A stretch of 64,000 bases of DNA from Eutreptiella sp. 'Long Island Sound 2002' (taxonomy: Eukaryota; Protista; Euglenida). Shown in pieces: positions 1 through 64,000 of this stretch. The stretch is from assembly GCA_964036045.1 (NCBI GenBank), contig OZ038379.1, forward strand, positions 6,448,001-6,512,000, in the 5' to 3' direction. The translations under genes and the position numbers were made by a program. The notes beneath the pieces were generated by a model. It was not told the DNA's origin. It saw only the letters and a program-made list of their open reading frames with translations, and did no database searches. The number at the start of each line of letters is the position of its first letter. Positions within the stretch are counted from its first letter, which is position 1.

Positions 1-545
1 TAGTTTGCAGGTGTTATTACGACTAAACTTCTATGCCACCGCCCTTCTCCTCTCCCCTCCGGAGCGCAACGGCCCCCCGCTAACCCCCCGGGAAGCCGTT
101 GCCAAGTGACGGTTCCCCCGGGGGGGCAGCGGCACCGTACACGAGCATAGCAAACCGGTGGAAACAAGTAAAATTTGCCAGCGGTGAGGCCTGGGATGGC
201 TAGCAAACACAATGGCAAGCGGAGGAAGGGCGTGAAGAAGAAGAAAGGCATGCATGCCTTCCGTTGACCATCGAAAGGAAACTGCAACATGTGGTTTTTT
301 GGTGACAAAGCGACGTTTCCCCCCAGCCCCCGAGGAATGACATGGGGGGGGAGAGGACAGAGGGAGGGGCGGGAATGACAGCAAAAGGGCCCACGGACCA
401 TCTCCACATGACACAAGGAGCAGCCTGCGATCAGGGCAGATCCTGACGCACCCACCGGGCAACTTCTTGCGGGGGGAGCCGGGCTGCTGTTTGGTTTGCC
501 CGGCATCAACTTCATTGGTTGCTGTCCTCATTGGCTTCCTGCGGC

Positions 546-1061
546 GCAAAGGGGGGGGGGTCTGCGTGTCCTGGAATCCACGGCATGGGCAATGGTCCGT
601 GGAGCAGATTCGCTTGTGGCCGACGATGACATCTTTTTTGGTTGGGTTAACAGGAGTCTGACCTGCTCAAGTGTGTAGCGAAAGCCGGGACGCCACGGAC
701 ACCACAGCAGGTCAAACTCCACCCCATCCAAAGTCGTATCGATGCCCACTGCTCGTCGTGTCCAGGGTCGTGGCGTGCACACGGCACCACCACGGCTCGC
801 GTACGTGTACGACTTGAGCCGATTGGATCGCTCTCTGTGTCCGGCGATGCATGCCTGAGCATCCCCGCCGGGGCTGTGGAGATCTCGGCACACGATCTGC
901 CCGGGATGAGGGCTTCAGCAGTGATATGCGCGACACGTACCCATGGGAGTGGGGCGGGGGGGAGGGTACAGCGTAGTTAAGGGGAGCAAAGGAGGGGGGG
1001 GGGGGTCTCCGTGTCCTGGAATCCACGGCATGGGCAATGGTCCGTGGAGCAGATTCGCTTG
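546..1061. repeat. Pair of ~66-bp direct repeats (546-616 and 994-1061), each starting with a G-tract and containing a TCCACGG...CCGTGGA hairpin
   Basis: GTGTCCTGGAATCCACGGCATGGGCAATGGTCCGTGGAGCAGATTCGCTTG is present twice. Confidence 0.9.
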
Positions 1062-2466
1062 CAAAGCGAAGGTGCAGTTGACGCCTGAATGTGTGCGGGA
1101 GAGGCAGCTGGTCTACTGAAGGGAGGAATTCGCGTCGTGGTGCTGATCCACACCGGCGGAGGGGGTCCGGACCCTAATTCCGGGGCCCAGACAAGGCCCT
1201 CCCTCACTCACATCCCCAATGGACTGGGGGGCAGTCCAACGGCCATCCCCCTCAACACAGAACTAAGGGATCTCGTCTGATGGGCGAAACAAAAGAAACG
1301 GCCCTCAACAGCCCCTCCCCCGCGGGTCATCACCCCGAAATGTATTCGAGACCGTGTCTCCCGGGAGGCACATCCCCCCGGCGGTCAGCACAGAACCTGC
1401 AGACATGATGCAGCCTGAAGGCCGCGTCGCGGAGCTCCATCAACTGCCGCAGGAAAAGATGCCGCACCCGTTGATACCGTGAGCACAGCTGCATCCGAAC
1501 CACAACACAACGCAAGACGTACAGGCGTGTCCTAACGAAACGTGCTGCTGGCCCTCGGCAAACAAGCAAGTCCCGCCACGCCACGCGGCAGATGTGGGTG
1601 GGCCCTACTGAATTATGGATGAGCCCAGGCCAAAAGAAAAATGGCCAAGTAGTGTGTGAAAGGTCTGCGAATCGCGCCGAGTGCATTGTCGCACGCGCCT
1701 TTCGTTCCGCGTCACTGCACGGGCCTTCGGAGGAGCCTGTCCGGCATTGGTCTCGCTTCACGAGGTTACCTCAGATTTGCAAATGTGAGGTAGGGAATGC
1801 CCTCTTCGGGGCCGTTTCGCCCTGTGCTTTGCACGTGTTGTCGTTCTGCTATGTCGCCTGCGCGCGAGGCCGACAGCCTGTGTACAACTGCTGGCACGCA
1901 CAGTTCGGGAACCACAATGCACGTGTGAGTTGTGTTCTACCAGGCTTTTTGAAGAATGTGCCAACTTTGTGCACACTACCCGCGGCCGCTGAAAGGGGGC
2001 AGTCTTCAATGCATGAAAATGAAGAGAGGAAAAACACAACAAAAAAGGAAATCGCCGGACCGTCGCAGACACATGTCAACAGGTGTCCACTGATCCCCCA
2101 CTGCCGTCGGTTGACCGGAAACCGCCGTCAATGGAATGCCAACCTGGAAGCGGTGGGTCTGAACAGGAAAAAAGAACAGCGGCTCCTTCAACACCGCCTC
2201 GCCGCCCATCATGGCAATGCACACCATTGCGGACTTGTGCAGCGACTTCGGTTGGTGCAGGAACAGCCAGACAAGCGTTGCCCACCGACGAGCGTCCGCC
2301 TTGCCACTAATCACTTGGATCCCACTGAGGCGGACACAGGATGCAGGTGGCTCCTACCGAATGGCAGGTGCAAGCGTCAGGAGAGGGTTGCTACTGGAGG
2401 TAATATTGGTCACGGGCTGATTCTGAACGAACCTCGTTTCCCCCGCCGCACACCCGCGGCATGCGG

Positions 2467-2982
2467 CTACTTCTCTTGCCTCCAGTCAGCAAGGGCCTCG
2501 GCCCTCTCCAGCGAATTCAGGTCCACCTGCGGCGTCCCAATCCTCCGGGCATAGCCTTGAGGCGGCAGGCTCTGGATGTCGGAGATGTTCGTGACCCAGC
2601 GGGCCGCGTGCCGGTCATCGGGGTGCTTCAGTTGGTGCGACCGGAACTTGTTCAGGGCCGCTTCGTACTGCCGCTCGTTCAGCAGCTGAAGGGCCGCGCT
2701 CAGCGGGTCCTCCTCCAAAGGGGGCGCGTCCTCCACGGCGAACACCTTCTCGGGCACGGGGTTGTGGGGGTACAGCACCACGTCGACCTGGCGGGCGGCC
2801 ACGCGGTCGTGCAACAGCCCTGACATCTTCTGGTTGCAGATGATGGGCAGGTCGAGCACCATTGCCAGATCCAAAAGGTACGACACCGACCGGACGCCAG
2901 GGCCTCCCAGCGCGATCATCTTGCGCTCCGCGCTCCCTACGGCCCCGCTGGCGACATCGCCCTGCCACATGGCAACCCTCAC
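2467..2982 (-). CDS. 7TM-adenylate cyclase fusion, exon 7 (second half of pseudo-cyclase plus TPR-like helical tail, stop)
   Basis: CAG|GTG acceptor; 171 codons then TAG. VRVAMWQGDVASGAVGS corresponds to LRIGIH.G.V..G.IGS. LSAALQLLNERQYEAALNKF...PDDRHA resembles the helical hairpin that follows many class III cyclases. Confidence 0.85.
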   Translation of the reverse strand: MRVAMWQGDVASGAVGSAERKMIALGGPGVRSVSYLLDLAMVLDLPIICNQKMSGLLHDRVAARQVDVVLYPHNPVPEKVFAVEDAPPLEEDPLSAALQLLNERQYEAALNKFRSHQLKHPDDRHAARWVTNISDIQSLPPQGYARRIGTPQVDLNSLERAEALADWRQEK

Positions 2983-4175
2983 CTGGCGGGAGAGCGAGGG
3001 AGGGGGTGATGGGGGTGGAAGGCACGGAGGGACGGGGGAGAGGTATGGGTATGGGTATGGGGTGCTTGTACAGAGTACCCGGCGAGCACCACCACGTGTC
3101 TCATTCTACTGCGGTTGCCTCTTCGCACTCGTGAGGCATCCGGGGACAGCCACTGCCGTGCCTTGCATGGATGGTGCTGACAGGGCGGTCCATGTATCTG
3201 GCTGGTTACACTGTAGATCCTCACACGGTGAGGCATGCAAAGTGCCTGGTCCATGCTCTCCTGGTCCCTGCTCTCCTGAGCCATTGGCTGAGAGTCACAA
3301 GCCCGCTCTGGCAAGGGTCCTTTGCTACTCTCTTGGAAGACTGACTTGCCAAGGCGAGCCACCGGCCGGGGGGGGGGGGGGGCGGGAGAAAAATATTTTT
3401 GATACCGGGGGGGATAACTTTTTTTTCGGAGGGAACCACCCCCTGGGGGGAGGGGGGGGCGGAGGACAAAAAAAATTGGTCCTACAGGAAAAACCTTTTC
3501 CTCCCATGCCACACATAACACACACATTCATGGTGCTCCTGCTGCATAACATGCCATTGGCACTGGTCAACATTCCTATGATTGGCTATCCAGGCTACTA
3601 GCCCATCTCCAATATGCCATTTGCGACATCTAGCTGTCGGTGGCCCCTTTTCCATCTTCGGAGTACAAGTGCACGATTGAGCAAACAACGTGCATTGCCG
3701 ACATAGGTGGTATTTATGATTCAGTGCACAAAGGCCCCTGAGTACTCTCAGCTATGCATCGTGTCGTAGCCCCACCCTAGCCTCTTGTCGGCGGTAAGAG
3801 TCCCCATGCACAATGCATGGGGCGAGAAACCGGGCAAGCAACTAGTGGACCCTGCATGGGTACAATCGCCCGTCATGGGCGTTCAATAGGTGCCCCAAGA
3901 CTACTGTTGACCCCATGACATCAATCTTCCCACCCGGTCGTTACAGTATCCTTGCCACTTTGTACATGTCCATTATCTCATAGTGCTACTTGATGGACCC
4001 CACATATTCGGATAACTCGTCCTCGCCGTTCAATGGGTGCACCATGTCTGTTGTGGACCCCATGACGCCCATCTTACCACCCAGCCGTTTCACTTTACAC
4101 TGTCATACCATGGACACGGCACAGCCCTGGTGCCAATATATGGCAACTGCCCCACAATGGCCTAGTGATCTAACT

Positions 4176-4470
4176 TGGAGATTCAAGCCAGTTCACAGCA
4201 TGGAGATCCGAAGCCGGATCACACAATGGAGATCCGAAGCCGGTTCACACAATGGAGATCCAAAGCCAGTTCACACACTGGAGATCTGAAGCCGTTCACA
4301 CAATGGAGACCCAGACCCAAGCTGGTTCAAACCACGGAGATCCAAGCCGGTTCACAAAATGGAGATCCAAGGTAGTTCACACAATGGAGTTCCTAAGCCG
4401 GTTCACACAACGGAGATCCGAAGCCGGTTCACACATTGGAGATCCAAGCCGGTTCACACAATGCGGATCC
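4176..4470. repeat. Minisatellite of ~11 copies of a 25-26-bp unit (TGGAGATCCGAAGCCGGTTCACACAA)
   Basis: Units read directly from the sequence, within cyclase intron 6. Confidence 0.92.
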
Positions 4471-6060
4471 ACATTAGCTCACAAGAGTTTTGTGGGAATC
4501 CATTCAAAATACATGGCCTTGGCGTTCTTTCAAGTTGTGTCTTCAGTGGAAGGATTACGCTTAGTTGAGTAGGCCTTCTTTGTCGTGCACTTTGTCTTTG
4601 ATGTCCGATCGGAGAAACTTCGCTGGCGAGCATTTATGGCTACAACACTAGAGTTGGATGAGGAGCTAGATGATGAGGATGTGCTAGAGCTTGAGTTTGA
4701 CGAGTCGGAAGTTGGGGCATTTGAGGCCGCAGGACCACTATCCTCTTCTCTTCATCAAAATTTGAGGGTTCTGATCCCACAAATTTTTTTGCCCCCCCCC
4801 CCCCCCCCCCCCCCGTGCCACCAGCCACAAACCCCTCTTGAGCATCCCCGGGCTCCAGGCCACTTAAGACACTCTGAAGGTTAAACCCTGCTGGTCCACA
4901 AGACCTATGGTGATACTGAAGGCCATGAACAATCCCTTTGGGCTATAGCACTCATACACAGCCACACTTCAGTGAGCTAGGACACCGGGTCCCTGGCCAC
5001 CCGTGCCCAGGGGAAACCGAACTAAGCATGCATGAGACCCCTTCCCTCCCTGCCGTGTGGAAGGCAGGCTCTCCTGGAGACCGTGATTGGCAACCCCTAT
5101 TTCTTCCACTTGTTCTCACAGTGGTAGGGTTGCCTAATCTAGATAGCACCTTCCCCAGGGGTTGGCGGTCCCGGGTGGTGGAGGCCCCATGACCAGGCGG
5201 CAACACTCGGGGCAGAGGATGCGGTGTCGCAACCAATGGAGAGGTCACAATTTCATTCAAAAAGAAAACGATCCCCAAGCAAAATCCCAAACACCCCAAA
5301 AAATTCCCCAATCCCAAAACGCTTGAAGTGACCTTCACAAAGGAGCTCACGGCTCAGCAGGCCAGGCCACCAAAAGCACCGCAGGACGTCTGAAGTTGTG
5401 CAACAAAGTGATTCAACACAAAACTTAGGCAAATCCCCCATTTGACCCCCATGTTTCGTAGACCAGAATTTAGTGCGGTTTGTCCCTGACGAATTCCACA
5501 CGGATGTGTGTGGGTTCGGATCATATCACGGCCACTTCCTCGAAAATTATGACACTGCCAGTGCCCATTTGGTCTTGTCCACAAAACAAGATATGTAAGA
5601 TTCGGTTCGGAATGCATTTTATGTACCTTTCCTTTGGTGCTGGTAGTTGAAAACCCTTGGGACCTTTATCCACGGATCATGGCACATTCTTATGGATAGT
5701 CCTTCAAAAATCTGTTCTGAACAAACGCCAACGGGACGATCAGGTCTCGCCCCTTGAGCGTGTTTCCCAGACCCCCCCCCCCCCCAACTCACAAGGGCTC
5801 GAAGCCCCCCCCTCCCCCCCCCGCCCCAAGTAGCAATGGACCGCATCCCCGGGCCCCTGCAGGCCAAGGGTGAGGGTGTGTCGGGGCCTAGAGGGCACCG
5901 GTTTGGGCTCATACGCCCGCGCAGGGGAGGGCCATGCTTCGAAACAGGGGCTTCAGCCACTGGGAGAAGGCCTCATGAGTTTGTGACGATGGCACACCGG
6001 CTTCAGGGGACGCCCCAGTTACTGCGCCCCAATGCCCCGCATCCTTCGGGGCACACACAC

Positions 6061-6333
6061 CTTCACGCCCTCCAGCGCGAACGGCTCCGCAAGGTCACGC
6101 ACGATCTTGTTGGCGGCCACCACGGCCTGGGACATCACCGCGCGCTTGGCCACGTTCCAGCTGACCAGCACGTACCCCACGCCGAACTGGTCCACCACCC
6201 CCTTCGTGGACCGCGCATGCGCCGCGACGGTCGTGACAAGCTCGTTGGTGGTGCTGACCATCAGGTCCATATCGCCGGCCCCGGGGTCGTTGGGCAGGTA
6301 GGCCTTGACCAGCATGAGGACCCCGGTCCCGAC
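6061..6333 (-). CDS. 7TM-adenylate cyclase fusion, exon 6 (first half of degenerate second cyclase domain)
   Basis: TAG|GTC acceptor, AAG|GTGTGT donor, 91 codons. GVVDQFGVGYVLVSWN resembles the G.VDKFIGD...WN motif without the catalytic Asp. Confidence 0.85.
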
Positions 6334-6383
6334 CTATGCACAGGGGCACAAACTCTCCTGCTTGCTGGACACCGAGGCTGGAA

Positions 6384-7340
6384 ACACCATGACACAATAG
6401 CAACACCATCTCACAACAACACCACAATCACACAACAACAACACCACCACACAACAACAACACCATCACACAACAACAACACCATCACACAACAACAACA
6501 ACATCATACAACAACAACACCATCACACAACAACAACAACATCACACAACAACAACACCATCTCACAACAACACCACCATCTCAGAACAACAACAACACC
6601 ATCACACAACAACAACAACCCCATCACAAAACACCATCACACAACAACAACACCATCACACAACAACAACACCATCTCACAACAACAACACCATCACACA
6701 ACAACAACACCATCACACAACGACAACACCATCACACAACAACAACACCATCACACAACAACAACACCATCTCACAACAACACCACCATCTCAGAACAAC
6801 AACAACACAATCACACAACAACAACCCCATCACAAAACACCATCACACAACAACAACACCACTACACAACAACAACACCATCACACAACAACACCACCAC
6901 CACACAACAACAACACCATCACACAACAACAACACCATCTCACAACAACACCACCATCTCAGAACAACAACACCATCACACAACAACAACACCATCACAC
7001 AACAACAACACCACACAACAACAACACCATCACACAACAACAACACCATCACACAACAACAACACCATCACACAACAACAACACCATCACACAACAACAA
7101 CACCATCACACAACAACACCACAATCTCACAACAACACCACCATCTCAGAACAACAACAACACCATCACACAACAACAACCCCGTCACAAAACACCATCA
7201 CACAACAACAACACACCACTACACAACAACAACACCATCACACAACAACACCACCACCACACAACAAGAACACCATCACACAACAACGACACTCTGACCC
7301 AACAACAACACCATAACACCAATAAAACACCACAACAAAG
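6384..7340. repeat. ~950-bp imperfect CAA/CAC/CAT microsatellite-minisatellite filling cyclase intron 5
   Basis: Reiterated ACAACAACAACACCATCAC-like units, almost devoid of G on the + strand. Confidence 0.97.
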
Positions 7341-7363
7341 CACCAACAGTGGAGCAGCGGCAC

Positions 7364-7633
7364 CTTCATGCTGGCTCCAGCCCCGACCGTGGAGTACGAC
7401 ACGATGGACATCTTGGAAACCTGGCGGCCGTGCTGGGAGCTTGGGGGGCGGACTATCGTAGGGGCGGTGGCTGGCAGGGCCAGGGAGCGGCCCTCCAGCC
7501 CAATGGCGATGACTGCATACACCTTCACCGGTTCCGAGATGCCCTTCAGTTTCTGGGGCCCGCACGGCACCATCTGGGCCATTGACTTGCAGGCTTCGTG
7601 GGTCCGACGGTAGGTCTCATCGGAGCACACCAC
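7364..7633 (-). CDS. 7TM-adenylate cyclase fusion, exon 5 (end of cyclase domain 1, linker)
   Basis: CAG|GTG acceptor, AAG|GTGCCG donor, 90 codons. VVCSDETY...GPQKLKGISEPVKVY is the typical C-terminal LKG motif of cyclases. Confidence 0.92.
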
Positions 7634-7757
7634 CTGCGGCAGATGTGGATGGGCTCGGGAACAGATGTGTACCGGATGTGTACGGGCCGTGTACCTGATA
7701 TGTACCGGATGCACCCACACTCCCATGCACAGGCGCGCGGAGCAACGCACAGCACAC

Positions 7758-8063
7758 CTGCCCACCGACCGCAAGGCCGGAAACCCGCGCAGCAAGATTC
7801 ACCATGGGCCCGTAGTAATCCTTGCGCTTTGTCGTGGGGTCCACCTCAAGTTCACACATGCCCGTGTGCATGCCCATCCGCACCCGCGGCCCATTCCACA
7901 TCACGCGCCCATCCGGCAGCGCCTCCCGCCGCGCGTCGGACATGCCCAGGATCTCTGGCGGCCACTCGACCTCCAGCAGTGCCTTCTGCGCGTCGATGCA
8001 CCACATGACGGCGTTCTCTGGCTCCGTAAACGCGACCATGAAGGCGTCCCCCTCCGTCTTGAC
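7758..8063 (-). CDS. 7TM-adenylate cyclase fusion, exon 4 (catalytic core)
   Basis: CAG|GTC acceptor, CAG|GTGTGC donor, 102 codons. VKTEGDAFMVAF, GPRVRMGMHTG and DYYGPMVNLAARVSG show the Lys/Asp ATP-specifying residues and the catalytic Asn/Arg of class III adenylate cyclases. Confidence 0.95.
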
Positions 8064-8579
8064 CTGTTCGATGATGGGGCGGAGCGGGAATGCACGTGTG
8101 CGCCGGTGCACCGCAGGCGCCAAAGGGGAAGGGCAAACCGCTTTGTCGTACACCGTGAGAGAAACAAGCAACAGAACACAAAAGGTGCGTGCACGTCGAT
8201 GTGTGAACACCATCGCTCTCTGAAAAGGAGAGGCAACAGTGGAACACCCGAACGACCCCCAAGCACCAGCAAACCGTTGTTCTCCTCCGGCTTGCAGGAC
8301 ACCCGGCGCCCCTTGTCCGTGCCTCTCTTTCTGCGCAGGTGCCTATGCCTGGCCAGCCAAGGGTCTGCACCCTGTTCCCAGTCACACTTGGGCACGTATG
8401 GCACAACAGCCGTCGGCGAGAAGCGTAGACCTCCAGGGGCACCCCATGTGGTCGCACGTGCACGTGCACCACATCAGCGTTGCGGAGGATAGCGCATGTG
8501 CAAGGGTACGAAGACTCCTCTCTGCTGGACACCAAGGCTGGGAGCAAATGGGCGATGGTTCTGAGCATACTCAGTGCTA

Positions 8580-8667
8580 ACACCTGCCATAGCGGGTGTT
8601 GGCAGGTGTCACCTAATTTGACAGAGGCGCACACACACGCAATACGCAACAAATAGACACTTTGATA
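8580..8667 (-). ncRNA. Possible degenerate spliced-leader RNA relic in cyclase intron 3
   Basis: TATCAAAGTGTCTATTTGTTGCG (8667-8645) resembles the euglenid SL exon TTTCTGAGTGTCTATTTTTTTTCG as recalled. It is followed by an AAATTAGG stretch and a 10-bp perfect stem-loop (8580-8609). Confidence 0.25.
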
Positions 8668-10108
8668 CAGCCACTGAGTGCTCGATTCTCGTCAAGTTCA
8701 GCATTAAAACAAAGACATGTTCAAACTAGGCGCCTTGCTGTGAGTGGACTGAATGGTGACGAACAGCAGCCGTACTTCGGCATACCAGGCCTGAGAAAGC
8801 ACATGTATACAAAGCACATCTATAAAGCAATGCCAGGTAGGCAGTGCCACCAAAACATGAGTAGTATGGCAGCCCAGCTCACCCCCTCCCGTCCACCCAG
8901 CCCTCGACAATTTAGTCTGTGGTATTAGTCTTTGCCATTTTTTGCCCCTGTCCCCAAGGGTACCCACACACAGTGTGTTTGTGTGCCGAAGGCGCTGTTT
9001 CCAAAAGGCAATGGCCGGGATGCATACCAATGGGAACTTGTGGGTGGCAAAACTTGGGTTGCACTGGACAGACACATGGATCTCGAAACTACTGTCTGGA
9101 GCTATGTCGCTTCATGTGGTGCTCCCGTGCAGGTACAGAAGAGGGGTCGTCACAAAGACCACCACCGGTATGATACACAGGCCACCATAAGGGCTGCCTA
9201 TTCACTAGGCTACAACATGCCTTGCCCCCTTGCAAGGTTGCATGCTTGTTTCGCAAATGGCTGATGAAACATGCACATTGGAATGGCGCCAACTATGCCT
9301 CCCGGCGGCTGCCACTTGACTTGGTAGTGCAAGGCATCACAGGCAATTGTTCTGATGTCCGGAGCCTGGACATGGTCATTCACAAATGTACGAAGCCAGA
9401 CAGACACACACACATAGACATGCATGCTTCATGCTTCATGCTTAGGGCGCGGCTGCGTACAAGCCTGTGGACCCTGAGTCCCCCGCACTGGCACGTCACT
9501 GTTTGTCGCCCCCAGGAGCTGACTTCACCAGCACTCCATTCCTTAGCTGAGCAAAAACCCCGAGTGCCCCTGCTTGCCTCCAAGCCCTCCATCGCTCACC
9601 AACAGCCAGGGGGCAGTTGGACCGCCGGCCCGGTGGACCCACGTCTCCATACTGGGCCCCCAAATGCTTTCCACTGGCACCCTGTAGCACCCCAGCAAAT
9701 GGGTCATGAGCCGCATGTCGCCACCGCAGCTAGAGGGGTCCAACATGTCACTTGCTGCCATGCAGCCCAATCCACTCTGCCCAAACAGCATCCCCATCAC
9801 CGTATGTAGAGACCTGTCATGTCGCAGTGAACTGCCAACTATGGGCACCCTGCCGCGCCATACTACGCTGGGGGGCACAACTTGGCCATCCTCTTGCTGA
9901 TGCCGGTGATGTCAAGGAACGCCAAGTCCACACACGCGCGCGCGCACACACACAGCCCACATACTGACATGCGACCAATGCAGTGCAGTGAAACAGATGG
10001 GAACAAACTGATCCTGCAATGCATGCACATAACAGAGCCCCAGAGATGCCAGGTGTCACAAAAATATCTGGCAGGCGTCGGCAGAGGTGTGCAGACATCT
10101 TGGCAGAT

Positions 10109-10954
10109 CTCTCGGGGACGGTGGGGAATATGCCAACTTTCTGGGTTTTGGGGGGTCGGTGCCATTGTTGCCTCATTTGTGCCAACTGAGTGTTCCGGAG
10201 GTAGGGGTATGTGGGGTATATTTGGAAAGCCCTTGAAAAGGGCTATTTGGAACACCCCAGGTCTACATGCTGGACTGACGACAGTACAGCGGACAATGAG
10301 GACTTACAAACTGGGTTTTCAGCCACACAGACCATCAACAGAAACCTGTTTTGATCCGAGACGAAAAAGTTAAATGGCTGGATTTTGGCAGCACACCTGA
10401 CCCAGTGCATCAGCAGCCCCATCCTGGATATGTATGGCTGAAATCAGGATACAGCGAGACCATTCCCTGGCGCAAGGTGGGGTTGATCAAACGACGAAAC
10501 GTGCACCTCACAACCGATGGCCTGTGGGCCATGCCCCTTACCGAAGGTTGGGTGCCAGTGAAGGCACGGAGGTTGCAGGATTGGCAAAAGTTGAAGAAAT
10601 ATGTCCCTGTCCACAAACAGGGGGATGTGTGCCCTAATGGGGACCCAGCCCTGCCTGAAAAAAGGAATGCTGACGATGACAGTGATTCAGTGTAAAAATG
10701 GATGAACAGTGCAGTGCCATGTTTGTGTGCACCGTCCAATGTGTTGTGCTACGCTGAAAAATGTGACCCCCCCCCCCTCCCCCAACCCATACATTTCTGA
10801 AATGGCCTTTTCTTGCAGATTTGAAAAAGTATACACATAACCCCCCCCCCCCCCCCCGGGTGACGACATGTTTGCACATGGAAGCAAAAGTCGTAGAAAT
10901 TGCCGAAAAGTGCCAAAACCCAGAAAGTTGGCATGTTCTGAATGTCCCCGAGAG
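10109..10954 (+). mobile_element. DNA-transposase C-terminal remnant (Sola/DUF7869-like) bounded by ~42-bp inverted repeats
   Basis: 10160-10695 reads, with stops, GLFGTPQVYMLD..QY...NWVF...KPVLIRDEKVKWLDFG...GYVWLKSGYSE..W..V.L...PVKARRLQDWQKLKKYVP. The arms 10109-10151 and 10913-10954 are imperfect reverse complements. Confidence 0.5.
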
Positions 10955-11212
10955 TAATGTGAGAGCCAAATACACACTTGTGTGCGTTGGATGTTTGGAG
11001 GGAGGGGAGGGGCATAGCGGGACCGGGCAAGAACAAAGCACCAGACGCGAATGTGCCATGCACCGCCCAGGCCAAAGCTGGCCACCTACGCGCCATGCAC
11101 ACCGACCTACAGCAACACACTGCTGCTGCATAAACCCAAACAAACGAGCCCTGCCAACAACCCAAGAGCATGGGGCCCGTCCCTTTGTTAAGGGCATGGT
11201 CGGGGGCCAGAC

Positions 11213-11611
11213 CTCGTAGCCGTCACGCTGCGCGATGCACCGCCGCATGACGGCGTGGTGCGCCTTGACTGCCTTGCGCATGGCGGGGCCGCAGGTCTCC
11301 CACAGCACCGTACTGTTCTGGATGTCGGTGAACACGAGGGTCACGTTCTCCTGGATCTCGTCGTCGTCGTCGTCCTCTGGCCCCTGCGACTCGGCGCTGT
11401 TGAACTGCAGAACGGCGTCCGGGATGAAGGGGCGGTAGAGCTGGAGGTTGCGGTAGATCTGGATGAAGGCCAACTGAATGCGGTTGGGCTGCTCGATATC
11501 GTCCAAATACTTCAGCCGGTCCAAATCCCAACGGGACGCTGCCTCGGCGAGCTCGCAGGCCAGGGCCCCGGTCTTGTTCAGGTCGTTCAGTGAGGCAGAC
11601 ATGTAATCCAC
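11213..11611 (-). CDS. 7TM-adenylate cyclase fusion, exon 3 (linker and start of class III cyclase domain)
   Basis: CAG|GTG acceptor, GAG|GTCTGG donor, 133 codons. Contains VTLVFTDIQNSTVLW (first metal-binding Asp) and ends DGYE. Confidence 0.92.
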
Positions 11612-12300
11612 CTGCGCACACCGGCATGCGTAGAGCTAGAGAAAGCATGCGGCCTGCTGGCGCATAGCCACCCCTTTTGGATTTCCCCCTCTGCAGATAT
11701 CTGCAGTGGTGCCACCAAAACACATGGGCAGGTTCGGGCATAGATTCCAGAGGACTGGCAGTGCAGGGCCTCAGCATACAGAGCCTGGTAAGCAAAAGGG
11801 CAGCACCGGACACGGATACAGAGCGGATGCCCCAGTGCAGGCAAACGGGGCCGCAGCTGCGACTGCAGCGGGGCATGGCCGAGCAGGCCCAACGCCGATG
11901 GAGACAAGGGGACAGGCACTGGGACTGGGATCTGCTGGGGGCCCAAGGCCATGGTATGAGCCGAGCGCCCGCAGTTTACCCCTGACCGCTGGCCCGGGCG
12001 TCCCTCCTTTGATCTGGACACGGACTTGTGCCATGTACCATGCAGTAGCATTCGCTCCTGTTGCTCTCAGGGGCTGGTGTGTATGTGTGTGTGTGGAAGG
12101 GGGGGTGGGGGGCATGCTCTTCATCTCGAGGGCCGCAAAACGTCAGGCGCGACCCACCGCTATGCTCCAGCCGTGCCTGCTTTCACACGGCCATCACTGC
12201 AGTCTCAATCCAACTCAGTTTCAGTCTGTTCGTCTGTTTCTCTGTCGATGTCGATGGGGGTGTCGACAGAGCCACCTGGCTGGAACCCCTGCTCCCCTAT

Positions 12301-12908
12301 ATATATCTGGCAACTTTCCGGTTTCCGCCCCCCCCCCCCCGCCTCCCCTTTTGATTGGGTGGGCTTTGGGGGGCAAATAGGGACCACCCCCTTGTTTTGA
12401 GGTTGGGGGACTCAAATATACATGTCTTGGAAGCTATTTGGATGGCGCGGGGTATCGAAGCCCATGAAGGGGTTGGAAGGGCTAAAAATGGGGTATAATA
12501 ACATCACTGCTGACAAAATCCCAACTATAGCACCAAAGATAGGGGGAATTAGAATGAAAAAGCCCAAAACTCTTACCCCTAATATGAATATGTACAGCAT
12601 AGGACCAAAGATGGGTGAGGCAAATACTTCCCATTATTCACTTATGGAGGTATATAGGGGGAATGTGTACTATCAGGAGAAAAATGGCCATTTCTGGTAC
12701 TCTGGTGAGGATCCCAACAGCAGTGACGTCATACCCTTTTTTCGCAGGCCCTGCTGCCTGCTGGGGCCTTATACCCACCCGCAACCCTCCAAAATTGTCC
12801 CAAACTCCCCACCCCCCAAAAGGGGGTGTGTGGTACCCCTCTAGCGATACAAAGCCCACCCGACAGCGGGGGAGGTGGGGGGGCAGAAACCGGATAATTG
12901 CCATATAT
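12301..12908. mobile_element. ~610-bp MITE with ~30-bp imperfect TIRs and TA-rich ends, in cyclase intron 2
   Basis: Left ATATATCTGGCAACTTTCCGGTTTCCGCCCCC versus reverse complement of the right arm ATATATGGCAATTATCCGGTTTCTGCCCCC (12879-12908). Confidence 0.65.
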
Positions 12909-13017
12909 CTATTTATCGGTCCATCGACCATTTTATTATCATTTTACATCGGTTTCCATTCACTTTCATTGTTCATTCTTCAAATCAATTCGTTCCAAAC
13001 CATCACTGGGGGCATAC

Positions 13018-13353
13018 CACCAGAGAATTGATCAGCACATCCACCATACAACACGACCAGCACGTGTGGTTCTTGATGCCATGATAAAATAGCGCCAACG
13101 AGAGAATGTTGGCAAACGACACCGACGTGGACACAGTGGCGGCCACCAAGTTTCTGCGCAACGTCCGCATCACCAGGGCGCTGTCCTCCCCTTCCTTGTC
13201 CTTGTGCTTCAGCAGAGGCATCAGGAACAGCACCGTCATGTACATGCTGAAGAGGGTGTCATAGCACAGCAGGGGGATGGATGAGGCCCGCTTCAGTCCG
13301 ATGTAGCAGTGCTCCCCTCTGATGTCAGAGACCTCCCACAATAACATAGCCAC
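13018..13353 (-). CDS. 7TM-adenylate cyclase fusion, exon 2 (end of TM4, ECL2 Cys, TM5-TM7)
   Basis: Acceptor CAG|GTG and donor GTG|GTATGC. 112 codons: VAMLLWEVSDIRGEHCYIGLKRASSIPLLCYDTLFSMYMTVLFLMPLL...CMVDVLINSLV. Joins exons 1 and 3 in frame. Confidence 0.85.
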
Positions 13354-13799
13354 CTGCGAGCATGAGGGCAGCTGAGCGGGGCGGCATATTCCGTACCAAT
13401 GCCCTCATTGTGTGTGCCCCTGTGGTCCCATCAATGCTTTACAGCTGCAACAGAATCCGGTTGCTTCAGCGGCTAAAGCACGCGACTCCGACAGCAAAGG
13501 TCCTGGGATGGAACCCTCCAAAGGCTGCTACTACTCGACTGCGGCAGGAGCAAGGCCCGTGGCCCTGGTCAGGGCACGAAACCCGACCTGCACTCGTGGG
13601 TTCAAGCCCGCACGGGGTCGATGGCCAACAACCACCGGGGTCACCAGGAGTCCCTCAGGTGCCCTGCAGGAGCAAGAGAACTTACGCATCCGGCCTCAAG
13701 TGTTGTTTGAAGCAGCTCTGTCCAGGACCTGCACTCATCATAGGCTGCTGCCCGGCCGAGGCTGGGAACTTGGCCCCGGGTGCATCAGATGAGACCACA

Positions 13800-14590
13800 C
13801 CCCACGGCGCCCTGCACGGCACGGCACGGAATGGCCCCTGCGCCGCGCCGCACCCCACCATGCCACACGGCACTCCAATACACTACAGAACACGACAAGA
13901 TACGGCACTGCAATGCTGCACTACAGTACGCTGTACTACACTGCACTACCCCTCGCCCCCTTGGGCAGTAAGCACCTGCACGCAACGGTATCCTCGCACC
14001 CCGAGCGAACATTCCCCAAGTGACAGTTCCCTCGCCCCCCCCTCCCCCCATTTACTGTGTAAGGGACGCGCGACACGGAGCAAGACCTGCAGACACGTAG
14101 GTATATGGGCCACAAAATGCCCGGAAACTGCCTGTTGGGAGGAATGTTCAGCTCTACTGAGCAGCAGGCTCTGTGTGCCACTTTTTCTGGCGCGAGTATT
14201 TTGCTTTCGTAATGTACAACGTTGTCCGTGCTCTTCCCTTTGCTAGCCACCATATTCAGCACGTGAGGCACCGTGAGCATTGCCTTCTTAACTTCCTTGT
14301 GAACCCTCGCATTCCATTCATCCTTTCAATAAATACTGGGGCGAACTTCAGCCTTCTAAGAAATTTTGGAAAACGGAAAGTGACAGTTCCCTAGCCCCCC
14401 CCCCCCCCCCCCGCCGCCGGCTTATTATTCAACGGCGCTTACTATTCGAGGGGGGTGCACTGCAAGGCACTCCAAGATACGGCACCGCAGCACTGCACGG
14501 CACTGCACGGCACTGCACGGCACTACAGGACCATACACAACACGGCGCTACAACACATCACTGCAATGCACTGCACTGCAGGACGCTACA
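13800..14590. repeat. Degenerate (CACTG/CACGG)n tracts near both ends of cyclase intron 1
   Basis: Tracts at about 13800-13960 and 14455-14590. The motif AAGTGACAGTTCCCT followed by a C-tract recurs between them at about 14017 and 14377. Confidence 0.7.
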
Positions 14591-14600
14591 CGACACACAC

Positions 14601-15140
14601 CAAGATGACTCCGTATGGCAGCAGCAGTAGGGCGTTTCGCCTCAAAACGGGGTCTTTAATGTGGGGCACCTTTGGGCAGGTCACCAGATGCACCTTCGCC
14701 ATCAGGAAGATGTACACCACCAACTTGTTCGAGGCGTACAAGAAGGCACAGGCCCACAGCCCCATCCGGCACCACCACACCGACCGGAGCGCAAAGAGGC
14801 CAAACAAGATCGTGGTAAAAGCGAACAGCCAAGAGCACGTGAACGACACCAGCACAAGAAACTCGATGACCATGGGTCGCCCGGCGCGCAGCTTCGCCTG
14901 CGACAGCCGTTCGCCCGCCATGAGCGAGACCAACGTGATGGTTCCCGGTGCTGAGACCATGTGGGAGATCTGGTGGCCCAGGCCGCTGGCAGTGAACACC
15001 ACCAGCAAAACGCCCACGACATACCGAAGGTTGATGTTCGGGACAGGGGCACATGTGCGGGTGTCTTGGTCCTGGGCTTTGACCGGGAGTTGAGGCTCCT
15101 CTGGGCCTGGGTGGACACTGGACGCTTTTCTCATGGACAT
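14601..15140 (-). CDS. 7TM-adenylate cyclase fusion, exon 1 of 7 (N-terminus, TM1-TM4)
   Basis: ATG at 15140, preceded by a pyrimidine tract and CAG (AG at 15161-15160). 180 codons with hydrophobic segments YVVGVLLVVFTASGLG, IEFLVLVSFTCSWLFAFTTILFGLFAL and GLWACAFLYASNKLVVYIFLMAKVHLV. Donor TTG|GTGTGT, phase 0. Confidence 0.8.
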
Positions 15141-17749
15141 TTTGTGATAGAACGATGAACTGCGGAGGGCAGTGCAAACAGTTGACTGCTGCATAAATGA
15201 CTGCAATCTGCAAATCTGCATTGAATCGGAAACCCGTGGTTTCTGTTCAGTATTGCCTTTGGCGCTCGTCAATGGCCGTCTCACTTCGCACCAGCACCTC
15301 ATGCACACACCTCAGACACACGGACACCGTCGATAGTCGGAACGTCGCCAATAAAGGCATGTGAGTCTTCAGCCCTGTCAACACACTGTGATGGTTTTCA
15401 AGGGGGACTGCATGTCTCCGCCCGATGACAGTTTACGCCATTAACCCGAAGCATGGACACTGACGTCTTCATTGACGCCGTATATACTCACTTGAATTAA
15501 TATTCAGTATTTATTGATATTTAATAATGATATTTAACGTGTGTTCAATTTTGTGACCAAATGATGTCAAAGTAGTACCCCTCGACAATGTTATCGGAAG
15601 CCATCACAGACAGACCAGTTCCATGCTTTCTGTTGTCCTGCATGATTATTACAGGTGTCAATTTCAGACGTGCATCAATCTGCAAAGTGAATCCACATAT
15701 ACAACAGACCAGAATCTGCAACCTAGATAGTAGTCCCCATTAGTGTCTGCTTCCTGTCCATCATGATAACCAAACCATCATGGTGCTGTGTGTAACACAC
15801 AGACAAACCACAAAACCCCAGACTATCAATCACCTCGACAAACACCTTTCGCTGTTCTTTTGCTGAGCAATCGACACAATGAAGAATTACAATTAGCTTC
15901 TTCCAAAGATTGATGCAGAACAACAAGGCTGATCTTGAATCGTCAAAAATGGCAGGCCGCACACTAAGGGCTGCAAGAGACCAAAAATCGTGTATACCGG
16001 GGGGAGGGGGTTGAGGGGGGGGGGGTTTGAGGCACCCACCCACCCAGGAACCCACCCAGACCCCCCCCCTCTTATAAACATTGGAGGGGCGGATTGAGGC
16101 GCTCTCCCAAGGTTGAACAGCACCCCAGCCCCACCTCCCTTTGAGGTGATGCTACCACAGCTGCAGAAGCACATGGTACCGCCTTTTTGTGTTGGTTTCG
16201 TACTTTTCTGATTTTTTTCTGGGTTTTGTGCCTTTTCTGCCTTCTTTTTTTTGTATTTTTGAAGTCTTTTATCGCTGATGCTTATGCTGCATGGGTCCTT
16301 GTGTTGGGTTGTTGATCCCTCGGCTTGGGCTTTGGGGAAAGGGGGGCCATGGTGGTATGGCGGTGTAGTTAGGGTTTGTCGGTCTCTGAGTGTTCACCGC
16401 TACTGCTGCCCTGAGGGTTGTTGCTTCTCTTTTCGTTGTTGTCATTGTCGCTGCTACTCTGATTGCACAAATGAGGCTTGTGTTGTGGCTCCTGCTGGCT
16501 TGCGTCTTGCGTGGCTTGCCTTTGTCAGACCAGGCTTTCCTCTTCTTTCTCTGCTTTCCGTTTCCCGAATAATCTCATTAGAATGCGGATACTCCACCCA
16601 ATCTGCTGCATCCATCAACAAGATGAGCTCCTGCTCTGTGTGGTTCTAAGATAACTGAGGATGCGAATCAACACTTTGTGTAACTGCAAGAACAGACGCT
16701 CCATGGTGGCATTTGCGGGGGCGATGGCCAACAATAGTCGGGCAAAAAGTGTGTCACGCTGGGAAAGTGGTCTTCTACAAGATAACGGCCTTCAGAATGT
16801 GCACACAAGCATCATTGTCTGTGTTCTTGTGGAACTCCTTGACACTAGCCCACTCCTTGACAGCGTCATCAACCTCAACCCCATGGCCACACAACCATTT
16901 TGCCCAGCATCCTACCAAGTCCTACAAAAGTCCACTGGCAAACAATTCCAACCGGTCGGAGGGCTCGTGGTCCCCATCAACAATCTTCGCAAAACACACC
17001 ACATACTTGGAGTTGGCAAACCGAGTGGAAACTTGTTGTAGGATAGTGGAGCGGCGTCCACGTGTTGTTTGGCCTCCTCTAGCGGTGCTTGCATGATGTG
17101 GTGTAGTACCCAGTCTTGTTCAGTGAATTCTGGTGTACAGGCTCCGGCTGATGGTTGCCATCCTTGAGCTTCGTCACAAGGCTTCAGATGGCTTGCTCGC
17201 GATCAGCCCACTGTCCCTGTGCTTGCGCTGCAATTCCTCCTATGCAGCTGCGACCAAGTGCAACATGCATAGCAGCCTTGCCCGGAAAACAACAAATGTG
17301 CCCACCATCAGCAGTGCCAAGCTTGCCTTCCACACCTCTTTTTCCTTGGCCTCCTCACTCAGTTGCCGCACAGTCTTCCGCACACCACTGTCCCGCTGCA
17401 GAAAGTTACCCATGACAGTGTCAATCTTCTAGACCAACGTGTTAGGATTATTCGCTGCAGTGCATGATCGCCATCACTTGCCATGTCCTCCAAGGTCAAA
17501 CTGTGCACCCCCGATTTCATGATCATCGTTGTTGTTCTCGGACAGCCACCAAATAGAGGGGGCGGGGGGGGGGCTAGACTGCAGACCCACACACCCAAGC
17601 GATAATTGTAAAGGGAGGGGGGGGGTCCCAAACTTTTGGCCCACCCACCCAGGCTGGGGCACCCACCCAGACGCCCACCTCTTCCATATTAATTCCTTAT
17701 AAATGATGTCTGCAGAGACACAACCAGTAGCACAACAACATAGCAGAAC

Positions 17750-17913
17750 GCAGCATGGATGCACACAGATCAATGTTTCTGAGACCGGGAGGGAGGGGGT
17801 GTTTGCGCCAGCTATTGGCGTGACTTTAATTGCAGCATGGATGCACACAGATCAATGTTTCTGAGACCGGGAGGGAGGGGGTGTTTGCGCCAGCTATTGG
17901 CGTGACTTTAATT
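17750..17913. repeat. Perfect 82-bp tandem duplication
   Basis: 17750-17831 is identical to 17832-17913. Confidence 0.95.
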
Positions 17914-19219
17914 ACTGAATAATACCAAAGCCCAGCATGCACCGTTCAAAAGCAGCTGAAAACCACAAACTACAAAATGTATGTCCAATTCGCCCTGCAA
18001 CGAAAGCCCCCAGGCTTTGGATTTACAGGGATGTAGGGCTGCAGAAGAACCAAACAAATAGCACGTCTATGTCACAAGGAGGTTCATGGATGCAACCAGG
18101 GCACAGGTAGAGGTTGCATATGCGACACTCCAACGAATGGCTGTTTCCACAAACTTGGCAAACTTCTCTGACAGGTTGTTGAGGGGGGGCTTCTACAAAA
18201 CACACCAGTTTGTTTTTGCTCAGCCTCCACATTGCTCTAGGCCCTAGATGGACCAGGCCCTCAGGACGGGTGAACAGGGGGGCTACACCTTCACCTGGGC
18301 AAAGTGGGAGGCCCACTACCGCACGTGCACTACCAAGTGCTCGTAAACACTGATCTTGTTTGCGTCCGGTGATATCCTGCAGTGTGTACGCAAAATGTCA
18401 TGCCGGCTGGGCAGGCTTGGCGCAGCACACCGTTACAAAACTGACTAAACTGACTAAACTCACCAAATGCATTTCCCCTGTCCGGGGATGATTACGCACT
18501 GGGACCACAGTGCGTCAGCGGAATGACACAGGGAAGACCAGGCTGCAGATTCGTTCCAGCCACCAGGCTACCAGGCCCCAGGCCGGAGGGAGAGGGCTTG
18601 CCTACCGCTTGCAAGGGGAAACGTCGACATCCAAGCGCTGTCGGATACTCTCCAACTGCCTTTGGTTGCCTTTGAGTGCCCTCCCATTGTGTGCCTTAAT
18701 AATGAGCCAAAGTTGCTTTTTTAATCTTAACCAAAAAACGCCCTGGCACCATGCTTTCCTGTGCGTTCTTTATGAACAGACTGTCGGCTTACCATCCCGT
18801 ACCATCCGTCGGCCTACCATCCGTCATGAGGAAGCAAACAACTTTTTTTTACCTACCTGTCACCTAAAAAACGCCTTGACAGCAGCCCATGAACCTGCGT
18901 ACCAGACCCATCAGTGGAGGAATTCATGCGGGAGTGCAGGCCGCACTTGTGGCACAGCCCCACACAGGAGAAAAAGATCACTGCTGCAGTCTCATCCTGC
19001 TGAGCAGGCAAGATGGGGGCAGACAGGGCCAGCGGCCTGGACCTGCAGTTAGTGCGGCTGTTCAGCAGCTGCCCCCACAACACACCCATGTTGTGCTGGG
19101 AATGCATCACCAGTAAGACAGCACTGTGTGACACACGACTCCCCAATACCTGCCCCAAAACGGAATCGTGAATGCTGCCCTTCAGCACCAAAGTACCGTT
19201 GCTCGCCAAAAGAGAGGAA

Positions 19220-19450
19220 TTATTGGGAATTACCGGGAATTATGGTGGAGATACGGGGAATTAATGGGGAATTGTGGTGGGGTTACAGGGAGTTACGGAG
19301 GATTGTGGTGAATTATGGGGAATTATGGGGATTCATTGGGGGTTGTGGTACAAATGTGGGGAATGTGGGGAATCATTGCGAATAGTGGGTAATTAAAGGG
19401 AATTGCAGTGGAAATATGGCAAATTATGGGAAATCATGGTGATTTGTGGT
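19220..19450. repeat. Degenerate ~10-bp tandem repeat (GGGAATTATG-like) downstream of the Nudix gene
   Basis: Reiterated GGGAATTA/GGGAATT(G/A) units. Confidence 0.8.
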
Positions 19451-19789
19451 GGAACTGTGTGGGCTTGGCTATTTGCGGGCCATCCTCTTCAGCAGTGGTG
19501 AGTGCGCCCAAAACTGATATGAATACGCAAGCAGAGGTGGTGATGCTGCAAAAATGGAAAATAATTCCACTGCATGCAATTGCACATCAACCCTGAGCAT
19601 GCGCGAAATTGTGACCACCGTTCCGGTGTCCTACTTGTGGCAAGGGGCTGACTCGGTCTGCTTTATGGAAAGCAGCATGTCTGTAATTAGTGTGTCTCAA
19701 CTGATCCCCAACCGATGGGCCTGTTCATTGAGGACGTGTATTTGGGACGTCAAGACAGAGCAGAGCGCCGCCGCCACAAGCCGTGTCGA

Positions 19790-21178
19790 TCACTGCTTGG
19801 CAGCTGTGTAAAGCAGGGTTGCTTGGCCACCTCTGGAATTCGGCAGCTCCGTACTCGTGATGAGAGGCCCTGTCAAGGCTTGGTCTATCATTGCCCAGAC
19901 GTTTGATGATACTTTACCATCCAACGGTTCAGAAGGGTCGACCACCAAAGACTTGATCTTCTCCACACTCATCCATTCGGCCGCCAGTAACTCATGTGTG
20001 TCCATGACAATCTGCTCTTTGGTGGCCCGGAGCTTCACCATGACATAGATGTCGCCTTGTCCGAAACGCCTTCCATGCGAGTGCCTCTGACTCACTATCC
20101 CCTCCAAAACACCCGTTACCCCCGTCTCTTCCAGCACCTCACGCCCGGCCGTCTCGGCAAAGTCCTCCCCAGGATCCGCCAGGCCGCCCGGAAGCTTCCA
20201 GCATCCCTGGAAAATGGGCAGAGGCGACACTCTCTCCTTCACCATCAACACTTCGTCTTTGCTGTTGACAATGACCGCCCCCACGCCAATCTGTGTGAAC
20301 GCGTACTTGGGCAACGTGCTCGGCGTGGCCGGCAACCATCTGGTCATCAGGACATAGTCAGGCTTGGAATGATGGAACTCGAACCCGTACCGGGCCGCCA
20401 CGCCGACACAGGATGCACTGCTCAGAGGTATTTTCAACCAGATGCCCTGTTTGCCCGCCTCCTGCCACGATGCCAGGCCCTGCCTGAGCTCAGCATCAAA
20501 GGCTGCTACAGCAGCCCCAGATGTGCCATCTGGTACGGCCAGCTCAACCCCTCCATAGCGGTCTTCAAAGGGCGAGAGGAGAGGTTGGGGCGGAGGGGGG
20601 GTCGCACCGGCAGCCTCGGCGACACACTCGGCCAGCAGGTCGAGGGCAAGCTTGGCGAAAGCCCACATGTTCTGCTCGCGGTTGCTGTGCGTGGACTCTG
20701 CAAACACCCCCTTCTCGACAGGACCAGAGACGAAGATCGACACAAAGCCAGTGGATACATCGGGGAAGTTGAACGTGGGCCCACAGGCGCCACTCTCACA
20801 AACACACCACGTGGCCCCGACTTCCTGTCGTTTCGCTCGCGCCAAATGCTTGGTCCATGTGTTCTTTGACGCCTTGTATGCGGCGCCATCTGTGGGCTTG
20901 TCTTGAGAGAGGTCCAGAGATCCAAGAACCGCACTTGCCCGTTTGGGCCCGTAGGCTACTGCTCCGCAAGTTGCGTAGCAGGAAGCTCCTGGAATAGCCT
21001 GGAGTGCAGCCTGAATCAAACCAGCCGTTGTAGCTTCAAACACCGTAACTGTGTGTGCCAATGCCTTCAGCTTTGCTGCGACGTCCTCCGCCATAGGCGC
21101 CAATGGTCCTGGCTGCACAACGGGAAGGTCCACTTTGTGAAACAACGCATCCAATGCTTCGGATCCTTGATCCCCCAT
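19790..21178 (-). CDS. Intronless CinA/PncC-like domain + NUDT6-type (pre-Nudix + Nudix) hydrolase fusion, 462 aa
   Basis: Single ORF; ATG at 21178 follows a TTTTTGGCAG acceptor 35 nt upstream. N-terminal half shows CinA-C motifs (FEATTAGLI, GASCY...GAVAY, ESGACGP). C-terminal half has DRYGGV...GIWLKIP...GFEFHH...WLP...LP.YA.TQIGVG and an intact Nudix box GLADPGEDFAETAGREVLEETGV. Confidence 0.92.
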   Translation of the reverse strand: MGDQGSEALDALFHKVDLPVVQPGPLAPMAEDVAAKLKALAHTVTVFEATTAGLIQAALQAIPGASCYATCGAVAYGPKRASAVLGSLDLSQDKPTDGAAYKASKNTWTKHLARAKRQEVGATWCVCESGACGPTFNFPDVSTGFVSIFVSGPVEKGVFAESTHSNREQNMWAFAKLALDLLAECVAEAAGATPPPPQPLLSPFEDRYGGVELAVPDGTSGAAVAAFDAELRQGLASWQEAGKQGIWLKIPLSSASCVGVAARYGFEFHHSKPDYVLMTRWLPATPSTLPKYAFTQIGVGAVIVNSKDEVLMVKERVSPLPIFQGCWKLPGGLADPGEDFAETAGREVLEETGVTGVLEGIVSQRHSHGRRFGQGDIYVMVKLRATKEQIVMDTHELLAAEWMSVEKIKSLVVDPSEPLDGKVSSNVWAMIDQALTGPLITSTELPNSRGGQATLLYTAAKQ

Positions 21179-22199
21179 CTCCCTCTCAGAAGATTGGTGA
21201 ATAGCAAAAGCTTCTGCCAAAAAGTGTGGAAGTTGAGCAGAAGATGCCTGAAGCGGTGCAGTCACCCCGGCCCTCTGTTTGAAGCGACGTCAATGGAAGA
21301 GGAAACTTTCCGGAATCGAAACAAACCCAAGGTGTCCAGCACAGACTGTGTACCAGACATGTGGCTGACACACAAAACAGGCAAACTTGATGCAATTGAT
21401 TGATTGGTGCAAGAAAAGGGTTGCCAGTCAGAAACGAAGGGGAACATAGAGCTCTACAGAAACATGTGGGTCCGCGCATCCCTTTTTGTGACTTGCACTT
21501 CGTAATTTTATTAGAACCCAACTGCTGCGATGTGTGTGCTCCGCCCGTGACAGCTTGGTTGTACCACAAACCATGCCCACAGGTGTGCATGCTCTGGTTG
21601 GTGTTTCGACATGTCTGCCCCATGACAGTAGAAAACAGACACCTTGGTCTCAGCCGCAAGGGGTGTGCGTGCAACGTGCACAGTGTACATATTACAGGGT
21701 GATATTGGGGATTTTAGCTACAATTGGCAATACTCTTGCCTATCTAGACCATAGTACACCATATTTGTCCCATATTATAACATCTGGTGCACCTAGGCAT
21801 GAGTGGACCAATCCAAACAATGTTCCCCACGTGATCAACTGCAACATACAACGGTTCATTTCCAAATATGGCCGGCATACTTCCATACATCTGACAGTGC
21901 ACCTATCGAGCTAATGTCACCGTGCGTGTGGCCACTGACTTGAACTCACAAATTGAATCCCACCCGTAATGGGGCACACGGGGACGAGACCAGATCAGAC
22001 TTGCCACCTGCGTCCGGCAGATCAGAATAGACCTGAATCCCACTAAATTGTGCACTGGACAGCAGGAGCTGGTTCCTACGGACTTGTATGTGTGTGTGGC
22101 AGGAGCGGGTATTACTGAGTGGCACACTTTTCGGGGCTGTTTCCAACTCGGTTGCTCTGCTGGACGCTAGTGGCACATCTGCCCAGACAGAACCTGACC

Positions 22200-22650
22200 T
22201 GAGAATCTCATGCACAGGTGCTCTTGCGCGCTTTCCGACTTCGATGAAACACCTTACGCAAAGGGCAACCAGCAGCACTGAAAATATCGTCATAGAGTCA
22301 GTGTAGTGGGTCACAAGATAGGGGGAAGTGAGGGCTGTGATTATAATGGTTCAAGCGGTCAGACCATTGAACCTCGTCCACCACCATATTGAGATACCCG
22401 CGAACTTTTTTCACAGTTGCATCAACCACACAAGAACTACCTGCATATTGCGACATATAAGCCGTTAAATCCTTGGCGGTTGTAGGCTTTGAATGACAGG
22501 GCACAACAACACACACAAATGCACTAGAAATGAGGGCTAAGCATGCAAGCAACTCATAAATGCATAACAAGGCTCATTGTTACTCGCACTAGGCACCACT
22601 ATGCACCTTCGGTATGGTCCTGCACAACCTTTGTGCACAGCGCGCGCACG
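22200..22650 (-). mobile_element. Decayed LTR-retrotransposon (Ty3/Gypsy-like) integrase-tail remnant; 22500-22650 is a dispersed repeat also present at 42362-43055
   Basis: QWSDRLNHYNHSPH resembles the integrase W...L...YN..H motif. The reverse complement of 22500-22650 aligns with 42362-42446 plus 42995-43055. Confidence 0.45.
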
Positions 22651-24349
22651 GCGCGCATGGCGCCCCCCATGAGGGAGTGGGCAAACCTCCCGCCTGCCAG
22701 CGCATCTGCCTTCTTGTTCCCTAGTCAGTCCATAGGTAGGCATTGGGTACCGGGCTTGTTCGGGCCCACCACCCATTTCAACACCATTGGTCTGCTTTTC
22801 TGTGAACAACATCCAAAACATGCCACGAATCTCCAAAGATCACCATTTTCTCGTTTTCTTGTGGGACCAAGTGGATTGCTACCTGCAATGCCGCCCAGTT
22901 CTTGCTTGGTCTATCTTTCATCAACATAGGGGGGGGGGGGGGCTAAATTTCCTTTTCCCCATGGCTGTACATCTTTACTCTCCTTGGAACCCCACTTTGC
23001 GATAGTACTTTGATGATCCATCAAAATAAAAATGTCACATTCTTGGTGAAACAATAGGCCCAAATCCATCCGAAACAATAGGCCCGAGTTATGAATGTTT
23101 CAATTTCGACGTTGTATAGGTCATTTTGCTCAATCCACCCACTTTTCTTCGGTTAAGGTGGATGGTCTACAAGCTATTGGAGTAAATGTTTGCATTATTC
23201 TTGCTTAAGATGAACTATTTCCTCTCATACTTGCCACTTTTAGCCCCCCATTTGCCATGTAAATAATGCGCACAAAGTGGCAACACATTGTTTGAACGCA
23301 ACAAGGCTTTTCTTTTCATGGTGCTGGCACCATGAAAAAAAGCCGTACAAAGCACGACGAATTCATGTGAACCTTCCCTTCCACAAAACTTTCACAAGAT
23401 GTCATTTGTGGTGTCTTGTCTTCCACTCGTCTAACATGTGCATCGCATTTCGCTACAAACATATGATCATAAACCCGACATCATCCAATACGACACCATC
23501 GCCACGTGAATTATCTCAACCAATATCAATCTCCGCTTCCCTCCGCCCCCCTCCGCTTGTTCCCGCAGACGCCCAGGTGAGAGGGTGCCCAGCGCACCTG
23601 CACATGCCCATCCATCTCACATAGCCACACAATCTGCGCTCACAGGTCCTTGTGTCCCACTTCCCCTGTGGAGCACCGCCACCAAATACTGCAGTTTGGA
23701 CAAGGAAACCCTTGGACATAAGCAGACAGCGGTCACTACGCTCGGAAGCATCTCTCCAGTATCATCCACACGGGGCATGTAGTACGAAAACAGCGAAGCT
23801 GCGACGAAAGATGTTGCTGGGCCACAATTCCGACGATGCTCGTTACCATGGGTGTAGACTCAGAATCCGAGTGCCGCATGTTGCGGCAGGAGAGTGTTCT
23901 CCGAATTTAATCCCCCCCCCAAAAAACATTGGAGTCCCTCTCTCGTCATGAAGGCTGCACCAAATTGGGGAAATGGTGTACTAATGTTTTGATGGCTGCA
24001 ATCACTGAAATTGTTGCATGTTCGACTCGGAGACTTCTAGCAAGGCCAAAATGTCCGAAGAAAGGCATGAGGTGGACACAGGCGGAGGCACTGCAGTGGG
24101 CACAGCCGAAGGCGCAGGGGTATTCTGAAACCAGACTGAGAGGTGAGGGCTAGATGGCATCCGAACAACCCTCACCCAAAAACACTGCCCACAGTTGCCA
24201 ACGGCAAGGGTGTGGATAGCCCCTCCGCGGCCAGCAATGTCTACAACCATCCTTCTGCCTTGACAATAGGGGTTGCCCCACTCATTGCAGACCATGAGTT
24301 CCATTGCCCATGAAGGCAGGGGGGGGGGATTGCGGTCAGGGAGGGTCCA

Positions 24350-24760
24350 ATCCAATTGCGAAAAATTGCGGGAAAATTGCGGGAAAATTGCGGGGAAATT
24401 GCGGGGAAATTGCGGTGTTGTAACCAAACCATAGTGACCCTATCGAAGCCTCAAGGAACAAGAATTCTGCACGAGAGCCTCAGAATATTGAAACAGATCG
24501 AATCGTCCACAGGTATCAGTGTTACGACGACAAGCGGCCCTCAATCTGATCATGAAATTGAAGCACAATTCACTGTTTTTGGGGGCAAGAAAACATTGAA
24601 GGATATTGTTCTGCAACAGTTGTTCGCAAAGGCGAAGCGCACCAATAAGCACGCAAAGCGATTGCGAAAAAATTGCTGAAAAAAGCGGAAAATTGCGCAA
24701 AAATGTGGAAAATTGCGAAAAATAGCGAAATTGCAAGAAATTGCGAAAAATTGCGGACCT
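24350..24760. repeat. Two tracts of (GAAAATTGCG)n-like repeats (24352-24415, 24660-24756)
   Basis: Read directly. The second tract ends in a C-tract just 3' of the RAP gene. Confidence 0.85.
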
Positions 24761-24881
24761 CAACCCCCCCCCCCCCTTGCCAGGAAAGCCTTTGGATCTC
24801 CCCATCGCCCATCACCATGACCTGTGCCGAAACCATCCCACCCGCGCATTACCCCATCCCTGGCAGCCCCAACGGTCAATT

Positions 24882-25331
24882 TCATGGTGTATCCCCAAGG
24901 CCCAGCCGCTGCAGGTACCTCCGCCGTTCTGCCTCAGCCATTCCGTCCCACTCCCAGAACGGCACAGACACAACGCGGTACCCAAAGCACTGCAGCTGCC
25001 GTCGCTTCAACAACGTCGCCCCCGAAGCCGCAAAGCCCCCGGGGCCCTGCACAAAATGTGATGGGCCGTCCACCTCCACAACAACGCGGCGCTTCTGCAG
25101 CAGAATGTCCGCACTGTACCCCCCAGCGTCAGACAACACGACCTCTTCAACAAACTTCACGTTCATCTGCCGGAGCACCGCGGCCACAGACCTCTGCAGC
25201 CGCGAAGGAGCCGCACGTTGTGAGGCCTCTGTAAAATGCCTGGCACACTTCTCTACGAACGAGCTCTTGCACCGAAGCACTTTGCTGCTGAGCGGAAGGT
25301 GCTGCTGTTGCAATTGCACGTGCAGAAAGAC
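24882..25331 (-). CDS. OPR/RAP protein, exon 2 (RAP domain, stop)
   Basis: TTCAG|GTC acceptor, phase 0; 149 codons then TGA. YSADILL...VVVEVDGPSHF...GATLLKRRQLQCFGYRVVSVPFWEW is the canonical RAP domain signature. Confidence 0.95.
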   Translation of the reverse strand, partial: VFLHVQLQQQHLPLSSKVLRCKSSFVEKCARHFTEASQRAAPSRLQRSVAAVLRQMNVKFVEEVVLSDAGGYSADILLQKRRVVVEVDGPSHFVQGPGGFAASGATLLKRRQLQCFGYRVVSVPFWEWDGMAEAERRRYLQRLGLGDTP

Positions 25332-26047
25332 CTGAACAGAAATGTGAGTGAGTGAGGCCAAATGTTTGGGTGCACAGATGACTTCTTGTGACAAACAGAA
25401 CTGTACGACCCACAGCGATTGGCAGTCAATCCGTTGATAGGGACGGCTGCAGTGGGGGGGTCGAGGTCACAGAACCCTCCGGGGCATTGGAGGGGGGACC
25501 GGTTTGGGACTGGGACAACGAGAGAGCGCCAACTGCGATCGCCAAGTTAAACCCACCACTTTCCTTCCATTTTCCCGTGAACGCTGCTGATCTGACATCC
25601 TCAGCCACGAACGAGACAGACCAGAAGTATGTGCACCACTTTCTGACACAAGACGCTCTGTTCATAAATTCATGCAAAAACAACCCTCAAATCTGCAGGT
25701 GCAGATGGTTTTCATTGCCAAGTGTTGCCCAATGAAACGTCGCACACAACTACCCCTGACCTCCGGCTGAAACCGCACCCCGAAATCACGACTTTTAATG
25801 GCACTCTTTGCACGTCACAGGCCTTAGCTTCACCCTACGAGTGAACAGCACGTCGAACCTCAAAAGCACCCCTAACGACGACTTCTCCGTGGCGCCCAAA
25901 GACGACAATCTGCCTTGTGCTGGGGTCCTTGCCGTTAAGTACTCACTCACCGCACCACATTTGCAGCAAGCTCCCCCACAGTGATTTGTTGCTCAAAGAG
26001 TAGAAGAGAAGTAGAACAGGATCGCATACAAAGCCATCAAAACGTAC

Positions 26048-28666
26048 CTGATGCAGTTGAGACAGTTCAAACGAATACATGGTCTTCTCAGTGATGTCAG
26101 CAAATGCCCGGTCAAGAAGGCCGGTAATGGTGGTGTCATGCGAGCTGTCAAGTACAGCAAAACTCCACACAGTGTTGGTAACGTTCTGTGCATGGAATGT
26201 GGTCAAGAAGTCTTCATGTAACATCCGGTGTGCCATGGCAGCCATTAGGTCATCATTACGCACACCTAATGTTGCAAAACCCCACACAGTGTTGGCAATC
26301 CCCTGTGCATTGAATGTGGTCAAGAAGTCTTCATGCAACATCCGATTTGCCATACCTACCATCAGGTCCCCATTATGTACACCCAGTGTGGCGAAGCCCC
26401 ACACAGTGTTGGCAATCTCCTGTGCATTGAATGTGGTCAAGAAGTCTTCCTGCAACATCCGATGTGCCATAGCTACCATCAGGTCCCCATTATGTACACC
26501 CAGTGTGGCGAAGCCCCACACAGTGTTGGCAACGTCCTGTGCATTGAATGTGGTCAAGAAGTCTTCATGCAACATCCGCCGTGCCATAGCCGCCATCAGG
26601 TCCTCATCATGTACACCCAGTGTGGCGAAGCCCCACACAGTGTTGGCAACGTTCTGTGCCTTGAATGTGGTCAAGAAGTCTTCATGCAACATCCGGTGTG
26701 CCATAGCAGCCATCAGGTCCCCATTATGCACACCCAGTGTGGCGAAGCCCCACACAGTGTTGGCAACGTTCTGTGCATTGAATGTGGTCAAGAAGTCTTC
26801 ATGCAACATCCGGTGTGCCATAGCCGCCATCAGGTCCTCATTATGTACACCCAGTGTGGCGAAGCCCCACACAGTGTTGGCAACGTTCTGTGCATTGAAT
26901 GTGGTCAAGAAGTCTTCATGCAACATCCGGTGTGCCATAGCCGCCATCAGGTCCTCATTATGTACACCCAGTGTGGCGAAGCCCCACACAGTGTTGGCAA
27001 TCTCCTGTGCATTGAATGTGGTCAAGAAGTCTTCATGCAACATCCGGTGTGCCATAGCTACCATCAGGTCCTCATTATGTTCACCCAGTGTGGCGAAGCC
27101 CCACACAGTGTTGGCAACGTTCTGTGCATTGAATGTGGTCAAGAAGTCTTCATGCAACATCCGGTGTGCCATAGCCGCCATCAGGTCCTCATTATGCACA
27201 CCCAGTGTGGCGAAGCCCCACACAGTGTTGGCAACGTCCTGTGCATTGAATGTGGTCAAGAATTCTTCATGTAACATCCGGTGTGCCATAGCCGCCATCA
27301 GGGCCCCATTATGTACACCCAGTGTGGCGAAGCCCCACACAGTGTTGGCAATCCCCTGTGCAATGAATGTGGTCAAGAAGTCTTCATGCAACATCCGGTG
27401 TGCCATGGCAGCCATCAGGTCCCCATCATGTACACCCAGTGTGGCGAAGCCCCACACAGTGTTGGCAATCTCCTGTGCATTGAATGTGGTCAAGAAGTCT
27501 TCATGCAACATCCGATGTGCCATAGCCGCCATCAGGTCCCCATTATGCACACCCAGTGTGGCGAAGCCCCACACAGTGTTGGCAACGTCCTGTGCATTGA
27601 ATGTGGTCAAGAAGTCTTCATGCAACATCCGGCGTGCGATAGCCGCCATCAGGTCCCCATTATGTACACCCAGTGTGGCGAAGCCCCACACAGTGTTGGC
27701 AACGTTCTGTGCCTTGAATGTGGTCAAAAAATCTTCATGCAACATCCGGCGTGCCATGGCAGCCATCAGGTCCCCATTACGTACACCCAATGTGGCGAAT
27801 GCCCACACAATGTTGGCCACACTTTGGGCTGAGAGCTGTTCAATCATACGGTCATCCGTCACACACGTTGCAAGCGCCTCCATCAGCTCCGGGTGGGGCA
27901 TGCCTACCTTGGCCAAGGCCCAGCAGGTCATGGAGATCTCTTGGCCACTGAGGTTGGGCACAAGGTCACGCCGAAGCATCTGTTGTCCGATTCCATGCAC
28001 CAGGGCCTTGTCGCGAAGTCGCATCTTACTGAATGCATGCAGTAGCTGCACTGCCTGACGCCCGTTAAGAGCCCGCAGCACTTCCGCGTCGAGGATGCGA
28101 CGCCGCAAGGCACGCACTGTTTCATTTCTGGGCTTCGTAATGAGCCTCCGGACTTCACTGCTACGCGCACAAAGAGATGCCACTTGCCGAGTTATCGCCA
28201 CCAGGTTAGTGGGCGTGTATCTGGCAGCCCCCCTCTCCACCTCCGCACACACCAGCGCAAACTCTTCGTCCGCATCACCGGACTGCACCTTCCGTCGCAG
28301 CGGTCTCGGGAATCGTTCTGCCTTTGTTGGTGTGTGGCCACGGCCCTTATCCCGCCGCTGTCCTCCAGGTCCCTTTCGGCTGCTGAACATGCGGCGCACC
28401 ACGATCGAGCCCCGGGACCCCAGGCCACGGAACATGGCACGAGACATGGAAGTGGTACCTGCAGCGCCTGCAGTGCGCGCTACAGCGGCACCGGTGCACG
28501 AGCGGCCAGACACGCCTCCCCTCAGGCATTTGTAGTCCAGTCGGTGCCCGGCGAGGGACACCGTCCCCTTGGCAGCGTGACTGAGGGATGTGATGCCCCT
28601 TGTGCTGAGCGCGGCCCATGAGGACGTTGCCTGTGCCCTCTGCAACCAACGCAGTATCGCATGCAT
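26048..28666 (-). CDS. OPR/helical-repeat RAP-domain protein, exon 1 (presequence plus 39-aa repeat array)
   Basis: ATG at 28666, 3 nt after a TCTCAACAG acceptor; 873 codons. Arg/Ser/Ala-rich N-terminus ending RRMFSS. Repeats of the F.AQ.VAN..W.FA.LG type seen in OPR/RAP-associated proteins. Donor CAG|GTACGT. Confidence 0.92.
26192..27829 (-). repeat. Coding tandem array: 14 x 117-bp (39-aa) near-identical repeats
   Basis: The 117-bp period was read directly (e.g. TGAATGTGG at 26311 and 26428). Consensus AQxxANTVWGFATLGVHNxDLMAAMAHRMLHEDFLTTFN. Confidence 0.98.
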
Positions 28667-29585
28667 GCGCTGTTGAGACACGAGGAAGTGCTGCAGCAGC
28701 CACAACACACTCGATATGACTCAATATCATACCCCTCGATGGGTCAAGGGAGCATGACTCCGTGTACACAGTGGTCTGCCTCCTTGTGAGCGGACACTCC
28801 ACACAGGTGTGTACTGAAGAATGGAGGACCTCCTTCGGTTTGTGCCTCCAATCTTGCATTGCAGAACTTGTACGTTAATTTTCGTTGTTGGCTCGAGAGG
28901 GGTACTTGCATTTTACTCTTCCGTTTCCTTTCCTTCGCGGATTTCAACACATTGTGCAGGTGCAATATTAGGCTGGTGGCTGCTGGCAGACTGCATTTTT
29001 GGGATTTGGCCAGGCACTTTGCCTGTTGGTGGATATGGGGGAGAGAGGGGAATAAAAGAGCGGCTAATCAGTCACCAAATGGCACAGTGACACAGGCAGA
29101 CAGTCATTGAATGAAATATTCACAAAATTCAGATGTGCTTCCATTGTTTGTCTTGACGCCATTCAGCCATTTATTGACGCCCGAGCGGCAGGCCGGTTAC
29201 ATTGTCTTGGAACATGTTTCACAGTCAGGCTCACTGCCTCCCAATCCCCTTCAATCCTGGGGAGGGAGGCGGGGATGCCACAAAGGTGGGTCCTGCTTTT
29301 TTTGTTGATGCAGGTCACAGCTCCATGTAACTGACATCCCAAGCCGTCATACGTTGTACACACTCCACACAACTCCCCCAGCCAGCAAGAGATGCTGTAC
29401 TCAATGCAATATTGCACACCATCCGGCATATCACGGATCCCTTGCCCATGAAGGCGCTTGGGTCCCCCCCTCATCTTTCCCTAACTACCCACCCATGCCG
29501 ATGGGATGGAACAGCCGTTGGTTGGTTGGTATGAGTGAAGTGTAGCCGGTTCTGGCTTTCATCTGTCCAGGTGGGCTGGATTTGC

Positions 29586-30428
29586 TCACGGGGGCCGCCG
29601 CCAACCAATGTGTGACCCCGAGGGGTGTGCGACTGTTTTGGGGGCTGCCGGGGGGGGGGGGCACCCCCCCACCCCCTTCGTTGACCCAAACCCAGCATGT
29701 TTCCGCCAGGCACCTCTAAGCGCGCAAACAGACAAAGACAAAGCTAACAAGACGCACTGTGACCGGCCATAGCTCGTGATTGCTTTGCTGCACTGCAGCA
29801 CTTCCAGCACATAGTCACTAACGCCTGACGGGGCACTACTGCTAGAGGATGCACTCGTACAAGAGGAGGCATTGGTGTTGGAGTTGCTGCTACTACTACT
29901 GCCACTACTACTACTACCCTGGTTTGGCCCAAAGAAAAGAGCACGGAGAACATTGGGCAGGGCCGGCGGCGCAGCAAGCTTCGCCTTCGGTGGCAATGGG
30001 GCCTGGAAATTGTCAAAGGCTTGCAACACTTTTGTTTTCTCCTCTTCGCTGCACCCGGCATAGTCATGGGACACACCGGGGTGCGCTTGTGCCATGTGGT
30101 GTGGCATGGCATAGGTGCAATGCCATTTTCAGCAATCAAGCACCTTGCAGCGAACCGGCAGGTTGGTGCTAGGGTTCGTCGCTGTTGGGGTGGCCGCGCT
30201 GTTTAGCCGTAGCCGATGGTACGCGAGACTGCAATTGCTGTCAATTTTCTTGCCATCCACACTTGTGCTGCACTTGCCATCTGTGTTGCCACACCACAGG
30301 CAAAACGCAATTGTATTTGCACCTTCTTGGCCGGCCCACCGGTGGCCTCGCAAAAAGTGCCCAGCAACGTGCGACCGCATTGAAGCGTGTATGAAAAATC
30401 GGTCGCAGTCTGGAAAAGGGTAGGGCAT
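29586..30428 (-). mobile_element. Decayed multi-zinc-finger ORF, probably transposon-associated
   Basis: Two listed ORFs lie in the same frame, separated by one TGA: PFPDCDRFFIHASMRSHVAGHFL...CLWCG....C...SNC...STNLPVRCKVLDC*KWHCTYAMPHHMAQAHP, followed by a poly-Ser tract. Confidence 0.5.
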
Positions 30429-32349
30429 ACATTAAAGCATACATTAAAAAAAGGGGGCGCTGTTGGCGCCATGCGAAAAAAAGGGGGCTCCGTTGGTGCC
30501 ATGCCCCCAACCCACTATCTCTCAAAAACCCGTCTCCGTCCCCAACTGAAAGGGCCACACCACGGCGTGGGAGTCAAAAAAAAAAAAGAAAGCGGGAGGC
30601 AAAATCGTTTAACTTGTCTTGTCCCCATGCAGAGGGGCCCAACAAAAGCAGGAGGTCGCTTTGTGCATTTTTGAATTCCCCTAAAAAATCTGAGCATTTT
30701 GGGTATAAACGCATGTCGTGAAAACCAAACTTTGCCCTATACCGGGTTCCTAAAACAAAATCTCCGGCGCCGACAAAGCACATTGTTCCGTGTAACAATT
30801 TTGGGGTCCGTAGAGCCCCCCCCCCCCCCCCCTTTGAGGTCGGGTCCTGACCAGGATCGGCCCCCATGGATTTGCTTGAATAAAATGGCTCTTGGATACC
30901 ATCCATGTAGAGAAAATGCTTGGTTTTTGCTACACCTTGTCAAATTAGTTTGGGGCAATAGTAAGTTGAACCTTTTGAGCCGATGAAAATGGTGGAATGC
31001 CAAAGTGGCGCCTCTTGCAAATCAGAAGAAACTTTAACTTTGACGCCTTGGGATGTAGAGGAGTAGGCCTTGGGGCAGTGTGCCAGGAAACGCAAGTGCC
31101 TTAAGCCCCCCTTTAAACCCCCCCCACATGTGGTGACACTTCCCCACCCAAGAGATGGGGGGGGGGGCACCACATGACAGCAGCACTAAAACTGCAGCAT
31201 TTCCAGTATAACCTAAAGAAAAATTTCTTTTTCGGCGCCTAGTATTTCCTATGCTTTTTGGGCCAAATGACGCCCCCCCCCCCCCACAGGGGGGAGGGGG
31301 GGCATTCTGTGAGGCTCGCCCGGAGGACCAGAGAGCAGCCTATGTCTCCTCCCCGGCCGCTCGGCTGTGCTAGCCTAGGGCTGTGCTGCATCCTCCGACC
31401 CTGAGGGGAGTTGCGCCTCCTGCAAGCCGCTGGCGGTGGCCGCCGCCCCTCGGGTGAACCCCATGGCCAGCAATGAGCCCGTCCGCGGCACTGCCTGGGT
31501 GCTCATTGATCCCCCTGACCGCTGCGGTTGGGAGGCTGTGGCAGCTGCGCTGCTACACCCACCGTGGGGCCAGCCCTGCACTGTCTCGGCTCCCCGGGGC
31601 CTCAATATGGTCAGGTTGCAGTGTCCGCATTAGGCTCTGGCCGCACCTGCCCCGCGACTGTCATCGCCTTCTGTCCATCTTGCCAACTCGTGGTGTGTCC
31701 GTTAAGTGTCTGGCGAACTGGCTCCCCCGGGGGGGGAGGGGGGTCCTCTGCCCTCTTTCCCCCGCGCCTCCTGAGGCCAGGCCCGCTCGGCCATCGCTCT
31801 GTGCGGGCCCCATGCCGGGGCTGTCTTCCCCTGAGGGGGGGGGGGGGGGGCATCCCCTGCCCCGTTCTCTCGTGCCCCCCGCTGGCGGTCTGCCCCCGAG
31901 CCACTCTGAGCTGGCACCTGCTTGGACGCTGATAGTGCGGCCGATATATTGTGCGATGCTGAGGTGATCCCTCCCCCTGGGTTCCCCCCCGGGCTGCACC
32001 CCCCCATCGCTCGCACCCTAGCACCCTCGCACCGGCGCTGAGTTGCTGCCGCGCGGCGCTGGATCTGCCGCCACTGCTTCCGTCCTCTGCCGGATGGCCT
32101 CCGGCTGCCCCTCGACCGGGCCCTCATCGTGCGCCCACCCCCCCCCAGCATGGGTGGCGGCCTTGTACAGCAGCACTGCTGCAAGAGGGGGGCGGGGTGC
32201 TTGCAGGGTGGCTGTCCCAGCTGCAGCCAAGGTGGCAGCGTGGCATCGTGGTGTGACAAAAAAATTGGCATAATCTTTTTTTACTTGGTTTTACTAAAGT
32301 TTACTAAGTTACTAGTATTTTTTTACTCTGGAAATACATGGGGTGTGGT

Positions 32350-33000
32350 GGAGGCTGCCACACTCGCCAAGACACCTTGATGACGAATGCTGATTTACGA
32401 AAGTTGATATGGAGTCCCGAAAATTTAGAGAATTCATGTAGCAGTTGAAGCACATGGCAACTGAACTGGTGCACCTTGTGCGTTTCAAAAATGAGGGGAA
32501 AAACCATCCACATGGCGGTAGATGCCCAGTGTGCCTGGGGCTTCTTGTAGCAAAACCACAGTTGATGCACAGGAATAAAAAAGCATCAAGTAAAGGAGGT
32601 CTCCTTGCCCTTATGGCTGCTTGCTGGCTGGCTAAGAATATGGTCCTTTTCAATGCCTTTGCCAACCAGGAAGGAAAATCAACAAAGAGGGCGGTGCAGT
32701 CTGGTACATTCTTTTGTGATCAAACACAATGAAGCTCAGTCCGTGGGTACACATGTACAACAAGGCAATCCTGCGCTGTCAAGGAGGGCCTGAACCGTGT
32801 GGCCGAGTGGCGTTTCAGAAGAGAAGTGATTGCGGACGGACAAAGCCAAGGCTAATGCCCCCCTCAAATCCCAGGGTCGCCAGGGTCCTGCAGAGCCGTA
32901 CTGCATCCTCTGGGCCAGTTGCATGCTGGACTATGTCGTGCCTTTTGGAGGCTGGGGTCAAGCAAGGCGTGAGTTCAACAACTGTAAGGTCATTCTAGTT
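32350..33000 (-). mobile_element. Decayed L1/Tx1-like non-LTR retrotransposon reverse transcriptase
   Basis: Motifs appear in the correct order across frameshifts: RTLATLGF, FLVGKGIEKDHILSQ (RGVRQGxPLSP-like), IYRHVD (YADD-like) and LLHEFSKFSGLHINFRKS. Confidence 0.6.
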
Positions 33001-34210
33001 GTGTGCCTGACAAGATACCACACTTATCATCTTGATTCTGGGTGAGGTCAGCTCCACAGCCGTGGTGAGATTGTGGCAATGCACTAACTAATCATAGCAA
33101 GGCACAAGGCACCGCAGGTGTACACCGGCAGAGCTGACTATGGGAGCGAATTCTTGACGAAAATGCGCTCCCCATTACCGTTGAAAGAACGCTGCAAATC
33201 CACACCCACTTTGGCTTGTGGGTGTAGAGCAAAGAGGGCGGTATGTTTTCTTGGATTACCCCAATCCTTTATCTCAATGTCTGCAAATTTCACTATCATA
33301 TGCACAATGCACATTGTGAAGCACACCTATTGATCATCAAGTCATTCTTGTTCTGCGAGTTCTGCTGCTGTTGTCAAAGGTCTTGCACCGTAAAGTTCTA
33401 AAAACCTGGGGGAGGGGGAGGGGGAGTAGGTTTGAGGAACGTGCAGACAAATTTTGCAAACTACCATCGTCTGCAGTTCAAACCTGCCCATTGTGATGTG
33501 GCACACCCCTTTCCGCAAGTCCAAGGTCGGAGATACTGATGATCGGACGAGGATGCGGTGCTTAGACAAGGCCGTGTTGACGCGATCCGGGGGTAAGCAT
33601 GGGGTGGGGGGGGGGGGGGTATGGGCCCCGTTGCAACACAATTGGCGGAAAATCACATCAACACAAACGGAAGTGGGTTGCAGTCTCAAGCACAATGTTG
33701 TTATGACCCAAAACAACATCCACAGGACATGACCCAGCCCCTTCTTCCCATGACAACCGGCTCACAAAAATGTCTCCTCGCAGCGTTGGCATGTGACACC
33801 AGCGAAGCGCCATACTGGATGAGTGGTTGTGACATCATGATCTTGGGATGCACTGTGCAGAGGTGTCGTGGTAGTGCTGTGTGCGCTGTGCCCGCCCCCT
33901 GTGCATCTTTTCCCACTCAGCAAGATTGCAGGCCCCTCTTCAAGGGTTCACAACACATCCTCCCCTGCCCCAGCAAAACCACAAACGAAACAGCAGCAAC
34001 CATGCGAGATGGAGAACATCACAGCGCAGCCCGGATCATTGGCTTGGATTTGGCCCGCGGTTCTGAGCAAAGCGTGTGCAGTGGGGAGAGCATGCGGTTT
34101 GCAAATAGGTACTGTACAGTGTATCCTACACTGTTTTTCTCGGAGAATACCGGTACCAGGTATCCGGTACTGGCTGGTCTTGAGGTATCCCAACGATCCA
34201 GCCTATTGAA

Positions 34211-34584
34211 TCACTTTGCTGCTGCTTCAGCCTCAGCCAGCATCTTACGGCTTTTTACCATTTTCTCCTCACGCGCCTTCATTTCATCGGCTGTTACTTT
34301 TTTACGAATTTCAATGAAGTCTTTGTAATCTTTGGGCTCCCGCGGCAAGCCAAGTGTCTCAGCGGCCGCCTTTGGGTCTCCACCGAGGGACTCCCAAGTA
34401 TCCTTGTATGACTTCTCGTGAAAACCACCAAAAAAGGTGGCTTTGATCATGGCGATGTAGTCTTCGTAATCTTTTGGAGCATGCGTCCAGCGAAATTCCG
34501 CTTTACCTTCTCAGGGTCCTAATGGTTAGCGTCCCATATATCCTTGACATGCTTCTCTTCAAAATCAACGGGTCCAGAGGCCAT
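34211..34584 (-). pseudogene. Disrupted ~124-aa protein with two ~45-aa internal repeats (unknown family)
   Basis: AG acceptor 31 nt before the ATG at 34584. In-frame TAG at codon 22 (34521-34519) and a 1-nt frameshift near 34500; the span of 374 nt is one short of 125 codons. Repaired, it reads FEEKHVKDIWDANHxDPEKVKAEFRWTHAPKDYEDYI...FHEKSYKDTWESLGGDPKAAAETLGLPREPKDYKDFI. Confidence 0.7.
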
Positions 34585-34658
34585 GCCGGGACAAGGCCGA
34601 CAGACAGTTGTGTTTCTGTTAACAACCGAGAATGATCACAACACAACTTGAGCCTTGA

Positions 34659-34674
34659 GCAACAACAACAACAA

Positions 34675-34719
<45 letters not shown>

Positions 34720-35140
34720 TAGCAACAACAACAACAGCTAAAACACCTACCCCGCCCCCCCCCCTTGTCCAAGCACCGCCAACGGCACAAAAATTGACGG
34801 TTTCACCGGGTAGTGGTGCTTGGACAAGGGGGGGTGTTTGAATAGGCAAAGTAGGACACAGTGCAAAAAATGACGGTTTCACCGGGTAGTGGTGCTTGGA
34901 CAAGGATGGTGCTTGGACAAGGCTGGTGCTTGGACAAGGGGAGGGGGGGTGCGACAACTGCATTATCAACAACAACTACAACAACGGCAACTACAACATC
35001 AATAGCAACAAATACATCATCAACAACATTGGTAACAACAAACATCAAACAACAACTAGATCATCAATAACAACAACAGCAAACAAGAAGCCACACAAAA
35101 TATAAATATAATCAACAACAACAACAACAACAACAGAACT
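34659..35140. repeat. (CAG)n/(CAA)n microsatellites, short GGTGCTTGGACAAGG repeats and an (AAC)n-rich tract
   Basis: Read directly from the sequence. Confidence 0.9.
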
Positions 35141-35365
35141 AACCTTAGGGCGGGGAGAATCCAACTGAGGAGACGGTTCGCAGGGGGTGTTTTTTGCAAA
35201 TGTTCCCACTCACCTGTGTGGGGGCCAATTTGGTTTATACATTGGTAATAATCCCATTTTGTGCCCCACAAAAAACCCATGTAAGTGTGATAAGGCCAAT
35301 TACAAACTATGGGGCAATTTTTTTCAACCCTTGGGGAGGGGGGGATCCAACTTAGGAGACGGTCA

Positions 35366-36120
35366 TCACTGATTCCCTTCGCGGGCTACCGTCCGTGCCC
35401 TTTTGCACTGTCGCTGCCACGCCTTGCAGTCATCAGAGGGACACGGCAACTTCCGCATGCTCCAGTCCATACCACTGTCACTCAAGCATCGGTGCACGTG
35501 GCTGGTGGCCTTAGGGTGCATTGCATTAGCCAGTTTTCGCCCCAATTCGACAGAACCAGCCAAAGAAAGGTGCAGGCCATCAGCTGCCCACAGTTGGGGA
35601 TTCCAAATGTACCGTCCCAAAGGATCAATGAAGGTGGGATGGGCCTCCTCTTTGGCCCAGTCCCTTAGGTCTTTGTTGCACTGCTGCCACACTGTCCTGT
35701 ACTGCTCTGACCCTGGCCGATACCTGTGCGGCTTGTCTGGAACGGGCAAGCGAATTGTCTTCACGTGTTGCTTGTGGCAGGCCACATGCCGCTGTATAAC
35801 AGCGTGTGCAACGGCGTCTGGTGTGTAGGCCATCAATCCGAGGTCATTCGTAAGGGAGGTTAGCACCAGGACTCGAAGGTGAGAGAGGACCGTACCACTT
35901 GAACCAGTTTGGAGACCCTACTCATATTCAATTCGAGGACGCGGGCCCTGCGAGGGAGTGGAAGTGGGGGTCGTGGAGGCCGACACCCACGCACCCAGGC
36001 CCTTTGCTCGCCCGCCACTCCCCTTGTTGTGCATCGGGCCATACGTAGTGCCTCGCCCCCGCCGCCGGGTGGCTGTCCCACCCCAAAGGCCTTCGGCCGT
36101 CGTTCATGTGATGCACAAAC
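35366..36120 (-). mobile_element. SGNH/GDSL esterase domain of the kind found in retroelement ORF1, frameshifted
   Basis: Block III VLVLTSLTND and block V WAADGLHLSLAGSVELGRKLA are in one frame. Putative blocks I/II (CASHERR, RARVLEL) lie upstream in another frame. Confidence 0.6.
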
Positions 36121-37429
36121 TGCCGGGACTCCGAGGTAACGAGTGCACCCGGCAGCGGGCGCTGGCGGTTCCTGGCCACCCACTGCCTGTTGGTCATCGG
36201 CCGCCATCGGCTGACAGCGAACCGCCCCGTTGGTCGCCAACCAACATCAACGTCAACTCACCGTAATCCTGCCAACGCAAAGCTCAGGCTGCCCGTTGCA
36301 GAAAAGGAAATTAAGAAAATGTGCCAATGCTAATGGACAGCCCTGCAACGGCCGTCAACGCACTTCGGCAGCATGCCCTTTGCCCGACAAGTTCGGCCCG
36401 CCACAAGTCTGGGGGATCAGATCCCCTTTAACTACCAATGGGGGAAGATGTGGGGGAAACTTCTGTGCCCAGGTCCACAAATGCGAAAAAAATGTTCCGG
36501 GCGCCGCTGGCGATTGTTCTTTATTGTTCACTGTTCGTGTGGGTTTGGGGGTCCTGAAGGGGGGGATCCCGGCCCCACACCCCCCCCCTGTGTTTTCCCC
36601 ACAACCGCACACTTACTGTACACCCAATAATCCAAATGCAAATGAAACAGGTAATTCAAAAACGCCCCCGACCCCTCCCCCCGGACCCCCTGCACGGACT
36701 GTGGGGGTTGGTGTCCGGAACTGAACCCCCCCCAAAAAAAACGGGGGAATATTTGTTTGGGATGGCTAATCAGCATCCACAATCACGAACCCCCCCCCCG
36801 TTGGCCGTGCAAGAGCGGGACCAGAAAAGACACATGTCCTCTTTGACTTCTTGAAAGCAGAGCGGGCGGAAGTCATGGGAATCATTGGTCGGTACTGATC
36901 GACTGAATGTCCCCTCCATTGACACTTTCAGCGGAAGTAATGTGTTTGGGGTAAATTGGGTAGAGTCCAGGCCTGCGCGTCAAGGGGGGGGGGGGGGGGA
37001 GACACATTCAGTAAATCCAGCGGGCCTACAGCCGGGCAATATCTCAAACTGTAGGCGCTCAGTCCCGTTGGAGGCTCTGGTCCTAATCACAAGGTCAGCG
37101 CAACATGCACCATAACTTCAGATTTCCTAAAGTCGTCCTGCCAGCTCACAGTTTACTTTCTGAATTCTGCGGTTGCGTAGGTTGAAGGGGGTTGCACCCC
37201 CAACAGTCATTGCCGGTCACGGCCCAACCGCCTCCTTCCAACCCCCACTGCGGCTGCAACGGTTCTGTAACCGCCGCCTCCTGCTCCCCAACCACTTTCC
37301 CAGCCGTCGCCAACCGCTTTCACAAGCGCTGCACCACCCTGTCAGGCCCCCCTCTCCCTTCCAGCGCAGCCCTGGTGCAGTCCCTGAGAAGCCCCACCCC
37401 AGCCCCACGTCTTTCCAAGACCCTGGGGC

Positions 37430-37882
37430 TTACCCCACGCACCGCACGCCGTCCCCCACCGCCACGGTCCCGCCCCCCACCACCTCCGCATACACCCCCA
37501 AGTACGCCCCGTGCTCCGGGTAGTGCGTCTGCAGCAACTGCGGGAGGTCCAGGTCCTGCTCCGCGGTGGCGGGGTCCACCTTCGTGGCGTCACAGCGGAC
37601 GGTGCGTCGCAGCACCCGCAGCCGTGCGCCCCCGACGGTCACGTGCTTGCCCACCCACTCGAACTCGCGCCACGGCGGCACCCCATCGAAGACGATGTTG
37701 GGGCGGAAGCGCGCGGCCGTGAGCTCTTTGCCGACCTTCGCGCTGAGCTCCCGCACGGTCTCTAAGTTGAGCAGGTGGACCACCTTCGGCCCCGCCGTCG
37801 TGTTGTTGAACTGGTGCGCGTCCCGCTCGGTGGCGGAGACGATCCGCATCTCCGGGTCTGCCACGTGGGACTGCAGGAACGC
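37430..37882 (-). CDS. MOSC-domain protein, exon 2 (MOSC core, stop)
   Basis: CTCAG|GCG acceptor, phase 0. VHLLNLETV, RFRPNIVFDG, PWREFEWVG, RCDATKVDP (Moco-ligating Cys) and LGVYAEVVGGGTVAVGD. The end GGG|GTAAGC could also be a donor. Confidence 0.93.
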   Translation of the reverse strand, partial: AFLQSHVADPEMRIVSATERDAHQFNNTTAGPKVVHLLNLETVRELSAKVGKELTAARFRPNIVFDGVPPWREFEWVGKHVTVGGARLRVLRRTVRCDATKVDPATAEQDLDLPQLLQTHYPEHGAYLGVYAEVVGGGTVAVGDGVRCVG

Positions 37883-38219
37883 CTGAGCGGGCGGGCAAGG
37901 GCATGAGGGGGGGTGGGGGAAGAATACATCACTTCTGGTCGTCTCGAGTCTTTACGTCCCTTCGGGGCCCTCCGGAGGGAACAAACAAAGGGGCAAACTT
38001 CCTCCGTCACGCTGATGTAATAGAATGCTCACGGCTATCCGCCAACCGGTTGTGAGCGGGACAACGGACGCCGATGCAGCATCCTTGTGCCTGCCTCCCC
38101 TGCAGCAGGCTGCGGTGGCGGATAGATGCAGGCACCCCAGTATTGGAGGGTAATTGGTAGGTAATCGGGTTCGAATCCGGGACCACATTCAAGGCGATCC
38201 TCAGGCCAAGGTGGCGAAT

Positions 38220-38685
38220 CAAGACTTACCACGAGGACCAAGCTGGGTCCTTATGGTCCTCCTCAACCTGGTTCAAAAAAAGCTCATTTGCACCTCAAAA
38301 TGGACCACAGCAGGGCAGTACGGAGAGACGCCTAATTGAACACCCATTTACAATCATGTGACGGTCCAATCGCTGTGGAAGAAGAACGGCCCTCATTGGA
38401 GACACCTGCTTGACACACTGGCGATTGTCCTGAACTTTCACGACGATCGTCCTGAAAACAGGCTGAAAAGAGCCTTTTTGGGACTCTAAATCGGCCAAAG
38501 AAGGGGCTAGACGGCTCGAAATCACACGAAACTTGTTTCAGGTGATGCGCATTTGCTCTGCGGCCGTTTTGAGCTACTTGGATGCCGATTTTGAGCCACG
38601 GTGTCTGCTCAAATAGGTTTTTCTCGTCTGCTTGCTGCTAAAACACATTGCTCACCCTGGACCCCAAATGGGTTGTAAAACGGAG
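38220..38685 (+). repeat. ~460-bp dispersed repeat in the MOSC intron, homologous to 61160-61690
   Basis: Shared GAAGAAGAA(C/T)GGCCCTCATTGGAGAC...CCTGAAAACAGGCTGAAAA...GGTGATGCGCATTTGCTCTGC...TTTTGAGCCACGGTGTC. Confidence 0.9.
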
Positions 38686-39013
38686 AGCCAGCTCGGTAGC
38701 CACTGTGCTACCAGCACCGGTGGTGCTGTTTGACAGACCCATCTCAGGACCTCCTCTGCGTGTCATTCGGCAGGGTGGGCTGGTAATCGAACCCATGCCT
38801 CTGACCACTGAGCTACAGTAGTACCCCCAACCGCTATCAGTTACCTGCCAACGGGGCGCCATCCATGATCCCTGTCCCTAAAAAAGAGGAGAAAAAGAAA
38901 TTTGGATCCTTATGGACGTCCCTGTATCCCTTACAAGAATGATAAAAAGGTGCTTCTCCATTATTCCACAGAGAGGGCCCCTGGCCCCTGTCCTGCATGG
39001 GCACAGCCACCAC

Positions 39014-39442
39014 CTCCATCTGTGCACACTCCGAAAGGACCCCGAGTCGTCCACTCGCCAGTCGCTGGCCTGCTGCATCATCAACGGTCAGCAGCGTGGT
39101 GTCCGCGTCGTACCGTGTGTGCAGCCGCGCAAGCGCCTCCCCGGCGCTGAACGCGCAGTGGAACGTGGATTTGTGCAGCCACTCCGGGGCCTTGGGGTTA
39201 AACTCCACGGCCTTGTCCCCGCGAATCAGGGCCCACACCCGGTCTGCGGGGAACGCGCAGCCCTCTGTCAGCGCGACCGTCTGCAAGGCATCGCCCCCCA
39301 TGCCCTTGATCGCGTACCGCCGCAGCTCCTGCACAGTCCCCGAGCGCCGCCACTTCTGCAGCAGCCACACAGCCACACCCACGAGGGCAGCGGCAGAAAG
39401 GACGGCAGTGAGGGCCCGCGAGCTCCCGCTGGACTGTGGCAT
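39014..39442 (-). CDS. MOSC-domain (mARC/YcbX-like molybdenum cofactor) protein, exon 1
   Basis: ATG at 39442; N-terminal hydrophobic anchor ALTAVLSAAALVGVAVWLL followed by KWRR. LRRYAIKGMGG...FPADRVWAL is the MOSC N-terminal barrel motif. Donor GAG|GTGGTG, 143 codons. Confidence 0.88.
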
Positions 39443-40769
39443 CGGAGCTCAACGCCAAAAGTGACCCTTCGAAAACAGCAAAGGAGGTGTGACCTAGGAC
39501 ATGAAGCGACGCATTCCCATCCCCCAGCCACATAAATCCACACAAAGGCGCAAATCAGGCAGAAAGAGACCAGATGCCAAAAAAAACCCTCGCTTAGCAT
39601 GCCCCCCCCCCCCGTGTCCAAACGTTTGGACACGCTGTTCCTTTTGCGCAGCTCACGAGCACACTCGATGGCTGCGGGGCTGGGTTTTTTGTTGGGGGGG
39701 GGGGGGGGCGGATGGGCAGGAAGTGGGGCAAACAGAGAGGACGGAATGCATGAACCACCCACCAAGCCCCTTGTCAAATACAACTTGCCACCAAAATCAC
39801 CTGCAAATCATGCAAAACAACATTGATAGCTCTAGAAGAGCATTGTGAGGGGCCTCTGAGGGGAGACCAGACCATTGGGCCCGTTTTGTTCTACAATCCT
39901 GCACAGAGTGTGTGCAGTGCATCTCGGAATCAAGGATCAGAGCCGACCAACGGTATGATTGTCCCACAAGGAAACGTGTTAGCGGACACAATATGTAGGG
40001 GGTTGAAGCATGAAACTGCAACCAAGAAATACTTCGGGATCTGCTACACCATACCAGCTCAGCATACTGTGGCTACCTCGTGAAAACAACAACACTGTGA
40101 AGCATCTCCAACATGGAGGTACACAGACCCACCCAGGGCTACACGCCACCACACACCACATGAAGTCAAACACGATTCCTACGTGAATCTGGAGGGACCA
40201 TCGTTGATTTATGGCCAAAAAACGGCAGCAACGCTTGACCCTTCAGGACCGGCTGACTGCAGGTATGTTGCAGCATAGATCACTCAATCGTGAAAGCTAT
40301 TGACCGAAAACCACGTTGCTGTCACAAGTGAATGATGATTGTGCCCAACAAACAGACAACACCTTGTCCAAACATCTTTGGGTATTGTTTCCACAACTTA
40401 TGAACCATGAAATTGGCTGTTCCTAGTTTTGCTCAAGAGGCCTCCAAGGCCTCTTGAGTGTACTGTAACTGTCCCGGAAAAACTGGGTGTATGGGCTCTT
40501 GGCACGACCCCAATATATGCATGGTGTGCCCACGCTCCCTGCCACTCTCCCCTAGCAATGAGCCCCCCCCCCCCCCCCCGAACAAAATTACCCCTTCCCC
40601 TTTGCCCAGGCTGTCTTGGAAATTAATGTCCCTAGACTGTATGTTGTGATTCATGCTGGAGTGATCTTGGAGGGTGACGGCCATCATGAATCTATGGCCA
40701 CGTTGTCTAAGCCTTAACCGGGGTAAACTACAGACGGGGGGGGGGGGGCACAACACATGGGCCCAGACC

Positions 40770-41600
40770 CCCGACAAGTGAGGACTATGCCCAAAGCGAG
40801 GCCGACAGATCCACTGCGCGTGCCCTAGAAATTGCTGCAAGCGCCGCATACTACAGACACCGACGGACAATCTCAACCAGTGGGCCAGCAGCGCTTCCCA
40901 CGCATTCCCCGCCGTCCACAGGCGCTGCCAACAAAACACGGCTGAACAATGACAGTTGCGTCTGAGAAGCATGTATGAGAGGATCACATACAGGCTCATA
41001 CAAGCTGATTGAACTGCCAAACATTGCTGCATATGCATGCCACGACATGCATGTGCGGAGCGCTTCTTGACCTGTGTGCAGCCCTTTGTCCAGGCAACAG
41101 CAGCATGTGGTATGCCATGTGTTTGTGGCCTGGCTGCAAGATTCCATTTGCAGTTGGGATTGGTGCCGTATACTGCAACCTACTCGCATTTGCAACAATC
41201 TTTCCAGCACTAAACCTTTGTGCTTTGTTGCACAACACTATTTACTAGCATTCTGTTCAAGAGTGTAAGGTCACCAAGCTGCTATCTATTGCAGAGATCT
41301 TGATCCGTGGTCCATGCTTGCTGATATAGTATTGTGCATCCGCTGTGGTATCAGAGCATGCAGAGGTGTCTTGGAGCAACCTTTTGCCTGAGCTCTAAGT
41401 GCCTCAGACTTTTACCAAATTATGCATGGCAACGCCACTTCAGAAAGCACAAGGAAGGATGCCATGTGTCTTGACATCATTTTCCCACGTGTAGAGATCC
41501 TATTGCGAGGGATGGCTTTTGCATCCTGTGCACCTCTGTGTATCAATTGCTTTCACGCAAGCAGCCTTCTTCCAGTGGTTGGTTTGGGGACCATGAGGAA
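40770..41600 (-). mobile_element. Decayed reverse transcriptase remnant, DIRS-like
   Basis: HPFLMVPKPTTGRRLL (F.VPK..G..R motif) upstream and MRRLQQFLGHAQW (RT-RNase H connection) downstream, with many stops between. Confidence 0.4.
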
Positions 41601-43290
41601 AGGATGAAGTGACAATAAGCTCAGAGTAAGCACAATGCAGAGAAAGTTGTGAGGTCAATATACTTCCAAATGTACAGGACAATGATGATTTCTCCTTAGA
41701 AGGCCTCAAAATGGTGTCCTTTGGAGGTCTCTGAAGTTTACTACATTTGTCTTAGGCACGGATGTGAGACATGGCCACCAATAATGTCATACTCAACGGC
41801 CACATAATGGCCACATTCTGAAGGGGCAACCACTGTGGCTGCCACCTTGCAACCGTTTGTTCTAGTGTACGTGACTGTTAACCCAGTGGAAAGCAATGCC
41901 AGAGACATTGCGCTGCGGTGGCAAGATGGGAGGGACAGTAGGGTGCGAAATAGCAACGTCAAAGCAACCCAGAGTGTATCACCACCAGTGGCAACATAAA
42001 AAACACGGCTTGCACAGGTGTGGATGACAGCAAATGGTGACAACGCATCAGGGGACATATCTTGCATCAATGTGTCCACTCAAACGCCAGCAATACCCTC
42101 CGAACTGGGTGTGGGTTGTTGGTACAACCCCAATGTGCACACCACGCCCGCACCGTGTCTAGGACCCCCCCTCTGTCACCCATGAACTGGCCATCTATGT
42201 GCAAGCTTCACCTCTCAAAATGGGGTAGTATGAATGAAGACCCCTCCGGGCATGGCAAGCATATTGCATGTAAGTTTTGGGTCCCAACACGCTCAAGACT
42301 GCTCAAGATTGTACTCTTCCGGTTTGTTGCTCTTGTTAAATTCTGTTGTTATCCCCCTTTGGGGGCGCTGTACACAAAGTTTGCACAAGACCATACCCAA
42401 GCTGCATAGTAGTGCCTAGTGCCGGGAACAATGAGCCTTGTTATGGGGGAGTCTTTGCACTGCGCGCTACTTTTAGACTATGTTCCCCCCCAAGAGCCCC
42501 CAAGCACACCCCTTGGAAACGCCCTTAGAATTAGGTGACCCAAACTGCCCCAGCTCAAGAAAGTTGCAAACTACCTTCCCTTCACATAACACACATCATG
42601 CTCAATAGAGAGCGACCACAGAGATCCGTCAGGACGGCCCAAGCTCCCCAAGGCCGCAGACTGGGGGAGAATCCCCACGGCTCCTTCCAAGGGTGCACCA
42701 TGTCCATATCCACGACGCGAGTCCTGAGTGGTAAAGCCGCACGAGCTCCTCCATAAGGGATCGGGCATCAAGGCCGTCTTCTCCCTTGCCCCATTACCAC
42801 GAAGGCCATGCATGGGGGAGTCCCCATGCATTCTCGGAGGTCCCCAAACAAAGGGGGACAAAATCAGAAGTCAAAACCTCCGCTGGGGGTCACCATGATG
42901 CCCCTAGGGGCCCCTAGTATCTCAAAGTATGTGTCTCTAGTACGGCGAGACGCCCAAATGTTTGCACTGCGCGCGCACTGCGCTTGAGGCGCCCCCTATG
43001 CATTTATAGGAATTGCTTGCATGCTTTGTCCTCATTTGTGTGTGCCGTTGTGCATCCTTTCCTAGTTTCGTGGTATCTATCAGGAATTTGGTTTTGGATT
43101 GGCCCCTTTCCGGTTGGTGGTGCGCTGGGTGGGTCAGGATACTTACCGAGTGAAGGTGGGACCAGGGCAGTTGTGAGATAAGCACGGAACAACCCAACAC
43201 CGCCCCCGTGAGCCCGACTTCCTTGGGAAGCATGTGGGACTGGGTTATGCGGCCCATGAAGTGGACTCGGGTGACGACTATGCCTATCAT

Positions 43291-43440
43291 GACAACTGCA
43301 TTGTCGAGAACATCCTCGCACATCGTCCGAACAAGTCCGTGGCTGGAGGTGTGGGGTTCAAAGTGCGCTGGCGCAGCTATGGCCCCTCGCATGACCATTG
43401 GGAACCTATTTCCTTCTTCGTGCCCTGCATCAACACCCCA
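43291..43440 (+). mobile_element. Chromodomain remnant of a chromovirus-type Ty3/Gypsy element
   Basis: CIVENILAHRP...GFKVRWRSYGPSHDHWEPISFF matches the chromodomain consensus. It follows the LTR-element-associated repeat at 42362-43055. Confidence 0.7.
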
Positions 43441-44060
43441 TTCATGGGGAATATTGCCAATTGTAGCACAAAAAACCCAATTTCTCCCTGTCACATGCGC
43501 ACTGTGCACAATGTGTGCACATCGTGCATGCGCTGTGCAAGGATGCCCCTTTTTCCTCACATTTTTTCATCAGCCAAATGGCACCTGGTTCTCCTCAATC
43601 CTATGGCTAGCCATCCAAAGCTGGATTGCAATATTGCTGCATGTCTACCACTCATGGAGGTGCAGTTGCCTTCAGGCCCTGAACAAGCTCCCATGTACTA
43701 TGCATGGGGTCTTCCCTGTGCTCTAGTCTACCTCGCACGACACATCTTGACATGCAATGCCATACCAGCCTACCAATCAACGGAACTTGAGCACACAACG
43801 TTCCCTCCTCCTGCAATGGCTTTCATACCAACATATGAAGTCCAGGCTGCCCCCTTAGGCCCCATGGCATCATTGGCACAATCATCATTCAGTGCATTGG
43901 TTCTTGCTCGACCCAGCCATGCCAATGAGAAACCGGGCACCATTTATGGGCTGACTCGGTGCTATGCATCACAAGACCTGTAGGTTCAGAAGACAGATTA
44001 TAAACTACACAACAACTGACAAAAAGCAACAGGGCACGTTGTGGGTGAAGAGGAATGGCC

Positions 44061-44279
44061 TTACCCACCCGTATCAGGGTACCAGAGTAATGACTTTTTC
44101 TCACCGGCCGAAGGGGAATGGTGGGCAGGATTGTTGCGGTTCATCTGGTTGGCGTGGCTGTTAACGTCCGCTTTTGTTCCACCGCCGCTGTAGCTTTTGG
44201 AGTGCCCTTGATCATCTGCGATGTTTGGATTATATTGGTTGCTTGTGTTATTTGCAGTGGCTGTACCCGAATGGTTCAT
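44061..44279 (-). CDS. 72-aa microprotein with two NQxN(P/R)N repeats (possibly decaying)
   Basis: Strong pyrimidine tract TTTCCCTTGTTTCATCTCTGCAG 37 nt upstream of the ATG. Repeats GTATANNTSNQYNPN and GTKADVNSHANQMNRNN. Confidence 0.5.
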   Translation of the reverse strand: MNHSGTATANNTSNQYNPNIADDQGHSKSYSGGGTKADVNSHANQMNRNNPAHHSPSAGEKKSLLWYPDTGG

Positions 44280-45001
44280 GTTCCTGGTTGCTTCCCAAAA
44301 TCGAGCAATAATGACTCTGCAGAGATGAAACAAGGGAAATTGGTGAGGCCCCTTTATCAGCACCGTCGGTGAACCATCGATCGCCATCCACCGACGTCGT
44401 TTAAACATCAACCGCCGCCACTTCACTGTTGGCCAGTCAACGACCAGCCGGACAATATGATAATTAACAAAAAGCAGTGAACACCGTCATGTTAAGTGTG
44501 GGCTGGGTGTGCAAACATTTGAGGTAGGCAACTCACATGCGTATTGCACACAGCTCAGCCAAAATCTGCCAGTCAAGAGGCAGCTACAACGCAGAGCGAC
44601 TTTCGTTGAAATATGAAGGAGGGAAGAATGCACTTTCTGTTGGCAAACTGACCAAAGGCATCAGGCCATCAACGAGCAAAAGTTGACCTGTGAAAGCCGC
44701 CAGCAGCAGACATGCAGTTGTGATAATCGCAAAGGGCCAAACTGCTGCCGGCTGACCATTCACCGTCAGGCAGTGCCAACAGCACACCTTTCTCAACTGG
44801 ACAGAGTGGGTAGAGAAATGTGTGGAAAATCTCTTGGTGCAGAGGGAAGTATGGGAAACAGAAAAGGCCCACAGAGAGTAGTGGGAGGGGGATACGGGAT
44901 GAAGGCAGAAGTGAAAGTTTGCCTCCATACATGACCGGCTGCACGCTTCAGTACTAGTCTCTGTTGCTCAAAGCCGGGGCCATCCTGGCCTGGCTAACAG
45001 T

Positions 45002-45892
45002 CAAGCTAGTGCGGTCCCTCGGAAAAATTTCTGGTGCTGCGGCATGCTGCGGCATGCTGCGGCATGCTTCAGCCTGCACTTGTGGGTACCTACGCTTCTG
45101 TGTCAAGTTGAACTCACATGCAAGAGACAACATGCACAACACTGTTGGGCCAAATTAATCACTTTCACCATCCGGAGGTTGCAGTAGAGCTTTCCAGGTC
45201 GACCCTCTCCTGAAGCATCTGTCAATCTGAAATGTTCACCAATGCCTTCACCAACAGCCCACTGCAGGCAATCGCTGGTGCTTCTGGTTGTCTCCTTGTT
45301 CCGCTTGATCCCATCTGATTGGGAAAGTGGTGTGGTTGACTCTTGACTGCATGTTGTTGGTGCAGATGACTGACTCATGACAACATAAATAAAGACAAAC
45401 TGGGGAGACATGGGGCAGGCAGAAGGTCTCCCGTGCGAACACAGTAGGAGCAGACAGACAAGGCAAACAGGCTGATGTGGTTCCCAATACCTTCCCCAAT
45501 GGCCCACTGCAAACCCTAACCTGTGATGCCTTGGTATTTTGAGTATCCTTCAGGACTTGACATGTCAAAACAACACCAAAAAAGCGAAGATCAGAATAGA
45601 GGAACTGACAGGCAGCAAAATACCCTTGCCGGGAATGGAACCCAGGACCCTCCAAGCTGCAGTCCAGTAATTTACCACTGAGCTACCATGCAGTTCTGAG
45701 ACATCTGTGCAACAAAGGGTTCATAGTTTCGACGTGGTATGAAAAAAAAAGTCCGCCACGTGAAAATTTTGGCTCGCTGCGGCATGCTGCGGCATGCTGC
45801 GGCATGCTTCAAAACCCCCTAGTGCAGCTCCAAAAAACAGGCGCTGCGGCATGCTGCGGCATGCTGCGGCATGCTGCGGCTGCACTAGCTTG
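45002..45892. mobile_element. 891-bp non-autonomous hAT-type DNA transposon
   Basis: Perfect 11-bp TIRs CAAGCTAGTGC (45002-45012 / 45882-45892) flanked by an exact 8-bp TSD CTAACAGT (44994-45001 / 45893-45900). Subterminal (GCGGCATGCT)n arrays at both ends. Internal GEHFRLTDASGEGRPGKLYCNL resembles a BED-finger start. Confidence 0.9.
45622..45691 (-). pseudogene. tRNA-Cys(GCA)-derived pseudogene/SINE head inside the hAT element
   Basis: TAGCTCAGTGGTA A-box, CT-GCA-G anticodon loop and CTGGG-TTCCATT-CCCGG T-arm. Acceptor and anticodon stems do not pair. Confidence 0.55.
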
Positions 45893-48800
45893 CTAACAGT
45901 GTCTCGGGACAAGGGAAAGGGAGGTAAGGTGTTGGATTTGGGGTACTGCAACATCAATAGTACCGGGACACAAAGTGGAGGCAGAAGCTGTCACTGTGGG
46001 GACAGAGTGCTCTGCCGCAGACTTGATGTTGGGGGATACTGCTTTGGGGTGCACTATTGACAAGGATGTCCCGAACCGGGCTGAACAAGGGGACGCTGTA
46101 AAATGGCCAAAAATGCACACAGTCGCACGCACAACGCTTGTTTGGGGTGGGGGAGCTGGTTTAACCCCTAATTTTTACGGCCCTTCAGCTATAAGGCATG
46201 AGGCCAAAAATCCAAGTTTGCTGTCACTCGGGTCCTGTTGTCTATTGAGTGTGTTGTCTAAAAACAAAGTGGCACTGAATCCCTGTTTCATGGTAAAATC
46301 GTAGTTTGCCACACACTGCATCAAATCACGACAAATCATGTAACTCAGACTAGGTTATGGACCCTCAACCCCAGGCACAAAATGTTAATAAGAGAAAACA
46401 TATGGACAACTCAAAACGGTCAAAAAGGTGTCGCAATTGTTGAAAAAATTGGCTACAGTTTACGTTAAAACTGGGTTGTCACACACGAAACACACACCAA
46501 TTTATTGAAAAATTCAGTAGACATATGTTCAGGGTGCAAGCCAACATCTGACTCAGCCAAATCATGAGGTTTTCATGACTCCCCTCAGCCCCTCAAGCTG
46601 GGATCACTGCCGGCACTATTCTCACGTTCATGCAAGGTGCAACTTAGCGGTCAATTCACGGTCTTGCGTGTTTTGTCACAGCCATAGGGTTGTTACATGC
46701 TACTATACACAAGGACAAATGCCGGAACGGGGTACCACATTGGGGCACCCAAAGAAAGGGCTAGCTCAATGGTGGCCTTCCTTCAGTGCTCGCTGTTATA
46801 GAGCTTACGGAGAGAGGGAAGGGAGAGAGGAGCACGTGGAGGGCAACAAGAGTACTGCCTCTAAAAATGGGAACCAAACCAAGAGGGTTGGCTGAAGCAG
46901 CAAAAACACAAGGCATAGTGTGCCAGTGGTGGGGGGCAAGAAAAAGTAGAAAATCATCTTTGCAATGCATTGGATAGCATGACCGCAATATATTGCAATA
47001 TTCCACACGACTTGCCTCCCCATTGGGGGCAGTAGTAGCTCGCTGTTAGCATGAGATTTACATTGACCACATCACCAAGCACACAAGCCGGGATTCAACC
47101 CCATTCCCCCATTCTGCACGACAAGGTGTGTGGCCACTCTACTCTACTCCACTCTACTATGATGATGCTGGGTAGGAAAAGGCGAAAATTAGCCAAAGCG
47201 CAAAGCATGCCATCAAAAATCAGGCAAAAATCGACAACTCATACCAAACTGTAAATCAGTGTGGTGGGGATGGTGGCATACCAGGGGACTCGGTAAACAC
47301 ACGGTGGAATGTCGCAGTGTGTCCCATCTGACACAAGAACCATGTCAACTCTCCAACTTAGGTTATTTTCGAGCCACTAGTCACTTCTAGTTTACAGCGC
47401 TTTAGCCGTAAAATTTTACAACTAACGCGCCATAAAAACAGTCGTGGTGCACAACACAAGTAGACACATGCAAGCAATACAACCGATCGAGTTGGTTGTT
47501 GAAATGAGTACGGTGTTGTTCTCCACATTGGCCCAATAGAATAACACTAGGTTCGAAGAAGACCAGGCACAATTGCTCCGGCTGAGTTGCCCCAAGAAGA
47601 TGGCATACTGAGGCAAGGCCACCCTCTGTGTATACCAGTGACTACAAGTCAATGTCCTTGGCCATCTCCCTATGGTCTTCCGCTTCCCCACCCACTATGG
47701 TTGATAGTGGTCAAGGTCTTCAGGGGATTGGCCAATCATCGGGTGCTCCTCGTTTCCTATCTTCTCAGGGTCGCTGTTTGTGGTCTATAGTGCCCACGGC
47801 GCCCGGGATAGAGGGTTCCGCGAGGTTTGATGCCTCTAGCAGCAACAACGAGTGTTGTGCCATGCACCACATGACCACCGTCAGCCGCGGCATGTTCCGC
47901 CATTGCTTGCTCCATGGTTGGCTGTTCCGTTGGAGGCCCCCGTTTACCACCTTGCATAGCCATTTTGTGCTATTTCACGTGCCTGCAGAAGACAAAGGGT
48001 GCAATTGGGCAAGTCCAGGCACATGTTTCCCAATACTAGAAACCCCAAATTCAGATGCTCTTAGCACACGGTGTTTTCCAAGCGCCAAAAGACGCAGGCA
48101 TCGTTTCCCATGGGCATGCACAATGGTGTAGGTTGCTTGCTATGGGATGGCATTGGTTTGCCCCGAGTCCAACGGCTATGGCAACACTATATGTCCGTGC
48201 CCACACAAAAACCGTAACATACCATTGTAAAAAAAAAAAAGGTGCATCTTAGACAACAAACCATGAAGCCAAATACCCCACTTTTCAGCTGGTGTAACAC
48301 AACGGTTCTATTGGCATGAGTTGTCGCCACCTAGTAACAACAGTCACTAACACCCACAGGCTCTTATTTTCAGAATATGTGGTCCTCAAACGGGCACATT
48401 TGTGACCACTACCAGACTTCAGACAGACACCTGTGGTGGCATCTGTCCTGGTCATCCTAGTTTTGAGGTGTGCATATCATATATGTATCTCGCACAGTGT
48501 ATGGTCTATGCCCGAAAAAACCAATCAACAACAGCAATGGGCTAGTTGACACCATTTACGGCACTTGGGCCGCCAATTTCTATGGCGCTATCACCGTTAA
48601 TAATCGACATGGGAGTAGAGGATGCACCATATGGGGGCCAAGTGTGACACCGTACTACCTGGAGCTGACGTCTAGGAGCGCCATAAATGTGTTGTGTATT
48701 CACCGGCATTGATGCCCTAGCCGGGGGCTTCTCAGGGGTTTACTCGTGTTTACCTCTCTCTACCGCCGGCTACTTGCCACCGGTACATTGTTTGCGGGGC

Positions 48801-51800
48801 AGTAGGGTTAGGGGATACTCCTTGAACAATTCTCTGACGGCAGTGGCCATCCCAAATATCCATCAGAACCAACATGGATGGGTAGGACACCAACTTTGGC
48901 CCTCTACCTTTTATCTTCTGAGACACGAGATACACACACTCCAACAGGCCTCTTTTCAATTTTCTCATTAATTATCGCACTTTGCTACCTGCATGTTGAA
49001 CAACAAGATGTCGAAATTTTATTCTAAAAGGTGTGGGTGTGGACACAAAAAGGAGGAGGCGAGGGTGCTACACAAAAAGAATGGGTATTTCTGTGGACAG
49101 CGCGCACAGCACCTCCGGGACACTTGTCAACAGTGCACCGCAACACTACGCGTCAAGCGTTCCAGCGGAATCTGACATTACAAGTTTGGCCTCGTGTTCC
49201 CGACAAGCCACTGCCACTAGTTGGGACTGAACTGCAGGAGATACGGCCAGTGCTAAAAATTCCCGGGCACAGAGGCAGTCAGAATCTTGCACTCTCAGCA
49301 ACTCTCGCACTTCTGTGGGGGACTCAAGTGAGCCAGTATTGGGCACTGTAGGTTCAGTCAGCTGCTGAATGGTACAAAGTGGAGCGTAATGATTTGCTTG
49401 CAATGTTGGCGCTGGTCCTCTGTTACGCCCTTATCAGCCCCGTCCCAAGAGAAAGACAGCACTGCACTCGTTACTGGGGAGCTGTTGTGGTTCAGTGCAG
49501 AACATGATAACAGCGCCAGGCCTGTTTGGCCTTTACTCAGGCACAGCCAAAGACAGAAATGCAAAGCGCCCGCGCAGGCGAAACCACTGAGGGTCCGGCC
49601 CTCAAATCGAAAAACACATCAAGCTATGCACATGCAAGACAGGAACAGGGCACTGGCATGGCACAGGGTCAAATCCCTCCCCCTTGTGGCAAATCTAGGG
49701 TTATTGCTAACCTTAGATCAGACGTGCAGAGAGCGCTTGGCGGGACATGCGAGGGCGGGCGTCACCCTTTTCAGGGCATGCGGGGATAAGCTGAAATTAT
49801 TTGGGTACAACCGGGAATAAGCGGTACTGTATGGGGTCGCAACGCAGCACCAGCAGCTACCACAATGCCCAAGATAGAGAAAACACACACATACACATCA
49901 TTGTTGTGCAGGACAGGCGTTGTTGGTTTCTGGACAAATGGGGACAACCGTCCTTGTGTTCTGGGACAATCACTAGCTCCAAGTCCGGTAATGATGTATG
50001 CTCACTGAGATGCCAAAGAGATGCTGTAGGGGATGATGTTAAAAGTGTCTCCAGGCGTACTGTGGACGATCTGTTGGGGGGTGCAATTGCTGATGAAGCC
50101 AGGGATGCCGGGAATGGGCGCACACGCAACGTTGCACCCATGCATATGATGCACGCGTGCATGTACAGGGGCATCCAACATGGGAAGGTGTATCGTCTTG
50201 CAGCATCATTTGCTGGGAAGCTGGTCACCACCTCCTCCTGATGGTCACCATGTGACCTCACTGTCCAGTATAAGGGTACCTTTGTCTAGGCTGACCACCT
50301 TTTTAAGTACAACCTGAAAATCACCTGATGAAAGATGGCGTGGCAGGACTTGTTGCGAACACATTACGTGCTACCATTGGCTCAACGGCAGATGGGCATA
50401 CAATTTGTGTCCAAACTATCTCTTTTGTTGGTTGTATGCGGACCGACCCTTGTTGACTATGCACATGACACGTCACCCCAGGCCCAAGAGACAAACAACT
50501 CCACAGAGGAAGCTGGGTACACTGCATCAGGATTTGGGCACACAGGCATACAATTCATGTCCAAACTGTCTTCTGAGAAACTGTCACGTGGGCGGCAGCA
50601 CGTGCCATCTCTGCCAAAGAACCACCTCACGGAGGTTGTTCAGTGAAAACCAGGCGTGGAGCTTGCTTTGACTAGCGAGCAATTGGTGAACGCAAGTGGG
50701 TACAGAGTGACATTCCTCCAGCAACCAACTCTGAGATGGTTGCACTGTTGCTGTCGGGAATGCGAACAAGGCGCAAATGGCTGCGAACAGGAATGCGGAC
50801 AGTGCCGGCTTGTCGACTGGTCTGTGCAGCACGTGCACTTCGCTTCAGATTGAGCTGCTCAGGTCCGGGACTATTTTTTTTCTGAGACGCAAATATCCCC
50901 CAGAGAGTTTTGGTTGAGGACCCCCAAAGACTGCCCACCGCCCGAAACCCACGTTTTGCGGAGGCATGGGGGTGGGTGGGTTTGGGGGGGCGGGGGGGCT
51001 GGACAGAACCAATGGCGGCAAGCCCCAACCCCGCTGTCCACTTTTCCATGCCCCCTCTTATCTAAGACAGAGCAAGGCCCCAAAGTTGATGTTCAACACA
51101 CGCCCCTGCGCCTGAGGCGGGCCGTTTCCTACGCGCGTGCGGCAGTCAAAACCGTATTAACGAGCCAGCACCCCACAAATGAATGGGGCCCAAATGGGTG
51201 GAAGAGAACGGTGGGGGAGAACGACTGGCACTCAGTAAAACAACCAGAAATGCACACGGAGGGGGCATCTTTGCTCACATCTACAGACCGGGACCGACTC
51301 AATATAGGCCCCGGGTTAATGTGGTGGACAGGCCCTCTGTGTCTTGGACAAGCGGTATCGTGGCCATAAATCAACAATGGTAGGTCCTATTTCGGTCCGG
51401 GGCTGATGGTCATCACCCTCCAGGCCATCCATCATCCCGAGCAGGTAATCATGAGAGTATGGTGTGAACCGTGGGGGCGCCAGACTGAACCGTTGGGGGG
51501 GGGCCTGGGCGCCTTGATGCACTCATTTGTACTGTGTGTACCGGTGCCTGACGGCGGCTTGCAGACACTGGAACTGAGTGTTTGTTCTGGGTGGCGGCCA
51601 TCGTCGGATTTACGGCCAAGACACGGCTGCGTGTACTGAGGTGGGTGGCCGGCCTGGCGCGACATCTCTTGAACCGTGAGTCGCTGGCGTCTGCACTCCA
51701 CTCCGATTCCTCACCACTAAACGTGCAGCCGGACAAGGGGGGCACTATTGTCGGGTTGTCCATTGCTTCAACCGCCCACTTCCAGGGTCATTGCCTTCAC

Positions 51801-52989
51801 AGCCTCACGTGGGGTACATGGACCCCCCAAACCAGCGGTGCCGTCCCAGATCGTATCTGGCGGTCGCCCAGAAAAGCCCTCCTTGTGGGCGCCACTGGTG
51901 GGGACTTTGCCGTCTCAAAGCCGGCATGGGTCACCTGAAGCAGCGCGATTCTGGGGCCGGGCCGTGACGGCCCTTGGAACACGGTTGGGTGGTCAGTGGG
52001 TAGTCATATGAGGACATACATCCATGCAGATCCACGCAGACCAGTTGGGCCAATGGTTGCAATGCCGGGCTCAGAAAGGGCAAATGGGACACTCCTCTGC
52101 AGGGCAAACTTGCCTAGGGCAAGAGCATTGTGGCGCTTTTGATGGGGGAGGGGTCCTGTTGCGAGGACCCAATGGAACTCGGCAGTGCAGCCTCAACCGC
52201 AGCAGGACGGTCCAGCAATTCCTTATCAGATGGGGTCACACGATCAAGTCTAGGATTCAGTTTCCTCCTCTTCAGCACGAATCACAATCTGGTGCATCAC
52301 AATGTAGCGGGTCACCCTGGATCAACCCCACATTCGACGACGACACACTTAGCTTTTCGGTGGAAATCGTGATCCCAGTCGAGAATCCATCGCCGTGATT
52401 GGGCACAGCGGGAAGGTGTCGCTCTGAGGGGACCGACACAAAGGCAAATGGCACACCGGCCCCAAACACACACAACCTCTCCCCTTCGTGCAGCCAGGGG
52501 GCAGGGTTGGCAGTACTGCTGCGCAAGATGGGGCGTGATCATTTAAGGAGAAAAGGTAATCTCACTGCTGCCGAAGCAAGTTGACGATGACCGAGCAACC
52601 ATTCTCCTTCAAAACAATATTGTCGCAGATGAACATGTCGGTGGAGCCGGGTCCTTTCAATCGGGGGCTGCCTACAAATGCCTCCCGTTTCACTGCTGTC
52701 CAGGATGCTGCAAAGCAACATCGGACGGAGTCTACCCAACCAAAAACGCTTTGTGGTTCATCAGGTTCGTGTCATCAGGTTGCAAAGTCGGAGCTGCATA
52801 GTACACGCATGTACGTGCTTTCGCTGATCAGGTTCAACATCCACTGTTGCGAGCTGTATAGTACAAGTTTTAGTGTGCCTTTGGTTTATCAGGTTCAAGG
52901 TCCACTGTTGGAAGCCGTATAGTAGGAAAATGGCAACCATCAGAAGCTGAGTTGCTGGAGGGAAGCACCATGTCAGATGCGCAAGCCAG

Positions 52990-53270
52990 GCTGTTCAGAA
53001 ACCCAAGGATGTTTGAATGCACTATGAGGGGAAACTGAAATTCTTTTCATCTCCAGCATTCAGGTAGACACTGGTGGGTGCTGTGATATGGAGCAGTTCA
53101 AAAAAGGATACGATTGCAACAACACAACCTGCTGCACAACCTCTGAAGGCCAAAGCCCAGCAACCGCCAATGCGGATGTCTATTGTCTCCTTCAGCCTGA
53201 CGAAATTGAGCAACCGTTCCAGACAGTGATTACTGTCGTTTCCGATTTGCAAAGTTGTGCGAGTAATTGG
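52990..53270 (+). mobile_element. Decayed Ty3/Gypsy integrase zinc finger / core start
   Basis: RHWW...DMEQF...C...C followed by YCLLQPDEIEQPFQTV (LQP..P..PF motif). A further AGHPG-type fragment lies at about 52300. Confidence 0.4.
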
Positions 53271-54427
53271 GCTACACGTTCAAAAGACGGGGTCGGGTGT
53301 TTGGGTGTGGCTGTAGTGGGGGGGTGGAGGGGCGAGGGTGCGGGAGAGTTCGGCCTCAACAGGGCTGTCACTAACTAATGACCAAAAAAAACAAGGAAAG
53401 TGGGTGAGCATCCACCCAGTCACATGAGGGTGGTAGCCAACGGAGGTTGGGCAGGGGGCGACGTGGACACAACAACAGCAGCAGCACCACCACCACCAAC
53501 ACAAAAGCACCTGCCATTTGAGCCCTGGGGCAAGGTTTGAATCTGGAAGCTCCTTCCCTTCATGGCCCAGGCCTACCTCTGCCTAGCGGGCCTTGTGTTA
53601 AAAAAAATATACCCTTGTAAGTGTGCAGCGCCGCAGGTCTTGTTGGGGTGAGTGCAACAGGCGCTGCGCCACATCCTGACACTGCTCTTCACCCCAGCCC
53701 CCAACCCCCCCCCCCCCCCCGCGCGCCCACTGTCGTGCCTCGCTACAGCCCCACAGAGAGTTGGAGTTGCAGGGCCACTGCAAGCCCCCAGGCACGCCCG
53801 ACACACACGGGTGCGGCAGTATTCCCCCCCGCCCCAGCGCAGCCAATGCCGGGGTCACAGGAGCGCGGGAAGGAAACGAAGGGCCTTGCCCTCGCAGGAA
53901 GCCGAGACCCCCCCCCCGCCCGCCCGCCCACTCTCTTGAGACCCGGGGTGCTCCTTAATCACTTCATCACTCCGTTTTTTTTTTTTTGCGTTCAAGAGCG
54001 CCCTCCAGGAGGGCCCAAAACAACCGCTCAACCGCCGTAGCTTGCCCGCCACGTTGTTGTTGTTGTTGCTGCTGCTGCTGCTGACAATTGGTATTTCGGT
54101 GTTCCGCATGCGAAGTTGGCAGAACTTCATCCGTCACCCGATTGGTACCCTTGATACCCCCGAACCCAACATTCAAGTCGATGTTCTTGGATGGCGGACA
54201 TCGACCCCTGCGACATCCCGCATAAGAAGGACCCTGTGTGTGGCACGTGCCACACGCACCAGATCGTCGACGCCATTGAGCTTGCAGACCTGTGCCTCGG
54301 GCGGGGCTTGGAAGTATCGGTCAACTACATGGCCGCTACTTGACCCCCACCTTGCCAGGAAGATGCAAATCCTCTGCAGTGGCGAGATGGAGACGGCAAA
54401 GGATTGTAAATCCACAAAGACTTGTAG

Positions 54428-54658
54428 CTTGACGGAGGGCGCCCCCTATTGTCTAAGCTGCACGCGATCAAGAAATGGGGGGGGGGGGTGCTACTTGCGC
54501 CGCGGACTGTGGCCAAAGATCAATGTGAGCGCCTGATCAGGGGATGGAATGGGGGATGCAAACGGGGATCCGAGAGGCAGTGGACGAGGGGGTGGGACGA
54601 CGGCGTCTTTGGGATCCGCGCAACGGGGGACTTGACGGAGGGCGCCCCCTATTGTCTA
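54428..54658. repeat. 28-bp perfect direct repeat pair (54428-54455, 54631-54658)
   Basis: CTTGACGGAGGGCGCCCCCTATTGTCTA occurs twice, 203 bp apart. Confidence 0.9.
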
Positions 54659-55478
54659 CGGCCCGGTCCCAAATAAATAGACTACATACCCCGCGGCCTT
54701 GTATCTTAGACAGGCCGTTTCCCTGAGCACGGCCGTTCAGACTGTATTTTCGAGGCACTGGGATGCAACCGGTGGCAGTGCCACTTGTGTTTCATTGTCA
54801 TCACCCCGCAACAAAGTGAATGGGGGCCAAAGGGGTGGAGGCGGGTTTGCCAGTGGGTACTGCCGGTTTGAGGCGCTTGGCTGTGCCTTGGGGGCGTTCC
54901 AGGCAGCAGACGGGGGAGGCTTCGAGGTATGGCATTCCCGCCGCTCACCGTCGCAGCATCACTGCCCCCGCAGCGTCCACTCCCCTGACGGTGCTGGCGG
55001 GCCTCACACTCAGTGTCACTGCCAGACCGCGGAAATTGGAGGGTGCCCTCCACCACAAACGATGTGGGGGAATGCAACACAGGGACAGAGGGTTGCGGAC
55101 GTGCTACTAATGTTCGGCAGGGCCACTGATTCCCGCCAGGAATCAGCCCTGTGCCATGTGCCAGCCAGGAACAGCTGCTCCTGTTATATCCACAATTCAG
55201 TGAAGAAATAACCGCATCCAGCACACAATTCAGCACAAGTCTGGTCGTTGTGATCACGTGTGAGCTTGCGAGGCTAATGGCACGTCGGGTTCCGGAGCAC
55301 CAAGTGGTACGCATCAGCGGGGCGCTGGAGGGTGGGTGAAGGGGGGGGGGCGGGCCATGGGAGGGGCGGGGCAGGGGCGCATTCCGCTCGCAACAGCCTC
55401 AACGGACAGAGAGTGCCTTTCCAACTGTTGTCCAGAAAAAGGGGCGAGCGCAGGGCCGCAGGTGGTGGTGCTGGGAGG

Positions 55479-55781
55479 TCACGCCATTTGATCATGACGC
55501 AGCGGGAGCACAGGCGGGACTTGGGGGCTGGGCTGCGGCAGCCGATTCCGGAACTCAGCGGTTGGAGGCAGTGTGTCCTTGGCTCGACGGATTGCCTGTT
55601 CGCAAAGGAGCGCTGCATTCAGGTCTGTGATCATGCACTGGAGGCACGTCGTGTGAGTTGAGGACAACAGACAGAATTCGGAGTAGTAATCTTCAAAGGG
55701 CTGGTCAGTGGACGGCTCAAACACCTCGTACCCCTGTTCCGGGTCCGTCCAAAAATCAACCCCACTTTCAGTTGCATGCAC
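55479..55781 (-). CDS. Candidate downstream (terminal) exon of the right-edge gene
   Basis: TGTGTGTCCAG|GTG acceptor in phase 0 matches the donor at 62805. Reads VHATESGVDFWTDPEQGYEVFEPSTDQPFEDYYSEFCLL... to a TGA. Implies a ~7-kb repeat-filled intron. Confidence 0.45.
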   Translation of the reverse strand: MHATESGVDFWTDPEQGYEVFEPSTDQPFEDYYSEFCLLSSTHTTCLQCMITDLNAALLCEQAIRRAKDTLPPTAEFRNRLPQPSPQVPPVLPLRHDQMA

Positions 55782-56019
55782 CTGGACACACAATGACAGG
55801 TTTCAGAGAATGTAAGGGCGGGGCGGTGTGTGCGCGCGTCTGACAAGCCTTACAAACGTGTCCACAGGCAGCAATACAAAGTGGCGCTGGGGAAGGTGCT
55901 GGTTGCACAGCACAGACAGTTAACCACCAACTGCCGGCGGCCAACTTCAACCGCGGGATTGAACGCCCAATCAAAATTCTATTGCCCCCTCCAAACACCC
56001 AAAGAGGTTGAAAAACACA

Positions 56020-59000
56020 TAAACAGGGTCTAAAACATGCTTTACATAGGACATTTGATCGTTGTGAATGGTCAGAATATCCAACAAAAAATTTCCCAAA
56101 AAAATCCATTTTTGAGCCGTAGAGGGTGGGTGGTAAACTGCTTATGCGGTTTGTGTGCACATCAGGTGCCACTAAACTGCCTACAAACAGCAATATCTGG
56201 GGGTTTAGTGGGCTCATGTCCCTGGCTAGCTACAAGGGCCCAGTAGCCACTACATGGGGCCCCATGGGTGCTAGAGTACGTGCATTGTCACCAAATGATC
56301 ACCCAAACCCATCCCAAGGGCGACAAAGGGGCAAATTGGAAGAATTCAAAATGTTGAGAAATTTGCAAATGACACTAAACAACCTAAACAACAGCAATTT
56401 TGGGGCTTTCGGGGGGCCCATGGTGCTGGCGACATGGGCTTAGCAGCTACTACGTGGGTCCCCCATGGGTACGTATGTACCCATATTGTCAGGCGACGGA
56501 AGGGTGTTGGAGTAAGTCGAAATTCCATTGCCTTCGTCCACCTTGCAGAGAATCTATCCCAAGCAATGCACATCCAAATAGGGTTAAAAGGACATAAACA
56601 CTGCCTAAAACATGCTTTACATGGCTTGGATGGTCATTGTGAGTGGTCACAACATCAAAAAAATAAGTTTCGGAAACTTCAATTTTGAGCTGCCCGAGGA
56701 GAATAACTGCATGAGCAGGTTGTGTACCAGATCCTTGGGAGCCCCCCCTCCCACACACACATACACACCCACACCTAGGGTAAAAATCACATCAATTCGG
56801 GCTAAGACATGCTTCAAATAGCTTGGATGGTCATTGTGAGCGGTCACAGTATCCAAAAAAAAATCTATTGCCCTCAGCAAATCCACCTCGCACAAAATCT
56901 ACCCTGAGCAATGCCCACCGGATACCCAAAATAGGATAAAAAACACGTACTGCCGAAAACATGCTTCACATAGCTTGGATGGTCATTGTGCGTGGTCATG
57001 ATATCAACCAAACAAGTCTCAGAAATTGAGCTACCTAGGGCGAAAAACTATAAGCAAGTTGTGTGCCAACCCCTTGGGGACCCCCCCCCCCCACACACAC
57101 ATCCAATAGGGTAAAAAAAGATAGAAATATTGCCTAAAACATGCTTTCCATAGCTTGGATGGTCATTGTGAGTGGTCACGATATCAAAAAAATAAGTTTC
57201 ATTTTTTGAGCTACCCAAGGTGAAAAACTACAAAAGCAAGTTGTGTACCAGCCCATGCACACACATAAGCTTGGTGGAAACGGTGATTTCGCGTCTTTCA
57301 CACGGGCGTTGACCGGCCCTAGGCAATACTAGAGACTGAAAAAAAAAATCCTTTTGTATCCTAGTGGGCATATGCTATCACAACATCCCCACTTGCACCC
57401 CTTAGAGTGGGTACCACAGGGTCAGTAAGGTCGCCAAAAACGCCAACATAGCAAAAACGACTAAAAACTGCATAAATTGCATGAGTGCTCGTCCCACTGC
57501 GCTCCACACAAACCCCATGGAGTCGGGACGCGAAAACACTTTTTCGGCTCAAAATAAAAAAAACGAAAAGATTTATGATCTTTGGTCCATAAAAAGGGGG
57601 GGTTCATTTTCGACATTTTAGACCCCCACCCCACACACCCACACACACCCCACTCCCACCTACCCCTCCCTCAATAAAGCAAAAAAGTGGTTTCAAATGG
57701 GGGGGCTAGTCTGAGGGTGTCCGGACAAAAAACTCATTGGGGGGATGCTTTTGTTGGACAAAAGAATGATTTTACAAGGCGATAAACAAACAATTCAACC
57801 CCTTGAGGTAGGGTACGTGAATAGGCCCAAAAAAGGGGGGCCTATGTGGTGTTTTCCCCTGTAGGCAGGCTCGCCTGGCTTTGATCTAACAACCTTTGCG
57901 AGGTGATCTTGAAAAATTTTTCAAATGACACCCAAAAAAACCTAAACTAGAGCAGTTCCCATGTCCCATGGCTCGGGGTACATGGGCCTAGCGGCCACTC
58001 AGCGGTGCTCAAGTACACCCAACCCCATCCCAAGGGCGAAAGAAGGGTTTTGGAAAAAGTCAAATTTCAACAAATGCCATTGCCTTCAGCAAATCCACCT
58101 CGCAAAGAATCTACCCCGAGCAATGCACACCGAATTCGGGCGAAAAACAAATAAATACTGCCTAAAACATGCTTTACATAGCTTGGATGGCCATTGTGAG
58201 TGGTCATGATATCTTATTTTCCCCCCAAAATTTCATGTTTTGAGTTGTCCAAAGCGAAAAATTGTGTAAGCAAGGTTGTGCACCAATCCCTTGGGAGACA
58301 CCCCCCCCCCCGAGCACCCAATACCCAAATAGGGTATTGCACAGAAATACTGCCTAAAACATCCTTTACATAGCTTGGATGATAATTGTGAGTGGTCACA
58401 ATGTAAAAAAAAAATTTTGGAAACTTCAATTTTTGACCTGCCCAAGGCAAAAAACTGCACAGAAAGGGCAGGTTGTGTACCAGCCCATGCACACACGAAA
58501 ACCATTATTGGCGGAAACGGTGATTTCGTGTCTTTCACACGTGCGTTCACCTGCCCTAGGCAAGACTAGAGACTGCGACAAACGTCTTTTTGTATCCTAG
58601 TAGACAAATGTTGTCACAACATCCCCGTCGCCAAAAACGCCAACATAGCAAAAACGACTAAAGACTGCAAGAACTACATTAAGCTCTAGTCCCACTGCGC
58701 TCCACACAAACCCCATGGAGTCGGGCCCAAAAACACTTTTTCAGCCTAAAACTGAGGAAAGCCGAAAGATTCACGATTTTCAACCCAAAAAAAGAGGGGG
58801 GGGGTCCTGATCTCTACATTTTTGACCCCCCACCCCCCACCCCTCCCTCAAAAAAAGCAAGAAGTGTGGGGCCGGTCTTGGGGGGTCGAGACCAAAAACT
58901 TGGGGGATGCGTTTATGGGGCAAAAGAATGATTATACAAAGGGTTAAACAACCAATTCAACCCCTTGAGGTAGGGTGTGTGAATGGGCCCAAAAACGGGG

Positions 59001-59070
59001 GGTATGTGGTGTTTTCCCCTATATGCGAGTCTACGTGGCTTTGATCTAACAACCGCTACGAGGTAATTTT
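56020..59070. repeat. Complex satellite-like block: diverged ~1.2-kb tandem duplication built from 150-200-bp subunits
   Basis: The core AAAACATGCTTTACATAGCTTGGATGGTCATTGTGAGTGGTCA occurs about 7 times. Unique blocks recur at offsets of about 1160-1230 bp (57240/58472, 57431/58629, 57791/58952). Confidence 0.88.
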
Positions 59071-59479
59071 CAGGTGCCCGTAAACAGCCTATTCGGCATG
59101 AAAACGGCTGAGTCCTCACCAGCAGGGGCCCGTAGGGGGGCCGACCATGGGGGGTACCCAGAGTTTGGACCCGCAACCCCCGCCATGGGTTAGGGGGTCA
59201 ATATACAAGAAAAAAATTTGCACAGGACCCAGGTCCAAATCCACACACAGCGGCCGCAATAAGCAAAGAAGTTTTGACCCCCCCCCCCCGCCCCCCCCCA
59301 GCCCCCCACTTGCCAAAAATGGGGTACCCAGGTCCGAGGGGTAGAGGGGTCAAAATCCAAAGATTCATCCGGGGATCATCGTCTGTCCATCAGTGGTGAT
59401 GTTCCAAGGGGTTGGACATCCAATACCACAACTTGGGGCATGCTACGCGAACGAACCCAATAAGGGGGTGGGGAGTATA

Positions 59480-59740
59480 CGACGCCCGGCCTACGCTTGA
59501 TCTACCAACCTCTCTTTGAGGTGATTTCCACTTTTTCAACCCGGAAGTACAAGGTACCACAATTTTACCAACACATTTAATTGGGGAAATCCTACCATTA
59601 TTGCGATCCACGGGGGGCATTGGAGGCGCAGGCTGGTAAAAATGACATGGGGAGCCATTGGAAAGCAGGCTCCAGTTCGAAGTTCCCTGATAATGTCTCT
59701 TGCAAGGTGTGATGTGGCTTTTTTGGCCCACATGTGTACA
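59480..59740 (-). mobile_element. Decayed Ty3/Gypsy-like reverse transcriptase fragment
   Basis: TLSGNFE...FQWLPMSF...SNAP resembles the T..G.YEW.VMPFGL.NAP motif. Confidence 0.35.
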
Positions 59741-61159
59741 ACAACGTGATTTCCTAGAGGCTTCTGAATGGTTGCTATTACTTCCTGGAGGCATCTGGAG
59801 CTTTAGCTGTGGCTTGGTCGCTCCTCTTTTGGCGCCTCCCCTTACCAGCCGCCTCCCTGGCCTCTCCTTACCACACAGCAGGCAACTCAGAAGCTGCAGT
59901 CCAAATTTGGGGAGGTCCAGTGTCTCCCGGCGCCCTGCGGACACCTGGAGGTGCGGTCAGAGAAAAACTCAGAGAAAAATCACTGCACTCACTGGGGCGG
60001 TCAGCTAAACTTAAGCTTAAGGGTGAAACTTGGGGTTGTGGATACTTCCTGGAGGTTTGTGGATCGTTACTGGTTGTGGCTGTGCTGTTGCCTTAATGTC
60101 TTGCTGTAATACCACCCACATTTGTCCTCGTATGTTGCCCCACCAAACGGCTCATGCTGCTGGCCCATAGAAAAACAAAAACAGGCGAACAGGCTGACAC
60201 AGAGAGGGAACAACAAAAGAAACAAGAGCACGGGAAATGTAGTGCTGCGCACTGTAGTGTGTGGTGCGGTGCAGCGTAGTGCGATGCACCTTTCATGACT
60301 GAATGCACATTATAACCATGAACATTATTTTTGTCAACCTTGTTGTCCTCTTCCCTTCACATCTCCTGCTTGTCCCACAATGACTGGGCAGGATGCTGGC
60401 ATAATGGAAACCCACTGTCTGCGGTGTAACTGGCGTTGCCCAGAGTGAAGGGCACATGGATGCTGCCACCCGAGGAGCCTGCTCTGAATGCTCTTGGGGA
60501 AGAGGGCGCTTTGTCGACAGCGGTACTAGTGCGGCTAGAGCACATCGTGGCGGGTCCACACCTGACCTTTTGTGCCCCCTGCTGGGCTCTGATCGAGAGC
60601 GCGCAGTGTGCCATGCATGAAGTTTGCAGAGTGTGTGGTGCAGTGTGCAGAATGCACGACTGCGCAGTGTACAAAGTGCAGTATACAAAGTGCACAGTGT
60701 GTACTGCTGTCCTGTGCTCGTCCTCGTTTGAGCTGCCTGTACACTGTATGTGGTTGGCCCTCCTCAACGGAAAAAGGTGCCAGGTGCCCAATGTGCGCTA
60801 CTGGATGGCATTGGGAACCATACCAACATAAATTCCACTTGCAAAGTCCATGCGTACAGCTTCAGGACAGCATTCAACAGCCGCTGGCAGCCTAAGAACA
60901 TGGCACATGATTGAGGGATGTGGGGGCAGGTTACGGTGGTGTGAGAACAGAAAAACCCGCCCCCCAACAGCTGCTCAATCCGTCTGTCAGCCTTACTCTC
61001 AACACATCTCTAAACAACCAGCCAGTCAGTCCCCAGTCAGACGCCCCCGCGGTCATCCAAGCAACCCGGGGTGGCAGGCAGCCCCACCATGCACCCCCCA
61101 GCAGTCCTTCAGAAGACCCATGCAGTCCTCCAATCAGTGCCCTTTGCGGACCCCCACTC

Positions 61160-61690
61160 AAGACTTGCGACTAGGACCGAGCTGGGTCCTAGTCTTGCAC
61201 AGTACATAGGGAAACGGCGGAAGAAGAACCGCCCTCATTGGAGACGTCTGGTTGACACAGTGGCGATGGTCCTGAACGTGCAGGGAAAAAATGTCCTCAA
61301 AAACTCAATGAACATCCATTTGCAACTATTGGACAGCTCAATCGCTATGGAAGAAGAATGGCCCTCATTGGAGACGCCTACATGACACACCAGTGATCGT
61401 CCTGAACTTTCAGGACGATTGTCCTGAAAACAGGCTGAAAACGGGCTTTTGGACACCAAATGGACCATATACAATGTGCTAGACGGCTCAAAATCACACA
61501 ATACTGGCTTCGGGTGATGCGCATTTGCTCTGCAGTCGTTTCGAGCTACTTCTTTGTCGGTTTTGAGCCACGGTGTCCCAAAGAAAATTTTTCCTCATCT
61601 GTTGCCTCCTGCTGCTGCCTGCTGCTTGCTGCTGCTGCTGCTAAAATACGTTTCTCACCCTGGACCTTAAGAAGGGCTGTAAAACCTCCA
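61160..61690 (+). repeat. Second copy of the dispersed repeat at 38220-38685, with an internal partial duplication
   Basis: Same shared blocks. GAAGAAGAA...CCTCATTGGAGACG occurs twice (about 61220 and 61350). Confidence 0.9.
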
Positions 61691-62804
61691 CTGGGAAACC
61701 CAACTTGGTAATCGGTCACCTATAGAGTCCACCAAACACCGGACAGCCCCACAATGGTCACGGCGGCAGACAACGCCCTGACAGATACACTGTGTGAGGT
61801 AGACACTGAACTATGGAAGTAAACATGTCGTGATGCGTCTGCAGAACACCAGGATGTCACTATGTTTTGGGGAAGTGCTTGCAGGCATCGAGGCAGAATG
61901 CAGGGCCGGAATTGGATTTTGAGTAACAAGCAGATTTTGATGTAGCAGCTCAGGGTGAGGGCCAGGGTGAGGAGGGTGAGGGCGCGGGTGGCTGCGAAGG
62001 CAAGGATGAGTGTAAGGCGGAGCACGAGGGCGACACCATTATTTGTGTTCGCCTCGCATCTTCTCGATGCGAACAAGAGAATCTCGAGAAAATGCAGGGG
62101 CTTGTTCCGACTGAATTGCTTGTGTCGACGGAGGGAGGCGGCCGACATTAGGAAGCCGTTCTTTCGGAGCCCCACGTGGACGACATCAGTGAAGTCCAAG
62201 AAGGCATCCTCGCCGCTTGCATTCTGAGCGGAACGGGATCAGTCGGGGGCATCCCCAAGCCCAGTGCACTAGAGACCTCAGGGGGAGTGCCCCTGAGGCA
62301 GCATGGGGTACACTCCCTGCTGAGTGTACACTCCCTGCTAATACAGTCAAAGCATGCGGTTGAATGTGCAGCCAGGGCAAATGAATAATATGCGTCAATA
62401 AAGGCTGCCTACAGGAGCTGAGTTTAAGCATTGCGCAGCACTGCCACACCTCCTAAGTAGCCGGTACCAAGGTCACCGGCCATTTCTGAAGTGCTGAAAC
62501 GTGGCAAACTGTGAAGACCGTAAATAACTGTAAATAACTGTAAATGACTGTAAAGAATCGTAAATCGCTGTAAAAGCACTTGTACAAAGAACTGTGAAAG
62601 AGCCGTACCAAGGCTGCATATGTTCAGGAATCCTGATTCCCCAACCCTCCGCAACCACCACGTCGACAATGAGCAGCACTGAGTGTATGCCATCCGTTTG
62701 CCCACCGACCATGCATCCGCCTCTTTGCGCGAACACAGAAGCGCACACGCAAACAAGCCAGCGCGCACACATCCGCGTGCCCACGCGGACACGCGCACTT
62801 GTAC

Positions 62805-64000
62805 CTCGACGATGGGCTGAAACACCCCCTTCACATAGCGGCAGCTCTTGTAGAAGGCGCGCAGGTCACGCTTGTCCGCCTCATCTGCGAGCAGCGCCAC
62901 CTCGAACACATCACGGGTCAGCCTGGAGCGTTGCCTTGTTCTCGGGGGCGACTTGTCCTCCTCAGCCTCCTCAGCCTCAGCCTCCTGCGCCTCCGCTACG
63001 GACGGCGGTGGCGGTGACTCCGACCTCGCGGGCCGCGGGCTGCGCGGCAGCGTATCCTCGGGCGCTTCCTCTTCACTTTGTGGATTGCTCGCGGGGCGGA
63101 GCATGGGCCTGTCCCCACTGTCCGACATCACTGACGGCTCTGCATGGGGCAGCAGGGCCTCCACCAGGGCTGCACCACTGCACAGTGCTGGTACACTGCT
63201 GTCCTGTGCCTCGGCGGCCGCCTTGGGTGTCTGCCTCCGCGCGCGACGGGCGGCAGACGCCCCGCGCGCCCCAACCTTGCCCCCACCGCTGCCCAGGGCA
63301 AGTGCGGCGGCGACTTTCCTCACCACCCGCCTGGCACCAGCCCTGGCACTCGTGCTGTGTCGCTCCCGCAGAGCGCGCTTCAATGCACGCTGCACTCGCC
63401 GAACGCACCGTTCAGCCTTGACGGCCCTCTTCCGGTGCTGATCGGCGCTCTTCCGGTGCTGATCGGCGCTCTTCCGGTGCTCCCCCGCGCACTCCGTCCG
63501 CTCCTGCAGCAGCAGGGCGTAGTAGCTGTGCAGCATGTCGGCCAGCACGTCTCGCTTGCAGTCCAGCGACAGCCGCACCCACAGGCTCGGCGCCCCCTCG
63601 TCACGCTCACGCGACAGCCGGAGCCGCGCGGCGGACTCCCGGATCTCCAGCGTCCTGCGCGCCCGGTCCTGCGCCTGCTGCTGCGCCCGCTGCAGCTGCG
63701 CGGCCGCCGCGGCGGCCTCCTGCCGCGACCGCCGGACGTAGTCCCGATGCTCCTCGTCGCGCAGGCGCCGCCAGTGCCCGTCGCCACAATCCTCCAGCTC
63801 GGCCCGGCGGCGGTCCTCGTGCCGCTCGAGGCTGGGGGACACGGGCACGTTCAGGGTCACCCGCCGCTCGCGTGGCGGACTGGCGGGGGCGGCGGGCGGG
63901 GGCCGGAGGGAGGCGGGGGGCCTAGCGGGACGGCGTTTGAGGGCTGGGGGCGGCGGGGCCTTGGGGGGCGGGGCGGCGCGCACAGCGGGAGCGTGAGGGG
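62805..64000 (-). CDS. Large exon of a Pro-rich / coiled-coil protein of unknown function, 5'-truncated by the window edge
   Basis: Frame is open to position 64000, with strongly GC3-biased codons. Contains charged helical segments, tandem HRKSADQ repeats and an acidic linker. Donor GAG|GTACAA at 62805/62804. Confidence 0.8.

Follow-up and report, generated by a model that had tools for sequence, protein, structure and literature searches.

Receptor-type adenylate cyclases of trypanosomes cross the membrane once and carry a large extracellular domain. In the rhodopsin-guanylyl cyclases of Blastocladiomycota, eight helices, one of them an extra N-terminal helix, are joined by a helical linker to a class III cyclase; these proteins form dimers in which the sensor is directly coupled to the enzyme, attach retinal to a helix-7 lysine and produce cGMP. 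A further arrangement has been predicted in oomycetes, where GPCR-AC 'bigrams', of which Phytophthora infestans has four gene models, have been put forward as a route around G proteins and are still uncharacterised (PMC5784254, PMC6033456). A survey from 2018 reported that GPCR-ACs are restricted to oomycetes (PMC5784254).

We analysed a 64,000-nucleotide stretch of contig OZ038379.1 (the window) from the genome of the euglenid Eutreptiella sp. 'Long Island Sound 2002', which encodes an 879-residue protein with the order predicted for oomycete GPCR-ACs, in which one chain carries a seven-helix domain on the N-terminal side of an adenylate cyclase. With the earlier prediction of the oomycete bigrams (PMC5784254, PMC6033456), this architecture is not unprecedented. 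A first-pass annotation had placed it in a kinetoplastid setting, which is wrong because the organism is a euglenid. Oomycetes belong to a different supergroup from euglenids, and compared with their GPCR-ACs the window protein adds an N-terminal helix, a catalytic domain of apparent trypanosome type and a putative degenerate second domain. None of the 20 exon-1 matches (of 51) whose source was looked up came from an oomycete.

Gene structure and transcript evidence

Independent joining of seven minus-strand exons (15140 to 2467) yielded, in frame, exactly the 879-residue protein that had been annotated (Table 1). The motifs quoted for it also lie where they had been placed, WWCRMG at residues 122-127, KVHLV at 149-153, EHCYIG at 194-199 and MRTLRRN at 242-248. 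All introns are GT..AG and all are in phase 0.

Table 1. Features of the 879-residue gene (positions in the window)
Feature	Position	Strand	Residues and content
Trans-splice acceptor (AG)	15160..15161	-	~19-20 nt upstream of the ATG; spliced-leader addition site
Exon 1	14601..15140	-	aa 1-180; ATG at 15140, donor GTGTGT; hydrophilic N-terminus 1-37, extra helix H0 38-58, core TM1-TM4; C124, C131, Y135, K139, AKVH 148-151
Exon 2	13018..13353	-	aa 181-292; RNA joints on both sides; TM4 end, ECL2 with C196 (EHCYIG), TM5 (D212), ICL3 (MRTLRRN), TM6 (N262), TM7 (C278, C282, D285, N289)
Exon 3	11213..11611	-	aa 293-425; PF00211 27.2 bits; TM7 end, helical linker 298-380 (YRPFIPDAVL and acidic run), cyclase start (VTLVFTD, D388)
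Exon 4	7758..8063	-	aa 426-527; cyclase core K427, D431, D507, N514, R518; PF00211 46.9 bits
Exon 5	7364..7633	-	aa 528-617; cyclase end (~aa 570) and low-complexity spacer; paralog colinearity
Exon 6	6061..6333	-	aa 618-708; putative degenerate second cyclase-like domain, first half; paralog colinearity
Exon 7	2467..2982	-	aa 709-879 and stop TAG at 2469-2467; second half of the putative degenerate domain (to ~aa 790) and helical C-terminal tail; aligned to paralog through aa 876

The joint between exons 1 and 2 (14601|13353) is present in contigs of two metatranscriptome runs with sides of 221-255 nt, and that between exons 2 and 3 (13018|11611) in RNA contigs of two runs with sides of 45-47 nt. 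In one RNA run a 194-nt loose end at 11210 continues from exon 3 into the start of exon 4. A contig of run X6, labelled with the genome's own species, spans 14758-15160 and extends beyond it by 23 loose letters, which in reverse complement read TTTCTGAGTGTCTATTTCTTTTC, a spliced-leader-like 23-mer joined at 15160, where the genome reads ...CCGCAG|TTCATCG. This 23-mer is presumably similar to the spliced leader of Euglena. None of the exon 4-5, 5-6 and 6-7 junctions was seen in the RNA contigs, and these joins rest on the single exon of a paralog.

At least two further copies with the same exon order are found in the same assembly. In the paralog on L001, exons 1 and 2 are followed by the counterpart of residues 293-876 as one uninterrupted exon and open reading frame (56% identity); the L002 copy keeps the order up to its contig end. 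The domain order is common to the three genomic copies, and the helical C-terminal tail matched the paralog only (78.8 bits). In the Entosiphon transcript P0004, the seven-helix part passes unbroken into the same linker: exon 2 is 39% identical to residues 150-268 of P0004, and the window linker is 41% identical to residues 269-343, a stretch contiguous with TM7 of the transcript. Pfam search detected no intact catalytic domain in P0004, so the seven-helix-linker module does not always drive a cyclase.

There is hardly any chance that the fusion is a gene-model artefact in which two adjacent genes were merged. Introns of 1.2-3.1 kb set exons apart and the joints were seen in contigs, not in single reads, as such a merger would allow; against it stand the exact GT..AG joints recovered in two runs, the read-through from exon 3 to exon 4, the identical order in two paralogs and the contiguity of bundle and linker in a transcript from a separate euglenid. 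The claim that membrane and cyclase exons share one transcript is borne out by RNA joints or read-through across exons 1-4. For these exons an artefact of joined genes is refuted, and an alternative short isoform is the sole remaining possibility.

The membrane bundle belongs to an unnamed family

The window protein has eight hydrophobic helices, an extra N-terminal helix and a conserved seven-helix core, rather than the seven segments previously counted. The segment taken for TM1 (residues 38-58) is the extra helix, and the true core helix 1 is the weakly hydrophobic stretch at residues 62-80. The helices are connected by loops of 3-17 residues, in which Lys and Arg number nine on the inferred cytosolic side and five on the other. 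The C-terminus must be cytosolic, in agreement with the topology implied in the first-pass annotation.

The seven-helix core falls into a family without a name, consisting mostly of stand-alone proteins in fungi (Mortierellomycota, Basidiomycota, Ascomycota and a chytrid), a raphidophyte and other protists. In a search of 1.84 billion proteins, exon 1 alone had 51 relatives at E<=1e-3 (best 3.7e-10); the whole 292-residue membrane part scored 77-133 bits against stand-alone relatives among the matches listed, and the similarity is significant over all seven helices. Stand-alone relatives, among them P0007 and P0006 (MMETSP transcriptomes), P0009 (Entomortierella), P0008 (Dendrothele) and P0011 (Heterosigma), share their invariant Cys, Tyr, Lys, Asp and Asn positions with the window protein; most are 300-450 residues long and lack an attached enzyme, and E(K/R)VH and an Arg in ICL2 are retained in them. 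The window protein retains C124, C131, Y135, K139, C196 and C278, which are invariant among 39-40 non-euglenid relatives, as well as the near-invariant D212, N262, C282 and D285. C124 and C196, the two cysteines that had already attracted notice, are thus family invariants and would be candidates for a GPCR-type disulfide between the top of TM3 and ECL2, a loop that forms a β-hairpin in a model of Entosiphon P0004. The main family residues lost in the window copy are given by E148A and R160H. Both paralogs likewise lack the invariant Glu that closes TM3 and the Arg of ICL2, so the cytosolic face is unlike that of the stand-alone family. KVHLV does occupy the position equivalent to DRY, as had been proposed, but the family-invariant E(K/R)VH is changed to AKVH in the window copy.

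The fold was assessed by proxy, on a model of residues 1-345 of Entosiphon P0004 (pLDDT 86.3, pTM 0.81), which is a 35-38% identical homolog and not the window protein itself. The model has a β-hairpin between TM4 and TM5, and its TM7 continues as a helix to residue 295. All 50 PDB matches listed by Foldseek were GPCRs. A VIA search gave Z scores of 14.4-16.1 for receptors, 17.7 for a designed GPCR-like fold and 15-17 for microbial rhodopsins (rmsd 2.9-3.5 over 201-233 residues), a tie between rhodopsins and GPCRs. Pfam assigned no family, neither GPCR nor rhodopsin, to the window membrane exons or to any of 36 relatives, and the family profile found no solved receptor in the PDB (best E 0.89, unrelated). 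The earlier description as GPCR-like is therefore supported by the model for the fold, a bundle of GPCR/rhodopsin type and not a transporter, and does not extend to family membership, no sequence relation to any GPCR family having been found.

An intact cyclase followed by a putative degenerate one

PF00211 matched exons 3 and 4 (27.2 and 46.9 bits) above the curated cut-off of 21.9, and matched the paralog with 91.3 bits over profile positions 7-179 of 183. The six adenylate-cyclase residues, assigned by motif and by alignment of the paralog to 1FX2, are complete: the metal-binding D388 (FTD) and D431 (GDA), the adenine pair K427 (VKT) and D507 (KDYYG), and the transition-state pair N514 and R518 (VNLAAR). 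The cyclase thus appears as intact as had been annotated. The closest solved catalytic domains, also euglenozoan, are those of T. brucei GRESAG4.1 and GRESAG4.3 (1FX2, 1FX4); the paralog domain matched 1FX2 with an E value of 3.7e-29 and 1FX4 with a Z score of 26.3 (rmsd 2.4 over 206 residues, 32% identity), and an inserted segment between the cyclase halves is common to both. Judged by its sequence, the domain is a trypanosome-type class III cyclase with the full adenylate-cyclase residue set. Only the catalytic domain resembles the GRESAG4 enzymes, as the window protein spans eight helices and exposes hardly any mass outside the cell. Its Lys/Asp specificity pair argues for ATP as the substrate, which, like the lack of a helix-7 lysine, distinguishes the protein from rhodopsin-guanylyl cyclases. 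The linker motif YRPFIPDAVL recurs weakly in diplonemid and other cyclases with different membrane parts.

C-terminal to the intact domain lies a putative degenerate cyclase-like domain (residues ~618-790) that is absent from the first-pass account and has none of the six catalytic residues. Its cyclase-like character rests on a weak model of the paralog, with β-α-β-β-α-β order at 323-420 (pLDDT 62-85), on language-model features, by which nearly all of the best 40 Atlas clusters were cyclase clusters (score 0.92), and on a sub-threshold Pfam match; no sequence match was significant, and profile comparison was negative. Mammalian membrane adenylate cyclases (6R3Q, 1CS4) likewise have two tandem cyclase-homology domains in one chain, and their catalytic domain too is preceded by a conserved helical element. 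Their membrane parts (2 x 6 helices) are unrelated to the window bundle, and C1 and C2 each contribute part of the catalytic residues, so that one chain gives one site. An internal domain pair of the window protein would instead be inactive, because its first domain has all six residues and its second has none.

Discussion

We think it probable that this locus encodes a euglenid membrane adenylate cyclase composed of an extra helix, a seven-helix bundle, a linker, a catalytic domain, a degenerate domain and a tail. In this reading the bundle would sense a stimulus, for instance a ligand, and the helix formed by TM7 and the linker would relay it to the catalytic domain, perhaps independently of G proteins as the first-pass annotation proposed. 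Since the active site of a class III enzyme spans a dimer interface and the second domain has none of the six residues, catalysis should require that two chains come together through their intact domains. Control of this dimerisation is the probable role of the degenerate domain, which could serve, for example, as a decoy partner within the chain. A bolder version, in which euglenids independently wired a stand-alone seven-helix receptor class to a cyclase and the degenerate domain acts as a decoy that leaves the intact domain without a partner until the receptor signals, strikes us as distinctly unlikely; were it true, the fusion would offer a natural reporter of the stimuli of the whole fungal and protist family.

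It is possible, though unlikely, that the bundle senses nothing and serves to anchor, localise or dimerise the cyclase, perhaps in the membrane of the flagellum or at the cell surface (plasma membrane), and that regulation occurs through the cytosolic domains. The family has no known ligand site, the invariant cytosolic-face Glu and Arg are gone from the fused euglenid copies, and the same linker-cyclase cassette occurs on unrelated membrane parts in other euglenozoans, all as expected of an anchor; yet the cysteines on the extracellular side and the polar residues buried in the bundle (K139, D212, N262, D285 and N289) are kept as in the stand-alone family, and in the model a single helix runs through TM7 and the linker, as is usual for cyclases that transmit signals. 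We give little credence to a true G-protein-coupled receptor that acts through heterotrimeric G proteins while the attached cyclase is regulated in parallel. The uniformly GPCR matches listed by Foldseek and the family motif at the class A E/DRY position would suit such a receptor, but no GPCR family is matched in sequence, the window copy has AKVH in place of EKVH, and a bulky cyclase directly continues the cytosolic face. A light sensor of the rhodopsin-cyclase kind, with eight helices, a helical linker and a cyclase, is very improbable, even though microbial rhodopsins score as high as GPCRs (VIA Z 15-17) and rhodopsin-cyclases are laid out similarly, extra N-terminal helix included. Lys is absent from helix 7 of the window protein, CWSCCMVDVLINSLVVDYMS, and from the family consensus for that helix, CLxxCxxDVxxN; in the model the β-hairpin connects TM4 to TM5 rather than TM2 to TM3, and Pfam gave no rhodopsin match. 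Without the retinal lysine in helix 7, a retinal-binding light sensor is close to refuted.

A seven-helix sensor fused directly to a cyclase is a rare design, represented by rhodopsin-cyclases and the predicted oomycete GPCR-ACs. As a membrane adenylate cyclase, this gene, together with at least two paralogs, would extend the receptor-cyclase fusion design to Euglenozoa, where the receptor cyclases known so far cross the membrane only once. The combination of one complete and one fully degenerate cyclase domain would be a regulatory design open to testing. The membrane part belongs to a family that has no name, Pfam model or known function, and because the window copy has an apparently intact cyclase, the cAMP it makes could be used as a direct readout of what stimulates that family.

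Gene structure and transcripts

The splice sites of the gene were set from open reading frames (ORFs) and sequence, independently of the first-pass annotation, and joining the seven exons in frame gave a product of 879 aa, identical in length to the one reported there. The motifs quoted in that annotation were all found in this product at the positions assigned to them. Introns are of the GT..AG type throughout, and all exons begin in phase 0.

Exons of the gene and other features within its span (window coordinates)
Feature	Coordinates	Strand	Description
E1	15140-14601	-	ATG at 15140
E2	13353-13018	-	ORF and splice-site reading
E3	11611-11213	-	ORF and splice-site reading
E4	8063-7758	-	ORF and splice-site reading
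E5	7633-7364	-	ORF and splice-site reading
E6	6333-6061	-	ORF and splice-site reading
E7	2982-2467	-	ORF and splice-site reading
C-terminal tail	2470-2736	-	aa 791-879
Intron 1 RNA pile-up	~14124-14285		many contigs, 90-95% identity
Intron 5 repeat	6383-7332		19-nt unit AACACCATCACACAACAAC, ~50 copies
Spurious ORF	5836-7461	+	541 aa, rich in HNNNTITQQQ
Intron 6 repeat	4176-4470		26-nt unit, ~11 tandem copies, 79% match

Thirteen public runs were listed for 11213-15140, and 11 of the 13 contain part of this stretch. RNA contigs from four runs were compared with 11100-15400. The contigs of two estuary metatranscriptomes were confined to exons, and skipped exactly from 14601 to 13353 (flanks of 221-255 nt) and from 13018 to 11611 (flanks of 45-47 nt), with GT..AG on the gene's strand at both; these joints come from assembled contigs rather than single molecules, the E1-E2 and E2-E3 contigs overlapping by ~31 nt. 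The start of exon 4 was detected in one run as a 194-nt loose end at 11210, reading AAGACGGAGGGGGACGCC... on the gene's strand. Transcription of exons 1-2 apart from exons 3-7, the outcome that the first-pass annotation had named as speaking against its fusion, is ruled out for exons 1-4 by these contigs. In a run labelled with the species of the best DNA holder, a contig ended at 15160 and continued into a sequence that reads, on the gene's strand, TTTCTGAGTGTCTATTTCTTTTC and differs from the Euglena spliced leader at one base. This joint places the mRNA start ~19-20 nt 5' of the ATG at 15140, which is the first AUG of the mRNA.

When exon 1 was used for an exhaustive protein search, two paralogs, L001 and L002, were identified within the same ENA assembly, and the 879-aa model was mapped onto both. 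L001 contains E1, E2 and then residues 293-876 as one unbroken ORF with 56% identity; L002 contains E1 (in two pieces), E2 and E3, up to the contig end. Since L001 encodes residues 293-876 in a single exon, the model lacks nothing between exons 3 and 7, and its reading frame is confirmed. This exon (L001:16091-17836) corresponds to a region with four introns in the window copy, a difference that suggests introns were gained or lost recently in this gene family. At the end of L001 there is an ORF carrying a reverse-transcriptase domain (RVT_1).

The introns carry further features. The spurious plus-strand ORF is created by the 19-nt repeat of intron 5, and G runs of 12-20 on the gene's strand occur in several introns, for example near 14400-14420, 12330-12345 and 10850-10870. 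The contigs piled up in intron 1 came from three runs, with a summed depth of ~55 to 257, and their loose ends continue into unrelated sequence; the pile-up looks like a dispersed expressed repeat outside the gene proper.

The membrane part belongs to an unnamed seven-helix family

When scanned exon by exon, Pfam matched the cyclase exons alone and none of the membrane exons. A search of 1.84 billion proteins with exon 1 alone returned 51 proteins at E<=1e-3, most of them 300-450 aa long and annotated as 'hypothetical' or 'transmembrane'; the 292-aa membrane part matched the listed stand-alone relatives at 77-133 bits. Sources of these relatives include Mortierellomycota, Basidiomycota, Ascomycota, a chytrid, the raphidophyte Heterosigma and MMETSP protists. 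No Pfam family model matched the membrane part in 36 relatives. A word search with exon 1 matched only the gene's own fragment P0001, and one with the family profile A2 retrieved 7 proteins, none with an informative name or a Pfam assignment; the profile had no match among PDB sequences. Atlas features for exon 1 gave weak fungal leads. A candidate assignment to DUF7703 scored 0.76-0.88 in these features, below the trust line, and was unconfirmed by Pfam.

One family member, P0010 of Mortierella sp. (679 aa), has an apparent F-box/LRR-like C-terminal part. Weak F-box-like and LRR Pfam matches (E about 1e-3) were obtained in 1 of the 36 scanned members and are attributed to P0010 as judged from its sequence. 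The seven-helix bundle may thus be joined to other outputs elsewhere.

Conservation was assessed from a family alignment and a column count over 38-40 non-euglenid members. C124, C131, Y135, K139, C196 and C278 are invariant in these members and all are kept in the window protein, as are the near-invariant Y143, G199, D212, F223, N262, C282 and D285. Two cytosolic positions that are invariant in the family differ in the window protein, with Ala in place of the Glu of E(K/R)VH (AKVH) and His in place of an Arg in ICL2. Both changes are common to the two paralogs; the homolog from Entosiphon sulcatum retains the Glu.

The seven hydrophobic segments described in the first-pass annotation required a recount. 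The family alignment confirmed a seven-helix core, and assigned the segment previously taken as the first helix (aa 38-58) to a euglenid-specific addition, helix 0; the first core helix is the weakly hydrophobic aa 62-80, bringing the total to eight. With the cyclase in the cytosol, eight helices would place the N-terminus in the cytosol as well, unless helix 0 is a signal that is cleaved off. Lys and Arg residues number 9 in the three loops inferred to be cytosolic, versus 5 in the outer loops.

The membrane bundle, modelled by proxy, has a receptor/rhodopsin-type fold

The membrane fold was modelled by proxy on residues 1-345 of P0004, the Entosiphon homolog, with the family alignment (pLDDT 86.3, pTM 0.81). 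The model consists of an N-terminal helix followed by seven long helices, with a β-hairpin between TM4 and TM5; TM7 forms an unbroken helix up to residue 295 and leads on into the linker helices. In a Foldseek search of the PDB, GPCRs made up all 50 matches listed (E from 3e-4, TM 0.33-0.60). With the structure aligner VIA, which does not lean on Foldseek, a designed GPCR-like fold had a Z score of 17.7, microbial rhodopsins scored 15-17, and Ste2, P2Y1 and GABA-B scored 14-16. Structures on Foldseek's own list, receptors and the eight-helix WLS, scored 14.4-16.6, and the WLS alignment extends over the N-terminal helix. ESM Atlas shape matches were, in order, unnamed fungal clusters (TM 0.64-0.72), P2Y6 and bacterial seven-helix sensor kinases.

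By these comparisons of the P0004 model, the bundle is of receptor/rhodopsin type and not a transporter, the kind of fold that would have spoken against the receptor assignment. Structure alone allows no choice between GPCR and microbial rhodopsin, the model resembling both. Helix 7 of the window protein contains no lysine, which makes a retinal pigment very unlikely.

An intact cyclase domain is followed by a probable degenerate one

YRPFIPDAVL forms the end of the linker (aa 298-380) and resembles the conserved element ahead of many class III catalytic domains. Versions of this motif (YRPFLPDSLF, YRPYLPNTLF and YRRYLPDAL) are found in diplonemid and other cyclases with quite different membrane parts. 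The first cyclase domain is a Pfam PF00211 match containing the six canonical cyclase residues (D388, D431, K427, D507, N514 and R518), whose Lys/Asp pair points to ATP as the predicted substrate. The cytosolic fold was modelled by proxy on the single exon of the L001 paralog (606-aa model). The paralog's first domain is nearest in sequence to Trypanosoma brucei GRESAG4 domains (E 3.7e-29), and its model aligned with T. brucei GRESAG4 over 206 residues (Z 26.3, rmsd 2.4).

A second domain (aa ~618-790) follows after a spacer. Pfam found no cyclase match on exons 6 and 7, hhalign against a profile of first domains was not significant (probability 0.3), none of the six catalytic motifs was recognisable by eye, and a structure search with the whole 606-aa model reported the first cyclase domain and not the second. 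Its modelled fold in the paralog follows the β-α-β-β-α-β order of cyclases (pLDDT 62-85), a comparison of language-model features placed it nearest to Atlas clusters of cyclases (nearly all of the top 40; score 0.92), and the Entosiphon counterpart matches PF00211 below the cut-off (E 0.013). We interpret it, with moderate confidence, as a cyclase-homology domain that has degenerated. The C-terminal tail has a conserved counterpart in the paralog only (78.8 bits) and is helical by low-confidence prediction; by eye it looks like a single TPR-like hairpin.

P0004 is a transcript-derived protein of 818 aa from a heterotrophic euglenid, with identities to the window protein of 38-39% in the membrane part and 41% in the linker. 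Its helix 7 runs into the linker without interruption (NALVVDYMADVMKDL, versus NSLVVDYMSASLNDL in the window protein). Beyond the linker come a stretch rich in Ser and a cyclase-like domain in degenerate form, with no intact cyclase domain, and P0004 may represent a pseudo-cyclase form of the family. A euglenid source of the window is indicated by the many cis-introns, the spliced leader and the Entosiphon relative, so that the kinetoplastid setting of the first-pass annotation does not apply.

Comparison with known systems and a proposed mechanism

Among described systems, the oomycete GPCR-AC bigram comes closest in design; it is a predicted and uncharacterised class reported as oomycete-restricted (PMC5784254, PMC6033456). 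In the E. gracilis genome paper, the cyclases form a large family whose subfamilies have HAMP, cache and BLUF architectures; a term search of that paper for GPCR, G-protein and 'seven' found none of them, and paper searches combining Euglena with G proteins or with 7TM cyclases returned nothing specific. Trypanosome receptor cyclases share the catalytic domain type of the window protein but not its membrane part, and its layout resembles that of rhodopsin-cyclases but lacks their pigment lysine.

A class III active site is built by a pair of domains, with the metal-binding Asp from one and the base-specifying and transition-state residues from the other. Because the site is split in this way, a pair of one intact and one degenerate domain has no complete site; activity would require pairing of the intact domains from two chains. 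The signal would likely pass from the bundle to the enzyme through the unbroken TM7-linker helix, and the degenerate domain may hold off the intact domain or tune the pairing otherwise.

Follow-up and report, generated by a model that had tools for sequence, protein, structure and literature searches.

A near-uniform HPR/OPR-type repeat array joined to a RAP domain, in which one residue per repeat behaves like a selected specificity position

Does a protein built of almost identical helical repeats read RNA through one residue in each repeat, and does the RAP domain to which it is joined cut what has been read? This question is raised by a gene in the window, i.e. the whole 64,000-nucleotide stretch of DNA that was analysed, in which a sequence-only reading had proposed a re-programmable organellar RNA nuclease with a four-state code. 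According to a 2025 review, there is no published RNA-recognition code for HPR, OPR or FASTK-type repeats, whereas that of PPR proteins is established (PMC12691811); the lack is due in part to natural arrays being short and degenerate. That an OPR code may have a single primary determinant position has been proposed before, in a thesis-level draft (Jarrige 2019) to which PMC13126933 refers.

The gene lies on the minus strand, where open reading frames and a splice model give a coding span, from the first ATG to the stop, at positions 24882 to 28666. Its two exons (28666 to 26048 and 25331 to 24882) encode a product of approximately 1,022 amino acids, in which a basic N-terminus is followed by about 17 helical repeats, a FAST-like linker and a RAP domain. 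It is a nuclear gene of a marine or estuarine protist, and its product is probably an organelle RNA-binding protein. The neighbouring CinA-Nudix gene has its best named matches in dinoflagellates of the Symbiodiniaceae (55-57%), whereas its atlas cluster is labelled Haptophyta; three open reading frames near the end of the window gave no exact-protein match on record. An intron that is absent from the sequence-only account separates the array exon from the RAP exon; the splice model places it at 25332 to 26047 (716 nt, phase 0, GT...AG, reading GTACGT...TTCAG), and its position, between QLHQ and GTAT, is common to two paralogues. At the N-terminus, a basic extension of 94 amino acids from the first ATG (28385 to 28666; alternative ATGs at 28447, 28435 and 28390) forms a putative organelle presequence, and the Arg-rich stretch with RRMFSS that had been described there is present at its end. 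The first 113 residues hold 20 Lys and Arg, two Asp and Glu and 23 Ser and Thr, and have no hydrophobic signal-peptide core (maximum KD12 0.75). From the R-3 motif of the peptidase MPP, we infer cleavage between RRMF and SS. A basic linker and conserved region 1 follow at 27905 to 28384 (net charge +13; helices H15-H163 of the AF2 model m0498206b0076), and include two degenerate repeats with the key residues A and E.

The array proper is read by translation in a 39-residue register. It opens with a degenerate repeat 0 (27788 to 27904, key pair SV), continues with the near-identical repeats R1-R13 (26267 to 27787, key residues N D E G D N E N N N D E G) and closes with the mildly degenerate repeat 14 (26150 to 26266, key pair NV); the key codon of repeat k runs from 27706-117(k-1) down to 27704-117(k-1). 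With the degenerate N-terminal repeats included, the key string of the whole protein is A-E-S-N-D-E-G-D-N-E-N-N-N-D-E-G-N. Tandem Repeats Finder recovers the 117-bp unit at 26165-27817 in 14.1 copies with 93% matches, 0% indels and a score of 2753, and in pairwise comparison the 14 repeats of 39 residues are 87% identical, whereas the median for the family is 33%, which bears out the proposal of 14 near-identical repeats far more uniform than is usual. Translation of the minus-strand ORF 25943..28708 also reproduces the proposed pairs after Ala-Gln (SV, NV, DV, EI, GI, DV, NV, EI, NV, NV, NV, DV, EI, GI, NV), and tabulation of the codons returns the four states AAC, GAC, GAG or GGG, followed by GTT or ATT. 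The flanking codons had been called almost invariant; this holds for positions 26-27 and 30-34, but array-wide, variation in one or more repeats affects 36 of the 117 nucleotide sites and 23 of the 39 codons.

Position 28, the residue after the invariant Gln, is limited to N, D, E and G in the near-identical repeats and has the highest entropy in the repeat (2.1 bits). Of the 82 departures from the consensus, 18 fall within the six nucleotide sites, out of 117, that make up codons 28-29, where 4.2 would be expected; moderate polymorphism is also found at positions 5 (G/E/D), 13 (H/R/N), 25 (N/K/I/H) and 9 (A/V). At codon 28, pN is 0.47, i.e. three times the array-wide pS of 0.15, whereas in the rest of the repeat pS is 0.155 and pN 0.047 (pN/pS 0.3). 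Outside codon 28 the repeat is under purifying selection, whereas the residue after Gln varies in the manner of a specificity position under selection. Repeats that share a key residue are, over the rest of their length, no more alike than repeats that do not (permutation p = 0.42), so that the key residue is not coupled to the background of the repeat. We considered a higher-order repeat or a recent block duplication as the source of the two N-D-E-G runs (R1-4 and R10-13) and rejected it, as these pairs are not closer than average outside codons 28-29. The sequence-only reading had taken the pair of residues as the code. The first residue retains this standing, but the second is ruled out as part of a general code by the close paralogue and by the family-wide use of L, I and V, uncoupled from the first; because the close paralogue uses Ile alone (NI, GI, DI), the V/I partner is probably a hitch-hiker.

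The same position stands out in relatives of the array, which belong to a recurrent class of uniform arrays in environmental protists (P0004, P0014, P0319 and others). It is the site of highest entropy in 12 of 47 independent uniform arrays, where about one would be expected by chance, and it has the highest mean entropy z-score (1.75), ranking among the top three positions in 16 of 31 uniform arrays. At the DNA level, pN at the key codon exceeds the array-wide pS in six of seven arrays, by 1.6 to 7.3 fold. The paralogues, which are clustered and fast-evolving, and the distant relatives reuse N, D, E and G as had been anticipated; the alphabet is not closed, however, as A, H and S make up approximately 20% family-wide (E478, G300, N292, D290, A192, H105, S80, with K and R almost absent and Gly at 16% of key residues). 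P0004 encodes the same key states with other codons, GGC and GAA in place of GGG and GAG, a sign of independent origin. In the closest paralogue, nearly all key residues are N and a 2-bp deletion shifts the frame inside the array, in keeping with a family that evolves by birth and death and includes non-functional copies. When the non-repetitive N-terminal region was used as a query for close paralogues, one weak match was returned, and an exact-pattern scan of JGI metagenome contigs found no match to the repeat DNA. The word-indexed search omitted even the window's own ORF and probably under-reports very repetitive proteins.

Profile, PDB sequence and fold matches confirm the proposed OPR/HPR-type alpha-solenoid fused to a RAP domain of the PD-(D/E)xK, Vsr-like type, and place the protein in the known HPR/OPR-RAP (FASTK/RESC6-like) group, with 6,348 representative relatives (precomputed Pfam family PF26188, RESC6). 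Pfam matches include DUF1601 (E = 5.7e-21) and FAST_1 (E = 6.3e-17, 61.7 bits, ORF residues 827-869). Repeats of this family are 37-40 residues long, and each folds into two antiparallel helices. The AF2 model of the array (pLDDT 92, pTM 0.84) likewise consists of regular helix pairs, in which repeat positions 5-15 form helix A and positions 26-39 form helix B. Trypanosoma brucei RESC6 (E = 3e-22) and Chlamydomonas mL115 (E = 2e-14) are matched by sequence in the PDB, and Foldseek places these two at the top together with mitoribosomal HPR/OPR proteins of T. gondii and Polytomella. RESC6 (8fn4/8fni) and mL115 (7pkt_O) are the best solved relatives by sequence and fold (target-normalised TM 0.66-0.73), but each has degenerate repeats and is a subunit of a large RNA-protein complex, and their identity to the array protein is 15-21%. 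The repeat motif F-N-x-Q-x-[LIV]-A-N-T-x-W-A-x-A-T-L is common to the array and to alveolate HPR-RAP and algal OPR-RAP proteins, including the NCL cluster of Chlamydomonas, Paulinella OPR-RAP and the RAP proteins of T. gondii and Plasmodium, and the NCL paralogues are clustered and fast-evolving as in the present family. The array differs from these proteins in the identity of its repeats, its 39-residue period and its extreme acidity. The repeat opens with GVHNGDLM, and both the PPPEW motif and the 38-residue period of the Chlamydomonas type are absent from it; therefore the repeats are closer to the HPR type, which is treated as part of the OPR family (PMC13126933). The array protein also has 17 repeats, whereas alveolate HPR proteins have a reported mean of about six (bioRxiv 10.64898/2026.01.22.701003).

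Two well-known modular readers of nucleic acids offer comparisons. TAL effectors are bacterial proteins with 33-35-residue repeats and a variable pair at positions 12/13 in the loop between helices, and they bind double-stranded DNA. They share with the present array near-identical tandem repeats, variation at a defined site and uniformity kept by recombination; this likeness is one of analogy only. The two are unrelated in sequence and fold, and no TALE was found among the sequence matches or the 50 Foldseek matches listed; the array varies at one residue inside the first turn of helix B, and its likely ligand is RNA. PPR proteins are alpha-solenoids that read one base per repeat via residues of the first helical turn and the preceding residue, and the code positions of the fast-evolving restorer-of-fertility-like (RFL) PPR proteins are under diversifying selection. 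PPR10 and designer PPRs appear as weaker Foldseek matches of the array model. PPR proteins belong to a different repeat family with a different repeat length, and natural PPR arrays are degenerate; only engineered ones (dPPR/cPPR) are equally uniform.

Downstream of the array, exon 1 ends with the first part of a FAST_1-like linker (CR2; 26048 to 26149, last residues SQLHQ, donor GTACGT), and exon 2 begins with a helical linker in the position of FAST_2 (25080 to 25331; helices 2-55 of the AF2 model m8903857659f2, alignment A2). Of the FAST_1, FAST_2 and RAP module of metazoan FASTK proteins, which here spans the intron, Pfam scans of the separate open reading frames detect FAST_1 and RAP but not FAST_2. 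The RAP domain occupies 24906 to 25079 (Pfam score 46.6 bits, above the gathering cut-off of 24.2; E = 3.3e-12) and has the motif D...E-V-D-G-P-S-H, as read from the sequence. E86, D88, G89 and H92 are invariant in the 44 sequences of alignment A2, D75 and E63 are kept in at least 90%, and all of them are present here. Foldseek matches the RAP model (pLDDT 87) to T. gondii mitoribosomal RAP proteins (TMq ~0.6), I-Bth0305I, Vsr and the FAST1-FAST2-RAP module of FASTKD4. FASTKD5 has endoribonuclease activity in vitro, the only such activity reported for a RAP protein, and many RAP proteins are structural components of ribosomes rather than nucleases (PMC12687428).

With moderate confidence, we favour a model of an organelle-targeted HPR/OPR-RAP protein with position 28 as its main specificity residue. 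The protein would be imported, probably into the mitochondrion, and its approximately 17 helix-hairpin repeats form an alpha-solenoid. Position 28 is predicted to be the third residue of helix B, directly after the invariant Gln and one turn before an invariant Asn; its place in the AF2 helix and the helical-face argument put it on the conserved exposed face of that helix. Each repeat may then recognise one nucleotide in a single-stranded RNA of the organelle, with key residues presumably assigned to bases, and the target would be 15 to 17 nt long. Beside the bound site, the FAST-like linker and RAP domain may either cut the RNA or hold and define its end. Unequal crossing-over or gene conversion would keep the array uniform within the fast-evolving paralogue family, and selection would keep the repeats different at position 28 despite this homogenisation. 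Such a model is in keeping with mL115, which holds the single-stranded 3' end of an rRNA in its inner groove (PMC8660880), and with an HPR protein that binds RNA, but not DNA, in vitro (PMC6212722). A one-residue version of the sequence-only proposal, in which N, D, E and G at position 28 alone specify the four RNA bases one-to-one and RAP is an active endonuclease, appears quite improbable to us.

The reading that deserves most attention beside this model, although we consider it unlikely, is that of a young, recently amplified array without a per-repeat code, serving as a scaffold or general RNA chaperone like RESC6 and the mitoribosomal HPR proteins, in which position 28 is merely a tolerant, exposed site restricted to residues that fit. 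The first turn of a helix in general favours acidic and small residues, but not Gly, which makes up 16% of the key residues. AAC, GAC, GAG and GGG form a chain of single-nucleotide steps, and therefore three or four mutations with shuffling of repeats could give the pattern, but P0004 reaches the same states by other codons. The core array has a net charge of -35 (-2.5 per repeat, with 36 His) and is the most acidic of 195 family arrays, and its helix B is without Lys or Arg, residues in which the RNA grooves of the Chlamydomonas OPR proteins are said to be rich (PMC8660880); this extreme acidity counts against simple RNA binding. The monotonous paralogue and the description of RESC6 mainly as a scaffold (PMC12687428) also favour a protein without a code. 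Mere tolerance sits poorly, however, with the threefold excess of pN at codon 28 in an otherwise constrained repeat and with the recurrence of the same top-entropy position in independent arrays.

A target other than RNA, either DNA, cut by a natural TALEN-like organellar endonuclease, or another protein, is highly unlikely in our judgement. The closest fold matches of the RAP model outside RAP proteins are the DNA endonucleases I-Bth0305I, Vsr, PvuRts1I and AbaSI, and a basic protein would be a fitting partner for an acidic array; against this, the HPR proteins studied in vitro bound RNA but did not bind DNA, single-stranded RNA is what mL115 and its relatives hold, and FASTKD5 cleaves RNA (PMC12687428). 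Very little weight is likewise given to a non-functional locus or an array length created by assembly. Contigs from four public short-read runs break inside the array and do not span it (in the flanks, the runs of 'organism A' differ from the window by about 1-2%), the only other copy found, L002 (ENA), is 99.995% identical and represents the same assembly rather than an independent one, and the close paralogue carries its deletion within the array. However, the frame is open over 14 indel-free repeats, the intron is conserved, purifying selection acts outside codon 28, and the contig name ctg10186_39x_l suggests a long-read assembly; the ENA assembly of the organism is ERZ25074135, at about 39x coverage. 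Estuary metatranscriptome contigs also match both exons at 99-100%, and run X8 covers both exons and not the intron span, lending weak support to the splice.

Fourteen repeats differing essentially at one selected residue provide an unusually clean natural test case for an HPR/OPR code, and the present array together with the class of uniform arrays to which P0004, P0014 and P0319 belong provides a clean natural scaffold. Should a one-to-one code hold, it would be a one-residue code legible straight from near-identical repeats and, with an active RAP domain, these proteins would be natural, modular, re-programmable protein-guided RNA endonucleases, the RNA counterpart of TALENs. With a simple code, the scaffold could serve for the design of proteins that bind or cut RNA, and targets would become predictable for thousands of uncharacterised HPR, OPR and FASTK proteins, among them those of human mitochondria and of apicomplexan parasites.

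The protein encoded on the minus strand at window 24882-28666 is a member of the HPR/OPR-RAP (FASTK/RESC6-like) family, as the sequence-only reading had assigned it, because the Pfam, sequence and Foldseek matches and the conserved RAP residues all point to this family. The Pfam matches in exon 1 are DUF1601 and FAST_1; exon 2 has RAP, which scores 46.6 bits where the cut-off is 24.2. Among solved proteins, the nearest by sequence are RESC6 of T. brucei (E = 3e-22) and mL115, an OPR protein of the Chlamydomonas mitoribosome (E = 2e-14). For residues 121-887, AlphaFold2 gave a model of regular helix pairs from a 60-sequence alignment (pLDDT 92, pTM 0.84), and this array model has its best Foldseek matches in RESC6, mL115, mitoribosomal HPR/OPR proteins of T. 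gondii and Polytomella, and Polytomella ASA2, with weaker matches to PPR10 and designer PPRs. For the exon 2 model, with pLDDT 87, the matches are T. gondii mitoribosomal RAP proteins, the homing endonuclease I-Bth0305I, Vsr and the FAST1-FAST2-RAP module of FASTKD4. An alignment of 44 sequences shows no variation at E86, D88, G89 and H92 and little at D75 and E63; the window gene has all six, which bears out the earlier report of a RAP domain with kept acidic and histidine residues. Nuclease activity is plausible for the protein. Endoribonuclease activity in vitro is reported for FASTKD5, and FASTKD4 probably has none (PMC12687428). The domain order is the same as in Paulinella OPR-RAP proteins, i.e. 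variable N-terminus, conserved region 1, repeats, conserved region 2 and RAP (PMC7729196). Canonical Chlamydomonas OPRs carry a PPPEW motif, whereas the window protein lacks it and has a period of 39 aa, a repeat length described as 'apparently missing' in a 2025 review (PMC12691811).

Exon 1 ends at the 26048/26047 boundary (...SQLHQ, then GTACGT), and exon 2, which follows ...TTCAG and opens with VFLHV, extends from 25331 to its stop codon (24882). The exons join in phase 0, and the intron position is common to two paralogues on other contigs of the ENA assembly ERZ25074135 (QLHQ followed by GTAT, exon 2 opening V[FL]LHV). Counted from the first ATG (28666), the predicted product is 1,022 aa long. 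Its first 113 residues contain 20 Lys and Arg and two Asp and Glu, are abundant in Ser, Thr, Ala and Gly, and show no hydrophobic signal-peptide core. Within this region, RRMF/SS matches the R-3 cleavage motif of the mitochondrial processing peptidase and is a putative cleavage site. Complex plastids require a signal peptide for protein import, and the host, be it dinoflagellate or haptophyte relative, would have such a plastid; the lack of such a peptide therefore favours a mitochondrial location, which is plausible on these sequence features. The window sequence is present in estuary metagenome and metatranscriptome runs, and metatranscriptome contigs match both exons at 99-100% while leaving the intron uncovered, a hint that the gene may be expressed and spliced.

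The distinguishing feature of the protein is its array. Tandem Repeats Finder places 14.1 copies of a 117-bp unit at window 26165-27817 (93% matches, no indels, score 2753), inside a minus-strand ORF of 921 codons (25943..28708). The array length comes from one assembly: short-read contigs do not bridge the array, and the ENA copy of the locus, 99.995% identical over 21.5 kb, comes from the same assembly and is not independent. On translation, the pairs after the invariant A-Q read SV, NV, DV, EI, GI, DV, NV, EI, NV, NV, NV, DV, EI, GI and NV in the 39-aa register, with AAC, GAC, GAG or GGG followed by GTT or ATT, exactly as first listed. The 14 core repeats share a mean pairwise identity of 87%, against a median of 33% for homologue arrays and a maximum of 79% among the database arrays examined, so the claim of repeats far more uniform than is typical was justified. 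The flanking codons had also been called almost invariant. Repeat position 28, the residue after the invariant Gln, is indeed the most variable (2.1 bits), and codons 28-29, i.e. 6 of 117 sites, account for 18 of the 82 departures from consensus; however, at least one repeat differs at 36 of the 117 nucleotide sites and 23 of the 39 codons, with moderate polymorphism at positions 5 (G/E/D), 13 (H/R/N), 25 (N/K/I/H) and 9 (A/V).

The variation at position 28 carries the marks of selection. Across the 14 repeats, Nei-Gojobori estimates for all codons except 28 and 29 are pS 0.155 and pN 0.047, indicating purifying selection there, and codon 28 has a pN of 0.47, three times the synonymous benchmark. 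The order N-D-E-G occurs twice, which could reflect a simple block duplication. Repeats with the same key residue are, however, no closer to each other outside codons 28-29 than those with different ones (7.6 vs 8.0 differences; permutation p = 0.42), which argues against such a duplication and indicates that the key residue is uncoupled from the repeat background, the pattern that homogenisation together with selection for retained differences would yield.

The same position stands out across the family. E, D, N or G follows Gln in 72% of 880 motifs taken from 120 homologues, a share that rises to 93% when A, H and S are counted too; the position after that holds L, I or V, with no clear coupling to the key residue. 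A set of 247 proteins and 1,859 motifs gives E478, G300, N292, D290, A192, H105 and S80, with Lys and Arg almost absent. Inter-repeat identity is at least 50% in 47 arrays; entropy peaks at the key position in 12 of them and puts it among the top three positions in 20, where chance predicts about 1 and about 4. With the threshold raised to 55% (31 arrays), no position exceeds the key position in mean entropy z-score (1.75), and a helix A position comes second. At the DNA level, key-codon pN exceeds array-wide pS in six of seven arrays from different assemblies, 1.6 to 7.3 fold.

Two loci of ERZ25074135 bear on the proposed code. P0004, a 1,612-aa ORF with 18 near-identical 38-aa repeats (L001:3001-7839, ctg9562_17x_l), also uses D, G, E and N, and its partly different codons (GGC, GAA) point to an independent origin of these states. 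It has no RAP domain, its C-terminal half is unrelated and unannotated, and the contig coverage of 17x rather than 39x makes another organism of the sample its probable source. A close paralogue (L003:4766-10276, ctg10473_39x_l) shares the 39x coverage of the window contig, and its N-terminus and intact RAP exon are, by eye, very similar to those of the window gene. Its key residues (S NNN S NGNNN S GNDN M GND) are almost all N, and block duplications have re-inserted the 'SV' repeat three times. Ile follows the key residue in every case, so the V/I partner in the window gene, earlier counted as part of the code, is best read as a linked historical change and not as a component of it. N, D, E and G recur in P0004 and across the family, where A, H and S widen the alphabet; a strict four-letter code is plausible as a putative scheme. 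A 2-bp deletion breaks the paralogue's frame (repeat spacing 115 vs 117 near 7940-8055), making it either a pseudogene or the product of a sequencing error. Intronless, uniform RESC6-like RAP genes in two other assemblies (ERZ25039479 contig_64207; ERZ22353386 NODE_484) each have a second RESC6-like RAP gene in tandem directly upstream, so paralogue clustering recurs in other organisms.

In the array model, helix A spans repeat positions 5-15, a one-turn helix 21-23 and helix B 26-39. Helix B has position 28 as its third residue and position 25 immediately before it, and position 13, at the C-terminal end of helix A, shares the hairpin edge with the region of positions 25 and 28. Positions 29, 30, 33, 34 and 37 of helix B are hydrophobic, and Q27, X28, N31, G35 and T38 form the exposed face, a putative binding surface because its polar residues are conserved, Q27 and N31 being almost invariant family-wide. 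HEAT solenoids have their B helices along the concave face. RESC6 is described as a HEAT-type solenoid with RNA bound on that face (PMC12687428), and from helix position and this comparison residue 28 is predicted to face the groove. Single-stranded rRNA 3' ends sit in the inner grooves of mL115, mL116 and mL117 (PMC8660880), and PbHPR1 binds RNA, not DNA (PMC6212722). The grooves of Chlamydomonas OPRs are described as Lys/Arg-rich, whereas helix B of the window array has neither residue. The translated core array (window 26150-27787) has 36 His and a net charge of -35, or -2.5 per repeat, the most acidic of 195 family arrays (mean -0.40, SD 0.75); the N-terminal region (+18), conserved region 1 (+13) and linker plus RAP (+4) are basic.

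Elsewhere in the window, satellites with 10-11-bp units (AATTGCGGGAA, AAAATTGCGG) lie just downstream of the stop, at 24354-24415 and 24669-24757. Word depth in their bin is about 4,800 and 23,700 in two public runs (X1 and X3) against roughly 20-50 in the flanks, indicating a very high-copy, genome-wide repeat. A 19-bp minisatellite (AACACCATCACACAACAAC; 6383-7332, about 50 copies, 84% matches) accounts for the extreme GC skew of -0.41 and AT skew of +0.48 in the 6-8 kb bin, and the 541-codon ORF containing it has no Pfam match. A minus-strand CinA-Nudix fusion ORF (19790-21265; Pfam CinA, Nudix_hydro, NUDIX) is 100% identical to an ENA contig protein; its best named relatives are from Symbiodiniaceae (55-57%), and its atlas cluster is labelled Haptophyta.

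According to a 2019 thesis by Jarrige, as cited in PMC13126933, OPR repeats have one primary specificity position and three contributing positions just upstream, and the window pattern, with position 28 first and position 25 second, fits this scheme. Reviews and preprints of 2025-2026 describe HPR/OPR motifs as highly degenerate and put alveolate HPR proteins at about six repeats each, with a code that is not known. We found no description of near-identical natural arrays in the HPR/OPR literature; the window array resembles engineered consensus-repeat proteins. The repeat pattern noted in the sequence-only reading is confirmed, and its interpretation has partial support: the family identity holds, and the V/I partner is best read as outside the code. 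The window protein is a known kind, HPR/OPR-RAP, in an unusual form, and its family appears to include decaying copies. One residue per repeat bears the signature of a selected specificity determinant, which recurs in independent arrays.
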